Source of the DNA: an uncultured virus (IMG/VR IMGVR_UViG_3300031251_000012)
Taxonomy: Duplodnaviria > Heunggongvirae > Uroviricota > Caudoviricetes
Virus record (IMG/VR): IMGVR_UViG_3300031251_000012
Direction: 5' to 3' (one strand)
Length of the DNA stretch: 64,000 bases
Shown here: positions 1 through 64,000 of the stretch, piece after piece
How positions within the stretch are numbered: position 1 is the first letter of the stretch
Layout: the number at the start of each line of letters is the position of its first letter
The notes under the pieces: model-generated
The model's database searches: none
What the model was told of the DNA's origin: nothing
Seen by the model: the letters and a program-made list of their open reading frames with translations, nothing else
Translations under genes and position numbers: made by a program

Positions 1-88
1 ATACATAATACATATGTGATGGTTTCGTGATTTCAAAATCTGAATCAACTAATGTGTCATTCAATCTGCCCGTAAAACACTTAAACAT
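1..88 (-). CDS. Partial small protein of the 'DxDF...EKYLLL' paralogue family (runs off window)
   Basis: ATG at 88 gives MFKCFTGRLNDTLVDSDFEITK..., with the same DSDFE motif as ORF 98..418. Confidence 0.6.
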   Translation of the reverse strand, partial: MFKCFTGRLNDTLVDSDFEITKPSHMYYV

Positions 89-97
89 TTTAACCCT

Positions 98-418
98 CTA
101 CATCAATAATAGATATTTTTCAACATCATCTGCATATTTATTATACTTTGGTACATTGATTTTACATTTTTCTAAATAGAAAGATGTATTATTAGAAGGG
201 TATATATTATATAACCAGTGTACTATATTAGCAGAAACATTTAATTGTTTTTCTTCATAAATACTTATGATTATCTGTATGCATTCATATACATAAGGAT
301 TGTCGGTTCCAGCAATCATTTTAGTTTCAACTAAAATTGTTTCAAAATCTGAATCAGATATAGTATAAATTGAGCTGGCTACTCTGCAAAATTCAAAATT
401 AATTCCAGTAATCATCAA
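98..418 (-). CDS. Small hypothetical protein, 'DxDF/NVxAN/EKYLLL' family
   Basis: DSDFE, YEEKQLNVSANI, C-terminal KYADDVEKYLLLM. Confidence 0.75.
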   Translation of the reverse strand: MMITGINFEFCRVASSIYTISDSDFETILVETKMIAGTDNPYVYECIQIIISIYEEKQLNVSANIVHWLYNIYPSNNTSFYLEKCKINVPKYNKYADDVEKYLLLM

Positions 419-1428
419 GACTTTCGTGCTTTAAATAACTGATAGTCCATTCCTTTAATTTTAAATATCTTACGCCCATTAATTGTAAAATCAAAACTAT
501 TAGGGATTGACCTTACAACCGCTCCCTCGCGCAAGTTATCTCCAATTGTAGATTTTCCTTCTGCAAGTGCGTATAAACTCTTATCTTCTTTCCATTCGCC
601 ATAATACAATTCTGGTGCAGTTTCCAATCCAATATTTGCGCATATATCTTTTACTTCTTCCCATTCAAGGAATTTAAATGTTTTTGTATTCCATATATCG
701 AACACACGGATTTTGTTTTCGCGAACAAGATTGTTTTGGGAATTGCGAACCATTTGTGTATCGTATGGGAAGTGTTTTACTCTGCCATAATTTTCTGCAA
801 AAAACGCAAACATAGGATATTTTGCTAATTTTTCTTTCAATCCCATTCGTAATACTGGCGCCCACCAATGCGAGTGTTCGCTTTCTTTTTTGAATAGATT
901 TCTTGAACGAACCCATAGTCGTTCCCCATCGTGAAGAACTGAAAAATTTTCGCCCTCCAGTTTTTCCATAATAATTACTTTTTCGCCTTCTTTAAAACAA
1001 TCCACATATTTACGAAGATTTTCTAAATCATAATGTGGGATCTGGAAGTGATGCGGATTCTTTTCGCAATCTTCTTCTGATCGTCCCGCCACTTCTTCTT
1101 CATACTCAAACTTTTTCAATCCGTAGTATTCAACAACGCTATCGTGCTCTTTGAACCCCTCTGGTGCTGGAACAAGGATCCCCTCCGAAAATATACCGCG
1201 CAAGCGTGCAGGCTTGATGCGTTTTTTATCACCAAGGAACGAAAACACCTCTATATCCGGGCAGATCGTGTCATAAGGTATGTATGAAACGAGATCGCCT
1301 TCTTTGTATTGGTTCTCTTTGAATATAACTGTATTGTCGCCTAACACCTGCGAGATCTCTAACGAATCTGCATTTGGATGGCGCCCAATTTTATTTAATT
1401 TGCAAACACACGGATGCCAGTTCGACAT
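415..1428 (-). CDS. RNA ligase, DRB0094/Rnl2-like family with N-terminal OB-like domain
   Basis: N-terminal HPNADSLE and RLRGIFSEG; nucleotidyltransferase motifs EKLEGEN, SRN, FAENYG, FDI, REGAVVR, KIK. Confidence 0.88.
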   Translation of the reverse strand: MSNWHPCVCKLNKIGRHPNADSLEISQVLGDNTVIFKENQYKEGDLVSYIPYDTICPDIEVFSFLGDKKRIKPARLRGIFSEGILVPAPEGFKEHDSVVEYYGLKKFEYEEEVAGRSEEDCEKNPHHFQIPHYDLENLRKYVDCFKEGEKVIIMEKLEGENFSVLHDGERLWVRSRNLFKKESEHSHWWAPVLRMGLKEKLAKYPMFAFFAENYGRVKHFPYDTQMVRNSQNNLVRENKIRVFDIWNTKTFKFLEWEEVKDICANIGLETAPELYYGEWKEDKSLYALAEGKSTIGDNLREGAVVRSIPNSFDFTINGRKIFKIKGMDYQLFKARKS

Positions 1429-1438
1429 ATGAAACTCC

Positions 1439-1753
1439 TTACTGTAATAATAACAATTTAAAAAATCTATCCAGTGTTTCTTTTGGGTTATCTTTATTCA
1501 TTTGAATTCTTACTGGCAATTCCCACCAAACCATAGGTAATTGTTTTTTATCAATTGGATGCGGTATTCCGTCTATCCATTTGTGCGGAACGCGTTGTGC
1601 ATCGCTTAAATTATAAATAAATGTAATTTTTTTTATGTGATACTGATATATTTTACCATCAATTGCTAATGAATATTCACTGTTATAGTAATAATGTGGC
1701 GTACCATAAAAATAATCCCCGCCACTCAGTAATTTTACTTCTTTATATTTCAT
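1439..1753 (-). CDS. Hypothetical protein, paralogue of 1754..2014
   Basis: Shared YxLxIDG and NPKETLDRFFKLLxL tail. Confidence 0.7.
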   Translation of the reverse strand: MKYKEVKLLSGGDYFYGTPHYYYNSEYSLAIDGKIYQYHIKKITFIYNLSDAQRVPHKWIDGIPHPIDKKQLPMVWWELPVRIQMNKDNPKETLDRFFKLLLLQ

Positions 1754-2014
1754 TTATGCTAACATTAACAATTTAAAAAATCTGTCCAATGTTTCTTTCG
1801 GATTATATTCATCCATCAAAAGAGCTGTTCGTAAATAATATGCATCTTGAAAAGACATAGGTATCCATTTTTTATATAATCGAGTTATTTTAGGAAAACA
1901 CTCATATAGATATTCAGTCCCATCAATACTTAATTCGTAATCAGGAGATCTAATATCTCCCGTAGAATATTTTCGTATTATTTTAACGGTGTTATATTCC
2001 AACTTGCTCTTCAA
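1754..2014 (-). CDS. Hypothetical protein, paralogue of 1439..1753
   Basis: Shared YELSIDG and NPKETLDRFFKLLMLA. Confidence 0.7.
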   Translation of the reverse strand: MKSKLEYNTVKIIRKYSTGDIRSPDYELSIDGTEYLYECFPKITRLYKKWIPMSFQDAYYLRTALLMDEYNPKETLDRFFKLLMLA

Positions 2015-2801
2015 CCCGTTTCATTTTTTCACCAAAAAACTTATTCACCACTTCCGTCGCTTGATCGCTGATGTCCAATCCAGGCGCATAATTATATTCT
2101 AAAAACCACCAGTCATCTTTTCCAACAATATAATCAATTCCACAAACATCCAATCCAAACACTTCTTTTACTTTTCTTGAATGATCTACAACCGCTTGTG
2201 GCATTTCGGGATACAATGACATCTCTGCTCCGCTACTATTCTTAATCCACGATCGGTCATTATGGAATTGTAAATTAAACCAATCATCACCAATCCATAA
2301 TACCCTACAAGATATACCATCAAAAAATGGCTCTATCGTTGCAACGCCATCCCACTTTGGTAATTCGCTTTCGTTCCTGACTAAAATCTTTCCTTGTCCT
2401 TGATGCTCATTGCCAGTTTTTACAACGAATGGATATGAAAGACTTATGTTAGTTCCATATTCACACTGAATAACATCATTTGTATTTAGTCCAGCACCAA
2501 TTACTACCTTCATACAAAAATGTCTATTGTCAATACTACGCAATATTTTAGGATCGGGATAGCAAGGAATATTATTATCAATTAGAAAATTGAAGTTTTG
2601 TCGTCTGATTGTATCATCGGATACGCTTGCGTGGTATATACAACCGAGTAATTTTTCATCGTAATTTTTACGACGGAATGATTTATCGTCATTCAATTCC
2701 AATGTACGAGCGGATTGACAGTGTTGCCAATGGTCGAATTTAAATACCAATGGTAATGTTATACGAAACTCACCTGATAGGAAAATGAATGGTCGGTTCA
2801 T
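1992..2801 (-). CDS. ATP-grasp fold ligase (RimK-like)
   Basis: YPFVVKTGNEHQGQGK, IEPF, GLDVCGIDY, FLEYNYAPG. Confidence 0.8.
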   Translation of the reverse strand: MNRPFIFLSGEFRITLPLVFKFDHWQHCQSARTLELNDDKSFRRKNYDEKLLGCIYHASVSDDTIRRQNFNFLIDNNIPCYPDPKILRSIDNRHFCMKVVIGAGLNTNDVIQCEYGTNISLSYPFVVKTGNEHQGQGKILVRNESELPKWDGVATIEPFFDGISCRVLWIGDDWFNLQFHNDRSWIKNSSGAEMSLYPEMPQAVVDHSRKVKEVFGLDVCGIDYIVGKDDWWFLEYNYAPGLDISDQATEVVNKFFGEKMKRVEEQVGI

Positions 2802-3103
2802 AGTAATAACATATATTTTTCTATTTGTTCGCTATAATCTGAAAATTTAAGATCATGTCTTTTTAGAAAATTATACACATGTGATATCGAAGTGAAGGTA
2901 TACCTATCACATGAAGCCTGCATCCATTTAAATACCACAAGTTCGGTAGGCAGAGATTTATAATAATTTATAATGGCATATAGTGTACCTATATTAATAG
3001 AATTATTTATTCGATTATAATCTAATGTTATGAATCCACACTCATCATCTTCAATGATTATTTTATCTATTGTACCATCTTTGAACGAATAACTTATTAA
3101 CAT
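2798..3103 (-). CDS. Small hypothetical protein with EKYMLLL tail
   Basis: Open frame coupled to neighbours; C-terminal motif. Confidence 0.7.
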   Translation of the reverse strand: MLISYSFKDGTIDKIIIEDDECGFITLDYNRINNSINIGTLYAIINYYKSLPTELVVFKWMQASCDRYTFTSISHVYNFLKRHDLKFSDYSEQIEKYMLLL

Positions 3104-3405
3104 AATAACATATACTTTTCTAATTGTTCACCGTACTTATGATATTCCTCATCATATTCTTTAATAAACCACATAGCATCTAATATAGCCATTCCACTAT
3201 ACTCACTGTATAGTTTAATAAACTTTAAAATATTTTTTCCTGCATTATCATTTTTACTTTCATAGAACTGAATCACCGATCTAATGGAACATACCAACGT
3301 ATACCCCATTGTTATACCTAATTCGACTTCTCCATAGGTATCATCAACGATCAAGATACTATAATGTCCATTTGGGAAAAATTTTGTTATCATTTTACTG
3401 GACAA
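3097..3405 (-). CDS. Small hypothetical protein with EKYMLLC tail
   Basis: Similar to 2798..3103; the real start may be the ATG at 3393. Confidence 0.7.
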   Translation of the reverse strand: MSSKMITKFFPNGHYSILIVDDTYGEVELGITMGYTLVCSIRSVIQFYESKNDNAGKNILKFIKLYSEYSGMAILDAMWFIKEYDEEYHKYGEQLEKYMLLC

Positions 3406-3475
3406 ACTGCAACATCATGACCATGGGGATTTCCTGTGCTACCAACACCGTCTTGTTTCCCATTTGAGCAAACAT

Positions 3476-3700
3476 TTAGTTATATAATTGTGATTCGCTT
3501 TTGATTTTATCTAATGTTCCGGGTATGTCATGAACATTATCAAACTTCTGAATTGTTGCATCTGCATCAGGATAGCCGATTTCTTGAAACTCTTTAATCA
3601 GTTTTTTACTTGTTTTCTTTGCTACTTCTAAATCCTTAGATACCGTGAATAAACTCCATTTATCTTTCTTGCGATTTTTGACATATATTCCAAGTATCAT
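3476..3700 (-). CDS. Hypothetical protein
   Basis: ATG at 3700 preceded by AAGGA; open frame. Confidence 0.6.
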   Translation of the reverse strand: MILGIYVKNRKKDKWSLFTVSKDLEVAKKTSKKLIKEFQEIGYPDADATIQKFDNVHDIPGTLDKIKSESQLYN

Positions 3701-3702
3701 TT

Positions 3703-4035
3703 TTATTCCTTTGTTATGACGAATGATTTTCCACAACTGCAAACCGATTGAATTTTTTCACTTTTTAATATAAATCCTTCTTGCATTAAACTCTTTTCAT
3801 AGTCGATTGTTGCCCCATCTAATAATGCAAGACTTTTAGCATCAACAACGATCTTTATATCATCGAAAATAAACTCCGTGTCATTGGCTCGTAGGTCGCC
3901 ATCTGAATAGCTTAAGGCTAAAATTCCGCCGAGGCAACCCCCGCTACCCTGAATACCTATGCGCAGGCGAACGTGCTGGCTGTTTTGTAATTTTGTTTTG
4001 GCGGCGGCGATTGCCTCTGGCGTCAGTGTGAGCAT
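3703..4035 (-). CDS. iscA: Iron-sulfur cluster assembly accessory protein (IscA/HesB family)
   Basis: LTLTPEA, LRIGIQGSGGC, VVDAKSLALLDGATIDY, CSCGKSF; AGGAG RBS. Confidence 0.9.
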   Translation of the reverse strand: MLTLTPEAIAAAKTKLQNSQHVRLRIGIQGSGGCLGGILALSYSDGDLRANDTEFIFDDIKIVVDAKSLALLDGATIDYEKSLMQEGFILKSEKIQSVCSCGKSFVITKE

Positions 4036-4228
4036 CGTATCTCCTATATCAATACGGCAAGACTTTCGTTTTCTAATACACGAAGAAGTTTAATTAATGC
4101 ACCCAAACATTCTTTGCAGACATCATTTGGCTTGATCCTAAGAACCTTTGATATATCATTATAAGATTCATAATACTTTAATGGTGTTTTACCGCACCAA
4201 GATACCCATACTCCATATTCAGCGCCTT

Positions 4229-5332
4229 TTAATATACATCGCATAATTGTCTCGCAACTAACTCAACGCATAAATTATCTAAAAACTTTATGTCTGGTGT
4301 CTTTGGTAAGACATTGCTTGTTTCATAAACAAGTTGTAAATCCTTATCTTCTCGCTCTGCAAACTCTACAATTTGTTCATAGCTCCAAGCGCCATTCCTG
4401 ATAGCAAGCAGTTCTTCTCTGTCTGGTCGTTTAACAATTACTTTACCCGTTGTTAGTATTTCTCTGCACATACGCATTAATCTTATTAAGTGGTAGGCGT
4501 GTTTCGCATCATATCCAAACTTTGCTTCATCGGCTGCTCGTTTTACATTCCTGTTTTTCTTCCAAGTCTGGAAGTTATCCCATTCTGTTTTTAGATTTTT
4601 ATATGCTCGTTCTTTTTTCATAAACTCAATAAAATTATCATTGAATCCTACTTTTCGCGAAGCAGCAAGCCACTGATCGTCTTTTGATATTTTTAGATCC
4701 GTCAAAATATCCGACATTGAATTGCGAATCATAATTTTCATTGGTTCTGACAATTCACCAAGAAAATCGAATTGATATTTTTCTAATTCTTTTTTTATTT
4801 CTGCTTCCGCAGCTATTAATTGATCTGCCGGAATTAATGTCTCTTCTGGCAAACCAAACTCTTTGCGTGTTGGAAAATGTGTTGGCGGATTTAATAGATA
4901 TCGTCTGTGCAACTGTATTCTATTTAATTGACTGCGACTATAACCTGCGAATGTGTAGCGAACTCTTTTCGACAAAAATCGATCTCTATTTGCTAACAAT
5001 ATCTCACCAATCGGCGAAACTAATACACGATCTTTATCATCCGTATATAATGTTTCTATTATCGAAGGATTAGCGTTGCTTGCAAGATTGAAAAACTTGC
5101 GAATATCATATATAACTGTATCTGGTTCTTTTAGTTCTGCTTGCTCAAACTTATGCTGGAATCCATAAAAATATTGTTTCGGTGGAATGGCAACACCTTT
5201 GTAATCTTCATCGCTTGTTGGAGTATCCGTTCCATATGCTTTGCTTCCATATAATGTTAAATATATAACCCCATCACGCATCCAAGATAGATGCGATGAT
5301 TGTTTTACGATTTTTTCAATTACATCATTCAT
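4229..5332 (-). CDS. Pol-beta superfamily nucleotidyltransferase (RlaP/Nuc-transf-like)
   Basis: YGSKAYGTDTPTSDEDYKG, NPSIIETL, YDAKHAYHLIRL, LLAIRNG. Confidence 0.85.
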   Translation of the reverse strand: MNDVIEKIVKQSSHLSWMRDGVIYLTLYGSKAYGTDTPTSDEDYKGVAIPPKQYFYGFQHKFEQAELKEPDTVIYDIRKFFNLASNANPSIIETLYTDDKDRVLVSPIGEILLANRDRFLSKRVRYTFAGYSRSQLNRIQLHRRYLLNPPTHFPTRKEFGLPEETLIPADQLIAAEAEIKKELEKYQFDFLGELSEPMKIMIRNSMSDILTDLKISKDDQWLAASRKVGFNDNFIEFMKKERAYKNLKTEWDNFQTWKKNRNVKRAADEAKFGYDAKHAYHLIRLMRMCREILTTGKVIVKRPDREELLAIRNGAWSYEQIVEFAEREDKDLQLVYETSNVLPKTPDIKFLDNLCVELVARQLCDVY

Positions 5333-5460
5333 TAAAAAATACAACCCCAATGCTTACCGCATTTTGCACATTTCCATTCCATTTCTTCATCTTCTTTTAT
5401 ATAATCGAGAATAAAAGAATGCAATCCAAGGAAGCATAGTATGCGTGTCATTGTAATATC

Positions 5461-5952
5461 CTATTTGTTATTATAAGTTCCGAATAAGCGATCCCACGCA
5501 AAACTAAAAATCCCAAAATTTCTTTGAGTGTTCTGATGATGAAGGAAGTGCAATCGTCTTAATCTTTTGAAGAAACTAAATCTTGCCCAAAATGTTTTTC
5601 GGATATGGAAGGCATCATGTAAATTGTCGTTAATAAACGAGATTATAGCCATCTCAATGAATACCATTATGCCAATTCCAAGTGGAATTATACCAAAAAT
5701 TGTTATCAGTAATGTTCCAATAACGAATGGCGAAAAACATATTGCAAAAAGCCAAACGGAATTATTACCTTTACCGGGATTGCGATATGTATCGGATAGC
5801 AAGTCTGTTATTGGATATTGTAAAAAATGATGATCGTAATGCCGACGATAGAATGTTCCACTCCATTTTTGATGGAATGACCAATGCACCCCGTATCCAA
5901 GCAATGTTAAAAATGCACCAGTGAAAATAAAAACCACTAAATACAACAACAT
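5461..5952 (-). CDS. Sterol desaturase / fatty-acid hydroxylase family membrane protein
   Basis: His boxes HWSFH, HYDHH, HDAFH, HFLHH plus NFGI..WDRLFGT; hydrophobic helices. Confidence 0.85.
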   Translation of the reverse strand: MLLYLVVFIFTGAFLTLLGYGVHWSFHQKWSGTFYRRHYDHHFLQYPITDLLSDTYRNPGKGNNSVWLFAICFSPFVIGTLLITIFGIIPLGIGIMVFIEMAIISFINDNLHDAFHIRKTFWARFSFFKRLRRLHFLHHQNTQRNFGIFSFAWDRLFGTYNNK

Positions 5953-5961
5953 ATATTATCC

Positions 5962-6645
5962 TTAACTCGAAGTTTTTGGCGGACTGGAACTTGGCGAGGA
6001 TGAACGATCGTCATACCATTTAATCCAAGTTTCTTTATCCAATCCGTAGTCTCTCAATAATACCTTACCATTTCGTAATCCGAATGAACTTGGCTTACTA
6101 ATATCTCCTATTAAAAGACTGCCTGAAACAACTAATGATCCTAAACATTTAAATAATGTAAGTTTTCTAATTTCATCGTATTTTTTAGGTTCTTTTTCCC
6201 ATTGATCGCTTTCGTTGTTATATGCAAAAAATAAACATGACATAAAATTATCAAAACCATATCCAATTATTTTTTTAAAATCGTCTTTTGTCATAGTATC
6301 TGTGAAGTGTGATATTATCCATTTACCTTTTGGATCGGCAACTACCACCGTTGCCACGCACGGCGCTTGTAAATCAAACTCTGATTCTACTTGGCATTGT
6401 GCCAAACCTTTATCCGAAGTGGCGATCTTAATTATTAAATCATCACTAATTTTAAATACCGTTCTCGCGCTTCCCTCACCAAGTTTCTCCCAATGTTCTT
6501 CCGCCAACTCTACCCTATCATCAAAATCTTTCAATTCACTCAACTGCTTTAAGATTGGATCGCTGTTCTCAACCAACGAAACTTTGAGTTCCGTTGCTCG
6601 TTTCATAAACAATTTACATTTCTCAAACAATTTGTTCATTATCAT
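5962..6645 (-). CDS. Protein kinase-like fold protein
   Basis: Gly loop LGEGSARTVF, IIKIA lysine, E helix, GD...SFG, DYG. Confidence 0.6.
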   Translation of the reverse strand: MIMNKLFEKCKLFMKRATELKVSLVENSDPILKQLSELKDFDDRVELAEEHWEKLGEGSARTVFKISDDLIIKIATSDKGLAQCQVESEFDLQAPCVATVVVADPKGKWIISHFTDTMTKDDFKKIIGYGFDNFMSCLFFAYNNESDQWEKEPKKYDEIRKLTLFKCLGSLVVSGSLLIGDISKPSSFGLRNGKVLLRDYGLDKETWIKWYDDRSSSPSSSPPKTSS

Positions 6646-6665
6646 ATAAATGTCAATATATTAGA

Positions 6666-7139
6666 TTACTTCCTATAATCCAACGGATTTATACGAATAA
6701 TCTCTTTACTAGATTTTATTGCATAGTCATAACAATTTTTGGTTCCGCTTGAATTACCACCATCATAACAAAACAACATCTTGTCGCTATGATCAACAAT
6801 CCAAACATTTCTTGTCTGGTATTTCCAATTTGCCCAGCCCGAACGATTAATGATTTCAATCTTTTCTGCTTTTGCTAAAAGATCATTGTAATGATTTTTA
6901 TCATACACCGACCAATATGCTTCTTGACCGGTAAATGGAAGGGCGCATATAAACGGTATGTTCATTTCAACACATAAATCTGCAACCAGTGTGTCCCACC
7001 CCACTGCCATCCCAGTAATCATACGACTGGGACTCAACTCTTGAATAATGCTCTTTGTCTTTTCATAAATAGCATTATACGCCAACTTCGGGAATGAAGC
7101 CTCTCCTAACGCTCTATGACCACTGGTTCCAAGTATCAT
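6666..7139 (-). CDS. SLOG superfamily (YspA/DUF1273-like) protein
   Basis: GTSGHR, ITGMAVGWD, LPF, RNxWIVDHSD, SGTKNC. Confidence 0.82.
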   Translation of the reverse strand: MILGTSGHRALGEASFPKLAYNAIYEKTKSIIQELSPSRMITGMAVGWDTLVADLCVEMNIPFICALPFTGQEAYWSVYDKNHYNDLLAKAEKIEIINRSGWANWKYQTRNVWIVDHSDKMLFCYDGGNSSGTKNCYDYAIKSSKEIIRINPLDYRK

Positions 7140-7330
7140 ACTATCCTCATTGATACATAATTATACGCAATACGATCTTTTATGTCTTTTGGAATCTGTA
7201 AGCCATATAGTTTTGTAAAACTAATAGCGTTTGTTTCATTTTGATCCGCTTCAACAAGTTCTACTTTTTCTATATTACCATCTATTGTATAGTATGTTTT
7301 GTATATAAGATATAGCATTACTTCCTTTTG

Positions 7331-7663
7331 TTATATTAGTAATTTATATGTATCAAGACTATTATGTATCTGTTTTATATCTATAATTTCTGGTAATTGT
7401 AATTGTTTTATGGTATTACCAAAAGAGCAAACATCTATGCCTTTATAGTCAAAATGAATGCATAGAAAAAACTGTTGATCATCATACCTATGTATAGGAT
7501 CCCAACCAATCCATATCGTATCAAGCGTACATGGATAACATTGAATAATTAATTTACACTCATAGCATCTGTATTGATATCCACAATATGGTATGCATTC
7601 TTTTCCACATAAACAATTCTGAAAATCTTTTAGATTGTATTCTTTATTAGGATCTATTACCAT
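7331..7663 (-). CDS. Small Cys-rich (Zn-ribbon) hypothetical protein
   Basis: CxC...CxxC; tail DTYKLLI. Confidence 0.6.
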   Translation of the reverse strand: MVIDPNKEYNLKDFQNCLCGKECIPYCGYQYRCYECKLIIQCYPCTLDTIWIGWDPIHRYDDQQFFLCIHFDYKGIDVCSFGNTIKQLQLPEIIDIKQIHNSLDTYKLLI

Positions 7664-8226
7664 TGTGTTTTATTCACATAATCATAAAATGCAATGCTAC
7701 TTGCAACCCCTGCATTAAAACTACGAACCGAACCGCTTATTGGTATCTCAACTAAATCATCACACAAATCTAATAATTCATCTGTGATACCGTCTTTTTC
7801 TTCACCAATCACAATCATACTATTTGATTGCCATTTATATTTTCTAATATCAACTGAACCACGACTTGTATTATTTTCCATACCAACGAATGTATATTTT
7901 TCTTTTAGTTTTTTTACATCCTCTATGTGCTTGATATGATTGACATTTTGGTAGTGATACGATCCACAGCATCCGCGACGGTCTATCTTGCGATCACCAA
8001 AATAATAAAAATCAAAAATACCAAACGCATTGGCTGAACGCATAATAGTTCCGATATTGAAGTCATGCTCAATGTTCTGAACTAATACCGCACATGGCAA
8101 CGCTTTTGTTTTTAGATCATTTTTTATATCTTCCGTTGATACGCTTTTATACTGATCTCTAACATTGCGTTGCCATAGGAAACGGTTCTCTGGTGTGTCC
8201 ATGTGGGCTGGCGGGGTCGTGCTCAT
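7657..8226 (-). CDS. TrmH/SpoU family RNA 2'-O-methyltransferase
   Basis: NIGTIMRSANAFG, IGEEKDGI, VEIPISGSVRSFNAGVA; start moved to ATG 8226, just downstream of the promoter. Confidence 0.9.
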   Translation of the reverse strand: MSTTPPAHMDTPENRFLWQRNVRDQYKSVSTEDIKNDLKTKALPCAVLVQNIEHDFNIGTIMRSANAFGIFDFYYFGDRKIDRRGCCGSYHYQNVNHIKHIEDVKKLKEKYTFVGMENNTSRGSVDIRKYKWQSNSMIVIGEEKDGITDELLDLCDDLVEIPISGSVRSFNAGVASSIAFYDYVNKTQW

Positions 8227-8232
8227 CGTAGA

Positions 8233-8261
8233 ATGGTAAGGCTCCGATGAGCGGAAGTCAA
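8233..8261 (-). promoter_or_regulatory. sigma70-type promoter, probably leaderless transcript
   Basis: TTGACT-17 bp-TACCAT; ATG 7 nt after the -10 box. Confidence 0.75.
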
Positions 8262-8747
8262 GCCAGATCACTCGGCGATATAATGATTTGGTTTAATATT
8301 TTCATCCACTAAGATTTTTAGATTGCCAATCGTATAATAATGTTTATACATCAATTTATCTCTTGCTGAGGAAAAAATAAAATCTTTATTGCCTGCGTGG
8401 TTAAGTTCTAATGTTGTAAAATCGTCTATGCTAATAGTAATTTTACTAGCGGTTTTTGATATAAATCTAATTTTTTCAAACAATACATCAAGATTATCGC
8501 ATAATAGTTCTCGAATGTACATATCATCTACTTGAACATCATCGAATGATTGTTGTGTCATCTTTAACCATTTCTTTTTTTGTTTTCTCAACTAAATATA
8601 TTTCAACTCGATCAATAGTTTCTTTATCCATCGCATACCAAACTGAATCACATTTTTCCAAAAACTCACCGTTTTCCGACAATGAACGATTTTCTTGCAT
8701 TTGATGAATTAGTTCAATATATTCGTTATATAACTCGTCTTGTGTTT

Positions 8748-9089
8748 TCATTTTATATCTTGTTTTAATTTTTCTGGCGAAGTTATCTTGCGTAATACTT
8801 GATGACATTCGCCGCATCGTTCGCGAGGGTCAATGCGTTGTTTTATCTCGCCTTTGACAACTCCGCCTGTTCGACCTCGACGAATTGAACCGGCGCCGCT
8901 CTGAGCCCAAGAATGTATAAGCATTGGTACGATTCCATTGACCATACTCACCTGCACGCCAGTCGTATGAACAATTTTATCGACTAAATCTTTAACAGTC
9001 GTTCTTTGCCCGTCTTCAAGATTATCAAGTAGATTATTTAATGCTGTCTTCACAACTTCCATTATATCTGTATTCGTATTATTGCTCAT
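8748..9089 (-). CDS. Hypothetical protein, possibly winged-helix-like with C-terminal CxxC
   Basis: Open frame; RRGRTGG; CGEC. Confidence 0.55.
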   Translation of the reverse strand: MSNNTNTDIMEVVKTALNNLLDNLEDGQRTTVKDLVDKIVHTTGVQVSMVNGIVPMLIHSWAQSGAGSIRRGRTGGVVKGEIKQRIDPRERCGECHQVLRKITSPEKLKQDIK

Positions 9090-9155
9090 GGTATGAATAT
9101 ATCTCTTTCTTTGGATGCACGGCATTTTGTCGCGCAATCTCGTATAGTATCGTCT

Positions 9156-9184
9156 AATGTATGCACTCCCCGCATGTGCGTCAA
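9156..9184 (-). promoter_or_regulatory. sigma70-type promoter
   Basis: TTGACG-17 bp-TACATT. Confidence 0.7.
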
Positions 9185-9256
9185 GGTGTGGCTGGCGGAA
9201 AAATCCGCCGTAGATGTAATTGCTTATTTCTCCTTTCTATAATTACGCATATCTAT

Positions 9257-9643
9257 ATGATTAAAACAATAAAACATGGTATTAATTTAATACGTCATCA
9301 TTTACGCGATGTTGGTTTGTCTGCAAAACGATCTGGTCAATGGCCAACCGTTGAAAAACATTTTCTGGAAGCACATCCTACTTGTGCGGCTTGTGGCGGA
9401 ACTGAAAGATTGAACGTGCATCACGTACATCCGTTTCATTTGTTTCCTGAGTTGGAATTAGATCCTAATAACTTAATTACACTTTGTATGGGTGAAAAAG
9501 AATGCCACCTTAAAATTGGACACGGTGGATCGTTTAAACAATGGGTAGAAGAAGTTAGAAAATACGCAGCCGAAGTATTAACCGACCCATCAAAATATGA
9601 TGATATTGTAAAACTTGCATTCGCCAATAGAAAAATAAATTAA
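9257..9643 (+). CDS. HNH endonuclease
   Basis: CAACG, VHHVHP, NLITLC, CHLKIGH; likely start ATG 9257. Confidence 0.85.
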   Translation: MIKTIKHGINLIRHHLRDVGLSAKRSGQWPTVEKHFLEAHPTCAACGGTERLNVHHVHPFHLFPELELDPNNLITLCMGEKECHLKIGHGGSFKQWVEEVRKYAAEVLTDPSKYDDIVKLAFANRKIN

Positions 9644-11289
9644 ATTAATATCAGTAATTTATCCATCTTATTTACAGCTTCAACAAAATTTTTCCATAAT
9701 GTTTGGTCAATAAGTATCTCATGACTACCATCATAAACGCCAACACAACCATTGTCGCGTAAAACTATTTCACCCTCATAACCATCAATAATTTGAATTA
9801 CTAATTTAGTCATTTCAATACCAACAATTTTTCTAATCTTGCAATTGCATTAAAAGTTTCACTCATATGTTCATTGTCAATATATAATGTTGATGAGGTA
9901 TGCCAATCAGCCTCTACAAAATTTTTCTTTTCAATAACAACACGAATACCCGTTGGTTCGGTATGGATATTAACCCAATCCTTGCAAACTAATCGTGTAT
10001 TACCACTTATTGGAATAATAATATCTTTCATTTCAATACCAGTAATTTACTTATTTTATTTATAATTTCAACAAAACTATTCCAATCTTTTAAATCAATA
10101 TCAATTCTTTCTTTCATCACGCCATCATTAATACAAACGTGTCTATCACCAATGGACATTTTTTGTAGATTTTCTTCTGATATTATATATGATACGCGTT
10201 TCATTTCAATACCAGCAATTTCTCAATTCGTTGTAGCTGCTTAATCAATTCTGGTAATGCGAAAAACTCAATATCTACCATCTCATCCTTATCATACCAG
10301 CGATCCTCATACGCTCTATCTTTTATATCAGGCTTATATTGTCGCTGAAAAGACAAGCAATTATGACCTTCGGGAAAAGATATCTCTAATCGATGTTTTT
10401 CGTGTATGTATATGTAGATTGGATTCATTTTAGAATAAGTAATTTATTTAATCGTTGTAATATTTCAATCAAGCCAGAAAGATCATCTTTATGTATAGAT
10501 ATAATTCCAAGACTATACCATTGTTGATTTTCTTTTATTTGAAAATGAAGCTCATCAAGAGGATTGCCCCCAAGCATCTTTACTATATCCATTATCAAGA
10601 TCGCAGGCTAATTTAATATTTCCATATTCTAAATCAATCTTCATTTCAATACCAGCAATTTCTCAATTCTCTCCACATCAAGTTTTATTATTCCCGGCAA
10701 TGTAAGGCATGGTTTATAACCGTGGCTGGCGAACCGAACCCACAACTCATCATCAGATGATTTCCATACAATTGTTTTTATACCGTAATCAATATCGTGA
10801 TCATAACGAACCTTATACTTGCCCATAGTATGAGTGCACCACCCAACTTTGGGAATAACCTTATTGCAGGTAGGACAATTCATTTCAATATCAATAATTT
10901 ATTTAATCGTTGTAATGCTTCTGCTAATTCTGGCACTATCTCAATAGGAAAATCTACTGTGTCATAATCATCACGACTATTATACCATGTACCTCGAATA
11001 TTACTTTGTTCTTCAAGAACACAATTACCGGTATCATCGATACTAATTCTAAACCTACGATCTCTAATCGATGATGGTGATTTTTTTCTTACGAATGGGA
11101 CGAACAACTCTATTGTCATTTTAAAATCATTAGTTTTTCAAGTCGTTTAACTGCATCAATAAATGATTGTATATTTTCTGGCTGTATCACAACACTCATA
11201 GGGTAATCACGATTGATATTGCAATCAATATATATCGTTCCCTCATCCGAGAGACGAAGATCCATTGTTCTGGATATTTTGAATGTCAT
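9640..11289 (-). repeat. Tandem array of 8 small genes ending KLL(V/I)L(K/I): 9640-9813, 9810-10031, 10028-10204, 10201-10428, 10425-10644 (frameshifted), 10641-10883, 10880-11119, 11116-11289
   Basis: Manual translation of the sub-60-aa ORFs; all joined by ATGA overlaps; 29 identical nt at 10201 and 10641. Confidence 0.8.
10425..10644 (-). pseudogene. Array member interrupted by a +1 frameshift (or sequencing error)
   Basis: 220 nt from coupled ATG to TGA; deleting one G of GGGGG (10567-10571) gives a 72-aa ORF ending RLNKLLILK. Confidence 0.5.
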
Positions 11290-11300
11290 ATCTCTAATGT

Positions 11301-11666
11301 TTATTCTTCAAGAATACATATCTTTACATATCGATTGTAAAACTCAATCAATTCTTTGCCAGTTAAATGAAACATAACCTTTGAGCCAAAAGAAAATGGT
11401 CGACTATCTTTTCGAATATTATATTTATGCTCTTTTGTTGTTGCGACCCAAAATCCAAACTTCTCTTCAAGCACGAACTTTACTTGATAGACAAACTTTG
11501 GTTCGGATTTAAAAACTTCATCTGCTCTATCAATACGCTGTTGCTTATCAACGGCAGACGCTTTTTCATAAAAATAATGATATGCGCGGTAATAGTTGTC
11601 GAATGTTTTAGTTTCACCGTCGCAAGTTATTGTGATGGAAGGCTTTGGTGTTGAATTTATTGGCAT
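11301..11666 (-). CDS. Hypothetical protein
   Basis: Open frame in operon orientation. Confidence 0.6.
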   Translation of the reverse strand: MPINSTPKPSITITCDGETKTFDNYYRAYHYFYEKASAVDKQQRIDRADEVFKSEPKFVYQVKFVLEEKFGFWVATTKEHKYNIRKDSRPFSFGSKVMFHLTGKELIEFYNRYVKICILEE

Positions 11667-11695
11667 ACCTGATACTATATCAGGCAGTTATAAAC

Positions 11696-12205
11696 TTATA
11701 TAAGAATTGCTAAATTATCTGGCAACTTTAATACTGGCACTCTTCCCCATCGAGATTTTTTGACCCACATTTTAGAGTTATCAAATGATCTAACTAAATC
11801 GTTGCTGTAATTATACCTACATATTGTATATATTTCAAGATCAACAAAAACTTTTTCAACATATGATGGTTGTTTGTTTATATAATTAATAATATGGTTG
11901 TTAACATAATCTCCAACATAACCTGTTGAATCAGTATGTTTTATGATATGTCTTGTTTTTGTTGACAATCTATCTTCTGGCGGATCTCTTTTTAGAGTAA
12001 TTAATTGAGAAAGAGAATCCCACATATACATGGTTTCGCCATCAAACGAAAAATGATTATATCGAGTAAAATACTCAAAAATTATAGGATCTACATATAT
12101 CTGAGATACTCGTTCTGGTTGAATGTCAATATAATTTCGAATATTCTGTAAAAACTTCGATGAGTCCGTGCCAATGTTAGCAACCGTTAGACGATGTGTT
12201 TTCAT
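11696..12205 (-). CDS. Hypothetical protein with internal duplication
   Basis: NYIDIQPERVSQIYVD / NYINKQPSYVEKVFVD repeated. Confidence 0.6.
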   Translation of the reverse strand: MKTHRLTVANIGTDSSKFLQNIRNYIDIQPERVSQIYVDPIIFEYFTRYNHFSFDGETMYMWDSLSQLITLKRDPPEDRLSTKTRHIIKHTDSTGYVGDYVNNHIINYINKQPSYVEKVFVDLEIYTICRYNYSNDLVRSFDNSKMWVKKSRWGRVPVLKLPDNLAILI

Positions 12206-12221
12206 TTTCTCTCGTATTGTA

Positions 12222-12596
12222 TTAGTGATGGCATACCGAAGATATAAAAATACTAACTTTTTCTGTTGGTGCAGAAATACCTAATGTCATACCATCGACA
12301 ATAGTTTTGTCGCTACAAGTTGCTGATTTACAAAAATGTAATCCTTTATATTCACAATCAAGAATTCTACTTTCTGAATTATTCTTACCATATTCTATGG
12401 CTCCAATTTTGCATATCACATTTGATATTGGCGTTGGGACTGTCATTTCATGATCTGGTAAATAATACTTATGAATCTCATATGGCGCTGAAGTCTCATC
12501 AACTTCTACTTCTCTCCAATGTATTTGATCTTGAGCAGATATTTGTAGTGGCGTTAATAACGCCACACTCCCAATTAATAATGAAACTATTTTCAT
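12222..12596 (-). CDS. Secreted hypothetical protein
   Basis: Signal-peptide-like N-terminus (MKIVSLLIGSVALL...ISA); several Cys. Confidence 0.6.
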   Translation of the reverse strand: MKIVSLLIGSVALLTPLQISAQDQIHWREVEVDETSAPYEIHKYYLPDHEMTVPTPISNVICKIGAIEYGKNNSESRILDCEYKGLHFCKSATCSDKTIVDGMTLGISAPTEKVSIFISSVCHH

Positions 12597-12665
12597 CTTT
12601 CAATTCCCTTTCTTTATTACTCAACCGCGATGCCACCAAGGATAAATATTCCATAAATTAAAATA

Positions 12666-13142
12666 TTATACTTTATTTATGATCTTTGATGATATCGATC
12701 TAATATCTTTTAATGTTAAACTTGCTTGAAAATTAGATTGTCTTGGCAATGATTTAGGCAATTCTAAATATGTTTTTGCGAGTGTTTCGTTAAGACCTAA
12801 TTTAGTAATTATATCTGATGTTTTCACCACAATAATTTCTTTTATAGAAACTTTTGGTTTTGCTGGAATTGGAACCAAAAATAATGTTATTGTATCTTTA
12901 CTCGCATCATTGTTTGATTTAAGCACCTGTTCCGAGTACCTAATAACATCTAACCATATTGATGTTCCTTTTTTAATCTCTAAAAGATATTGGTTCCAAG
13001 GAACATCCCAGTATCTTGATGGTTTAGAATAATTAATTCCTAATGAACTACATAATCCCTCTTCATAATGAGAATGTTTATCAACCCATTCACCATTCAT
13101 TTTTGATAGAGAGTTTTGTAAAAAATCAATTAATGATTTCAT
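12666..13142 (-). CDS. Putative PD-(D/E)xK nuclease-fold protein
   Basis: E...YWD...LEIKKG pattern. Confidence 0.4.
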   Translation of the reverse strand: MKSLIDFLQNSLSKMNGEWVDKHSHYEEGLCSSLGINYSKPSRYWDVPWNQYLLEIKKGTSIWLDVIRYSEQVLKSNNDASKDTITLFLVPIPAKPKVSIKEIIVVKTSDIITKLGLNETLAKTYLELPKSLPRQSNFQASLTLKDIRSISSKIINKV

Positions 13143-13208
13143 TTATTCCTTAATGGTATTAAGTGAAGATTGAAGGAATGATTTATTTGAAATATGTTAA
13201 TTTATAAT

Positions 13209-13496
13209 CTAATGAATTACTGATGTAATCAATATATCACTGGCGTTATTTTGCGGATGATAATAAACAATACCACATTGATTTATATAATCATATATAC
13301 CATATACTATTTCATTATTGGGGCCGTTGTACCCTCCCATTATATAAATACCAATAGTACCACTGGTGGGGTTAGATTGTAGCGCGCCAATCATAGATCT
13401 GATCGAATTGAGTTGTGGATGTGGGTAAATAGAAGTCGACAACGAACCAAGTTGATTAATGGCGCCCGGATCGGTAAATGCTAACTTAGCTGGCAT
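13209..13496 (-). CDS. Hypothetical protein
   Basis: Open frame. Confidence 0.5.
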   Translation of the reverse strand: MPAKLAFTDPGAINQLGSLSTSIYPHPQLNSIRSMIGALQSNPTSGTIGIYIMGGYNGPNNEIVYGIYDYINQCGIVYYHPQNNASDILITSVIH

Positions 13497-13714
13497 AGTA
13501 CAAACTACTTGATTCCATTTTTAATGAACTTGGTAAAATCTCCGCCATCTCTAATACATCCTCGTTTAGCCAAAGCCAACCCTTCTTCAATCATGGATCG
13601 ATTTTTTGCAGTCATTGGAATGCGGTTTTTTTGTGTTTGTTTTTTAGTATGACAAGATGTCTTTTCATCTATTGATTTAGTATTATTCATTATGTTCCTT
13701 TTATTATATGATTT

Positions 13715-14686
13715 TTATAGTTCGGATCTAAAAAAATCTTCTCCTGTATTGGTTATTTTAAATACTTTTATTCTCATAGGCGTTTCATATTTAGATTTAT
13801 CAGCAATATATTGCAATTCCAAAAATCCCTCATCTTTTATTTGCATCAATCGTGCTGATATTGCTGGAATGCTGTACGATAGATTATAATCTTTTTTCAT
13901 TGCCGTTTTTATAATATAACAATTAGTTTCTTTGTCCGCAAGGACTTTACCATATATCACCCGATCTAATGGACGAAGCGTTTTACAAGTCGATTTTTCT
14001 ATATCAATAATTTTTTGTCTATTTATTTTTGGAAGAAACTGTTCCCATACCTTTGCTTTTCTCTCCATACATATGTCAAACATCGGATCAATATATTCTA
14101 AAAACTTTATTGCTGGCTGTGTCGCAACCTTTATCATCCATAAATCTCTATCTTTTTTTCTTTGATATATTAGGAACTCGCATCCCAGTTTTTCTTGTAA
14201 TTTACCAGCCAACAATGAAGCACCCTTTTTACCAAAACCATCAGTTGATATTTTCATTGTTAGGGCATTTTTACCAGTTTGTAATATACATCCGTCATCT
14301 GCGAACCATATCGCACACACCAATGGTGTTAACTCTAAGTCTTCTGGTATAATTTTCAATCCGTCAGGATACCATTTTTCGTGAAATTCTTTGAATGCAG
14401 GAATTGCTTTTGTTCTAAAAGATACTTGATGATATGATTTTTTATATCGCTCATCGTACCTACTATATTCCTTGAATGCATCTTCTGAACATAAATTACT
14501 AAATATATTGAATTGCCATAAAAGATATTCTTTATCTTTTGCTTGACGATCTATTTTCATACGAGGAAACTTGGCTGCTCCTGCCCGTTCTAATGCAGCA
14601 TCGCCAAGCATTCCTCCTATGAAAACTTGTTCTTGTATTTTTGTTAATTTATGTGGTAAAATAAACTCATTCGATTGTTGAACCAT
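13715..14686 (-). CDS. LAGLIDADG homing endonuclease (two-motif), free-standing
   Basis: FIGGMLGDAAL and LTPLVCAIWFADDG; GGAGG RBS before ATG 14686. Confidence 0.85.
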   Translation of the reverse strand: MVQQSNEFILPHKLTKIQEQVFIGGMLGDAALERAGAAKFPRMKIDRQAKDKEYLLWQFNIFSNLCSEDAFKEYSRYDERYKKSYHQVSFRTKAIPAFKEFHEKWYPDGLKIIPEDLELTPLVCAIWFADDGCILQTGKNALTMKISTDGFGKKGASLLAGKLQEKLGCEFLIYQRKKDRDLWMIKVATQPAIKFLEYIDPMFDICMERKAKVWEQFLPKINRQKIIDIEKSTCKTLRPLDRVIYGKVLADKETNCYIIKTAMKKDYNLSYSIPAISARLMQIKDEGFLELQYIADKSKYETPMRIKVFKITNTGEDFFRSEL

Positions 14687-14695
14687 ACCACGCCT

Positions 14696-14721
14696 CCAAT
14701 AACTATATATCAAGTTATTGG
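14696..14721 (-). promoter_or_regulatory. Hairpin overlapping the RBS, TGATATAT loop
   Basis: CCAATAACT-TGATATAT-AGTTATTGG, perfect 9-bp stem. Confidence 0.6.
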
Positions 14722-14743
14722 TTGATATGGAACGGTTTTTTAT

Positions 14744-16837
14744 TTAATCATTACGCAATGACTTCAAACGTCCAAACGGCGGCTTCCACTTATTATCACT
14801 GGTGCATAGCCATAGCACATCTGTTTCTTTACCAGGCTTCTTAACATCATTTAGTTCTGTATCACTTAGATAGTTATCTGAGATGACAATAATCAGATCT
14901 ACTTTTCCGCAATGTTTTTCGTATTCATTGAATACAAGATTAACTGCGGTACCTCCACGACCACAAGCGACCAACTTAGATAGATTTTCCTTATCTGCCT
15001 TTTTGATCTTAACCATCTGATCCCAATACGCAACGCAGTCAAATGCACAACAGCTCAATTCACCACGTGTATCAATTACCTGTAATTGACTTAGCCCATG
15101 TGCTATATCATCAGCGCTCATGCTTCCAGAACAATCATACGCCACCAAGACATTAAGAAAAATATCTTGTTTCTTTGGTACATATAACCCGGCAAACAAT
15201 GGTCGGCTCTTTGGTCGTTGCCAATCATTGCGCCCCTTACCATCTCGTTTCTTAGTCATCATTTGTCTAACGATGTCCTCCCAACGAATTTTTGGTGCGA
15301 TCAATTGACCGATTTCGTCTTCCATCCCCATTGGAACCTTGCCACCGAGTCTCTTTGCCATTTCCGCAGCATCATACAATCGTTTTGCTAACTCATCTTC
15401 CGACACATCACAATCCATATGTTCATCGGTAAGATCTCCATGACCAAACGGATCTACATATTCACTATCATCTCCGCCACATGTCGGGCAACCATTACCA
15501 CATGATCCTTCTTTATCACCAGGTTCCCCACAACTACCACCTTGCCCCTGACCTTGTCCTTGTCCTTGTCCTTGTCCTTGTCCTTGTCCTTGCCCTTCAC
15601 CGTCGCAGCAAGCGCCTTCGCCGTCACCCGGTTGTTGCCCATTGCCAGCGCCAGGTTGACCATCTGAGCCGTTTTCGCCCTCACCTTGCCCTTGACCCTT
15701 ACCTTGACCTTTGGCATTTTGATTGCCATTACAATCGCCTTCGTGCTCACAACTTTCTCCATCTTCGGAATGATCGTGTTTATCGTTTTTCTGACCTTTC
15801 ATTCCCTTTCCAGCATGTGAGCCTTTACCACCAGACTTTGTTGGTTTGGTCGAGGTGCCAGGATTAGTTTGATTATCTTTACCTTCTTCTTTTTCGGCTG
15901 GGTTCTTACCCTCTGCTTTTGCCTTTGCTTCGGCGTCTTTCTTTGCTTTTTCTTCAATTTGCTTTTGAAGCTTTTTGTACTCATCAGGCTTTTTGTACAT
16001 ACCAAGTTTTCCACACTTTGGGCATTTTGGAATGCAACCATATAGGTAAGCATAGATATTTTCTGGCTTTAACATATCTCCTTCAAGCTTTTCCTCTGCA
16101 TAATACATTGGCGGTGCTTTATCACCAGGATGTTGGTATGCAGGATCTGCTTGTTCGCGAAGATTGTGAATAGGATTAAAATGTGCAAGTCTTTCGGGCG
16201 GATTGAATGGATCTCGATACAACTGTGCAAGTTCTTCGAGTTCAATGAAGTCGCCGAGCTCTTCTTTGAAGTCTTTGATATATTCTTTGCGACCACGGGC
16301 TTTTAGATCCATAAGCGCGACGTGATTGACTTTGTAGTCAATTGCGATATTGTATAGGCGTGGAAGACGAGAACCACGTCGAGAAGGGTGCATAAGATGC
16401 GCGTGTAGAGCTTCGTGAATGATTACTAATCGAAGACCAAGTTTTGAGATCTTATTAACGAACTCGGGCGACCAAAAGAATTGCCTACCATTAGTAGCGG
16501 CAGTTCGTAATACCTTGCCCTTCATATGTTTTTTGTATTTTTTCACTTCATCAGATATTTGATCTTTTTCTTCTTTTGTTAGCTCTTCGCCGTTGGCGAG
16601 TTTCTTTTCAATTTCTTTTTGTTGTTTTTCAAACTCATCGAGTTGAACGCCAAGAGCATCGCATATGTGAGGAAGCGGGTAAATTAGATTGAAAATAAAC
16701 GGATCTCCGCCCAGGAAGTTTCCTAAGGATTTATTGTCATACGACAGAGATAGTTCTGTAAAACATGCCGACAATTTATCTTCTGCTTTTTTAACAATGG
16801 CAGGATCACATTTTCCAATTATCTTACTAAACTTCAT
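14744..16837 (-). CDS. DUF2201-type metallopeptidase + VWA domain protein (MoxR partner)
   Basis: TAATNG, HEALH zincin motif, NIAIDYKVN, MIDAS DCSGSM, GRGGT, SD; GQ-rich insert. Confidence 0.85.
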   Translation of the reverse strand: MKFSKIIGKCDPAIVKKAEDKLSACFTELSLSYDNKSLGNFLGGDPFIFNLIYPLPHICDALGVQLDEFEKQQKEIEKKLANGEELTKEEKDQISDEVKKYKKHMKGKVLRTAATNGRQFFWSPEFVNKISKLGLRLVIIHEALHAHLMHPSRRGSRLPRLYNIAIDYKVNHVALMDLKARGRKEYIKDFKEELGDFIELEELAQLYRDPFNPPERLAHFNPIHNLREQADPAYQHPGDKAPPMYYAEEKLEGDMLKPENIYAYLYGCIPKCPKCGKLGMYKKPDEYKKLQKQIEEKAKKDAEAKAKAEGKNPAEKEEGKDNQTNPGTSTKPTKSGGKGSHAGKGMKGQKNDKHDHSEDGESCEHEGDCNGNQNAKGQGKGQGQGEGENGSDGQPGAGNGQQPGDGEGACCDGEGQGQGQGQGQGQGQGQGQGGSCGEPGDKEGSCGNGCPTCGGDDSEYVDPFGHGDLTDEHMDCDVSEDELAKRLYDAAEMAKRLGGKVPMGMEDEIGQLIAPKIRWEDIVRQMMTKKRDGKGRNDWQRPKSRPLFAGLYVPKKQDIFLNVLVAYDCSGSMSADDIAHGLSQLQVIDTRGELSCCAFDCVAYWDQMVKIKKADKENLSKLVACGRGGTAVNLVFNEYEKHCGKVDLIIVISDNYLSDTELNDVKKPGKETDVLWLCTSDNKWKPPFGRLKSLRND
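15552..15593. repeat. Hexanucleotide tandem repeat (CCTTGT)6+1 encoding a GQ repeat
   Basis: Seen directly. Confidence 0.9.
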
Positions 16838-16876
16838 TTTGATTTCCTCATGATAGATTTTTAACGTTCCACTAAA

Positions 16877-16905
16877 AACTTAATCACTTGTCTCGATTTT
16901 GTCAA
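16877..16905 (-). promoter_or_regulatory. sigma70-type promoter for the VWA/peptidase gene
   Basis: TTGACA-17 bp-TAAGTT. Confidence 0.6.
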
Positions 16906-16917
16906 GTGGGCGGCAAT

Positions 16918-16960
16918 AAAAAAACGATCTGCAAAACTCTACTTTGCAGATCGTTTTTTA
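16918..16960. terminator. Bidirectional intrinsic terminator
   Basis: AAAAAACGATCTGCAAA...TTTGCAGATCGTTTTTT. Confidence 0.85.
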
Positions 16961-17332
16961 CGATTTTGAATCGAATCCGCCTGTTCGTTCAAGTAGCTCA
17001 ACATCTTCTGGTGTTAATATTACAACTTTTTCGTGTTTCCCGTAAGGAGAGTATTTTTCTTCGTCTTCTTCCGCTTCTTTCCAAGTCTTTGCAAACTTAA
17101 GACCACCGGGGCAGAAACTATTATTTTTTACAACTTGTTGTGCAAAATCAATATAGCCATTCAAGTCAAGATCATTAAAATAATCTCTACCCCAGTAGTC
17201 AAGAATGTAATCCCTTGTCGCTCCACCAATAACCATACCGATGATTTGATTTATTGTAATGCGGTGCCCTGGCAAGCAGGGCTTTCCACCGCAACGTTCA
17301 TCATCGATTTCGAATGATATTGTTTTCATCAT
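16958..17332 (-). CDS. DUF433 domain protein
   Basis: DDERCGGKPCLPGHRITI...G.T.DYILDY. Confidence 0.75.
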   Translation of the reverse strand: MMKTISFEIDDERCGGKPCLPGHRITINQIIGMVIGGATRDYILDYWGRDYFNDLDLNGYIDFAQQVVKNNSFCPGGLKFAKTWKEAEEDEEKYSPYGKHEKVVILTPEDVELLERTGGFDSKS

Positions 17333-17374
17333 CTTGACGCAGGGATACCCTTGGCTTTAGGCAAGGGTATTTGA

Positions 17375-18502
17375 CTAGCCTTTGATACGACCTGATAGCT
17401 CTTTTAGAAGATGATCAAAATCCGGATTTGAATCAAGATTTAGATCAACTGTTCTATCAAGACCAATTTGCGAACGAATCGAAACCAATGCAATTTCAGG
17501 ATCCACCTTGCGAAGGAACTTCGCAACCATTTCTGTTTCTTTTGGTAGCTCGCGAGCATCCTTCTTCTTGTTCTTATTCTTCTCGGTGTTATCATCAAGA
17601 AGGCGCGCCAGTCGTGAGCAAACAATCATGCATGCAACGCAACGCTTGCTTGGTTCAAGATCGTCAAAACCCTTGATGCTCTCTCCGCGCATAACCTTCT
17701 CAACAATCGGAAGAAGAACCTGATAGTGATCGAAGTATGCGGCATACTTGATACCGGCTTTACGACCAACGCAACCAGCCGCCTTATTAGTTAAGATTTT
17801 ATGACTCCAACCATTCTTTTCACCGAATGTTAGAATCTTGGAATAATTATCCCAACCGCGTGGTGAAGGATCTGCATAAACATCACCTGGATCAGTATCA
17901 CCGAAAAGATCGTCTCCATGATCTGCAATGTATGCAGTAATCGAAGGATGGATTCTTCCAGCCTTACAAGCCCAATCGAGCCATTGAGTAGAAGTTGCTT
18001 CTACAAGATATTTTTCTGCACGGTCAAGTAGCGGAAGTGGCGGGCGACTACCGCCTTCATTTGGAAGATTTCCTGCCATAAGAACGGCTTGAAGATTACC
18101 AAGTGCCTTACCATTGACTGTATGGAATTGTGTAAATTCAAGTAGCGGCGCAATAACGCTGTGATCCATCTTATCGATCTCATCGAAGAAGACGACAACC
18201 CTATTCTTTCCTTGCATTAGTTGCTCGTAATACCAAGGAAGAAGGAATCGAATAAATTGTTCTTCTTTGGCATCGAAAATCTTTGGGAATCCACCAGCAT
18301 CGGTTCGTTCGAATGTGCTGGCGTTGAGATATAGCAGATCATATCCTGATGCTGCAACCGCGCTTTTACCAATCTCAGATTTACCAGATCCTCGTCGAGC
18401 ACAAGCGAAAATATTACCACCGTATTGGATCGTAGCTGCCATTGTTTCCGAAAGCTCCTGAGTTCCAATTTTTTGCATATTAAAATCTGATGATGCTGTC
18501 AT
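17375..18502 (-). CDS. MoxR-like AAA+ ATPase
   Basis: Walker A RRGSGKS, Walker B FFDEID, MAGN, PLLDR, SPRGW. Confidence 0.85.
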   Translation of the reverse strand: MTASSDFNMQKIGTQELSETMAATIQYGGNIFACARRGSGKSEIGKSAVAASGYDLLYLNASTFERTDAGGFPKIFDAKEEQFIRFLLPWYYEQLMQGKNRVVVFFDEIDKMDHSVIAPLLEFTQFHTVNGKALGNLQAVLMAGNLPNEGGSRPPLPLLDRAEKYLVEATSTQWLDWACKAGRIHPSITAYIADHGDDLFGDTDPGDVYADPSPRGWDNYSKILTFGEKNGWSHKILTNKAAGCVGRKAGIKYAAYFDHYQVLLPIVEKVMRGESIKGFDDLEPSKRCVACMIVCSRLARLLDDNTEKNKNKKKDARELPKETEMVAKFLRKVDPEIALVSIRSQIGLDRTVDLNLDSNPDFDHLLKELSGRIKG

Positions 18503-18776
18503 TGTTTTCTTCCTTGTTGTTTTGTTGTTGTGTTCAGTTAATGTTGTTCAAAATCGTTTTTTTCAAGATTCCAGTGTCTGCAATCTGCTACATTTATTTC
18601 TAAAAAGAATAATTTTAACATTGAAAAACTAAAAAAGATACCTGCATGATCTTTATGCGTTCTTCGCTTCAAGTAAAACTCCCACATTGATGCGAGATTG
18701 CCTTTCCATTGAAACTGAAACTCGAACCATTTGTGTTGTATTGGAAGCGGGAATGAAAATATATATGATTTGTTTT

Positions 18777-18998
18777 TCAAGCCAATACCATTAATTGTGC
18801 TGCCTTAACAATATATTCACCAATCGTCATTAATTCTTCTGCTGATTTTGCAGAAACAATTAAATCTCCCCAATACTCTTTGGTATTGCCATCATCATCC
18901 ATATAAGAATTAAGGCGCTGAATATGAAAGAAGCAATTATCACTATAAATATTAATCTCGAACCTTAGATGATCATTGATCTGAATCGTTCGCGTCAT
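18777..18998 (-). CDS. Small hypothetical protein with LMVLA tail
   Basis: Resembles members of the 9640-11289 array. Confidence 0.65.
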   Translation of the reverse strand: MTRTIQINDHLRFEINIYSDNCFFHIQRLNSYMDDDGNTKEYWGDLIVSAKSAEELMTIGEYIVKAAQLMVLA

Positions 18999-19204
18999 GC
19001 TAACACCAATAGTTTCTTTACTTGTTCGATAGCATCTGCAAACTTATCAAAATTACTTGCGTCAATCCACATATCGCTTTCGTTAACCCATCGGTTATTA
19101 CCCGTGTCTTCTTGAAACTGAATATACATATATTCGCCCTCAATAAGAAAGGATATTCTACGAGAATTAGGTAATGGAAAATTTATCTTATTCATTGATT
19201 CCAC
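18995..19204 (-). CDS. Small hypothetical protein with KLLVLA tail
   Basis: Resembles members of the 9640-11289 array. Confidence 0.65.
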   Translation of the reverse strand: MESMNKINFPLPNSRRISFLIEGEYMYIQFQEDTGNNRWVNESDMWIDASNFDKFADAIEQVKKLLVLA

Positions 19205-19644
19205 GTCAATCCTTCATTGCCCCAAAAGACATAATTGCCATCTTCCAACTCAATCAGGTGCAATTGCTCTTTTAGATTTTCCCATTCAACGGTCAAAACA
19301 TATTGACCATTTTGCCAAAATGCTCCATCTTTATAATTGACTTTGCAGCCTAACGTTGAAAGATATTCAAGTATCACAACGTTGATTTTATCATCGGCGA
19401 ATACCGAATAACTGCAACCCTCATCACTCAACTTAACCGCTTCCTTGCTATTTGTCAAGCCTGCGACCGAGACTTCTGAGTGTATCCTACCTTCACCGAC
19501 AAGTATCTGAAACTTCAATGTTTCATTTGATCTAACTGATATTGCGAATGCTGTTGCGTCTTGGAAGTATGGCTGTCCAGTCATATCATCGTGTATGAAC
19601 TCCGAACGAATATAGGATAGGAATGGCGGGATGTTGATTAGCAT
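19192..19644 (-). CDS. Hypothetical protein
   Basis: Open frame. Confidence 0.6.
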   Translation of the reverse strand: MLINIPPFLSYIRSEFIHDDMTGQPYFQDATAFAISVRSNETLKFQILVGEGRIHSEVSVAGLTNSKEAVKLSDEGCSYSVFADDKINVVILEYLSTLGCKVNYKDGAFWQNGQYVLTVEWENLKEQLHLIELEDGNYVFWGNEGLTWNQ

Positions 19645-19645
19645 T

Positions 19646-19867
19646 TTATAATAATAATTGATATTTTTCGAATTGTTCGTCGGTCAAGAAGATATACCCT
19701 TTTTCGATTAGCTCTTTATCTAAATGCTCTTTGGCTGCGTCCAATGAATGAAAGCCAGACACATTTAAAACACGACGCCAATCAATACCATTGTATGATT
19801 TCCATACCATAAATCCACCAGAACCACCTATATAATGACGAATGTAAGCCTGCTCATACCAATTCAT
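19646..19867 (-). CDS. Small protein of the 'DKxL..GYxxLTxEQ' family
   Basis: LDKELIEKGYIFLTDEQFEKYQLLL. Confidence 0.7.
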   Translation of the reverse strand: MNWYEQAYIRHYIGGSGGFMVWKSYNGIDWRRVLNVSGFHSLDAAKEHLDKELIEKGYIFLTDEQFEKYQLLL

Positions 19868-19933
19868 AGCGGGAATCAGAATGATTCGTTTATACGGTGA
19901 AAGATACTTCTCATTTATCTTCGTAATAAAAAA

Positions 19934-20200
19934 TCAGTTAACGTTTTTCTTGCTCTTACCAGCAGTATCCGTAGGAACAACAAACTTGTCTTCCGAAGAT
20001 TTTGTTTTCTTTGCTGGCATATCATAAACAAGCACCGGCATAGAACTAACATTTGCGTAATACTTCTCTTGTTGTTCGACAAGTTTTTGAATTGTCTTTT
20101 CTTCCCTATTATATTCTTTTAGATATATAGTCAAAAGAAACGCGAATACACAAACAATAAATAACGCTAATGCGAGGAATAATGCTGTTCCGATTGTCAT
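19934..20200 (-). CDS. Single-pass membrane hypothetical protein
   Basis: N-terminal hydrophobic helix. Confidence 0.6.
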   Translation of the reverse strand: MTIGTALFLALALFIVCVFAFLLTIYLKEYNREEKTIQKLVEQQEKYYANVSSMPVLVYDMPAKKTKSSEDKFVVPTDTAGKSKKNVN

Positions 20201-20371
20201 TTGTCTTTCTCACTTTCTAAATATTTGTCAAACAGTTTTCTTGCTTTTTCAGAAACTTGTGCTGCTTTTTCTTGCGCTTTTGATGCCTGAACTAATAACT
20301 TCATATCACCAAGTTTTTCGATTGATGAAACGAATAGGGAAGTTTTAGTTAATAAGTCCATTGAATAAATG

Positions 20372-20701
20372 CTAAATTAGCAATAGATACTTTTCTACCT
20401 CGTCTGCATATTTAGCATAATATGGATTTCCTGTTTTATTGGCTTCAATAATTTTTTGAACTGAAACTTTCTCATATCCGCCTTTGATATTTTGTGCAAC
20501 ATATTTTTTAAACGCTAATGCTAAATTGCCTGCCACATTTAATCCACGTTTTTCATATTCTTTTATAACGCAAAATGAAAGCAGTCTTGCGTGTCCTGCT
20601 TTGATTTCACAATCATAATAATCAACTTTAACAACAAAATCATCATCAATAATTCTATACCAATCATCGGTATCACTATCTTTTTCGTAAGATTTAAACA
20701 T
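20372..20701 (-). CDS. 'DxDF/NVxAN/EKYLLL' family protein
   Basis: IIDDDF, LNVAGNL, KYADEVEKYLLLI. Confidence 0.75.
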   Translation of the reverse strand: MFKSYEKDSDTDDWYRIIDDDFVVKVDYYDCEIKAGHARLLSFCVIKEYEKRGLNVAGNLALAFKKYVAQNIKGGYEKVSVQKIIEANKTGNPYYAKYADEVEKYLLLI

Positions 20702-21365
20702 CGATTACCCTCACTGGATTACCAATCACATATTCATTATTTATGATAGCACACGAAGCACAATTTGCGAAAATAATATCATTAATTACTTTAACCCCCG
20801 CCCCTGAATGAATGTGGCCGAAACAATGAACCTTCAAGTTTTTTAACTGTTGAATGCGTTTTACAAGCATTTCACAACCAGGATTGCGAATAATCTCTTC
20901 TCCAAACCAAACTTCTCCTGTTCGAACTTCATCAAGTATTTCATATGGCGGACCGTGTGTTATGAGCACGCTAACGTCATCGTGTATAGCATTCCACTTC
21001 CTTGCAATCTCTTCACCTCGCGAAGCCATAAACGAATAATTTCCGTATGTCGGAGTCCAAGGCGAACCATAAAACTTCACACCATCAATAATAACTTCAT
21101 TGTCTTCGAGATATGTTATTCCATTATCTACTAAATAGCCAATAGCTTCATCACGAGAATCTGATTTATGTTCGAACGCATCATGATTACCAAAAATTGC
21201 AATTTTATTCTTATGTGGTAATGCCCCCATCCATTGAGCAAAATCATACATTACAGACAATTGACCACTCGTAGTAATATCTCCACAGCACACTGCTACA
21301 TCACCATCTGGCACAACAACGCGCCGATGATATGTATGGGTATCTGAAAAACAACATAATCTCAT
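20694..21365 (-). CDS. Calcineurin-like metallophosphoesterase
   Basis: SDTH, GD, GNHD, THGPP, FGHIH; start trimmed to ATG 21365 because the longer ORF runs into the tRNA. Confidence 0.9.
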   Translation of the reverse strand: MRLCCFSDTHTYHRRVVVPDGDVAVCCGDITTSGQLSVMYDFAQWMGALPHKNKIAIFGNHDAFEHKSDSRDEAIGYLVDNGITYLEDNEVIIDGVKFYGSPWTPTYGNYSFMASRGEEIARKWNAIHDDVSVLITHGPPYEILDEVRTGEVWFGEEIIRNPGCEMLVKRIQQLKNLKVHCFGHIHSGAGVKVINDIIFANCASCAIINNEYVIGNPVRVIDV

Positions 21366-21387
21366 CTTACTAAATATCCTAATATAG

Positions 21388-21461
21388 TCTTGGGTACTGG
21401 ACTCGAACCAGTGGCCTCGCCGACCCAAACGGCGCGCAATACCAGACTTTGCTAACCCAAG
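21388..21461 (-). tRNA. tRNA-Pro (UGG), CCA not encoded
   Basis: Acceptor CTTGGGT/ACCCAAG + A73; D stem GCAA/TTGC; anticodon arm CGCCG-TTTGGGT-CGGCG; T arm ACTGG-TTCGAGT-CCAGT. Confidence 0.92.
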
Positions 21462-21464
21462 ATT

Positions 21465-21500
21465 AAAAACTCACCCAGCATTTTTACATACTGGGTGAGC
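21465..21500 (-). terminator. Intrinsic terminator
   Basis: CTCACCCAG...CTGGGTGAG followed by TTTTT. Confidence 0.75.
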
Positions 21501-21554
21501 AGACCAACGAACAACACAACTAACAACAAGGAAACAAACTATGAAAAGAACGAA

Positions 21555-21902
21555 CTAAACTTTTGGAAGATTTAGTTTTGTTGCCGAGACAAACCATTGA
21601 TATAATGTTTCGAATGATTGAACTGGGCAGAAAAACAAGTTTTGAAGGAATGCTTCGAGATATTTCATCTTATTTGACATGAACGGTGTTTTATCAATGA
21701 ATAGTGATTTTACTGTTAATGCAACACCGAGACAGCCACCAACTAGAAAATATAACCCTGTGTGAAACAATACTCCGAATGCACCACCAAGAACAACTAC
21801 TGCATGACCAAGCAACCAAGGAATTGGCTTTGAACGATCGACCATGAAAAACACATAAACTGCGTATAATGCAAGGAAAACGAAGTGAAGTAGGTTAGGC
21901 AT
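21555..21902 (-). CDS. Membrane hypothetical protein
   Basis: Three hydrophobic segments; GGGAG RBS. Confidence 0.65.
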   Translation of the reverse strand: MPNLLHFVFLALYAVYVFFMVDRSKPIPWLLGHAVVVLGGAFGVLFHTGLYFLVGGCLGVALTVKSLFIDKTPFMSNKMKYLEAFLQNLFFCPVQSFETLYQWFVSATKLNLPKV

Positions 21903-21967
21903 TTGATTAACTCCCTTTGTTATCTGGTAAAATCCAGATTACTTTGGAATACAAAATTATGCCTATG

Positions 21968-23062
21968 TTATTGCCCTTTATTAAAGAAGGCTTTGATACA
22001 TTTCAAAATGTCATCATCGTTATCTATTGTAGCAACATTTACCTGATCGTTATCCCCGAAGTCTTTTTCAAGATAGCGAGGAAAATCACCACTACCACCA
22101 TTAGTTTTTGTTTCACCGAAGTTAACCACATTACAATTTGGAAGAATACGCTCATTCAACAATCTTCCGCATAGCTGATTGTCGCCATCTGAAAAATTAT
22201 CACCATCTCCAAAATTGAATACATAAGAATTATATTCAGAAAACGGAAACTCGTTTTCAAGAAGATCGGCAATAATCTTATATGCAGATGAGATTTGTGT
22301 TCCACCTGACGAATTGATTGAGAAAAACTGCTCACGCTCAACTATCTTGGCAGAAGTATCATGAACAATAAATACACTTTCCATGTCTTTATATGTTCTA
22401 CTAAGAATTAGATCAATCCAAAAGCATATCTTTTGTGCACGCTTTCGGGCTTCATCTGTCATTGACCCAGACACATCTATTGTGTATAGACACACCGCAT
22501 TGATTTCTGGCTTCGGCTGAATTGATGAAGACTTATATCGAAAATCACCTCTCTGTGGAATTACAATCGGATTAGAAGGATTATACATTCCAGTTGAGAT
22601 CTGGCGTTTTAATGCTTCTTTATACGAGCGTTTAAAATGACGCATACCGTCATTGCCAACCCTATTGACTTCATTCCATTTTGCTTTTTCTGATGAAGCC
22701 GAACCTTTACCTTTTGGTTCAAGGTCAGGAAGTTGAAGTTCTTCTCGGATCATATCTACAAGTTCATCTCTGTCAAATTCGACGAACATATGATCGCCAT
22801 CACCTTCGCCAGCTTCACCTTGTCCGGGCTTTCCTTTGCCCGGTCCCATTGGATCTCCGGGTTCCCCATTGCCCATCCCGCTACCACCACCTTGACCACC
22901 GAATGAAAATCTTGGAAGATCAATGCTTGCAAGGGGCACTTTAATAATTTTTCCTGAAACTTGTGCCGTCATGGCGTCTGACGTAGCAAACTTTTTTAGA
23001 TCTTTACGGACCTTACCTTTGACAATAGAATGAAACCGATCAACATCATTACCAATTTTCAT
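21968..23062 (-). CDS. YeaH/YhbH (DUF444) family VWA-containing protein
   Basis: DVDRF, P.F.FG, Gly-rich linker, LQLPDL.PK, DVSGSM, GGTQISSAY, GDGDN. Confidence 0.88.
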   Translation of the reverse strand: MKIGNDVDRFHSIVKGKVRKDLKKFATSDAMTAQVSGKIIKVPLASIDLPRFSFGGQGGGSGMGNGEPGDPMGPGKGKPGQGEAGEGDGDHMFVEFDRDELVDMIREELQLPDLEPKGKGSASSEKAKWNEVNRVGNDGMRHFKRSYKEALKRQISTGMYNPSNPIVIPQRGDFRYKSSSIQPKPEINAVCLYTIDVSGSMTDEARKRAQKICFWIDLILSRTYKDMESVFIVHDTSAKIVEREQFFSINSSGGTQISSAYKIIADLLENEFPFSEYNSYVFNFGDGDNFSDGDNQLCGRLLNERILPNCNVVNFGETKTNGGSGDFPRYLEKDFGDNDQVNVATIDNDDDILKCIKAFFNKGQ

Positions 23063-23196
23063 AATGTCATCCTTGTTATGGAACCATTTTTATGCCAGTT
23101 TTTGGATCAACCGGTGTTAACCAAAGCATAAAAGAAACGAATGCAAGTCCGCTAATGGCTATTAGAATGTAATGTAGCATCTGATTACCTAATACC

Positions 23197-23225
23197 ATAA
23201 TAATCACGGCTCGCCCGTCCGTCAA
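23197..23225 (-). promoter_or_regulatory. sigma70-type promoter
   Basis: TTGACG-17 bp-TATTAT. Confidence 0.75.
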
Positions 23226-23238
23226 GCCTGACACTCAC

Positions 23239-24299
23239 CTACATCAGCAACGAGTATTTGTCCCATTGCTCTTGTGTTAGAAACACATAACCTAATTTAA
23301 CCAATTCCTTATCATATAATTTTTTGCCTTCATCCAACGATGAAAACTTTATGCTCTTAGGTCCCGCACCATAATATTTAGAGCCATACATTTCATTTGG
23401 GTTATATGCGACCCACGCGCTCCAAGTATCACTATTATCTCTTAGATACCATCTAACAAAAATGATTATTTCTGGAACATCACCCGTATATGGAAGCCAA
23501 GGTGATAGTAAGTTTTCTTTATCCATAATTACACTAATATCTTGTATTTGTCAAACTGCTCTTCTGATGAACACAATATGTATCCATCTTTTTCTAACTC
23601 TCTATCAATTCTTTGCCGGCTAAATGAAACACTGTAATTATCTTGCCATCTTACACATTCTGCACGAAGATCATTATCCAATGATAGTCTATAATTCACT
23701 GTATAATGATCATGTATTTCAATACGCCAAGGCGATAGGATATAATCTGTTTTCATAATAATAACATTTGTTCTTCTGTCAAAAGAATATAACCTTTATT
23801 CACAAGCAATGTATCCATACTTGTCATCGCGCCTTCTTTTGTGTCAAAATATCTTTGCTTCTCAGTATAAAATGAATGCGTCCATTCTTTACCTATTGTT
23901 TGATACACCACACAAACAAAACTATAATTTTCTAAATTGCGTCTGCGATGATATCCATCTATCGAACTATATGGAGTGAGGTATCTGGATTTGTCCATTT
24001 TATATTAACAATGCTTGTTCTTCTGTCAAAATGACATAACCAAGTTTAATTAGATTCTTGTCTAAATCTACCATTGCTTCTCGTAATGAATAATATTGTT
24101 TATGTCTACAAGGTGTTATAAACCAGTATTTTCCTATGTCAAACTTTGTCGAATATAATATATGCCCATCATATATTGGATCTAATTCTTTTCCTGATAA
24201 AAACCTACGAATATATCTATGCGTATCGAGTTTTTTATCAAGTGAAAATTGAACTTTTTCATATGGCAACAAGTATTTAGAATGACTCATTCGTTTCAA
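23239..24299 (-). repeat. Four tandem paralogous small genes (23239-23526, 23529-23756, 23753-23998, 24000-24299)
   Basis: N-terminal L(S/T/L)P(W/Y) and C-terminal D..L...GY....xEQ...LL. Confidence 0.75.
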
Positions 24300-25428
24300 T
24301 AACCCTTTTCAATTCAGTCTTTGCCAACCATTCTTTTTGCCAAGATTTTGTTTCTTCAATGTATTGTAATGCTTCTTCTTTTGAATCGAAGTGTTTCGTT
24401 CTGGCAGTTCGATCGTCAAGATCATTTGTTATATTGCCAAGACTATCTGGAAGCCAACATATAAAATATACTTTATAGTAAGTTTTAGTATCCATAGTAT
24501 TTTGCTTCTTTCCCCATAACTATGTAATCACTCATATGTGATAATGCTTCGTCTAACCCAATACAGCCGTCTATTTCATCACCAACTTCACCACCCCATT
24601 TTGTTTCACCATCAATATCTAATCGAAGATATCCAGAACGATATCTAATATAGATATCATGATCATCAATTGTTTTTCCTTCCCATTGTGATGGGCAACC
24701 CAAGCAAGTTTGTTTTATTATTTTTATCTTATAAACATAATGTTTCTTTATATAGTTTTTCATAATCTTTTCCGAATACCTTTCTCGCTTCACTAATCAA
24801 TAATTCCAAAAACTTTTCTTCATCTTTTGGTTTCGCCACGGCGTGCTTATTTTTAGTTATATACTCAATGAACTGCTCTTGTTCAATAATAAATCTGAAC
24901 ACGGCTCCAACCGCGAATATATTTTTTGGTTCTTGAAGATTGGCGCGAAACTGTTCTAATGAAACTTTTCGATTATAAAAATATGTTTCTCGATGAAGAA
25001 CTATATCGATAGGGTTTGCTCCACCTTGTTTCATTTGTGTTTTGGGCAGATTGCTTTGATTACTTTGGCGTCTTCCATATCAAGTTTCCAGCCAGCGTTT
25101 TTCATTGTTTTAATCATATCGCTCCAAGTTTCTGAAAATTGATCGAAACCTACTTGTTGAAGTTGCTTACAGCCTTCGTGATCGCATACAAAATTAATCC
25201 ATACTGCCATTTTATTTTTCCCTTAGATATGCTTTTGCTACCATTATTTGTCCAAGCAATTCGCCAACCAGTCTTTCGATCTCATCGTAATTTTTAGATT
25301 GATTTTTTGTCCAATCATTATCACAATAACATGAGGTTTGTCTGCTTTTTTCTTGAAACTTTTTCAGATCTTCTTGAAGACCTATCAAGTATAGATTTGC
25401 ATTATCACGAGTCAATCCTTCTTCCATC

Positions 25429-25947
25429 TTATACTCCAAGGTATTCGTTTAGCATGATATCAATTTGAGATTTTACATCTGGATCGCTAATCAATGCTGG
25501 TGGTAAATCATAACTTTGAAAGGGGTTCATCCATAAATATATTGCAGAATGAAAATTATAATCAACTATTCTTTTCCAATTACTTGGAATATCAAAATTA
25601 GGATTTATTCTTTTGTTTGCATAGCATTGTGCTAAGTATGCTGCTTTTTCATAATTGGCACGGAACAAAAACGGGAAGGGTAAAAAATATAGGAATGAAT
25701 AAAATATATTTTTGTTTCTTTGAATCACATGAACAATTTCATGTAATACGCGTGCTGGGTCTTGTTCTACTTGTTCAAGTGATACTACATAAATAGTATT
25801 TCCAATTGTTGTCCAATAATTTGTCATGAATGCGTTTGTTTGCCAAAACATTATTGTTGCAATAGCTTTCATGAACCATGAAGACTTCTTTTCTATTATA
25901 TTTACCTGTGGGTAATGTTTTTTTATAACACTAACTATTGATGCCAT
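25429..25947 (-). CDS. Putative zincin metallopeptidase-like protein
   Basis: TTIGNTIY, LHEIVHVIQ, YEKAAY. Confidence 0.6.
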   Translation of the reverse strand: MASIVSVIKKHYPQVNIIEKKSSWFMKAIATIMFWQTNAFMTNYWTTIGNTIYVVSLEQVEQDPARVLHEIVHVIQRNKNIFYSFLYFLPFPFLFRANYEKAAYLAQCYANKRINPNFDIPSNWKRIVDYNFHSAIYLWMNPFQSYDLPPALISDPDVKSQIDIMLNEYLGV

Positions 25948-26153
25948 ATTATTTACTCCATTCGCTTATTATTTTTGGTCGATGAACACATGGCATTTTG
26001 CATGGCTCATCCATATCTGCATCAAGGCAGACTTCATATTTATAACATATATCACATATCCAATCACCATTGATTGTTTGTGCGTGTTTTATATATTTGC
26101 TACCGTGTTTGCAATCTTTGCACGGGCAATAATTACAATAACTCATAGACTTC

Positions 26154-26546
26154 TTACTTTAATATTGCTAATCTTTCTACATTAGAAAACTTTTTTAGAT
26201 CTTCTAAATCAATTTTAAATCTTGGTATTTTATTTATAGTATAACAGTCTTCAATATATGGCATTTCACTATTTTCTAATTCATATCTAATATATGGTAG
26301 CATTTGCTCATATACATGAGATCTTTCGTGTGGTGGATATTTTCCTGAATATGATGATACAATAAAATCATCTACAACAATTTCTTTTTTGCCTGCTTTT
26401 ATTGCGCATTTTGTATTGTCGAATATGTTTTTCCACATAACACTAATAAAATTAGCGACAAACTTGTCATCTATATAAGCGAACTCATATTTAGTTTCTG
26501 AGAATATCTTTATTAATTCAATTTTAGCGTCTTTTTTTTCCACCAT
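26154..26546 (-). CDS. Hypothetical protein with ERLAILK tail
   Basis: Open frame; C-terminal motif. Confidence 0.6.
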   Translation of the reverse strand: MVEKKDAKIELIKIFSETKYEFAYIDDKFVANFISVMWKNIFDNTKCAIKAGKKEIVVDDFIVSSYSGKYPPHERSHVYEQMLPYIRYELENSEMPYIEDCYTINKIPRFKIDLEDLKKFSNVERLAILK

Positions 26547-26864
26547 TTATCCTAATATAAAAAATATTTTGCTGTCTTTAACGCACAATTTATATAATTT
26601 ATGTTTTGGTAATTTAGATTTTTTTACAATAGCATTAATAATTGCCATTGCAATCTTCAACTCTTCGTCTTGAAGAAAAAAATTAGTCGTTTTATATTGT
26701 AGTGTTTTTTCTTTATTATGTGGATATTCAAGATTTGGGTTATAACAAACGGCTTCAATTATCAATGATTTACCACGAACAAACTCTAAATTAAGCACAC
26801 GATATTCGAAGCGTTGCTTCTGATATCGGCATTCACCTGATGATGCTGTGCTCGTTAAGTTCAT
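26547..26864 (-). CDS. Hypothetical protein
   Basis: Open frame preceded by AATAAAACGGCATA motif. Confidence 0.55.
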   Translation of the reverse strand: MNLTSTASSGECRYQKQRFEYRVLNLEFVRGKSLIIEAVCYNPNLEYPHNKEKTLQYKTTNFFLQDEELKIAMAIINAIVKKSKLPKHKLYKLCVKDSKIFFILG

Positions 26865-26884
26865 AACACTATGCCGTTTTATTG

Positions 26885-27790
26885 TTAGTAGTTAGTAGTC
26901 CAAGTAGAACTATTAATAAATATTGGTATGAGGGCTGAACCAGTTGTTGATGCTGATGAATACATCATTGGTTTGGGGACATCTTCTTTATCTTCATCCT
27001 CATCATCATCCCCGCTCTCTTCTGAAACTTGTTTTGTATCCGAGTTTTGTCTAAAAATATCTATATAGTCTTTATATCTTGGTTGTATCGGATCTTCTTG
27101 TTTTCGCTCTGGTCTTGGCGCTGTGCGATCATAAAATTTATATCTTGCTAATCCGTCTTCTGAAAATGTAAGTATAGATGATGATCGTGTGCAATATGTT
27201 ATATCTTTTTTAGGTTTTAATCTAATACCGTATTCTCTGTTCGCAAGGGTTGTTTTCAACAACTTATAGTATTCAAGCCAAGGCTTGTCTTTTACCGGAT
27301 CAAGTTTTGAGTGAATATATTGATTTTTTCTTGGTGATGTATTGAATACCATATCATTCGATATTGTATGAACTCCATTATTTAATTCTTTTATTACAAC
27401 CGAATGCAATATATATGATTGTGCAAGGAATATTTTGTTTTGATTTCCGAAAACTAAATTAAATCCGTTATATATCGAAGGATCGATACTTTCTACAAAC
27501 TCAATAAGATCATTAAGTGATGTAGATTTCAATGCTTCCATTACAATTTTACCACGAGTTTCTAATTTATCGTTAGTTGTTCCTTGATTCGTAATTGCGA
27601 CGAATAACGAATGACCATTAACCGCGAGCCAAGTTCCACCTTTTAAATCATCCCGACCACCCATAATCAGTGGATCTGTTGATAGTAATTGAACTCCTGA
27701 TGATGGACGACCAATATCCTCATCGCGATTTGATGCAATAACAAGTGGGAAGCTTTTATAGTGATGATTGATTACTATGATGGAACACAT
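26885..27790 (-). CDS. NRDE/TANGO2 family protein (Ntn-hydrolase-like)
   Basis: MC start, SNRDE, GRD..GGTWL, ITN, RG, YNGFNL, TRSS. Confidence 0.9.
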   Translation of the reverse strand: MCSIIVINHHYKSFPLVIASNRDEDIGRPSSGVQLLSTDPLIMGGRDDLKGGTWLAVNGHSLFVAITNQGTTNDKLETRGKIVMEALKSTSLNDLIEFVESIDPSIYNGFNLVFGNQNKIFLAQSYILHSVVIKELNNGVHTISNDMVFNTSPRKNQYIHSKLDPVKDKPWLEYYKLLKTTLANREYGIRLKPKKDITYCTRSSSILTFSEDGLARYKFYDRTAPRPERKQEDPIQPRYKDYIDIFRQNSDTKQVSEESGDDDEDEDKEDVPKPMMYSSASTTGSALIPIFINSSTWTTNY

Positions 27791-27800
27791 TGTATTAGTA

Positions 27801-28016
27801 TTATCCTCGTGTTGCCTTGATTACTTTGTCTTTTTCAATAAAAAGATTAACTCTATCTCCACGATGCTCTGCTGTATATGGTTTTTTCTCTTCTACCACT
27901 CTAACATCATTTACGCCATTTAGTTTTAGCGTTCGAACGGCTTGCTCTTCTGTCATACCAATGATATGATCAATTACATCATCGTGCGTTGCTTGAATTG
28001 TCGGTGTATGTTTCAT
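27801..28016 (-). CDS. Peptidase inhibitor I78/potato-I-like small protein
   Basis: IGMTEEQA, VRVV, TAEHRGDRVNLFIE..KV....G. Confidence 0.65.
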   Translation of the reverse strand: MKHTPTIQATHDDVIDHIIGMTEEQAVRTLKLNGVNDVRVVEEKKPYTAEHRGDRVNLFIEKDKVIKATRG

Positions 28017-28026
28017 TTTATTTATC

Positions 28027-28839
28027 CTATGCTGCTCGTTTTAATACCATATTAGCTCTACTTGGTTTAAGTTTTTGTAAATGAGTTTTTACTTTACCAA
28101 GAAAATAATCTCTTTCTTTAAGACCTTCAATATTTTTAGTTGCTTCCAATATCGATACCATAACTGGTATATTCAATTTATCAAAAGCAATGACACGAAA
28201 AATATCATCAATAATTGATGTCTTTTTCTCTTCAATCATTTTATTCAATTTATCAAAAACAAAATCAGTTGCCTGTGCTGTTTTGTTATATTTTAATAAA
28301 TCATTGACTTTATCGAAAAATGCTTCCCGCTCTTTATACGCTGGACTACCATAATATCCGTGATTATTATAATCCGATTGCGTATATGTGTTTTGTGGTG
28401 GTGTGTATGGTGCAGTATATGCAGTCTGTTGTGTTTTACTTGACTTATTCGTCTCAACATTTGAATAAGGATAGGTAGCGTTAGACAACTCTTTTATATT
28501 CAAAACAAAAAAATTGTATATAATATCTTCTATCTCTTTCGACCACTCTATAATTCCGGTTGCTTCATTTACTCTTTCGCCCGTGATATAGTCTTTTATA
28601 TCAAAAGCATAAAATTGAATCCGTCTATTTATTGCATCCACATGAACATAAAACTCTTCATTAGTGTAATATTTACACCAAGGCATTGGAAGTGATTTTA
28701 GTTTATTTCCATAGACAATGAACTTTTTGTTTTCGTCGAAGAAAAAATAATTTACATCTCTCTTTGGATTTGATTTTATTTGATCGAGAAAGGTATAGAT
28801 CTTATTAATAGTAGTGTAGTCGCTTGTTGGTAATGTCAT
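28027..28839 (-). CDS. Hypothetical protein
   Basis: Long open frame. Confidence 0.65.
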   Translation of the reverse strand: MTLPTSDYTTINKIYTFLDQIKSNPKRDVNYFFFDENKKFIVYGNKLKSLPMPWCKYYTNEEFYVHVDAINRRIQFYAFDIKDYITGERVNEATGIIEWSKEIEDIIYNFFVLNIKELSNATYPYSNVETNKSSKTQQTAYTAPYTPPQNTYTQSDYNNHGYYGSPAYKEREAFFDKVNDLLKYNKTAQATDFVFDKLNKMIEEKKTSIIDDIFRVIAFDKLNIPVMVSILEATKNIEGLKERDYFLGKVKTHLQKLKPSRANMVLKRAA

Positions 28840-28840
28840 T

Positions 28841-29332
28841 TTAATTTAACTCTGGGTTTCCGTCTGGTTTTTTGACAACAATGATTTCTGCTAATTCTTC
28901 TTTTGTTTCTTCTAAAACTTCTTCCTTCACTTCCGAAGAATGCTCCTCTTTTTGCATTGGTGGAACCAATCGTAAATGGGATACTGTTTTTGGTTTCTTT
29001 GTTGTTAGCCCAACATTTTCAGTTGATATGATATTGCTTGCAGTCCAAGACAAAACAAAATTGGCATCGCTTCCCGCAACAATGATAGAAAAAAACGGTA
29101 TCTTGTTTTCAGTGAGCGCGCCCGACAACGCCTCTCTTACTTTATCTACGGTTGTGGCATTATGGGAATTGACAAGAACTCCAAACAATGCTGATGGACT
29201 ATTGTGATCTGCGAGAATATGTGTTGTGCTAAATGGCATAACACCATATCCGCATCTAAAAAATATTGCAACAATTTTATCTATTGATGCATCCGCTGGT
29301 AATGACATAATAACTGCGCAGGTGTTTTTCAT
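28841..29332 (-). CDS. Hypothetical protein, distant paralogue of 29334..29714
   Basis: DK.....GY.V, SP, SNII shared. Confidence 0.6.
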   Translation of the reverse strand: MKNTCAVIMSLPADASIDKIVAIFFRCGYGVMPFSTTHILADHNSPSALFGVLVNSHNATTVDKVREALSGALTENKIPFFSIIVAGSDANFVLSWTASNIISTENVGLTTKKPKTVSHLRLVPPMQKEEHSSEVKEEVLEETKEELAEIIVVKKPDGNPELN

Positions 29333-29333
29333 T

Positions 29334-29714
29334 TTAATTTTCTAATTTTTCTTCTGTTGTTTCAGTTTCTGGTTTTAGCATTTTTAGATATGGAACTTCT
29401 CGTTTTATCTTTGGTTTTCTTGTTAGTATTATATTAGAACGCGTCATTATCATAAAATGACCATCTGAATAAAACATTGAATGATATTTCGTGCAACTTA
29501 ATAATTCTTTTATTTCTTTACTACATTTAGTCGCATTTTCTTCGTTGTATTCTAATTTATTTTCCAGTAAGAATTGGATCACATATGATGGTGAGTTAGA
29601 TTGATCTTCAATAAAAAGGCTTCTTGATACTTTATATCCACCTTTAACTAAGGCTGTAATAGCCTTGTCTGCATAACTTTCTAACAAAAATGTTATTGTA
29701 AGTTTTATATTCAT
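29334..29714 (-). CDS. Hypothetical protein, distant paralogue of 28841..29332
   Basis: Same shared motifs. Confidence 0.6.
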   Translation of the reverse strand: MNIKLTITFLLESYADKAITALVKGGYKVSRSLFIEDQSNSPSYVIQFLLENKLEYNEENATKCSKEIKELLSCTKYHSMFYSDGHFMIMTRSNIILTRKPKIKREVPYLKMLKPETETTEEKLEN

Positions 29715-29716
29715 TT

Positions 29717-30475
29717 TTATTTTTCCTCAACAATACAGGACGATTTCAATCCATCCAATACTGCAACTGAATCACATCCATATATGCCAGCCGCATATAT
29801 AGGGTTTTCTTCAATAATTGCATACTTATCTTTATCATATCTTCCGAGATCAATTACAAAACTATCAACACATTGAACTCTTTCGTCTTTTAAGAGTTTA
29901 TTTGTAAATGACACAACATCATTAAAATTGTTTTGGTAATTCTTTGTAAGATTGAACTCTGCCGGTTGTTTTGAGATCTGCATTTGTTTTGTATGAAGCC
30001 AATAACAAGAACAAGATATTACTTCTCTGTTCTTTACAACGCATCTGTATTCAGAAGTAAAACTCATAACATCTGATATTAAAACTGGCACCCTATCACT
30101 CAATGATGAGTTTAATTCTTTACCAGATCCATATACTTTTGCTGTAAAAACTTTATCATCTGCTGGTTTTATGAACTTTTCTGTTTCCACTAATCTTGCT
30201 TCACCTAAATTAGTAAAAATAACTTTTCTACTAACATATTCTTCTGGAAGTTTTGCGAGCCAATTTAGTGGATTACGAATAAGTTTCCAGCCCATTTGCT
30301 CTGCAATTGTTTCGCAAAACAACCATTCACCATATACGGCTCCAACTAATCCTTTACTTTTTAGATAGTCTGGAACTCGCCAGCTATCACTATATACTGA
30401 CCAGCCAAGCGCCTGTGCAGTATTGATTAGTGTTCTGGTTTCAGACTTTATATTTGGTGTTGTGATTAGAAGCAT
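29717..30475 (-). CDS. ATP-grasp domain protein (DUF4343/R2K-like)
   Basis: FIKPADDKVF, SEYRC, VIDLG, IIEENP...GIYG. Confidence 0.8.
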   Translation of the reverse strand: MLLITTPNIKSETRTLINTAQALGWSVYSDSWRVPDYLKSKGLVGAVYGEWLFCETIAEQMGWKLIRNPLNWLAKLPEEYVSRKVIFTNLGEARLVETEKFIKPADDKVFTAKVYGSGKELNSSLSDRVPVLISDVMSFTSEYRCVVKNREVISCSCYWLHTKQMQISKQPAEFNLTKNYQNNFNDVVSFTNKLLKDERVQCVDSFVIDLGRYDKDKYAIIEENPIYAAGIYGCDSVAVLDGLKSSCIVEEK

Positions 30476-30477
30476 TG

Positions 30478-31227
30478 TTATACCAAGTGAGAAAAGACCG
30501 GCGAACTCCAAACTAACTTTTCCATTGCAGCTTTATCGAGATATCGTGTTTTAATTGGATCTTGAATGAAGCTTAGAATATCGCCACCAGCATAACAATG
30601 ATATGATTTAGACTGATTACTAATTGAAACACTACGAACCGGATTTCCATCAACGAAGTGAAGCGCCGCGTGATCATCAATAGCGTATCCACTTTTGATA
30701 TTGTTATCAAGCATTTCTTTTTCGTATGCTTCTCTTCGCATTTTTGAACTATAATGCGGGCAATTGCTATATGGCAAAATACCAAGACAAGGCATTACGC
30801 TGAGTTTTCCGGGCACGCTATCAGTAATGCATTCATCGAACCATACGACGCTACCAGCGCTTCCACCAGATAGGATGATACCAGCATCGTAAGCATCGCG
30901 CAAGGCGCTGTCAACTTTCCATTCATTCCATAGAATGATCATATTTCTGCTATGACCGCCACCAACAAAAACAATATCATTACTCATAATGATATCTTTT
31001 ATATCTTTAGTGGGTGGATTAAATAATGAAAGGTATGATGGGATACAAGGGAACCTTTCAAAATATTTTTTAAAATAATTTATGTAGTCAGGATTATCTC
31101 CCGATGCTGTTCCTAAAAATAAAATACGAGGATTAATTTTTTGGGATTGAGACAAAATATACAATTCAATAGACGGATTTTTATCGTCTAATCCACCAGA
31201 ACCGATTGCAATTATTTGCTTGGGCAT
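30478..31227 (-). CDS. Peptidase E (S51 family)
   Basis: IIAIGSGG, TASGD, VGGG, GGSAGS nucleophile, CPHY, IDD. Confidence 0.9.
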   Translation of the reverse strand: MPKQIIAIGSGGLDDKNPSIELYILSQSQKINPRILFLGTASGDNPDYINYFKKYFERFPCIPSYLSLFNPPTKDIKDIIMSNDIVFVGGGHSRNMIILWNEWKVDSALRDAYDAGIILSGGSAGSVVWFDECITDSVPGKLSVMPCLGILPYSNCPHYSSKMRREAYEKEMLDNNIKSGYAIDDHAALHFVDGNPVRSVSISNQSKSYHCYAGGDILSFIQDPIKTRYLDKAAMEKLVWSSPVFSHLV

Positions 31228-31301
31228 TTTACTTTTTCTTTCATAAATCTACGCATTTTTTAGCATTATTTATGTAAATAATTTACATTTGGAAGACATA
31301 A

Positions 31302-32117
31302 ATGCATTACATATACTGTATCACGAACAAAAATAACAATAAATCCTATGTCGGTCAAACTGAAAATTTAAAAGGACGCTGGTATAATCATAGGTATGAT
31401 GGCAAAAAATTACGTAAAGGTCGTTCACATGCGTTTCAAAATGCTTTACATAAATATGGTAATGATGGCTTTACTTGGCAGGTTATAGAGACACACGACA
31501 ATCTTGACGACACTAACGAAGCTGAAGAGTTTTTTATTGATTATTTAGATACGCTTGTTCCCAATGGATATAATATAAAAAGAGGGGGAAACAACCATAA
31601 ACCTTCCGAAGAAACTAAAAAGAAAATTAGTGCAACACATAAGTCCCGTGGTACAAAACCACCATCACAATTAGGTGTCGCTCAAAGCGAAAAGAACAAA
31701 AAACATTTAAGTGAATTATTTTCTGGTGATGGCGCTGCTATGAAAAAAATAAATTCACAAACCGCAAAAATTATTTATTTAGAGTATTATAATAATATAG
31801 AAAATATAACAATGGAATATTTAACTAATAAATACAACCTTGCTATTAGAACAATAGCAGACATACTTCATAAAATTACTTGGAAGGATGCCACGAAAGA
31901 TTTGCCAGATATTAATTTTGATGACCCAAAATACAAAATGAAAAATATTAAAAATCCTTTTTCTGATGATGAAGTTAGAACAATTAGAAAAGATTTTGCT
32001 ACCACCTCATTAAAACAAGGTGCGTTTATAAGAATAACCGCACAAAAATATGACGCAAAAAGAAGCGGAATATACAATATAGTTAAAAATATTTCATATA
32101 AAAATGTGGTCTTATAA
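31302..32117 (+). CDS. GIY-YIG homing endonuclease with NUMOD3-like segment
   Basis: YIYCIT...YVGQT, RW..H, E, PNGYN, SEETKKKIS. Confidence 0.88.
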   Translation: MHYIYCITNKNNNKSYVGQTENLKGRWYNHRYDGKKLRKGRSHAFQNALHKYGNDGFTWQVIETHDNLDDTNEAEEFFIDYLDTLVPNGYNIKRGGNNHKPSEETKKKISATHKSRGTKPPSQLGVAQSEKNKKHLSELFSGDGAAMKKINSQTAKIIYLEYYNNIENITMEYLTNKYNLAIRTIADILHKITWKDATKDLPDINFDDPKYKMKNIKNPFSDDEVRTIRKDFATTSLKQGAFIRITAQKYDAKRSGIYNIVKNISYKNVVL

Positions 32118-32417
32118 TCATAGTAATACTAAGTTTTTTACAACCTTATCCAAGTATTCACGCAAGTCATCTGGCGCGAATGCATTAATTAATTCTTGCT
32201 CATCACACATATCATTGATCCATTTGATGGTTCCAGCAATAGGATCGTAATATGGTGCCAGCGCATAACATCTTGGATCGCCAGAACCGTCATCAACACA
32301 TTCAATTGGATCGCCAACAACAATTTCAAGCCAAAATCTATTATCTTCCATCCAAGGATACCTCTTATTGAAGTCTGCTTCGTATGTGCGACCATTGGAA
32401 GATTTAAAATAAATCAT
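32118..32417 (-). CDS. Hypothetical protein with KNLVLL tail
   Basis: Open frame. Confidence 0.6.
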   Translation of the reverse strand: MIYFKSSNGRTYEADFNKRYPWMEDNRFWLEIVVGDPIECVDDGSGDPRCYALAPYYDPIAGTIKWINDMCDEQELINAFAPDDLREYLDKVVKNLVLL

Positions 32418-32533
32418 TTTAGAACGGTTTCCTTTTCAAGAGATACTTCCTAACAAGATTACTCGTTCTAATAAAATAGACAGCGGAATATTTCATTAGG
32501 TATTTACGAGCCAATAGCACAAAATAAGCGCTG

Positions 32534-32827
32534 CTATACTTTGGCGGATTCGGTAGCAATGGTTGACCTTGCTTCTGCAGATTTGGTAATTCTTGCATCG
32601 TGCTCATCTTTGATCCTTTGTAAATCTACAATAATTACATCAATTGATTTAGACGCATTGATGAATGTTGTTCCCCACGAATGGGCGACTTTGTCTTGAT
32701 TGGTGAAGGCATACGCTTGCCATTCATCGCCAAGGGTTTTCAATACACTTGAAACGGTATCAAAAAATCCCACAAAACTGTTATGAAAACGAACCATGTA
32801 AGAACGCATAATTAGGTGATCAATCAT
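32534..32827 (-). CDS. Hypothetical protein (probably leaderless)
   Basis: ATG 7 nt after the -10 box. Confidence 0.55.
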   Translation of the reverse strand: MIDHLIMRSYMVRFHNSFVGFFDTVSSVLKTLGDEWQAYAFTNQDKVAHSWGTTFINASKSIDVIIVDLQRIKDEHDARITKSAEARSTIATESAKV

Positions 32828-32833
32828 CGTCAT

Positions 32834-32862
32834 AATATAATGACGGAATCTGCCCGTGTCAA
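32834..32862 (-). promoter_or_regulatory. sigma70-type promoter
   Basis: TTGACA-17 bp-TATATT. Confidence 0.78.
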
Positions 32863-32897
32863 GGTGCGTGCTGGTAATACAACGGCATACATATGCG

Positions 32898-33116
32898 ATG
32901 GATGATCTTCTAAAACTTGCCGATCTATTCAATAAGGAAGTATCTAAGGATATGTTCGGAACCGTTTCATATGCCGATGAGGCGAAACAATTATCGTTAT
33001 TGGCAGGGAAACTTCATTATCGTTCGGCTGAACAAGCAGATCCTGAAAAGAAAAAACAACTTAGTAATGTTGCGAAAATGATATTGCAAGCAAGTGATAT
33101 GTTGAAACGAGTGTAG
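32898..33116 (+). CDS. Small helical hypothetical protein
   Basis: Fills the gap between minus-strand genes; preceded by TAATACAACGGCATA. Confidence 0.6.
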   Translation: MDDLLKLADLFNKEVSKDMFGTVSYADEAKQLSLLAGKLHYRSAEQADPEKKKQLSNVAKMILQASDMLKRV

Positions 33117-33118
33117 AA

Positions 33119-34546
33119 TTATTTATTAACGAAGTAAATAGTGTCTTTGGAGCGGGTTAAGCAAACATAACGGATATTGCGTTCTTCTTGTTCTTCGGAA
33201 GGTCTAAATGATGCCTCCAATACGAACACATTATTACGCTCCTTGCCTTTAAAACTATGTATAGTCGCGAAGACAACTTTACTATTATCATCGTCATCTC
33301 GAAACAATTCTTTGATATTGTTCTGAACATCTTCGATTGTTTTAGCATCTTCGCATAAATTTAACATACATTCATATTTGTCATATATCGTAGCAGGATT
33401 CCTTTTCTTTTCCAGCAACCGATTTACTTCCGAGTTCTTCCAAGTAGTTAGCCAATTGACAAACTCTTTTAAGTCTTTTTTGCCTGATTTCTTTATTAGG
33501 AATAATAATCCTTTGTCAATATCTTTGCCTTGTATTTCGCTCGGTATCTTGTGTCGTAAGAATGACATACAATGTTTTACTAATGGCGCGTTGGTTCTTG
33601 ACAAAATACAATCACCACCTTTTGCATATTCCATTAATCTATCTTCTTTAATATAGATTATATTACCGTCTTTTGCATTTGGTGCGTGTTCAATATCAGG
33701 AACATATTTTTGTGCTAATTTGATTACTTTTTTTGGACAACGATATGATATTGGAAGTGGCAATACTTTTGCTTTTAGTCGATCTCTTACATTGAAAACG
33801 CCATTAATATCTACGCCGGCAAAATTAAAAATTGCTTGCCTGTCATCGCCCCAAGCGAATATTCGTCCAGTTTTTTTGCAAGCAGACAATGCCAATTCAA
33901 TTTGTGATTTTGTTAAATCTTGTAATTCATCAATTAACACATAATCATATTGTGATGACGGTAATCGGTTTATAACGCAGAACCAGATCATATCATTAAA
34001 ATCAACAATTTCTCTTTGATCTTTACATATACTTAATATTTTAACTACTGTTTTAGTAAAAACATCTCTTTCTAATTCAAGTGGAATAACATCAAAATTA
34101 TCCATCAATTCATCAATTTTTGATGGCGCGTCTGTTAGTGATGCTTTACATAACCCAACTGTTTTTTCCAAAAGAAACGCATCTCCCGCCGACAACCCAC
34201 TGGGGAATAATTGGTATATGATATGTTTGACTTTATCTGGAACGATCTGAACTTTACCATAGCACGATCGTATAATTTTTAAACCTAACGAATGTAATGT
34301 AGAAACATCTACATATGATTTGTTTATTCTTTCTTCTAACTCAACCGCTATCGACTTAGAAAAAGCAACGGCTAAAACCTTGGAACGTTTATTCGGGATA
34401 CGTTTTATTACTTCAATTAAAACTGACGTTTTTCCGGCGCCCGCCCTGGCAATTATTATGGTATGTTGCCCATTTTTACCATTTGCTATTTCCTCAAAAA
34501 TCGCGTTTTGATATTGACTATATACTATTGGTGATGGTTTAGCCAC
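33119..34546 (-). CDS. UvrD/REP-like superfamily I helicase
   Basis: ARAGAGKT, TLHSLG, IDELQD, GDDRQAI, SYRCP, TIHSFKGKE, YVCLTRSK. Confidence 0.92.
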   Translation of the reverse strand: MAKPSPIVYSQYQNAIFEEIANGKNGQHTIIIARAGAGKTSVLIEVIKRIPNKRSKVLAVAFSKSIAVELEERINKSYVDVSTLHSLGLKIIRSCYGKVQIVPDKVKHIIYQLFPSGLSAGDAFLLEKTVGLCKASLTDAPSKIDELMDNFDVIPLELERDVFTKTVVKILSICKDQREIVDFNDMIWFCVINRLPSSQYDYVLIDELQDLTKSQIELALSACKKTGRIFAWGDDRQAIFNFAGVDINGVFNVRDRLKAKVLPLPISYRCPKKVIKLAQKYVPDIEHAPNAKDGNIIYIKEDRLMEYAKGGDCILSRTNAPLVKHCMSFLRHKIPSEIQGKDIDKGLLFLIKKSGKKDLKEFVNWLTTWKNSEVNRLLEKKRNPATIYDKYECMLNLCEDAKTIEDVQNNIKELFRDDDDNSKVVFATIHSFKGKERNNVFVLEASFRPSEEQEERNIRYVCLTRSKDTIYFVNK

Positions 34547-34552
34547 AATTAC

Positions 34553-35458
34553 CTATATGTTTGTTCTGTATTTTAGCATTTGCTCAATCCAAGTCATAAA
34601 CTCTTCATATGGCATATCAGATTTTGCTCTATTACATATGCGACAACAACTAATACAATTATCCAATGTATAACCAAACTCATTATGAATTCGATCAATA
34701 CCGTTATATGCTATTTCTTTTGGCGGACTACCAGCACTACTATTTAAATATATTTTAACCATTGTTGGGCTGCTATCACAATAAAAACAGTTTTTATATA
34801 TTAAAAATATAAGTTGTTCTAATGATAAATCAAAAAATAACCGTCTTCTTTTAGCACTCGCAACATATGATCTAAATATATAATTAACCACTGCCATATT
34901 GTTAGGCAGTGTATTGCCAGCAGATATTAGTTCCCCTGTTTTACATCCACAACTTTTAGTTCCATTACGACGTAAATGAGTATGTGGGATATATATCTCT
35001 TTACCGCAATCACAAACACATAACCATTTTTTTATATTTCTTCTATATTCCTTTACTAAAATATAACCAATTTTTCGATTTGTAAAATCCTCTTTGTTTC
35101 TAACTTTACATCCTGTATTACCGCAACTTTTTGTTTTTCCCTTTCGCAAACTTTTTCCATCAACAAAAGATATTTCACCACATTCACATAAGCACTTCCA
35201 TTTTCCTTGTTCAAAAGATTTTACAATTAATTTACCGAATACCTGACTTGTTAGATCGATTCGGGGCTGTGATATTCTACAATTACCACAAGTGGTGGTA
35301 GCGCCCTTTAATAATGAATATTTACTAATATCTTTTTCATTTCCGCAATCGCAAACACAATGCCATATCGGATAATTCTCATTTGACAATCTATATTGTG
35401 CTGTTAATTTTCCAAACTTTCTACCAATAAGATCATCCGTTAATTTTATTTTCGACAT
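34553..35458 (-). CDS. HNH-type homing endonuclease with three N-terminal Cys-rich repeats
   Basis: 3x G.L...W.C.C(D/E)CG...L..G....CG; CFYC, GIDRI...GY..DNC..CC..CN..K. Confidence 0.82.
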   Translation of the reverse strand: MSKIKLTDDLIGRKFGKLTAQYRLSNENYPIWHCVCDCGNEKDISKYSLLKGATTTCGNCRISQPRIDLTSQVFGKLIVKSFEQGKWKCLCECGEISFVDGKSLRKGKTKSCGNTGCKVRNKEDFTNRKIGYILVKEYRRNIKKWLCVCDCGKEIYIPHTHLRRNGTKSCGCKTGELISAGNTLPNNMAVVNYIFRSYVASAKRRRLFFDLSLEQLIFLIYKNCFYCDSSPTMVKIYLNSSAGSPPKEIAYNGIDRIHNEFGYTLDNCISCCRICNRAKSDMPYEEFMTWIEQMLKYRTNI

Positions 35459-35459
35459 A

Positions 35460-35503
35460 TTAAAACTCCTTAATTGTCTATATCAACAATCAAGCAGTTT
35501 TAA
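35460..35503 (-). promoter_or_regulatory. RBS-sequestering hairpin with TGATATAG loop
   Basis: TTAAAACTgCTTGATTGT-TGATATAG-ACAATTAAGgAGTTTTAA, 17 bp, covers AAGGAG. Confidence 0.7.
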
Positions 35504-35598
35504 CTAATTTTCCACTTCTTTTTTGATATAAAATTACCTATAATAATGCTGTTTTATTGACAAAATTATATTTAATTTTATTCTATAAAAATCTGGAA

Positions 35599-35892
35599 CT
35601 AAATTTTAAATTTATTTAATAACTGCTGTCGCGCTAATTGAGATTCTTTATGATCTTGCTCTGCTTTCTTTTGTTTTTCTTCAAGTTTATTTATATAATA
35701 ATCACATCCTTTTTTTACCGCTAACTCAAAAGATTGATCTGCAAACGTGGGCTCATCCTGAGCATATAAATCAAAAGAAACTTGAAAATTATTTTTTTCA
35801 TCAACGGAAATATGTAAAGATGCCTGTCTCGGGTAATAGTGATCTGATTTATGAAGTTCAAAAATACTTTTTAATAACTGATTGATATCCAT
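35599..35892 (-). CDS. Hypothetical protein
   Basis: AGGAG RBS; open frame. Confidence 0.6.
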   Translation of the reverse strand: MDINQLLKSIFELHKSDHYYPRQASLHISVDEKNNFQVSFDLYAQDEPTFADQSFELAVKKGCDYYINKLEEKQKKAEQDHKESQLARQQLLNKFKI

Positions 35893-35926
35893 TAATTATC
35901 TCCTAAAATATATTGTTTTTAATGTT

Positions 35927-36307
35927 TTAAACATTTTCTAACTCCTCATACAAGAAACTCTCGCTCTCAACAAGATCTCTCATCACAAGTAATCCCTTAT
36001 CAAGCAATTCACCCTCGTTCTCAATAGGTATATTCCACAAGCCAGCGCTAATCGCCCTAACTAATTTAGGATTTCTTGCGTTCCTCAATTCAATTAAATA
36101 CTCGCCAAGCGTTATATCAAGTTTTGTTTTGTCAATCCAAAACTTACGGAATGTAGGAAGATATATATTTAGAATGTGAAAAATATCATTCCAATATGTA
36201 TCTATTACATTCCAATACTCGTTTTTTGTTGTGGGAGATCTATATGTCTTCTGGCTCGTCATCATATCGACCAGCATAATTCCTGTATGTGTTTTGTAAG
36301 TCTTCAA
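35927..36307 (-). CDS. Hypothetical protein
   Basis: Open frame; start uncertain. Confidence 0.55.
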   Translation of the reverse strand: MKTYKTHTGIMLVDMMTSQKTYRSPTTKNEYWNVIDTYWNDIFHILNIYLPTFRKFWIDKTKLDITLGEYLIELRNARNPKLVRAISAGLWNIPIENEGELLDKGLLVMRDLVESESFLYEELENV

Positions 36308-36775
36308 CTAATTTAGTTAGATATTCACCATTATTTTCGTTATTACGATCATCAATAATACATATTAGTTCGGTAAGCAATTTTTGCATACCGTATTGAT
36401 CGAGTAATTTTTCGAGTTCTTTTCTCATATACAATTTTCGCCAATTCCTGTTACTTCAAGCCATTCTTTTTGCGGACTATCTTCTGACCATTCTGGAAAA
36501 TGTCTTCCAACGCCTACTTTACAATTCACACACTCCCAACCAATTACCGTTGTTTTACCATTACTTTTATTTGTGTGTATCACTTGCTTCCAGACATGGG
36601 GTTTCATATATCGATCTTTTTCTTCTTACCAGCACTTTTTATCCTTACAATTTCTGCCATCAATGTATCTGTTATTGTATTGGCGAATTGTTCAATCCAC
36701 GCCCTATACATTTCAGGCGTGGTATCGATTTCTGGTTTAGATTTTTTAGATTTTGTTGTTTTCTTTTTCGGCATA

Positions 36776-37477
36776 TTACTTTTTATCTGGTGTTCCAACA
36801 ACTGGCGGAACAACTACTACTGGTGCTTGTGATGTTTTGTCGAGATTGAAAAATCCAGTTTCACCAACATCTGCTGCATTCAATGAAGAATCCATACGAT
36901 ATTGCGTCAAGTTTTTGCTAATTAAATTATAAGTTTGACCTACACCAGCAGCCGTGGCAGCGAACTTCCTTGAATTATTTGTATTCATTCCAAGTGATTG
37001 GGAACCTTTGAAGGCGTCGATCCCGGCTCCTGAAAATACGAATAACCATGAGTATTTGTTCGTCTGATGCTGAACCATTTCTTTGATTTTATCAATGGCG
37101 AACTCCGTACTTGCGTTCTCTTCGCCATCTGTCATAACAAGAACAATTATCTTACTTGGACGTTCATTTTCTGGCATTGCTGAAAGACGGGCACCTAATG
37201 AATTAACCGTTCTACCAACGCTATCTAATAGCGCAGTATATCCATTGCATACATATGTTGCTGGTGTTAAGTCCGCAACACTGTCTAATGGAACGAAGTC
37301 ATGCACTAATTTATAGTCGGAAGCGAATGTTGCGAGCGTCAATACCGCTTCTCCCTTAACTTTTCGTTGTTCAGCAACGAAGGAATTAAATCCTTCTATT
37401 GTCTCTTTGCTCAATTTACCCATTGAACCACTACGATCAAGTATAACTGCTATTGCTGTAAAATCTGGTTTTGTCAT
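36776..37477 (-). CDS. von Willebrand factor A domain protein
   Basis: ILDRSGSM, TALLDSVG, MTDGEENAS; AGGA RBS before ATG 37477 (frame stays open upstream to 37798). Confidence 0.85.
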   Translation of the reverse strand: MTKPDFTAIAVILDRSGSMGKLSKETIEGFNSFVAEQRKVKGEAVLTLATFASDYKLVHDFVPLDSVADLTPATYVCNGYTALLDSVGRTVNSLGARLSAMPENERPSKIIVLVMTDGEENASTEFAIDKIKEMVQHQTNKYSWLFVFSGAGIDAFKGSQSLGMNTNNSRKFAATAAGVGQTYNLISKNLTQYRMDSSLNAADVGETGFFNLDKTSQAPVVVVPPVVGTPDKK

Positions 37478-37794
37478 TGTATATCCTATTGTTTTATTGT
37501 ATATGCTTTTCTTATGAAAAGACTTGTAAAATCTATTTGTTCTGCTCTTGGACAATCTGCTAAGGCTTCTAATACTGGTTCCAATGCAATCTCTGCATTT
37601 GGCAACTAATATATCCATTATTCTATCTCTATGTGCTCGTGTAAAATTATTATTGAAACAAGCACCATATTTTGCTAATTGGTTAGCGCAACTTTGTAAA
37701 AACTCTTCTGTGTTATCATCCCAATAATAAAAATTACTCTCTAATGCATCAATTAGTTTTGTTGCTTCTTCTGGCGTTGTAGGGTTTTTCCATT

Positions 37795-38106
37795 TCATAA
37801 TTTATACATTATATGTCGAATGTTTTTTGCGATACCAAAAAATCTACTTGGCTCTCCTAATATATATCCTGCTTGATTTTTATCAACTGCAAAATAATCA
37901 CTTGAATTACCGACCGTGCATACTAAAAAATCAGAATAAAAACTATCCCATATAATTTTTGTAATTTGATCAACGGAAAGATCAATTGATAGTTTATCGA
38001 ATATCTTTTTGGCAGAACGATCGTATTGATTATGATCTGCTCCCATCTTTATATATCCAAGGACATCGGCGTCTTCAAGTAATTCTTCAATGATTTGTAA
38101 TGTCAT
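37795..38106 (-). CDS. Hypothetical protein (DUF1871-like)
   Basis: D..G.I..GA...YD....I pattern. Confidence 0.45.
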   Translation of the reverse strand: MTLQIIEELLEDADVLGYIKMGADHNQYDRSAKKIFDKLSIDLSVDQITKIIWDSFYSDFLVCTVGNSSDYFAVDKNQAGYILGEPSRFFGIAKNIRHIMYKL

Positions 38107-38117
38107 TTTTGTGTTTC

Positions 38118-39313
38118 CTAATATAGGATCATTAGATTATTAATTTTTTCAATTAGGTGAGGACGATTAACTCTTATCGCTTCGAGATACCAATACATAT
38201 CATCACATTGGCCCTTAGGGTCAAATACATTTCTCCAACTATTAGATTTAAAGGTCTCAAAAAAATATTTCACTATATCTTGATCGGATTGGTTAATAAT
38301 CCTTGGATCGGTGGAATACCCTTTTGACCAACAGTGTTCCTCGTGATCTCTACAACGAATACATAATTTTATATTTAGATCTTTGCAAGTAGTCATGCTA
38401 ATATCATTAATTGAAAGATTTTTGGATGATATGTTTCAAGTGTTTTGAGAAAATAAAAACTATAATTACGACCAGCAATTATAATGTCTGTCTGGTCTTC
38501 TTGGTATAATTTATTATATAATTCAATTATATCTTTTGTAGAAGAATGCAAGTAATGATCAGCAATATGCCTTTTATAATAACCGATATAACATCCGCCG
38601 CCCTTCCAAGAACACCATAAACATAATGGAATATCTAAATCCTTGCAGGTAATCATATCAATAGCATCAATTTATCAAAACGATTTATAAAAGTTTCTTT
38701 ATCAAAATTATTCAATGAATATATTGTATTCTGTTTTATTGTATGTAAAAAACGATTGTCTCTTATTGTTGCAAGAACCGTATTCCCCAACTCATAATTT
38801 ACATCTACTAAATATCCAATATCATTTTTTATATTATAGACCATTATTTCTTCTGAAAATAATGTTCCATCGTTATTTATGATGATAGAATAATTATGAT
38901 CCGCTGGAAGAATGAAGATGTCATTTCCGTAGCAAGACATTATATTTGTAGACAATAATAATAGTTCTTTATTACATACTTTACAAGTATATTTTTTACT
39001 CATATTAGCAATAGATATTTTTCCAATTGTTCTGTTGTGAATTGTGTGCCATATAAAAAATTATATGCGCGAACATAATATTTTGGTTTAAGATATAAAT
39101 CTTTTACCTTATTATAAGTTATGATGAACGATTTTAATTGATCGTCTTTTATCATATGAGTAGTAGATATTTTTCCAATTGTTCGACTGTGAAGTTTGTA
39201 TTACGAAAATTATTGAATATTCGAACATAGTTTTGTTTATTTACATAAAACTTTCCCGCCACTGTATAACCAGTAATAAATAATTTGAGTTCTTTATTTG
39301 GATTTGTGCTCAC
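38118..39313 (-). other. Five small coupled ORFs with the shared tail (38118-38396, 38393-38656, 38653-39003, 39000-39155, 39152-39313)
   Basis: First two share TCKDL.I.LC..C; last two (manually translated) share FTxEQLEKYLLLI. Confidence 0.7.
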
Positions 39314-39330
39314 TGTTTTATAGTATTTTT

Positions 39331-40284
39331 TTATGGGGCTCCATACAACTCGTACGATTTAATAATCTCTGAAACATACCGCATTGTATCTCGGGCTTCT
39401 GATATTTCAATATATTCATTGGGCGATGAAGAAACTGAATTATGATATCCGCAAGTCATATTAACCGCGTTTTTGCAAAAATCGCGTTTCTTGATTGCAA
39501 CAACATCCGTGCTCATTCCACTGACTGGATTTCGTGGTAAACCAATATCATATGCAATTTCCAACAATCTCACTGCTGTTTCGTAATTTGCCAATACGCA
39601 ACTTCCAATACGGATTACCAATTCATTTTGATGATTTCCGCGATCTATTTGAGCCAATAACTCGAATTCTTTTAATTGTTCAAACGCAACCACCGCACTG
39701 CTTTTTAGCCCAACTTCCTCATCCGTTGGAAACAAAATTCCCATATCATATCCAGTATTCAACGCAATCCAAGTTGCAATTGCAACACCGAGTCTATCAT
39801 CTCCGCCAACCTGCAATTTGCAATCCTTATCCTGGATCACTCTTCGCATTTTACCATCATGTTCAATTGTCTTGATGACCGGCTCAACCTTTTGACTTGA
39901 CAATTGGCTCTTTGTTCCAACATGCTCTTCTTCACGATCTGCCATCCAAGCATATTCACCCATGATGCTATATCTACTACTATCGTGATCACGACAAACA
40001 TCTGTATGTGCAACAAGGCAAACCTTTGGGTTCTCTCCTCGAATTGCAAGCATATTGTGAACTGTTGAATATCGCTTATCTTTCTTGATACGATCTGTCT
40101 GATATCCGTCTTCGTAGATAGTGAAGCCAGCGCGTCCGAGCACTTTACGGAGCCAAGCCCTCATCACCCATTCATCTGCCTTGCAGCATTGCATAATGTG
40201 ATATTCGAAGGCACTAACATCCTTTGACTTCATTTCTTCCTTAACAATCTGTTCCGCTTTTTCACTACCAGATGAATATGACAT
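39331..40284 (-). CDS. M20/M28 family zinc peptidase-like protein
   Basis: LVAHTD, GGDDRLG, DEEVG, IDR, STD, GYHN. Confidence 0.8.
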   Translation of the reverse strand: MSYSSGSEKAEQIVKEEMKSKDVSAFEYHIMQCCKADEWVMRAWLRKVLGRAGFTIYEDGYQTDRIKKDKRYSTVHNMLAIRGENPKVCLVAHTDVCRDHDSSRYSIMGEYAWMADREEEHVGTKSQLSSQKVEPVIKTIEHDGKMRRVIQDKDCKLQVGGDDRLGVAIATWIALNTGYDMGILFPTDEEVGLKSSAVVAFEQLKEFELLAQIDRGNHQNELVIRIGSCVLANYETAVRLLEIAYDIGLPRNPVSGMSTDVVAIKKRDFCKNAVNMTCGYHNSVSSSPNEYIEISEARDTMRYVSEIIKSYELYGAP

Positions 40285-40361
40285 TGTTTTCTTTTGCTTT
40301 CTCTTCCGCTTTGGAAGATAGTTTTACACATCGCCCAAAACACCTGCTTTGGGGCTCATCT

Positions 40362-40390
40362 AATCTAAGGCTCGCAACGCTCTGTGTCAA
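40362..40390 (-). promoter_or_regulatory. sigma70-type promoter
   Basis: TTGACA-17 bp-TAGATT. Confidence 0.72.
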
Positions 40391-40406
40391 GTCTGCACGC
40401 AAACGC

Positions 40407-40874
40407 TTACATCAGGCGATACAATACCACATCTACCCTATGTAATTCATTTACAATCTTCTCGAAGTTTTCAATCATCTTATAATAATGTTCCCAATTT
40501 CCGGCCGCTAAACCACAACCAATATTAAACGGGAATGCGATACTCTCTAACTTTTCAATTTTTGCAATCTCTCGAAGGCATTGCCAAAAATATCCTTCTC
40601 GAACAATAGAACTATCGATCAATGATTTTTCATCTGCTTTGCCGGGGTAATATTGACCACCGACTGAGATTATTTTACCACGAATAATTATGTGTCCGGG
40701 CAAGTCATCACCTTTTGCAACATACGGATATGGTCTATGCTGATAGATATTTGCTTCTGGAAAACGATCAAAAATAGATTTCGCCAATCCCGATGCTCCT
40801 CGTGAAACGCTGTTAGTCTGATGCACGATGAATTGTTCTTTCGCGTCCAGTATGTTGCCGTTGATTATTTTCAT
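40407..40874 (-). CDS. Macrodomain protein (ADP-ribose binding/hydrolase)
   Basis: GNILDA, IVHQTN, GLAKSI, IAFPFNIGCGLAAGNW. Confidence 0.87.
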   Translation of the reverse strand: MKIINGNILDAKEQFIVHQTNSVSRGASGLAKSIFDRFPEANIYQHRPYPYVAKGDDLPGHIIIRGKIISVGGQYYPGKADEKSLIDSSIVREGYFWQCLREIAKIEKLESIAFPFNIGCGLAAGNWEHYYKMIENFEKIVNELHRVDVVLYRLM

Positions 40875-40885
40875 AATTAATCTCC

Positions 40886-41161
40886 CTACATCAACATTAG
40901 ATACTTATCTAAATTATCCGTATTTATTCCCAAGTCTTCATTTATATATTTTAACATATGCGGTATATCTCCGTGTGTTTCATTACAAAAATAAATAAAA
41001 CAACGAGCAAAATTATTCCACACATCCAGTTCTCTTTTAGAATAAACTTCAATCATTGCTTCCCATATAGAACTTACACGCCTACTATCTACATGCTCTA
41101 TAAAATCTGTATCAACTATTGTAAATAGTTTTACACTGTCGTGATCAAAACTTTGGAACAT
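40886..41161 (-). CDS. 'DxDF/EKYLML' family protein
   Basis: VDTDF, VYSKRELDV, DKYLMLM. Confidence 0.7.
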   Translation of the reverse strand: MFQSFDHDSVKLFTIVDTDFIEHVDSRRVSSIWEAMIEVYSKRELDVWNNFARCFIYFCNETHGDIPHMLKYINEDLGINTDNLDKYLMLM

Positions 41162-41165
41162 TTTA

Positions 41166-41498
41166 TCATACCAACATTAAATATTTTTCAACTTCATCAA
41201 TGTTTATATTTAAATCTGAATAATGTTTATCAGTGGCAAGCATACGGATCATATCTTCATATATTGAAAATTTATTTTCAATACAATATTTTTTTAACGC
41301 AATTGCTAAGTTTCCATATACGTTTAATTCTTTTTTAGAATAAACATGAAAAATAGCGTGCCATATTGAATACCCTTCCCAATCATCAGTAAAATCTGAA
41401 TCAGTTATTATATAATGATACGGGGCAATATATAATGGATCGTCCTCATCAGAATATGATATTCCATCAATATATTTGGATTCGAACTTAATAAACAT
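41166..41498 (-). CDS. 'DxDF/EKYLML' family protein
   Basis: TDSDF, VYSKKELNVYGNL, EKYLMLV. Confidence 0.7.
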   Translation of the reverse strand: MFIKFESKYIDGISYSDEDDPLYIAPYHYIITDSDFTDDWEGYSIWHAIFHVYSKKELNVYGNLAIALKKYCIENKFSIYEDMIRMLATDKHYSDLNINIDEVEKYLMLV

Positions 41499-41776
41499 TA
41501 TTCTCTAATCAATCTCTGTAAAACAATATCCACAATATAACTAACACTTGCCCCAGCCAATCCGAATAATATAAAATCGCGAAAACTAAATTGATCGAAT
41601 GATAGCAGATATACTAAATATCCTGCATGGAATCCAACACATGCGTAGCAAGAAAATAATTGGTAAAATAGTGGGTGCTGACGGATTAACCATATACGAG
41701 GCTTATCAAAAAGACTACTGTCTTTTATAATAAATGTCAATCCATAGAACGCGAATAAAATTATTACTATATTCAT
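41498..41776 (-). CDS. Small membrane protein (DUF1360-like)
   Basis: LF...R, LFSCYACVGF, hydrophobic helices. Confidence 0.55.
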   Translation of the reverse strand: MNIVIILFAFYGLTFIIKDSSLFDKPRIWLIRQHPLFYQLFSCYACVGFHAGYLVYLLSFDQFSFRDFILFGLAGASVSYIVDIVLQRLIRE

Positions 41777-41990
41777 TTTTACATCAACACAAGTAAATGT
41801 TCCACTTCTTCAAGTTTTATATTATGCAATTGTCTTCCGGTTCTAACAAGTCTATGTGCTTCAATCCATAAATCACCATTGAAAATTTCAATCAATGTTT
41901 TTATTGGGAATAGGTATTCTTCATTTAGTCTCGCCGTAGTCCATACAAGATCAACAAAATCTAAAAACTCTTTGATTTCTTCTGGCGTGC

Positions 41991-42296
41991 TCATATTAGC
42001 ATCAAGTATTTCTGCACATCGTCTGCATATTTTTTATATTTTACACAACGATCTATATTGAATTTAATTAAATCATTCATATTATTCATATGAGTTTTAC
42101 AAAAATATCTAAACGCTCTTACTAAATTGGCACCAACATTTAGATTTCGTTTTTCATATACCTCTATAACCGCTTCGCCAATACCACCGCTCCCGACCCA
42201 ATGAAGTATAATGTTTTCCACAAAATCTGTGTCAATTATCGTATAATGAATACATTTATTTATATCGTCGTGTTTGAATGTATATGATTGAAACAT
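41991..42296 (-). CDS. 'DxDF/EKYLML' family protein
   Basis: IDTDF, VYEKRNLNVGANL, QKYLMLI. Confidence 0.7.
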   Translation of the reverse strand: MFQSYTFKHDDINKCIHYTIIDTDFVENIILHWVGSGGIGEAVIEVYEKRNLNVGANLVRAFRYFCKTHMNNMNDLIKFNIDRCVKYKKYADDVQKYLMLI

Positions 42297-43097
42297 TTAT
42301 ATGTAAATTCTATTACAATTTTTGGGCTGTCCCCAATAACTGGCTTTGCCAGTGAAAGACAAAACGTTCCTTGCTAAATGTGCCGTGGATGCAGAATGTG
42401 TGTGCCCCGACAAAACAAGCAGTATTCTTTTCTTATGTTCAGACATAATGTTTTTTACTCGTTCTCCCAACTGATGATTTACATTATATGGAAGCCAGTA
42501 TTTTCCAAACATTGTTTCTTGATCATTTGTGCACTCCGCTGATATCGGAAAATGAGTTAACATATAAATAGTTCTATATTTTTCTAATGCGATTTTTAAT
42601 TGTTTCTCTATAAAATCTGCACTGTCTAATGACATTTTTCTGCAATATTCAAAACGCTCTTCCCAAGACATTTTTTTTAATTCTGGTATCATATACCAAT
42701 CGAATGTCCATTTGATATATTTCATATCCCCCAACGAAAGATCATACCAGCCTTGTGTTCCAATAATTCCTACATCGTCTGCAAGTTCTAAAACACCTTC
42801 ACGATCCATCCAATGAAGATTAGGATATTTATCACATAGTTCATTTAACATGTCTTTTGTTTTTTGGAAACCAAGAATAAAATTACAATGATTACCCGTG
42901 ATGAAGTATATAGGACAATCTATATGCCTTGCTAATTCCTCTAAATGATATCGAAGGAAAGAACTTGATATATCACCAGTAATAAATAACCCCGAAGCAT
43001 TCTCTTTATTTATGGCGTGATACATTGCCCGTTTCGCCCAAGGCCAAGCGGAACTTAAATGTAAATCTGTATACCATAAATATTTTTTACTGTCCAT
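42297..43097 (-). CDS. Calcineurin-like metallophosphoesterase
   Basis: TDLH, TGD, TGNH, THFP, GHTH. Confidence 0.85.
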   Translation of the reverse strand: MDSKKYLWYTDLHLSSAWPWAKRAMYHAINKENASGLFITGDISSSFLRYHLEELARHIDCPIYFITGNHCNFILGFQKTKDMLNELCDKYPNLHWMDREGVLELADDVGIIGTQGWYDLSLGDMKYIKWTFDWYMIPELKKMSWEERFEYCRKMSLDSADFIEKQLKIALEKYRTIYMLTHFPISAECTNDQETMFGKYWLPYNVNHQLGERVKNIMSEHKKRILLVLSGHTHSASTAHLARNVLSFTGKASYWGQPKNCNRIYI

Positions 43098-43109
43098 ACA
43101 ATAATTCCA

Positions 43110-43928
43110 TTATAATAATATTAACAATTCTTCCAATCGCTCTAATGTTATATCGAATGGAAACTTTATTTTCTTTGACACACATTTTTCATATTCATGG
43201 GTTCCGCCGTTTTGGTAAACAAGGCATAAATCATCAGCATACCAATATATAATATATTTAGTGCCACCCAATCTTCTATGAATACATTCTGCGTTTTTGT
43301 TTATATAAATAAAATGAGTGACTTCGCAATTGACACAATACAGTCCGTTGTATTGCCAATCTTTATTGCATACTGGACAATTATGGAAAAACATTTTAGT
43401 ATAATAACCTATATTTTTCACAATAATAATTAGCGTTCTCAATTCCGTCATCATCTACTATGACACGCCAAGTCATCGGAGGTAAAAGCGCTTGTAGTCT
43501 TATATGACTTTCACAAACTAAACAATTAAAATGTATAACATTAAAAGATATTAACCCAGCTCGTATATATTTTAGATTGTGTCCATACTTGGAAAGATAT
43601 TCGATTGCTTCGTTGGGATCCTCTGTATATGGTATTGTTGCAATCATACTAATACTCTATACTTTTCACAATAAAACATAGCCGTTTCATTAAGATTATT
43701 GTCCACACATAATCTGTATTCTTTTTCTGAACCACCATATCTTCCAAGAATAACTCTACTACCACATACTTTACATTTAAAATCCATACGCCAACGAATA
43801 GAATCACCATATTCATAACTAAATTTACTGTCTAAAATTAGGTTATGCCCATACTCTTTCAAGTATTCTATTGCTTTATTAGCGTCTTTTGTATATGGAA
43901 TGGAAGCCCAAGTAATCATTTTGACCAA
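43110..43928 (-). other. Three small Zn-ribbon ORFs with the shared tail (43110-43394, 43396-43647, 43644-43928)
   Basis: CxxC motifs; the latter two share IPYT.D.N.AIEYL..YGHNL and YCEKYR.L. Confidence 0.65.
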
Positions 43929-44166
43929 CCAATAATAACACCATCAATTATAATAAAATTATTATCAGAATGATCGGATGGGTATGCGTAATCATGTTCG
44001 ATTACTTCACCAAGTAAATTAATAAATTCATCATAACCAATGAGTATCTTTTTTGGCTTATTTCCAGTTCCACTATGGAAGTTAGATATCATTGTGCGAA
44101 TAGCGAGTAAGATTGTGTTATTCATCTTTTATACCAATGTTTAATATTGGGCTGGAAACCGAATGG

Positions 44167-46047
44167 CTATTCCTCAATCATTGACATTAGTTCGTTTTCA
44201 CTAATAATTTTAATACCAGCAGATCGTGCTTTATTTGTTTTCAATGATGTGCTGTCTTCCGAAGCACATACCAAGTGTGTGCTTGCTTTTCCAATTGTTT
44301 TAGCATATTTTCCGCCAGCCTCTTCAATCATAACCGCAAGATCATCTCGCTTTGTTGACGTTTTTCCGGTTATTGTTATAACAAACCCATTCAATTTTCC
44401 AGTATTACTCATCGTCTTTACCTTTATTCCTAATTCTAATAACTCTTCAATAATTTTTCTATTCTTTTTTAATCCATCAAAAAGATTTTTAGCCTTCACA
44501 ACTCCAAGCCCTTTCACTGCTTGCAAGCAATTTTCAGGCGCGTTCATAATTTTGTCAAGCGTATCCAAACCAGCATTCATTACAAACTTTATGGAACTGC
44601 GTCCAACCAATGGAATACTCAAACTTCCAAGGAATGTATCTAATGGTATTTCCGTAATGCTCCACAATGACTTATAAACATTCTCTGCCGACTTCTTGCC
44701 CATCCGTTCCAGCCCTGCCAAGTCGTCCAGCGTCAATTTATACAAGTCCGCAGGCGTGGCAACGAGCCCTGCCTCGACCAACTTGTCAATCAATCCATCA
44801 CCAACTTCCAAAACATTCAATCCGCTAATCCAATTAGATATACGACCTTTTATTTGGGCAGGGCAACTATTAACATTCGTGCATTGAAGATTTTCACCAT
44901 TCATTACCAAGTCGCCATTGCAAGTCGGGCAATGTTTTGGTGCTTTGAATACTGTTCCAGTTCCATTAATCACTTCTTTAACGCTTGGTATGACATCGTT
45001 ATTTCTTGCAACAATTACTCTTGCTCCAATATCGATTTCCATAGTTTCAAGAAACGACATATTGTAGCAACTTGCATTCGTTATTTTTGCGCCAGCAAGT
45101 TCAACTTCATCAAACACTGCTACTGGGGTTATACGACCCGAGTTCCCACATTGTAATTTGATATCTCTAATAATTGTTTCCGCCTCCTCGTTCTCAAACT
45201 TTGCTGCTATGGATGCTTTTGGCTTGTTGTTAGTCATACCATAACTATCAAACTTACTCATATTATTATTTGATATAACCAAGCCATCAAGATCATATGG
45301 AATAGTATCTCTTATTTCATTTTGAAAACGAGTGAAGTATGCATATGTATCTTTTCCATTATCGAATAATGAGTAATCTGGTGTAGTAAATCCAAGTTTC
45401 TGTAAAAGATTAAACTGATCTACTAATGTTTTTAGTTCAACATCATCTGTTTGTATTTTATATACAAGTATATTTAAATACTGACAACCGCTCCCATCAT
45501 AAGCTCTTGCTATACCTGATGCAGCATTTCTTGCAGACATATAATCTTTGAAGTGTTTTTGATGATTTGCTTTTGATAGAACAATCTCACCACGAATTGT
45601 TGCAGTAATGTTATTGGGAAGTGTTTTAGGAACGCCTTGCATTTTTACAACATTAACTGTAATATCTTCACCGCTACCTGATTTTCCACCACGAGTAGCA
45701 GCAACAACTAATTTACCGTCTTCATACACAAGACTAACGCTCAATCCATCAATTTTCCAAGTGGTAAAAAACCGCTCATCGAAACAATAATCTTTTGACC
45801 ACTTTAAAAACTGTTCTTCTGTATTACATTTATTGAGACTTCCCATCACCGAAGAATGTTTATATTTTTTCCATTCTGATACTGGTTCTGCGCCAATCTC
45901 AATTATTTCATTATCATTTGGGTCAAGTTTTTCAACTTCATCGTGCAATGCATCGTATGTTGCATCTGGCACAACTGGTTCGTCATTATAATAGGCTTCG
46001 CGCCATTTACGAAGCAGATTTTTCTTCGCTTCAATTTGACTTGACAT
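44167..46047 (-). CDS. ligA: NAD-dependent DNA ligase
   Basis: YYN..P...D..YD, KIDG, RGE, RNAASG, DGLV, GRITP, Zn finger CPTC...C....C, HhH, BRCT. Confidence 0.95.
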   Translation of the reverse strand: MSSQIEAKKNLLRKWREAYYNDEPVVPDATYDALHDEVEKLDPNDNEIIEIGAEPVSEWKKYKHSSVMGSLNKCNTEEQFLKWSKDYCFDERFFTTWKIDGLSVSLVYEDGKLVVAATRGGKSGSGEDITVNVVKMQGVPKTLPNNITATIRGEIVLSKANHQKHFKDYMSARNAASGIARAYDGSGCQYLNILVYKIQTDDVELKTLVDQFNLLQKLGFTTPDYSLFDNGKDTYAYFTRFQNEIRDTIPYDLDGLVISNNNMSKFDSYGMTNNKPKASIAAKFENEEAETIIRDIKLQCGNSGRITPVAVFDEVELAGAKITNASCYNMSFLETMEIDIGARVIVARNNDVIPSVKEVINGTGTVFKAPKHCPTCNGDLVMNGENLQCTNVNSCPAQIKGRISNWISGLNVLEVGDGLIDKLVEAGLVATPADLYKLTLDDLAGLERMGKKSAENVYKSLWSITEIPLDTFLGSLSIPLVGRSSIKFVMNAGLDTLDKIMNAPENCLQAVKGLGVVKAKNLFDGLKKNRKIIEELLELGIKVKTMSNTGKLNGFVITITGKTSTKRDDLAVMIEEAGGKYAKTIGKASTHLVCASEDSTSLKTNKARSAGIKIISENELMSMIEE

Positions 46048-46067
46048 TTTATTTTACAACTTTCTAA

Positions 46068-46493
46068 TTATAGCAATCGCAATCGTTTTATCGATTTGCT
46101 AACGGTGCTCTTAAGTATCGGAGATAGGCTTGCACAAGTTTCGGTTCCCGGTTCAAGTTCCGTTTTCCCGTTATCTTTGACAACAAAAAAATTATCTTTA
46201 CCAAACTCTATCTTCAACTCTTCCCATTCCTTGTCGTCCGCTTTCAGTATAATCTTCGTTGAGCCGTTTGTCAACCAGCGCGTGGTTAGCTCCGTATGAT
46301 TTAATTCATTTTGAGGTAAGCAATGTAATTTTGCATTAATCGCCAGCGCCTTGAAGTAATGAATTAATGCATACTGTATCGAATGTCCAATTTGGGCGCC
46401 AGTCTTTCCAATACTCATACCCAATTCTTCTCTCACAATAATATACATTACCACTGGATCGTAAGTATTTTCAGGCATCGTTTTTTCTCCCAT
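46068..46493 (-). CDS. Peptidyl-tRNA hydrolase 2 (Pth2) family
   Basis: MYIIVR..L.MS.GK..AQ.GH, KIILK, V.D.G.TE..PGT.T, LRLL. Confidence 0.88.
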   Translation of the reverse strand: MGEKTMPENTYDPVVMYIIVREELGMSIGKTGAQIGHSIQYALIHYFKALAINAKLHCLPQNELNHTELTTRWLTNGSTKIILKADDKEWEELKIEFGKDNFFVVKDNGKTELEPGTETCASLSPILKSTVSKSIKRLRLL

Positions 46494-46527
46494 CTTTTTA
46501 CATCGTTATTCTTATACTGTGGAATGC

Positions 46528-46770
46528 CTAAATCAACAAAAGATATTTTTCAACTTCGTCTTTATATTTTTCTGGTGTGTTCTCTTTATGGATTGCTTTA
46601 ATTGACATATGAACTGATTTTTTTGCCCACCATACATAGCCACGAACTAAATTGGCTGCAACATTAAGATTTTTATATTCATAAACGGTGGCCATACTTA
46701 TCCAATAACCTTCGCAAGCCTCTTCAAAATCGGTGTCATATAATATACCATCTTCCCATTTAATAAACAT
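46528..46770 (-). CDS. 'DxDF/EKYLLL' family protein
   Basis: YDTDFE, VYEYKNLNVAANL, EKYLLLI. Confidence 0.7.
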   Translation of the reverse strand: MFIKWEDGILYDTDFEEACEGYWISMATVYEYKNLNVAANLVRGYVWWAKKSVHMSIKAIHKENTPEKYKDEVEKYLLLI

Positions 46771-46772
46771 TT

Positions 46773-47078
46773 TTACATCAACATTAGATATTTTTCAATA
46801 TCGTTTTTATATTTTGGATATAACGCATTATGCAATTCATTATCTCTCATTATATCTTCAATCGTTAGTTTCATATAAGGGTCAGGATCTCGCGAACAAT
46901 ATTCTGACCAATACTTGAATGCTAATGCCATATTAGCGCCAACATTCTCGCCCCTAATCTCATACACTAAAAATATTCCATACCATCCACCCACACCACC
47001 AATAGGATTTGATATTGCCTCATAATTTACTTCGAAACCTGTATCTATAACAAAACCATTTTCTAGTTTTATGAACAT
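46773..47078 (-). CDS. 'DxDF/EKYLLL' family protein
   Basis: IDTGFE, VYE...NVGANM, EKYLMLM. Confidence 0.7.
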   Translation of the reverse strand: MFIKLENGFVIDTGFEVNYEAISNPIGGVGGWYGIFLVYEIRGENVGANMALAFKYWSEYCSRDPDPYMKLTIEDIMRDNELHNALYPKYKNDIEKYLMLM

Positions 47079-47079
47079 C

Positions 47080-48744
47080 TCAGTTGCTCTTCTTAATCAT
47101 CTCCTTGCAATCCGCAAGAAAATAACCTTTCATCTGCGAGTAAATCATCTCGAAGAACTTCTCTCCGCTCTTTGGGAATGATTTCATCCAAGTTCCACCA
47201 ATGAACTTCTTATGCGCTTCTTCCTTCACACTCTTTGCATTCTTCAAAAATGACATTAGATATTTACGATGGTATTCTTCTTTGCTGGCGTATTCCATTT
47301 CTTCCGATACAACGATGCTATTTAGGAATAGTTTTGCGAATGTTGTTCCGGCAAGTCCCTTGCCATGTCTCTTGTCAATATGATTCAATAGGTTAATTAT
47401 ACCGCCACCACCGAATGCTTTCAATTCTTCATCAATCTTTGGTTCAACAAGATCGAATACCGTTGGTGCTTTTGGCATAATTTCACTGCCATCTGGTTCC
47501 CAAGTATTTGCATAATCGTTTTCAGTTTGCCATTTTGTTTTTGCAGCATTGTATATGACTTTACTTTCTGCAACTCGTTTTTCTGCTGCTTCATATAGTT
47601 CTCGTTTTATTTTGATCATATTATCAAGATCAATGCATACATTTTTCTTGAAGTTTTCCGTCAATGACTTGATATTCATTGGAATGACTTTGATTGATGA
47701 AGTGTGCTCTCTTACTTCTATCGGATGATCAGCATACGATGTTTCACCTTGCTTCAATAATTTTCTTGAAGGCTCATCAGGCATATAGTATTCATTCATT
47801 GCCCCATCAGAAGTGGCACGAACTTCAAGCCCAGACTTTTCTTTCAATACCTTTTTAAATGTAGCGAGTGTATCGGCATTGGAATTAGGATACATAGTAT
47901 CTATCATCAATACTGGTTTCTTTGTATTTTTATGAATTGCAAAACGAACCATACAACGGTTTAGCATCTTGGTTCCGTAGCCCGGAACCTCATCTTTATC
48001 CGATGATATATAGACTACGCCAACATACCTCGATGATATTGATCCTATTAGTCCTCTTGATTGAGGCGCTGACCACGCTTGACAAGATGTTATACCACGC
48101 ATAGATATCGTCCCAATATCCCAAGCCCCATCTTCACCGTATGAAGAAAAACATACTGTGTATTTTTTATTTGGCACATTGACGCGTGAAAAATCTTTGA
48201 ACTCCTGATACTGTTCGATTTTCGTTGGTTTTAACCCAAGTGCTTCTAATTCAGTCCATAGTTTATTTGCAACACGAAGAACTGCTTCATCTTTGCGAAA
48301 AACTGGATTCTTATCACCATTGAATAAATCAGAACGAAGACGCATAACAACCTTACCGTCTTCAACTTTTATATACTCACTTAACCTTAGAGAATACGCA
48401 ACTGTATCAATAAGGCTAATCATAGATTGAATGCTACAACATAATTCGTTTCTATTTTTCTCTGTTGATTTTAGTGCTGTTTCAAGATTTGAATATAACT
48501 TAGTTTTAAATGCATTCAACTCATAAATAATTTTATTGCCAAGATATGTTGCTGATGTTTTTGCCTCAGCGGTATTCATAATTTCGCAGGGTTCTTTGAA
48601 GTTTGCAAGTCCAATTTTTGGAAAGACTTTATCGATTTTATTCATATCCTTGAATACCTGATGGTTTTTGATCCATTCAGGGTATTTTCGTTTACCATTT
48701 ATGATATAATCGATACCAGTAGATTTTTCTATTTGTGTGTTCAT
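47080..48744 (-). CDS. Tandem paralogue 5 of uncharacterised SMRGIxSCQxW family
   Basis: FSSYGEDGAWDIGTISMRGITSCQAW. Confidence 0.85.
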   Translation of the reverse strand: MNTQIEKSTGIDYIINGKRKYPEWIKNHQVFKDMNKIDKVFPKIGLANFKEPCEIMNTAEAKTSATYLGNKIIYELNAFKTKLYSNLETALKSTEKNRNELCCSIQSMISLIDTVAYSLRLSEYIKVEDGKVVMRLRSDLFNGDKNPVFRKDEAVLRVANKLWTELEALGLKPTKIEQYQEFKDFSRVNVPNKKYTVCFSSYGEDGAWDIGTISMRGITSCQAWSAPQSRGLIGSISSRYVGVVYISSDKDEVPGYGTKMLNRCMVRFAIHKNTKKPVLMIDTMYPNSNADTLATFKKVLKEKSGLEVRATSDGAMNEYYMPDEPSRKLLKQGETSYADHPIEVREHTSSIKVIPMNIKSLTENFKKNVCIDLDNMIKIKRELYEAAEKRVAESKVIYNAAKTKWQTENDYANTWEPDGSEIMPKAPTVFDLVEPKIDEELKAFGGGGIINLLNHIDKRHGKGLAGTTFAKLFLNSIVVSEEMEYASKEEYHRKYLMSFLKNAKSVKEEAHKKFIGGTWMKSFPKSGEKFFEMIYSQMKGYFLADCKEMIKKSN

Positions 48745-48745
48745 C

Positions 48746-50356
48746 TTAATTTATAACCTTTTTCATTTCAAGTTTAATGAACTCAATCATTAGTGAATAT
48801 AAATACTCCGTGAATACTTCCATATTCACTGTTCGTGAGGCATGTGCTTGAACTTGCGGGGTAAGAACTGAGACTGCACGAGTAAATACTTTTTTTCTAT
48901 TTATCAAAATATCCATTAGATATTTTCTGTAATAGGATTTGCTATCTTTGTAGTTTTTACTACTTGTCGCTGGAAACACACTCATCATATGAAGTGATAT
49001 GGCATCACAAAACGGTGTGAGCGCCACATTCATCATAATGTTTTTTATGGTCTTTTTTATTTCGTCATTGACAATGGAATTACCATTATACACATCTTCC
49101 ATCTTTTTAGAAAAGAACAATGGAAGGTTTGCCCTGAACCCACGAACATCTCGTTCAATTTCTTCTTTGCTATGTGTCAATAAGTAATACACATTGATAT
49201 CTTCTTTTGATTTCAATGGTGTATCTTGATACGACAACTCCCGATTGGAAACTTCGTTTCTAACCTTTTCTGATGGAGAATAAATATGTTTTATCTTATT
49301 CCCAAGTTCTGGTGCGTAATAGACTGGTAGTTTGGTTTTTGATTGAAGGATTTTTGTAAAAATACCACACACTTCTCTATCGTATTCAGGATACATTTTA
49401 TCAATCAAAATGCAAGGCGCTCCTTCATCAGAATCGATTGCATATCTTACAACACAACGACGCAACATCTTTGTTCCAAGATTAGAATATGTTGGATGAT
49501 CGTCTGCTTTTACGCCTGATGTTAGGTAAATTATTCCAACATACCTAGAAAGAATAGATCCTATTAGACAACGAGGATATTCTCCATCCCAACGCTGACA
49601 AGACTTTATTCCACGCATAGACATTGTAGCAATATCCCAAGCGCCAGCCTCACCTTCCGACGAAAAGACAACGTTGTATTCTTTGTTTGGCATATTTTCT
49701 TTGCTGAAAACTTTGAACGGTTCCGTTGTTTCAAGATTTGTAAATGGGATATCAAGCGCAAGGCATCGTTCTTTCAACGCATTGAATATTCTGAATAGTG
49801 GTTCATCTACTCGAAAAATATTTTTACCTTCTCTTTGATCTGGTATATTTGCCACCAACTTTAATACTACTTTACCTTCCGTCATATGAACAGAACCGTT
49901 TATTACATTTGGATCATATGGATCTGTATATGATGACAATATACCAAGGATTTTTGACATAAAATATAGATCATTGACCTTTGATCTGTTTGCTTCGCGT
50001 TCTTCTTTTGGAGAAAGATATTGAATCCTATCCCCCATCATTGATGCGCTGTCTCTTGCATTGGTAAGAATACCAGACATTTTCTGCAAAAGATTGAAAA
50101 CATAACCACCCTCTTTTTTTATGTTGTCGAATGCCTTGTCAATCTTTACCGTGTCAGAAAAATTAGGAAGCCCGATTGACGGGAAGACTTTGCTAACTTT
50201 TATTGGGTTCTTGAATAATGTGTGATCTTTTATGAACGCTGGAATATTTTTATCTTTAAATAATTCCGTTGAAACTGGGATCTTTTTTGCCTGTTGTATT
50301 TTTTTAGTTTCTTTTATTTTATTAGTTTTTTCCACGGTTATTTTTCTCCCAATCAT
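48746..50356 (-). CDS. Tandem paralogue 4 of uncharacterised SMRGIxSCQxW family
   Basis: FSSEGEAGAWDIATMSMRGIKSCQRW. Confidence 0.85.
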   Translation of the reverse strand: MIGRKITVEKTNKIKETKKIQQAKKIPVSTELFKDKNIPAFIKDHTLFKNPIKVSKVFPSIGLPNFSDTVKIDKAFDNIKKEGGYVFNLLQKMSGILTNARDSASMMGDRIQYLSPKEEREANRSKVNDLYFMSKILGILSSYTDPYDPNVINGSVHMTEGKVVLKLVANIPDQREGKNIFRVDEPLFRIFNALKERCLALDIPFTNLETTEPFKVFSKENMPNKEYNVVFSSEGEAGAWDIATMSMRGIKSCQRWDGEYPRCLIGSILSRYVGIIYLTSGVKADDHPTYSNLGTKMLRRCVVRYAIDSDEGAPCILIDKMYPEYDREVCGIFTKILQSKTKLPVYYAPELGNKIKHIYSPSEKVRNEVSNRELSYQDTPLKSKEDINVYYLLTHSKEEIERDVRGFRANLPLFFSKKMEDVYNGNSIVNDEIKKTIKNIMMNVALTPFCDAISLHMMSVFPATSSKNYKDSKSYYRKYLMDILINRKKVFTRAVSVLTPQVQAHASRTVNMEVFTEYLYSLMIEFIKLEMKKVIN

Positions 50357-51882
50357 ACTAATTTAGCCACTGCCGGTTTGCTTGTCAATAATTCTTTTAA
50401 TTGTAATTTAACATTATTAGAAACTAATGTCTGAGTTGGTGTTAATAACTTAGTTAATATTTCTGAATTGATTTTGTTCTTTTTTGACAATTTATAATAC
50501 TTGTTTATTTTTCTAACACAAGATATTATTGCTTGTTTTGTATGTTTCTTAGCCAAGAAGGAAAAACATAATTGCTTCATATATTCGTCTGAACTCGTGA
50601 TATCATTTTTTGATGTAGTTTCAATTAGTTTGTTTGCTATTTCATTATAATAACTTGCTACGATCTCAGACATACCGGGAGTTTTGATTATTCTTTTGAG
50701 ACCAATTTTTATATCATTATTTTTAGTTATTGATGACAGATCTACTGATTTTAGACCAGTATAACACTGATCGAATGTGGCTACCATCTGACGAAAACGA
50801 ATATTTCTATTTTCGATATTTATTTCTAATTGAGGTTTTTTTACTCGAAGATCTTTTTTAGCAAAAACTGGTGTATCCATATAAGATTTTGTTCGTTTTG
50901 TAAGATTTTTTCTTATAGAATGATCTGGAAGGTATAATTTATTTATTATATTCCAATCAGTATTTTGCATTGGCCACACTATGATATCAATCTTACTATT
51001 TGTTTTTTCTTTTATGAAGTTATAAAATAACTCTTTTACTTTCCCATCATACGATGGATACATTCTATCTATTATAATTACTGGTTTTTTAGTTTCACTA
51101 TTTACAGCATATCTAACAATACATCTTTTGATCATTTTTGATCCAAGATTGTTTATATTTTTGCCCGTTGTCAGATATATAATACCAACGCAAGGGTCAA
51201 TAAGCGAACCAACCAGTTGTGTTTTGAATCTTCCGCTCCAACTTTGACAAGACACAATGCCACGCATAGACATCGTCGCGATATCCCATAATCCTTCTAA
51301 TCCGTTTGATGAAAATACTATTTTATAATCTTTTGTTGGGACATTATCTATGCTAAATTGCTTGAAGGATGCGATAGTTTCGAGTTTTGGAAAATTAATT
51401 CCGAGCCTTTCGGATTTAGATATTTCACATACCTTGTTATATATTCTGAAAAGACTTTCGTTCTTTCTGAAAATCACTTTGCCAGTATTATCTGCTATAT
51501 CAGATGATAGTTTTATCGATACTTTATTATTTTCATTATAAATGAAAGAATGATAGTAATGCTGATCTTTTACGTTTGCCAGTATCCCGCGCCAGTATAA
51601 TAATTTATTTATTTTAGCGGCTTGTGCATCATTAATAGGCGCGTGGCGATACGCTGCATTAGCGAACCTATTGAACATAAGCTCACCTAATTCACTAATC
51701 AGGCTTTCAGCGCTTGTTTTTGTAATTTCAGAATTATCGAACTTACAGGTTTCACTACAATTCGGCAATCCAATTGATGGAAAAACTTTACTAACTTTTG
51801 TTATTGATTTGAGTTTTTCATGTTCCGCAAGAAACTTTGGAAGTTTTTCGTTTTTTAGAAACTCTTGAATGTTTGTCTGCAT
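50353..51882 (-). CDS. Tandem paralogue 3 of uncharacterised SMRGIxSCQxW family
   Basis: FSSNGLEGLWDIATMSMRGIVSCQSW. Confidence 0.85.
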   Translation of the reverse strand: MQTNIQEFLKNEKLPKFLAEHEKLKSITKVSKVFPSIGLPNCSETCKFDNSEITKTSAESLISELGELMFNRFANAAYRHAPINDAQAAKINKLLYWRGILANVKDQHYYHSFIYNENNKVSIKLSSDIADNTGKVIFRKNESLFRIYNKVCEISKSERLGINFPKLETIASFKQFSIDNVPTKDYKIVFSSNGLEGLWDIATMSMRGIVSCQSWSGRFKTQLVGSLIDPCVGIIYLTTGKNINNLGSKMIKRCIVRYAVNSETKKPVIIIDRMYPSYDGKVKELFYNFIKEKTNSKIDIIVWPMQNTDWNIINKLYLPDHSIRKNLTKRTKSYMDTPVFAKKDLRVKKPQLEINIENRNIRFRQMVATFDQCYTGLKSVDLSSITKNNDIKIGLKRIIKTPGMSEIVASYYNEIANKLIETTSKNDITSSDEYMKQLCFSFLAKKHTKQAIISCVRKINKYYKLSKKNKINSEILTKLLTPTQTLVSNNVKLQLKELLTSKPAVAKLV

Positions 51883-51890
51883 ATTTCACT

Positions 51891-53474
51891 CTATGGAAGT
51901 GGTAAGGGTTCAATCTTTATTGCATTTCGTTTCTCTACAATTTTCTTCAACTCTTCTTTCATAGTACTATCCATTGCTGGCAAAACTTTTTTCATCAGTG
52001 GAATGAAGTTTCGTATTCCGAAACGTTCACCCGCTTTGAGATGAATATCACCATTCAATTTTTTGATTAATTCAGTTTTAATTTTATCAACAATAACATT
52101 TCTTTGATTGAAGAAACTATAATAGACTCTACGAATGTAGGTTTCCGAATTAGTAAATTGAGTTTTATCTACATTATCCACTATATGTTTTGCAATAGTG
52201 TTGCCAATATTATGTATTGAATTAATATAATTATAGTTGTTCTTTGCTTTTATTAATTTCAATGCAGGTTTTATTGTTCTCGGAACTTCTGTTAGCGGAA
52301 CCTCTTTCACTGCTTCAACGAAGGCTTTCGCAAAACTTTGAATAAACTTATTCTCTTTTTTCTTACTATTCTTGTTGAATAACTCTGATTGTTTATCTTT
52401 TTTGATCCCAGATTTATTATTAATTCTCATATCCTGATATGATTGAATCGCATCATATTCATCATATGCTTTTGATTTACCGTCCCTACCTGTTTCTCGT
52501 AATTTCTTTCTGATTGGATTCATTGGAAGATATGAGTTTTTTATTAAATCGTTTCCCATATTTTCAGAATACAATACTTTGAACTTACCGTTAGTCTTTG
52601 TTTCCAAAAACTTTTTGAATTGATTTATTACCTTTGTATCATTGCTTGGATACATTCTATCCATTAGAATGTATGGTTTATTGTCTTTACCATTAATTAC
52701 GAACCTGACAATGCAACGACGAACCATCTTGGTTCCGTATTCATTGAACTTACCACCAGTAGTTAGGTAAATAATTCCAACGAACGGATCAATAACCGAT
52801 CCTATTGTGCAATGTTTGTATTCACCGCGATCCCAACTTTGGCAGGAAGATATACCACGCATTGACATGGTTCCTATATCCCAAGCACCATTCGCTCCGT
52901 CTGATGAAAATGCTATCTTGAAGCCGTTGTTTGGTATGTTGTCCGTGCTAAATGTTTTGAATGAATAAGCATTCTCCAATGTATCCAATCCAACGAAGTT
53001 CCCTTCGCGAAGCATTTCCGTTAGTTTGTTATATACACGGAATAGGCTTTCGTTTTTACGAAAGACTGGTCTATTATCATCTTCGATTGTAATATTGTCA
53101 GATAGTTTTAATGAAACTCTCCCATTGTTAATTTGAATAATATCATTTGGTTTTTTTAGTTGAGCAAGAACTTCCGCTAAAACTATTAGACATTTATCAC
53201 TTTGTGCTTTACGGTTTTTGTTTTTTATTGTTTTTTGGTATTTTTTTAACTCAACTATTCTATAATCGATTATATTAATAATATCACTAATCAATATTTT
53301 TGCGGATGCTTTTGCCTGCTCTGAATTATCAATTGCGGCATCTTCAATACAATTTGGAAGTCCTATTGATGGAAAGACTTTTTTGATTGTCTTTACTTCC
53401 TTGAAGATAGGGTGATTTGAGAACCATTTAGGATATTTTTTGTCTTTGAAGATTTGTTCTATTGGTGTTGCCAT
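51891..53474 (-). CDS. Tandem paralogue 2 of uncharacterised SMRGIxSCQxW family
   Basis: FSSDGANGAWDIGTMSMRGISSCQSW; start MATPIEQ chosen by alignment to paralogues. Confidence 0.85.
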   Translation of the reverse strand: MATPIEQIFKDKKYPKWFSNHPIFKEVKTIKKVFPSIGLPNCIEDAAIDNSEQAKASAKILISDIINIIDYRIVELKKYQKTIKNKNRKAQSDKCLIVLAEVLAQLKKPNDIIQINNGRVSLKLSDNITIEDDNRPVFRKNESLFRVYNKLTEMLREGNFVGLDTLENAYSFKTFSTDNIPNNGFKIAFSSDGANGAWDIGTMSMRGISSCQSWDRGEYKHCTIGSVIDPFVGIIYLTTGGKFNEYGTKMVRRCIVRFVINGKDNKPYILMDRMYPSNDTKVINQFKKFLETKTNGKFKVLYSENMGNDLIKNSYLPMNPIRKKLRETGRDGKSKAYDEYDAIQSYQDMRINNKSGIKKDKQSELFNKNSKKKENKFIQSFAKAFVEAVKEVPLTEVPRTIKPALKLIKAKNNYNYINSIHNIGNTIAKHIVDNVDKTQFTNSETYIRRVYYSFFNQRNVIVDKIKTELIKKLNGDIHLKAGERFGIRNFIPLMKKVLPAMDSTMKEELKKIVEKRNAIKIEPLPLP

Positions 53475-53484
53475 TTGTGATCTC

Positions 53485-54840
53485 TTATAGGTATTTTGAA
53501 TAGATTTCAGGGTATTTTTGTGGTTTTTTGGTTTTGAAAGGCTTATCCAGAAGTGGTATAATTTTCTTTGATGCCTCATCAACTATTTTTTGAGTTATAT
53601 CTTTTGTTTTCGATGATTTACCTAACATATTTTTCTGAACTATTGATTTCAACATTGAATTTAGATTCTTTTTTATAGCACTAACATCTTTTAGAAGATC
53701 AGATTTAGACATATAATCGCGGTAACTCCAACTAATAAAATCTGCAACAGATTCCTGTAAATCACCATAATAATTATTATTTTTTATTTCTCTAAAATTA
53801 TCTTTATACTCTTCTGGAATATCTGCCAGTTTTATTTTTCTACAAGAAGAAGAAACGCTGTTTGCTATTTTTTCCTCAATATCAGAAACTAGATCGACCA
53901 TATCATCTTCATCTTCATCTTCGTCGTCATAATCAATTTCGGCATCACGATATGATCTATCATCCATATCTAATTTACTAACCACTTCGCTTGTAGGTAT
54001 AACCATATTATTGCCAAAATAATTATGGTCGTATCCACGAATTGGAAATTTGTTTTTAGTTTTTTCTTTTAGGAACAAAATAAATTGATCCATAATTGCT
54101 TTATTGTATTCAGGATACATTTGTTCAATGAATAAATTAGGCTTTTTGTCTTTCTTATTTACAACGAACCTAACAACGCATCGGCGTAGCATTTTACTAC
54201 CGTGCGATGTTTTTGTGCCAGATGAAAGATATATAATACCAACGAACGGATCAACCATAGATCCAATTAGACTTTTAGATTGTGGTTTTCCCCATCCTTG
54301 ACACGATTCAATACCACGCATAGATATTGTTGCAATGTCCCATAGTCCTTCCGCACCATCGGATGAAAAATGAATTGTGTGTTTGGCGTTTGGAATATTT
54401 ACTGCACTAAATTTTTTGAATTGGCCAATAGTGTCCAATGCAGGTAAATTATAATTACAAGCCTGTTTTTGAATCTTATTATATACCTTGAAAACTCCTT
54501 CGCCGCGCTTAAATACAACTTTGCCGTTTTTATCAACAACCTCTTTTGAAAGATTCAACGATATTTTGCCATCTTTTTCTACAATTGATTTATCAAGTAT
54601 TTTGATTAAATCGGAATTTGCATTAGAATAATAAGATAGCCTATATTTCATATAGCCTAATAAATCCTTAGCCGTTTCCTTTATCTCTTGTGAGTTGTCA
54701 ATATTTACAATCTTTTCGCTATTGGGTAATCCGATCTCTGGAAAAATCTTTTTTATCGTCTTGACTGTCTTGAATATTTTATGTTTTTTTATAAACGATG
54801 GGAAGTCTTTTTTACTGAATATTTGTTTTACTGTTGGCAT
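53485..54840 (-). CDS. Tandem paralogue 1 of uncharacterised SMRGIxSCQxW family
   Basis: FSSDGAEGLWDIATISMRGIESCQGW. Confidence 0.85.
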   Translation of the reverse strand: MPTVKQIFSKKDFPSFIKKHKIFKTVKTIKKIFPEIGLPNSEKIVNIDNSQEIKETAKDLLGYMKYRLSYYSNANSDLIKILDKSIVEKDGKISLNLSKEVVDKNGKVVFKRGEGVFKVYNKIQKQACNYNLPALDTIGQFKKFSAVNIPNAKHTIHFSSDGAEGLWDIATISMRGIESCQGWGKPQSKSLIGSMVDPFVGIIYLSSGTKTSHGSKMLRRCVVRFVVNKKDKKPNLFIEQMYPEYNKAIMDQFILFLKEKTKNKFPIRGYDHNYFGNNMVIPTSEVVSKLDMDDRSYRDAEIDYDDEDEDEDDMVDLVSDIEEKIANSVSSSCRKIKLADIPEEYKDNFREIKNNNYYGDLQESVADFISWSYRDYMSKSDLLKDVSAIKKNLNSMLKSIVQKNMLGKSSKTKDITQKIVDEASKKIIPLLDKPFKTKKPQKYPEIYSKYL

Positions 54841-55022
54841 AGTTTATAGTCCTGTAATCTGTTTTCTATATACTGCTATTTGCTCTGCTGTTAGCTTATC
54901 CGAACTCTCTACGCGAACTGCGAATGGAAGCCTTGCTAATTCCCATTTTGCAACGCCCTCGTGATCGTATTCCCAGTATGCCATATCACCACGCGACGAA
55001 GTAATCATTAGAAAATAAGATT

Positions 55023-55409
55023 TCATTTGGTTTCTCCTAATTGAATAAAATCACAACCGCCGAACTTCAATAACAACTCTGGTATATGTTTCATATTCCA
55101 GCCAACTGCTTTTTCTTTCGTTTTTAGTTTTACTTGCTCAGACAAGAAAATATACGCTCTATCAATCCATTGTTGTGGTAATGGTATTCCGCCTATATTT
55201 ATATCTGCAATCCTCTTGTTTGCACCACCAAAACCAGAATAAGTCATAAATCCAGAACGCAATAACCTAAATACTGATGATGATCTAAAATTAGAACCAG
55301 TTGCTTCTTCTGGAAGCACAAGGTTATATGATGGAATAACGAATGAATACTCGTTGCAAAACTCCATCATTTTTACTAACTGTTTTATTGTTGGCTGTCC
55401 GACAATCAT
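55023..55409 (-). CDS. Hypothetical protein
   Basis: Open frame, coupled to the Nudix gene. Confidence 0.55.
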   Translation of the reverse strand: MIVGQPTIKQLVKMMEFCNEYSFVIPSYNLVLPEEATGSNFRSSSVFRLLRSGFMTYSGFGGANKRIADINIGGIPLPQQWIDRAYIFLSEQVKLKTKEKAVGWNMKHIPELLLKFGGCDFIQLGETK

Positions 55410-55771
55410 TTTATTAATCCGATATGTTTGAATAATTCTGTATTGAACTCACCGAAGGTCTTGCCTTTAACAAGAACATCAGGTGTTAGCCAGCGAACGA
55501 TACCTTCATCACTTTCAATTATTGTTCCTGTGTATGATTTTGGTGTAAATACTTGAACCTGATATTCGCCATCTATGCGTTCAAAAATAAATTGAGGATC
55601 AGATATTGTTAGTCCTGTTTCTTCCAATGTTTCACGGATGGCACATTGTTCGAATGTTTCATTTTCAAGGCTTTTTCCGCCGACCAGTCCAAAATCAGTA
55701 TGATCGTTTCGGCGACTAATAGCCAAAACTTTATCGTTTTCAATTATCAGAACTGTTGATGCTCGTTTCAT
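55406..55771 (-). CDS. Nudix hydrolase
   Basis: GGKSLENETFEQCAIRETLEETGL Nudix box. Confidence 0.9.
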   Translation of the reverse strand: MKRASTVLIIENDKVLAISRRNDHTDFGLVGGKSLENETFEQCAIRETLEETGLTISDPQFIFERIDGEYQVQVFTPKSYTGTIIESDEGIVRWLTPDVLVKGKTFGEFNTELFKHIGLIK

Positions 55772-55774
55772 AAG

Positions 55775-56113
55775 TTATACCAATGTTAGATATTTTGCTA
55801 AGTTTTCTTTACCGTAGATTTTCTTATCATCTAATTGTGTAATGTGTTGCCCATTGATCCAATATTCTGTATGACCATTGACCCATTCTTTTGCTGGGCC
55901 GTCTTCTCTATGAAGTTCGGCTTTACCATTTATAAGGGAATAAGATCTTCTAACGCTCCTATCATAGTAATCTATGAATCCATTTTGTATGAAAATGCGA
56001 GAACTATTTCCGAATAATTCGTATAATTTTTTATTCACAATAAAACAAGTCTGGTGAATTATGTGTTTTACTGTTTGTCCAACTCTAAATAATAGATTTT
56101 GTTGCATAATCAA
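55775..56113 (-). CDS. Hypothetical protein with one HRxDGPA repeat and AKYLTLV tail
   Basis: LHREDGPAKEWVNGHTEYWING. Confidence 0.65.
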   Translation of the reverse strand: MIMQQNLLFRVGQTVKHIIHQTCFIVNKKLYELFGNSSRIFIQNGFIDYYDRSVRRSYSLINGKAELHREDGPAKEWVNGHTEYWINGQHITQLDDKKIYGKENLAKYLTLV

Positions 56114-57081
56114 TCTACTTTATACACATTAACAAGAAAACTATTACTATCAACTTCAATCTTTTTCGAATCCTTGTTGCCCCAATTATCTGGCAACAAT
56201 GCAATATGATTCGCAAGTAATTCTTTTTTCAATTTATCTTTATATTTAGCAATAACATTTGCCTCTTTTGGCATACAGCAGATTTCAATCTCTACTCTAT
56301 CTGTCAATTCCAATTCAAGTTCTTTTCGAACATTTTGCAATGCAGATTTCAAGTCGGCAATAAATCCTTGCTCCAACAATTCAGGAGTTAAATTAGTGTC
56401 AAGAATGATTACCCCCGACCTGTTTGATGCAGAAGCATAACCCGCTTTTGATACGAACTCAACTTCAATATCACTCAATGTTAGATCAATATCGCACATT
56501 CTAACTGTTTCTTTATTTTCAAGCAGTTTATACAAGTTTTTCCTATCGGCAAAACTCATTTTTGCCAATTCAGCTTTCAGTCCGTTTGCTTGCTTTCCAG
56601 CGCCACGCTTACCAAGAACTCGAAAATTAGGTTTCAATACCATATCGGTAAATTCATTTGCATTCTCAATGAATACAACTTTCTCAACATTCAATTCATC
56701 TCCAAGAATATTAGCATATTCGTTATGTTTGCAATCAACATATACCATATAATTTTGAACTTGTTTGTCTGAATATAATACATACGCTGTGCGTAATGGC
56801 TGTCGATTACGGATCTTTACATCCGCACGAACCTTATGCCCCATCTCACACATATCGCGAATTGAACGCATACGATCAATCAATTCAAAATCAACATCGC
56901 TCAGTGGTAATTTATCTACACTGACGATAGTGAAGTTTGGATCGTTTTGATATTCCACCTGATACTCTTTGATCAGTTGTTCTGATTTATCGTCAATGGA
57001 ATTGAATGACGCGAATGCTGTCCATTCCTGAACGAATCCATTATCGTTTGTTGATTTGTAGCGAACTGTGTATTCACGCAC
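56110..57081 (-). CDS. Stand-alone protein homologous to the C-terminal (non-catalytic) region of type-2 isoleucyl-tRNA synthetase
   Basis: KIRNRQPL, ELNVEKV, KPNFRVLGKR, LDTNLTPELLEQG, QNVRK...LTDRV; no HIGH/KMSKS. Confidence 0.75.
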   Translation of the reverse strand: MREYTVRYKSTNDNGFVQEWTAFASFNSIDDKSEQLIKEYQVEYQNDPNFTIVSVDKLPLSDVDFELIDRMRSIRDMCEMGHKVRADVKIRNRQPLRTAYVLYSDKQVQNYMVYVDCKHNEYANILGDELNVEKVVFIENANEFTDMVLKPNFRVLGKRGAGKQANGLKAELAKMSFADRKNLYKLLENKETVRMCDIDLTLSDIEVEFVSKAGYASASNRSGVIILDTNLTPELLEQGFIADLKSALQNVRKELELELTDRVEIEICCMPKEANVIAKYKDKLKKELLANHIALLPDNWGNKDSKKIEVDSNSFLVNVYKVD

Positions 57082-57197
57082 GGTTTTTGTTTCCTTCGAT
57101 TAGCCCTGTTGCATTCCAGTCTTTACCGCTAACCCAATGCATTAGATTTGCAATACCAATTAGATTTTCTACCACGCCGGCACTACTGAATTGATCA

Positions 57198-57683
57198 TTA
57201 TGCAATTGCTTTGCTAAATTGTTTATAGTCCTTATAGGACTTTGTAATCCTATTCCAAAATCCCCACGATCTGTTTTTCCTACTACCAGTGAAAAACAAT
57301 GTCCATGGACCATCATTTTCATCAATCAATTCCACTCGATGAAAATCGTTAGGCGTGAAAAAATTGAATGACAAGGGTTTTACAAAACGACGATATACCG
57401 TATCATCTGGTGCTCTGCGTTCTTCCCAGTATCCCTTTGTCAAAACGAAACTAAATGAAAAACTCGTCGGATGGTTGTGGAGAAGATACGCATATCCTCC
57501 AACATTATCAGTAATATCAATATCAAGATCACTACTACGAAAATGATGAAGGAACAAGTTTCCCCGTTCCCTATCTTTCCATAATAGGTAATACCGTGTC
57601 AAGTATGGCTTGCCATCTGGCTTTGGAATTGTAATATTAGGAATCTTTTTAACCAATGAACCAAGCACACTTAGCATTATCAT
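57198..57683 (-). CDS. Cupin-fold protein
   Basis: PYLTRY, LHHF, LHNHP, GYWE, FHRVEL, WTLFFTG, WGFW. Confidence 0.7.
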   Translation of the reverse strand: MIMLSVLGSLVKKIPNITIPKPDGKPYLTRYYLLWKDRERGNLFLHHFRSSDLDIDITDNVGGYAYLLHNHPTSFSFSFVLTKGYWEERRAPDDTVYRRFVKPLSFNFFTPNDFHRVELIDENDGPWTLFFTGSRKNRSWGFWNRITKSYKDYKQFSKAIA

Positions 57684-57700
57684 TCTCCATCTAAATTGTC

Positions 57701-57898
57701 GGGAACGCTGGAACCTTTACCAGTCGGCATTTAACTTATCCAGTTCTCATTCTTATAGATTACGCTTTGCAATCTACCGCGTCTGGGCACATTCAGCGGC
57801 GAATGAAAGGGATTTGTTTGCTTGCGGGCACGCCTCTATCGAGACTTTCAGATATTTTCAACTTTGGACATTTACTTTATCTAAAAAACTCCGCTCCC
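57701..57898 (-). ncRNA. Candidate structured ncRNA (~198 nt; 6S-like or tRNA/tmRNA-like)
   Basis: No coding ORF on the sense strand; 5' GGGAGCG pairs with 3' CGUUCCC; internal helices; begins at the predicted TSS. Confidence 0.6.
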
Positions 57899-57905
57899 TG
57901 TTAGT

Positions 57906-57934
57906 ATTGTAAGCATTAGCCCGACACCCGTCAA
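57906..57934 (-). promoter_or_regulatory. sigma70-type promoter
   Basis: TTGACG-17 bp-TACAAT. Confidence 0.82.
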
Positions 57935-58440
57935 GGGGCTTTGGGATATTGTTTTTTATCTTTATTGGAACCAACTCTTGGCATTTCAACGCCGAAGATA
58001 GTTCGGTATATCGTTGCAAGACATACTTCTGAACAAGCAACTCTATTTGGTAAATCTTGTGTCTCGTAAGCCTTGTTCATATTACCAATTGGCTTTTGGC
58101 AATTGCAACATTTAGCCATACTTTTTAATGTTGTTTGTGCCCAGCGTTCAAGTTTTTCAATGTCTTTTTTATTGTGAGGATCGAATAATTGGCAGGAACC
58201 TTTGCCATCCGCATTTACAAGTGAAACGCTTTTTGTTTCATCCCAATATTTCTGATGCCACTCTTCAATCATACGAAGCGATACATTTACTGCATCAACA
58301 GGACTAACAAGGTTTTTTTGTTCGCCACTAAACATAACTGGAAGTATATCTTTGCCAGCGAACTTAGAACCACCACAACTAATCTCTACGAGTAGTCTAT
58401 TGTCTTCATAACGTCTCTGGCGAGACACATAATAACCCAT
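57931..58440 (-). CDS. Hypothetical protein with C-terminal Cys cluster
   Basis: CCNC...CSEVC. Confidence 0.6.
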   Translation of the reverse strand: MGYYVSRQRRYEDNRLLVEISCGGSKFAGKDILPVMFSGEQKNLVSPVDAVNVSLRMIEEWHQKYWDETKSVSLVNADGKGSCQLFDPHNKKDIEKLERWAQTTLKSMAKCCNCQKPIGNMNKAYETQDLPNRVACSEVCLATIYRTIFGVEMPRVGSNKDKKQYPKAP

Positions 58441-58445
58441 CGGTT

Positions 58446-59285
58446 TTACCTCAATCTCTCGAATGTTTCAATGAACCTGTTCCAATACTTATCTTCCAAG
58501 ATAGTCTCGAACTCCATGTACTCGAACTCTTCCTTCAAGGAATCAAAATCAACTTCGTATTCACTAAATTGCAACTCTTCATCCTCTATGATTTTGAATG
58601 CAACTAATTGATTATTCAATGAATAGTTTGCTCTATTCTCTACTACGGAAAGAAACTCCGCTAACTTTTCTGGATCGCTTGCAATAGCAATAGCCTTCTT
58701 CTTACTAATCAATGATGGAATGTTATCGCTTGTATCGCCATTCAATGTTAGGAATGTTAGGAAGTGATAGTCTGGCGGAACAACATAGCCTTTTAGATTA
58801 TGACTAAATACTTTTAGATTATCATAACCTTTTTGTAATAACTGAATGTAATCCTTGTCCGATGATATAACTGTTAGATCCTCATCTTGCAATGTAGAAA
58901 CTAATGTCGCAATAACATCGTCCGCTTCGTATCTATCTGATTTTACTTGGGTTATTGGAAGATATTTTAGCAACTTCAACATAATGTTGTATTGACGAAG
59001 GAAGTCATCGCGTTTCTTTTGCTTGTCTTCTGATCCTACTTTGATGATTCTGTTAGATTTATATTCGGAATATAACTCTCTTCTAAAACAATTTTCCCCT
59101 TCAAGCGCGAAGAATACTTTATCAGGATCGAATTGTTCAATCAATGCTCTGGTATTACGGAAAAAATTATATACTGCGGCGAAACTTTCTTTATCTTCGT
59201 CTTCTGGTTTTGGCTTACCGAATGTGATATTCGCCCTATAACTAAAATTTAAACCGTCAATCAGTAATACTTTGTCCTTGCTCAT
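58446..59285 (-). CDS. 5'-3' exonuclease / flap endonuclease (PolA N-terminal, T4 RNase H-like)
   Basis: LLIDG, YK.NR, YEADDVIAT, SSDKDY.QL, GDTSDNIP. Confidence 0.92.
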   Translation of the reverse strand: MSKDKVLLIDGLNFSYRANITFGKPKPEDEDKESFAAVYNFFRNTRALIEQFDPDKVFFALEGENCFRRELYSEYKSNRIIKVGSEDKQKKRDDFLRQYNIMLKLLKYLPITQVKSDRYEADDVIATLVSTLQDEDLTVISSDKDYIQLLQKGYDNLKVFSHNLKGYVVPPDYHFLTFLTLNGDTSDNIPSLISKKKAIAIASDPEKLAEFLSVVENRANYSLNNQLVAFKIIEDEELQFSEYEVDFDSLKEEFEYMEFETILEDKYWNRFIETFERLR

Positions 59286-59633
59286 CAGTTTTCAATCTCG
59301 AATGGTGTCGTTTTCTAACATATCCTTCAACCGACAAAATAACAATAATCAATAACGCTATGAATGCAATCTTGTGTCGGCGAATAAAATCAATCATCTA
59401 ACATAATACTATTTTATTGGAATATTGTCTGCCTCTTTTTTACTGACGAAGAAACTATGGCTCTTACTTTCTTTACATCTGACTAATACAACTTCTGGTT
59501 CGCATATCTCATAATCACCATCGTATGATGTCATCACATCCATACCATCCGAATCTTCGTTTGGATCATCAAGATATAGTGATTTACATCCACAAAACGG
59601 GCACATTGTGATTTGATTTTTCATTTTTATCCT

Positions 59634-59849
59634 TTACATTAGCAATAGATATTTTTCAATGTCTTCTTTATATTTAGAAGCGCTTGGAACTGTCAGACAT
59701 AATGTATCAATATACATTGTAATACTTGTCGGATTTATATTTCTATATATAGAATAAGCAATTTCTGCTGGGACATTCAATTCTTTTTTCTCGAACAATG
59801 CAATTGTGTCTTCCCAATTTAATCTTGCGTGTTCTTCATAATCAAGCAT
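59634..59849 (-). CDS. Truncated 'NVxAN/EKYLLL' family protein
   Basis: FEKKELNVPA, KYKEDIEKYLLLM. Confidence 0.65.
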   Translation of the reverse strand: MLDYEEHARLNWEDTIALFEKKELNVPAEIAYSIYRNINPTSITMYIDTLCLTVPSASKYKEDIEKYLLLM

Positions 59850-60630
59850 AATAAATTGCTTTCCTCAATGCAAGCATCAACTCGTTCTTTTTTTCATCAT
59901 CAAGTTTTTCCAATACTTGATTTACCGCAATACCAGCCCAACCGGCATTATCTTTCATACCAGTTGCAATTGCATTCTCGAATGCTGCTTTGCTTGTAGG
60001 ATCACTCCACATTGACGCCATTAGGAATGCGCCCTTGTCATAATTTCTTTCAATTAGTTTTGGAATCTCGCTCGCTGCCAACGCAGGATTACTTATACGC
60101 ATTCCTAAAAATGATGGACTCCACCAAAATACAGAACATTCATTCCATACATTGTGCCACCATTGTTCAATTAGAATCTCTCTATCTTGAATGTAAGCGT
60201 ATGCAATCATACCTTCACGATATGTGGTTTTCAACTTTAAATCATCACAACCAATTACTTGTTTATGTTTCAATAACCATCTGTATAATAGAACTTTACA
60301 TTCTTTCAATTTAGAATTGGCAATGATATTAAAAATACCGCGTAATAGTTCGTGGCTTTCTTTTTCTTTATCATGTAATATATTATGTAGTATAAATCCA
60401 ACTGCTGGAGCAATCCTTCTTCTATATTCCTCATTAGAATCAATAAATAGATTTATAACATCAGTAGAAGTTCCACCGTTATGATGAATAATTGGACCGT
60501 TCAATCCCGGTTTATCAATTCTTTTTTTAATCAACTCGGCAATCTCATTTGGATCAAAAGACTTTTTCATAGCCTTTACCCAAGGATCGCGTTTGATATA
60601 ACTATCTTTTAGATCTTGTTGCTGATACAT
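59842..60630 (-). CDS. Hypothetical helical protein
   Basis: Long open frame. Confidence 0.65.
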   Translation of the reverse strand: MYQQQDLKDSYIKRDPWVKAMKKSFDPNEIAELIKKRIDKPGLNGPIIHHNGGTSTDVINLFIDSNEEYRRRIAPAVGFILHNILHDKEKESHELLRGIFNIIANSKLKECKVLLYRWLLKHKQVIGCDDLKLKTTYREGMIAYAYIQDREILIEQWWHNVWNECSVFWWSPSFLGMRISNPALAASEIPKLIERNYDKGAFLMASMWSDPTSKAAFENAIATGMKDNAGWAGIAVNQVLEKLDDEKKNELMLALRKAIYYA

Positions 60631-60638
60631 CTGATACC

Positions 60639-60938
60639 TTAGTATGATTTCTTTTCTGCAATACTTCTTGCAACATCAACCAACGGTTCAAGCTCCGGTT
60701 CAATTGGAATTAGCTTTACTTTGCTTGGATCATATCGCCTACAACATACACAAGTTTTAGAATTGAACTTATTTACTAATTGAAGTATTGATTTTGATTG
60801 CCCGTTATCAATAAGTTTTTCGTTAATAAACGACTTCAATAGCGCTGGGTTTTCAAAAACTGATTTTATCAATGCAGAAAACTCATGCTTGATCAATGAT
60901 ACCTTATCGCTTGGTGAAAAATCTGAAAACTTTGCCAT
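60639..60938 (-). CDS. Hypothetical protein
   Basis: Open frame. Confidence 0.55.
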   Translation of the reverse strand: MAKFSDFSPSDKVSLIKHEFSALIKSVFENPALLKSFINEKLIDNGQSKSILQLVNKFNSKTCVCCRRYDPSKVKLIPIEPELEPLVDVARSIAEKKSY

Positions 60939-60939
60939 G

Positions 60940-61188
60940 TTAGTTCATTTCCTTTTTATTATCACTGTGTTCAGCACGAACAATTAGGTTGTTATTGTCC
61001 TTTGCAGAAACGAAAATAATCTTGTTTGGTAAATTAATACGGAGGCTCTTGATATGTTTATCAAGGATTGCGTCTGCACATCGAATTAGGATTTTAGATC
61101 CAATGTCTTCATCTGGCGCAGACACTTCGATTGAACGATCGAGCATAACCGCTTCTTGACCAATTAGCATAAAAGACTGTGGTTTCAT
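60940..61188 (-). CDS. Hypothetical protein
   Basis: GAGGAG RBS downstream of promoter. Confidence 0.6.
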   Translation of the reverse strand: MKPQSFMLIGQEAVMLDRSIEVSAPDEDIGSKILIRCADAILDKHIKSLRINLPNKIIFVSAKDNNNLIVRAEHSDNKKEMN

Positions 61189-61205
61189 TGCACTCTCCTC
61201 ACAAC

Positions 61206-61234
61206 AATGTAAGGCTCCGTGCCCGCCAAGTCAA
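61206..61234 (-). promoter_or_regulatory. sigma70-type promoter
   Basis: TTGACT-17 bp-TACATT. Confidence 0.75.
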
Positions 61235-61259
61235 TGTGGATGCTTGCGCCCAGTGTGCG

Positions 61260-61679
61260 CTACCGTCTTACAACCAGCGCGCCCACAATAATCAATGCCA
61301 TACCAATAACTTTCATCATAGTTATCTGTTCTCCGAAGAATATCGAAGTCAAAATCAATGTTATTACAATTGGCGAAGTCATAGATATTGAATACAATGT
61401 AGCAACATTATTGCTATCACGAATAGCATATATGAATGCAAGCCCTGCCATTGTTGCAGATAGCGTTGCAAGCATTGCCCACATTGCACCAATAACATTA
61501 AATGGTTGTGCTACCTTTGTAGAAAGAATGTAGATATATATTGGTAATAATGCTATACCAACACAACAATTCACTATATGAATTTGAAACGGATGTAGAT
61601 GTCTTGTTGCCAACTTTAAAAAGAAACTCCAAAATCCATATCCAAGAATAGATATAATGATTAGGTATTTACTATTCAT
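61260..61679 (-). CDS. EamA/DMT family transporter (single domain)
   Basis: Five hydrophobic helices; G...F..K, SPIV, FFGEQIT..KVIG..LI..G. Confidence 0.82.
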   Translation of the reverse strand: MNSKYLIIISILGYGFWSFFLKLATRHLHPFQIHIVNCCVGIALLPIYIYILSTKVAQPFNVIGAMWAMLATLSATMAGLAFIYAIRDSNNVATLYSISMTSPIVITLILTSIFFGEQITMMKVIGMALIIVGALVVRR

Positions 61680-61680
61680 A

Positions 61681-62379
61681 TCACGACCACAAGTATTTTC
61701 TAATACCTAATACACGAATAAGCATTTCTTCTAACTTATCTTCGTTTCTTTTATTAAGATTTTGTAAATTATCCCACAATTGTTTTGTATCAGGTGATTT
61801 ACTTCGTTTTGCTTTACTCCAAGCAGTCATCGCATCATCGGCTTCCTTATATTCGAGTTTTCGATCCTTATTCCACCAATGATAGATTGCATAGATTTCA
61901 GTGTATTTATCTAATTGCGTTTGTAAAATTGGTTCTTTTGCAACCTCTTCTGCTGTTGGCATATACATACGCTGACGCAATACGAAGTTAGTCAATAGAT
62001 TGAATATCGCATATACCATTTTTGTATCGGTATCAATATACCCGTGTCGGTAATGATCAGCATCTCCAATCTTATTCCTTTTTGGTTGGCGAAGATCAAG
62101 AATATGATCTCGCTCAATAATGAATGATATGAACCAGTATTTGAAGTCGTGAAGTTTCCATCCAATTAGACTAAGCCAAGCATAACGAATGAATGTCGGA
62201 AGTGTTGATGCGAAAAAGAACTTCACGGGGTAAATCTTTTTTAGGTGATCGTAATAGTCATCCCATGTTGGACTACCATCATCATTACCAAAATCTCTCA
62301 TTGGCATAGCATTGCAGTGATCTGACATTCCTAATTGTTTAGGATTTGGAAACTTGAAAATCTTTGTGAAGTATAGCAT
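61681..62379 (-). CDS. Hypothetical protein
   Basis: Long open frame. Confidence 0.65.
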   Translation of the reverse strand: MLYFTKIFKFPNPKQLGMSDHCNAMPMRDFGNDDGSPTWDDYYDHLKKIYPVKFFFASTLPTFIRYAWLSLIGWKLHDFKYWFISFIIERDHILDLRQPKRNKIGDADHYRHGYIDTDTKMVYAIFNLLTNFVLRQRMYMPTAEEVAKEPILQTQLDKYTEIYAIYHWWNKDRKLEYKEADDAMTAWSKAKRSKSPDTKQLWDNLQNLNKRNEDKLEEMLIRVLGIRKYLWS

Positions 62380-62747
62380 TATTTGACCAATTCCTCTCGT
62401 ATCATAACTCCCAATTCATAAGCGAACTCTTCTCGATCATATTCGGATTTGGGATATCCATCGAAGCCTTTTTGAAAAGATCTAACCCAATTTGTATTCG
62501 TATCTAATAATTTTTCAATTGAATAACCGCGTCCGCTTGCTAAATGTTTTGGTATTTTTTCTTGATCTGCAAGCAACACACACGCTAATGCACAACAAGT
62601 TTGATCTTTTTTTGGTGCCCAGTGTTCTTTGCCTTTTGTAGATTTCCATTCAATTCCCCAAGATTGAATACCAAGTTTTATACCCTTTGTTGTAATGGTC
62701 TTTATAGCATTACGAATAATTTGTTCTCGTTCCCCATCAGTTAGCAT
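62379..62747 (-). CDS. Hypothetical protein
   Basis: Open frame; CCALAC. Confidence 0.6.
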   Translation of the reverse strand: MLTDGEREQIIRNAIKTITTKGIKLGIQSWGIEWKSTKGKEHWAPKKDQTCCALACVLLADQEKIPKHLASGRGYSIEKLLDTNTNWVRSFQKGFDGYPKSEYDREEFAYELGVMIREELVK

Positions 62748-63381
62748 AATATCAATAACTTTTCTAATTGTTTCGCTGTTTTGATATCAAACAATTTATA
62801 ACCATCAAAAACTTTGATTAGCCTTTCCCTACGATCAGGTGATGGAAACATATGCATTATGAATGTATGTTCTTGGCTCCATTCGATTGCATAAGGCTGA
62901 ATATTTTTCATCGCATAACTAAATTTGGTTTCGTCTTCTTCGGTAAAATGTAATATATCACAATCATTACAATATTTATGGTCTAATTCTCCGCTACACC
63001 TAATGCAATGGATATTGGCTGGATGTTTCATATCAATATCAATAACTTTTCTAACTGCTCTTCTGTTCTAATATCGAATAACTTCCAACCATCAAGTTCG
63101 GCAATAGTACCATCCATATATTGACCTGATGTTTTTGATGTTTGGATCCATTCTTCTTTTAGAATAGTTGTTATTTTCTTATTATTAGGAATATCATATT
63201 CCCATCTAATTAGATATTTCAGGCTTATGGTTCGTTCCGCGCATCCCCAGCTTTTGTTATAAAACTTCGGATCGCCATAATATGTAATGGCGCAATCATC
63301 ACATTTACTATTATATATTTGAGTTGCTTCCCGAGTTGTAGATTTACACGATATACAAAAATAGTTTTTATTCGTTGTCAT
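62741..63381 (-). other. Paralogous pair of Zn-ribbon small proteins (62741-63031, 63028-63381)
   Basis: CxxC...CxxC and DG.KLFDI.T..QLEKLLIL tail. Confidence 0.7.
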
Positions 63382-63563
63382 CTTCGTCCGTATCTTTATC
63401 TACCTCTTCAAGCAACTCTCTTTGCTCATTCTTTTGACCACCACGAGGTGTGTTTTTAGATTTCATCGGCGCCATACCAGCCACACGAGAACGCGCAGAT
63501 ATAACATTGGAATTGCGAGGAACGGATTTTGTTTTCTTCTTTTTGTTTTTAGACATTGCGAGC

Positions 63564-63812
63564 CTATGTTAGTATTAGATACTTTTCGATTTCATCGAGA
63601 TATTTTGCATGGTCTTCATAATCTAATTTCCAAGATTTGAAAATTACTTGGAGCGGAAGGGTTTTATTTTCATTATCCCACATGAATGCTTTCACTAATG
63701 TTTTAGGAACATTCATATTACGATTTTCAATAAATCTTGTTATCTCTACCCATGTAGCAACGCCCCCTAATTTATACATATATTCTTTTAGATCATCTTC
63801 ATCTTTGGACAT
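63564..63812 (-). CDS. 'NVxxxL/EKYLIL' family protein
   Basis: NRNMNVPKTL, KYLDEIEKYLILT; the longer ORF start overlaps promoter and hairpin. Confidence 0.65.
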   Translation of the reverse strand: MSKDEDDLKEYMYKLGGVATWVEITRFIENRNMNVPKTLVKAFMWDNENKTLPLQVIFKSWKLDYEDHAKYLDEIEKYLILT

Positions 63813-63876
63813 TTGTATCACCGTGTAGGGAAAACTGCTAGGAACGGCTACCGCTTTGGCGCCGTTCCCTGCTCTA

Positions 63877-63905
63877 ACAATAGCCATCGATTACCGCTTT
63901 GTCAA
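63877..63905 (-). promoter_or_regulatory. sigma70-type promoter followed by a 5' hairpin
   Basis: TTGACA-17 bp-TATTGT; hairpin GGAACGGC...GCCGTTCC at 63841-63868. Confidence 0.7.
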
Positions 63906-64000
63906 GCCCATAATAGTTGAGCAAGGTTTCGCTAAATAATGTCTGGTTGTGTATTGTTTGTTTATGACAAGATTGTTCTACAATCATCTGGCTTTGTTCA

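Follow-up and report, generated by a model that had tools for sequence, protein, structure and literature searches.

We report a structured non-coding RNA domain of 199 nt at the head of a protein operon in an uncultured Caudoviricetes phage. It lies on the minus strand of the 64,000-nucleotide stretch of DNA analysed here (the window), in a 247-nt gap with minus-strand genes on both sides, and the data support its assignment to a new RNA family, absent from Rfam 15. The original prediction had placed an unannotated structured RNA at this site, perhaps of a new class of non-coding RNA. The structured RNA is borne out, and the sequences support a new class as well, because pairing covaries with two independent homologues and no Rfam family matches. 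The locus has the following features:

57931..58440, minus strand: upstream gene, encoding a 169-aa protein that has no assigned family and carries clustered cysteines near its C terminus (Pfam/PHROG search, protein searches)
57929..57934, minus strand: -35 hexamer TTGACG (promoter scan), overlapping the TGA stop codon of the upstream 169-aa gene
57906..57911, minus strand: -10 hexamer TACAAT after a 17-bp spacer (promoter scan), invariant in all three sequences
57899, minus strand: predicted transcription start, an A 7 nt past the -10 hexamer and one base ahead of the closing stem P1 (promoter geometry)
57701..57899, minus strand: structured non-coding RNA domain, 199 nt, new family (fold and covariation; without an Rfam family and without a conserved reading frame)
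57693..57700, minus strand: conserved single-stranded GACAAUUU directly after P1, with conservation stopping after this block (alignment)
57675..57688, minus strand: Shine-Dalgarno GGAG (57685-57688) and likely true cupin start ATG (57675-57677) (spacing, and the starts of the homologues)
57198..57683, minus strand: downstream gene, encoding a 161-aa cupin-fold metal enzyme, the first gene of the operon (phrog_4786 match, AlphaFold2, Foldseek)
56110-57081, minus strand: free-standing type-2 IleRS C-terminal-domain protein, 323 aa (Pfam, PDB and NCBIfam matches)

The window is A+T-rich (31-41% G+C) and densely packed with genes, nearly all of them on the minus strand. Its gene content, including a 5'-3' exonuclease, an NAD-dependent DNA ligase, a UvrD-type helicase, an RNA ligase and one tRNA-Pro, indicates a large phage. 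A 157-kb IMG/VR record is 100% identical to the window across the RNA region. In a near-complete relative, Pfam detected no RNA polymerase beta subunit and gave a sigma-like match below threshold only; this fits use of the host polymerase, although a divergent phage polymerase could escape Pfam.

The operon is an unusual one, in which the cupin metal enzyme is joined by a stand-alone tRNA-synthetase anticodon-binding domain and by a NUDIX hydrolase. The AlphaFold2 model of the cupin protein (pLDDT 89) is a cupin barrel, and its closest Foldseek matches are thiol dioxygenases, quercetinase and other metal cupins (E about 1e-5). As listed, its reading frame begins at an ATG at 57683, 1 nt past GGAG; the real start is likely the second ATG, at 57677, giving 159 aa, which we prefer because of its spacing from GGAG and the equivalent start in the homologues. 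The gene for the 323-aa protein lies about 620 nt downstream of the RNA in the same operon. This protein matches Pfam DUF5915 (E = 1.8e-33), its residues 63-295 match residues 784-1007 of a type-2 IleRS in the PDB (E = 1e-17), and its NCBIfam match is the C-terminal part of MupA/MupB. It has no synthetase catalytic body; the region retained is what we take to be the part of IleRS that contacts the tRNA anticodon arm. A literature search on DUF5915 gave nothing relevant.

The upstream 169-aa protein matched no Pfam or PHROG family, and a fold search gave no match at E<=0.001. Residues P47, D49, D67, E68 and K70 are invariant, as are the C-terminal cysteines C111, C114, C136 and C140. Its model has a pLDDT of only 65, and Cas4-family, lambda exonuclease and influenza PA endonuclease chains are among its Foldseek matches, individually non-significant at E 0.2-1.2. 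These weak matches are a hint that the protein may be a PD-(D/E)XK nuclease carrying a zinc finger.

The promoter named in the original prediction, TTGACG-17-TACAAT (57934-57906, minus strand), matches 10 of 12 consensus positions in a promoter scan and is kept in all three distinct sequences, with the -35 bases TTGAC identical in both homologues. Its geometry would set +1 at the A at 57899. The pattern TTGAC-N18-TACNNT occurs five times in the window, always on the coding strand and with a G+C-rich spacer, where 2.5 are expected, an excess that by count alone is not significant. The other four sites, from a pattern scan of the window, are:

8233-8261, minus strand: TTGAC-N18-TACNNT promoter
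9156-9184, minus strand: TTGAC-N18-TACNNT promoter
30886-30914, minus strand: TTGAC-N18-TACNNT promoter
61206-61234, minus strand: TTGAC-N18-TACNNT promoter

By eye, all four have G+C-rich spacers with self-complementarity, against a genomic G+C of about 35%, and they are reminiscent of the composite promoter/stem-loop (PeSL) cassettes of T4-type phages. For the promoter at 61206, the only other one traced to its gene start, the leader is about 15-18 nt long against 222 nt here, so the leader that carries the RNA is exceptional. The 19-nt promoter-proximal motif was unique in our search.

A PeSL cassette is a short, repeated promoter-terminator motif (PMC4122927). Compared with that description (PMC4122927), the present locus is alike in having an early sigma70-type promoter directly behind the preceding gene, a G+C-rich spacer that is self-complementary by eye and several similar promoters in the genome; it differs in that the RNA is single-copy, 199 nt long and downstream of the promoter rather than inside it.

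Three distinct versions of the RNA were found: that of the window; a homologue at positions 3036-3240 of a 406-kb phage contig that is 95% complete (L004), from a pattern scan; and one at positions 276-472 of a 1478-nt metagenome contig (L107), from a scan with the upstream protein. Three further metagenome loci are identical to the window. These RNAs come from closely related phages of one narrow clade with a single gene order (169-aa gene, RNA, cupin gene, 82/83-aa gene, IleRS C-terminal-domain gene, the start of the last being present even in L107) shared by all three versions, so that association with the cupin gene is not separable from association with the upstream gene. A covariance model search found one RNA copy per genome, which rules out paralogous copies within a genome.

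Wider searches delimit this distribution. With blastn, 801 nt had no match in 50,697 phage records, and exact-pattern scans of IMG/VR with five conserved blocks gave real matches only in the window's own record and in L004. A covariance model built from two sequences (R1) found no homologue among 92 loci, which were mostly chance 15-mer matches. In GTDB genomes, protein alignment gave no relative in 43 pattern matches, and an 18-mer search gave 14 matches, none a homologue by R1. The metagenome scan with upstream-protein alignment returned 176 pattern matches and 4 relatives, of which 3 were those identical to the window and 1, L107, was new. Protein searches found at least 7 related clusters for the upstream gene and at least 19 for the cupin; against cultured phages, tblastn found nothing for the upstream protein and only cupins, below 60% identity.

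Several candidate loci were rejected. L059 scored 16.8 bits with R1 but lacks the whole P4-P6 domain, L100 is located within a coding region, and L124 and L126 are not homologues. At positions 12-32 of L126, 21 nt are identical to the L004 junction segment AACTGGACAAAGTTAAATGCC; L126 is an unrelated viral contig of 6 kb, and the identical bases lie right where it begins, within a different inverted repeat. The identity is probably due to chance, and the L126 contig ends there.

The consensus fold of the three versions is a four-way junction formed by P1, P2, a P3-P6 core and P7, with 10 helices in the consensus. Its elements, from 5' to 3' in the RNA except for the two P1 strands, which are given first, are:

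57892..57898, minus strand: P1 5' strand, GGGAGCG (consensus fold)
57701..57707, minus strand: P1 3' strand, CGUUCCC (consensus fold)
57841..57891, minus strand: P2, a long hairpin arm of 14-18 bp (single-sequence folds)
57863..57869, minus strand: invariant P2 apical loop GUCCAAA, a candidate tertiary contact or pseudoknot partner (alignment)
57726..57834, minus strand: conserved core of ~110 nt, with P3 (GGCGU/AUGCC) enclosing GCCCGCAAGC, P4a/P4, P5 and P6 (alignment, consensus fold)
57738..57742, minus strand: UGGAU, candidate partner of the P2 loop (pseudoknot) or of AUCC (nested P4a) (alignment)
57708..57723, minus strand: P7, a hairpin adjoining P1 with fully variable sequence and pairing kept (4 of 6 pairs changed on both sides)

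Covariation among homologues, a check that the original prediction had called for, favours this fold. Read as indications rather than as a formal test, coming as they do from three related sequences, the figures are that 16 of the 59 RNAalifold consensus pairs keep their pairing through changes on both sides, that standard pairs fill 93.8% of pair cells against 85.2% in shuffles, and that none of 500 shuffles reaches the observed covariation. When the 3' partners were slid by 1-3 columns, only 32-45% of cells were paired, with 0-3 pairs changed on both sides against the 16 observed. The signal is spread across five separate helices.

The closing stem, predicted as GGGAGCG/CGUUCCC, is P1. Its 7 bp read GGGAAUG/CAUUCCC in both homologues, with one pair changed on both sides and one G-U turned into A-U. 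The proposed extension of this stem by GAGUUUUUUAG/CUGGUAAAGGUUC gives way to a different pairing, in which GAG...CUC is part of the arm P2 and CUGG/CCAG forms a hairpin of its own, P7. The stem sequence of P2 is different in each homologue, and 6 of 12 aligned pairs are changed on both sides; the A-rich internal bubble of the original prediction corresponds to the internal and apical loop of this arm. In P7, the window's CUGG/CCAG becomes ACCACA/UGUGGU and ACUGC/GCAGU in the homologues. These stems are unrelated, and the loops of the three sequences are UAAAGGUU, AAAG and GAUGGU.

The core behaves differently. Of its columns, 90 of 120 are invariant, whereas the figures for the outer parts are 30 of 61 and 10 of 25, and it contains unpaired blocks of 18 and 12 invariant bases. 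P3 (GGCGU/AUGCC) is invariant; P4 is UUUCAUUC/GAAUGAGA, co-varying to UUUCACUC/GAGUGAAA; P5 is GCYGC/GCGGU; and P6 is AGAUUGC/GUAAUCU. The P6 hairpin had been proposed as AGAUUGC-AAAGC-GUAAUCU, and three of its pairs are changed on both sides. The pairing of GCCGC with GCGGU was also foreseen, as a pseudoknot; it is an ordinary nested hairpin, P5. Two other proposed hairpins fail in the alignment: the 5' strand of GUCUC-GAUA-GAGGC is neither conserved nor complementary in L004 or L107, and CAUUC-GCCGCU-GAAUG meets a C-A mismatch in L004, UUUCAUUC pairing with GAAUGAGA instead. An invariant core on freely varying stems is the pattern expected of a scaffolded binding pocket, and suggests one here.

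A helix between UGUCCA and UGGAUA, also part of the original prediction, survives in altered form, as a possible 5-bp pairing of the P2 loop with the junction (GUCCA/UGGAY) in all three sequences. L004 has UGGAC, and this U-to-C change turns a G-U pair of the pseudoknot into G-C and breaks the competing nested pair. This single substitution hints at a loop-to-junction pseudoknot.

The RNA also folds better than shuffled sequence, as anticipated. Positions 57899-57701 have a folding energy of -55.5 kcal/mol against a shuffle mean of -43.5 (z = -3.02), with none of 200 shuffles as good; the corresponding values are z = -3.37 with 2 of 200 for L004 and z = -2.51 with 1 of 200 for L107. A coding function is rejected by the absence of a conserved frame, each sense frame having 3-9 stops in every sequence, and indels of 1-4 nt separate the three versions. 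A long antisense open stretch is confined to the window and lost in L004 and L107. The three versions share 72-78% nucleotide identity, close to the 75-84% of the flanking genes, which indicates that the RNA evolves under constraint.

Searches against the 4227 families of Rfam 15 gave no relevant match, either at gathering score or, for sequences of 801 nt and 211 nt, at E<=10; the best rows (E 1.3-8.3) are chance matches to eukaryotic lncRNA, miRNA and snoRNA models. The cmscan check suggested at the outset gave no match to 6S, tmRNA or Y-RNA-type models, and no ribozyme family matched the RNA. The T-box, considered because of the IleRS-derived gene in the operon, likewise had no Rfam model match at gathering score or E<=10. 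ARAGORN reported no tRNA or tmRNA at the RNA locus, its only hit in the window being the tRNA-Pro at 21387-21461. A literature search found nothing on the RNA or on short sequence strings from it, and nothing relevant on structured RNAs of jumbo phages.

A scan between P1 and the cupin start codon found no terminator-like site, so that, physically at least, the RNA makes up the first 199 nt of the 222-nt leader. A candidate terminator at 57572-57549 was rejected, as it lies inside the cupin gene and the matching stretch of L004 is not self-complementary by eye. In all three sequences the domain folds independently within the full leader, and the Shine-Dalgarno sequence is never predicted to pair with the RNA domain, its only partner being early coding sequence. 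Between P1 and the ATG lie 23 nt in the window, 20 nt in L004 and 55 nt in L107; this variation argues against tight coupling with translation initiation. Given also that the ribosome-binding site does not pair with the domain, any control would need to act through the polymerase, decay or processing. The GACAAUUU block that follows P1 is possibly a processing site.

We tentatively prefer to see the RNA as a cis-acting leader that binds a factor, a reading favoured by the conserved core and variable scaffold stems that suggest a binding pocket. A host-type (sigma70-like) RNA polymerase would start at the conserved promoter, one base before P1, and the nascent RNA would fold into the four-way junction, with P1, the long P2 and its GUCCAAA loop, the P3-P6 core and the variable P7. 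Transcription, meeting no terminator, would run on into the cupin gene and the operon behind it. A factor, be it a small ligand, a protein or the polymerase during transcription, would attach to the core, which the P2 loop probably locks by contacting the junction. How much operon transcript is made, or how stable it is, would depend on this binding; hiding of the ribosome-binding site would not be the mode of action. Against the cis-acting leader stands the observation that the paired 5' end and the GACAAUUU block after P1 suit a processed stable RNA equally well.

Large junction-type riboswitch aptamers offer the closest comparison in architecture; SAM-I has a four-way junction with a loop-to-junction pseudoknot, and the lysine and cobalamin aptamers are of the same general type. 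Like these, the phage RNA lies in a 5' leader right after the promoter, is a multi-helix junction closed by P1, has a conserved junction core with varying yet paired peripheral stems and a likely loop-to-junction contact, and is within the size range of the largest aptamers. A conserved aptamer-like domain closed by P1 in a 5' leader is thus present. The differences are the lack of an Rfam riboswitch match, the 20-55 nt spacer, the single gene context and the lack of an expression platform, there being neither a terminator-like site nor, in any of the three folds, pairing of the ribosome-binding site with the domain. A more specific proposal, which we regard as doubtful though worth stating, is that huge phages, and they only, possess a new class of large sensory or factor-binding RNAs, whose aptamer the present RNA would be. 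It might be a riboswitch-like leader without a classical expression platform that acts, for example, through the transcribing polymerase or RNA decay; or else it might be the RNA half of a ribonucleoprotein whose other half is a protein of the operon, for instance the free-standing IleRS anticodon-binding domain or the Cys-cluster protein encoded upstream.

The HK022 put RNAs and EAR are leader RNAs that act in cis by modifying the polymerase. The present RNA resembles them in its place immediately after an early promoter, with a long operon following, in the lack of an expression platform and in being carried by a phage. The put RNAs, at about 70 nt, are just two simple stem-loops, whereas the present domain has 199 nt and a complex core, and no downstream terminators to override were identified.

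The most serious alternative to the cis-acting leader, possible but in our judgement the less probable of the two, is a stable, stand-alone RNA acting in trans: the first ~200 nt would be cut from the operon transcript, perhaps at GACAAUUU as a putative RNase site, and would have its target in the host or the phage, much as may be true of the T4 stable RNAs or Y-type RNAs. P1 joins the very 5' end to the 3' end and so makes a closed, nuclease-resistant domain; conservation ends 8 nt past P1, the domain is equally conserved in L107 despite the 55 nt to the gene, the RNA has a strong promoter of its own, and its fold is uncoupled from the ribosome-binding site. What weakens this account is that our scan found no terminator and no recognised processing signal. 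Orphan phage RNAs such as the T4 stable RNAs C and D, which lie in a tRNA cluster and are released by processing without a terminator of their own, are likewise small, stable-looking structured RNAs of large phages, but the RNA described here has its own promoter and heads a protein operon.

It is unlikely that the structure merely protects or processes mRNA, stabilising the operon transcript through a folded 5' end or an RNase III-type arm without a specific partner. The 5' end is indeed paired from +2, and the 14-18 bp of P2 are reminiscent of phage processing hairpins, but such a function has no need for a near-invariant core of about 110 nt with unpaired invariant blocks of 18 and 12 bases.

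The original prediction had also suggested a degenerate tRNA or tmRNA mimic. In the form in which we considered it, as a tRNA-like decoy or an RNA partner of the operon's free-standing IleRS C-terminal domain with a cloverleaf-like body, this is improbable. In its favour are the four-way junction with a 7-bp P1 and with P7 adjoining it without a linker, the invariant 7-nt GUCCAAA loop, which with U at position 2 and purines at 6-7 recalls an anticodon loop, and the 323-aa IleRS-domain protein encoded nearby. However, neither ARAGORN nor the tRNA, tmRNA and Y-RNA-type models of Rfam recognise the RNA, there is no CCA and no G3-U70, and the anticodon-like triplet is not that of isoleucine, nothing in the RNA resembling tRNA-Ile. 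The supposed T arm, P7, has no conserved T-loop, its stem and loop both varying. The tag-like frame ANKSLSFAA is not conserved either: in the window it continues past the final AA to ANKSLSFAAECAQTR and a stop, in L004 it reads AIN and a stop because of a 4-nt insertion, and in L107 it reads ANKSLSFAAECEKTR and a stop. Only the topology of the mimic survives, in the form of a four-way junction carrying a 7-bp terminal stem. With a free-standing piece of IleRS in the operon, a partnership between the RNA and that protein is nevertheless a legitimate long shot.

The compact multi-helix fold, the probable pseudoknot, the highly conserved core and the position immediately 5' of an mRNA would also suit a catalytic RNA, self-cleaving or of another kind, by which the operon mRNA matures at its 5' end, but we think this very unlikely, as no Rfam ribozyme family matches and no cleavage-site signature is recognisable. 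The 6S-like sponge for sigma70 RNA polymerase put forward in the original prediction is hardly credible: although the RNA shares with 6S RNA (RF00013) a length of about 200 nt, paired ends and a plausible link to sigma70-type transcription, and although early transcription from a promoter of host type would fit a take-over of the host, the 211-nt sequence has no covariance-model match to 6S even at E<=10, and its fold is a branched four-way junction, where 6S RNA has a long irregular duplex whose central bubble resembles an open promoter.

New here is the RNA family; the kind is familiar, that of a structured leader or orphan structured RNA of a large phage. Few complex structured RNAs of ~200 nt have multi-helix junctions together with long invariant unpaired blocks, and most of the known ones have turned out to be riboswitches, ribozymes or ribonucleoprotein cores. 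The known distribution, a small clade of uncultured huge phages, is very narrow and limits general reach. The covariation support is enough to justify bench work on an RNA with a defined promoter and clear boundaries. If the RNA binds a ligand or protein, it would show how a huge phage controls an early operon and might yield a new aptamer or RNA-protein pair.

Two further observations concern the gene content of the phage. An ORF for a LAGLIDADG homing endonuclease (13715-14713 of the window, minus strand; Pfam E = 5e-29) borders a patch of 40% G+C (14000-18000) in a genome of about 33% G+C, and the region may be a mobile insertion, such as an intron or an intein. The same phage also carries an RNA-repair/stress-type gene set, encoded on the minus strand of the window: an RNA ligase (415-1428), an RlaP-type RNA-repair nucleotidyltransferase (4229-5350), a DUF444 protein (21968-23062) and a DUF2201 metallopeptidase/VWA protein (14744-16837).
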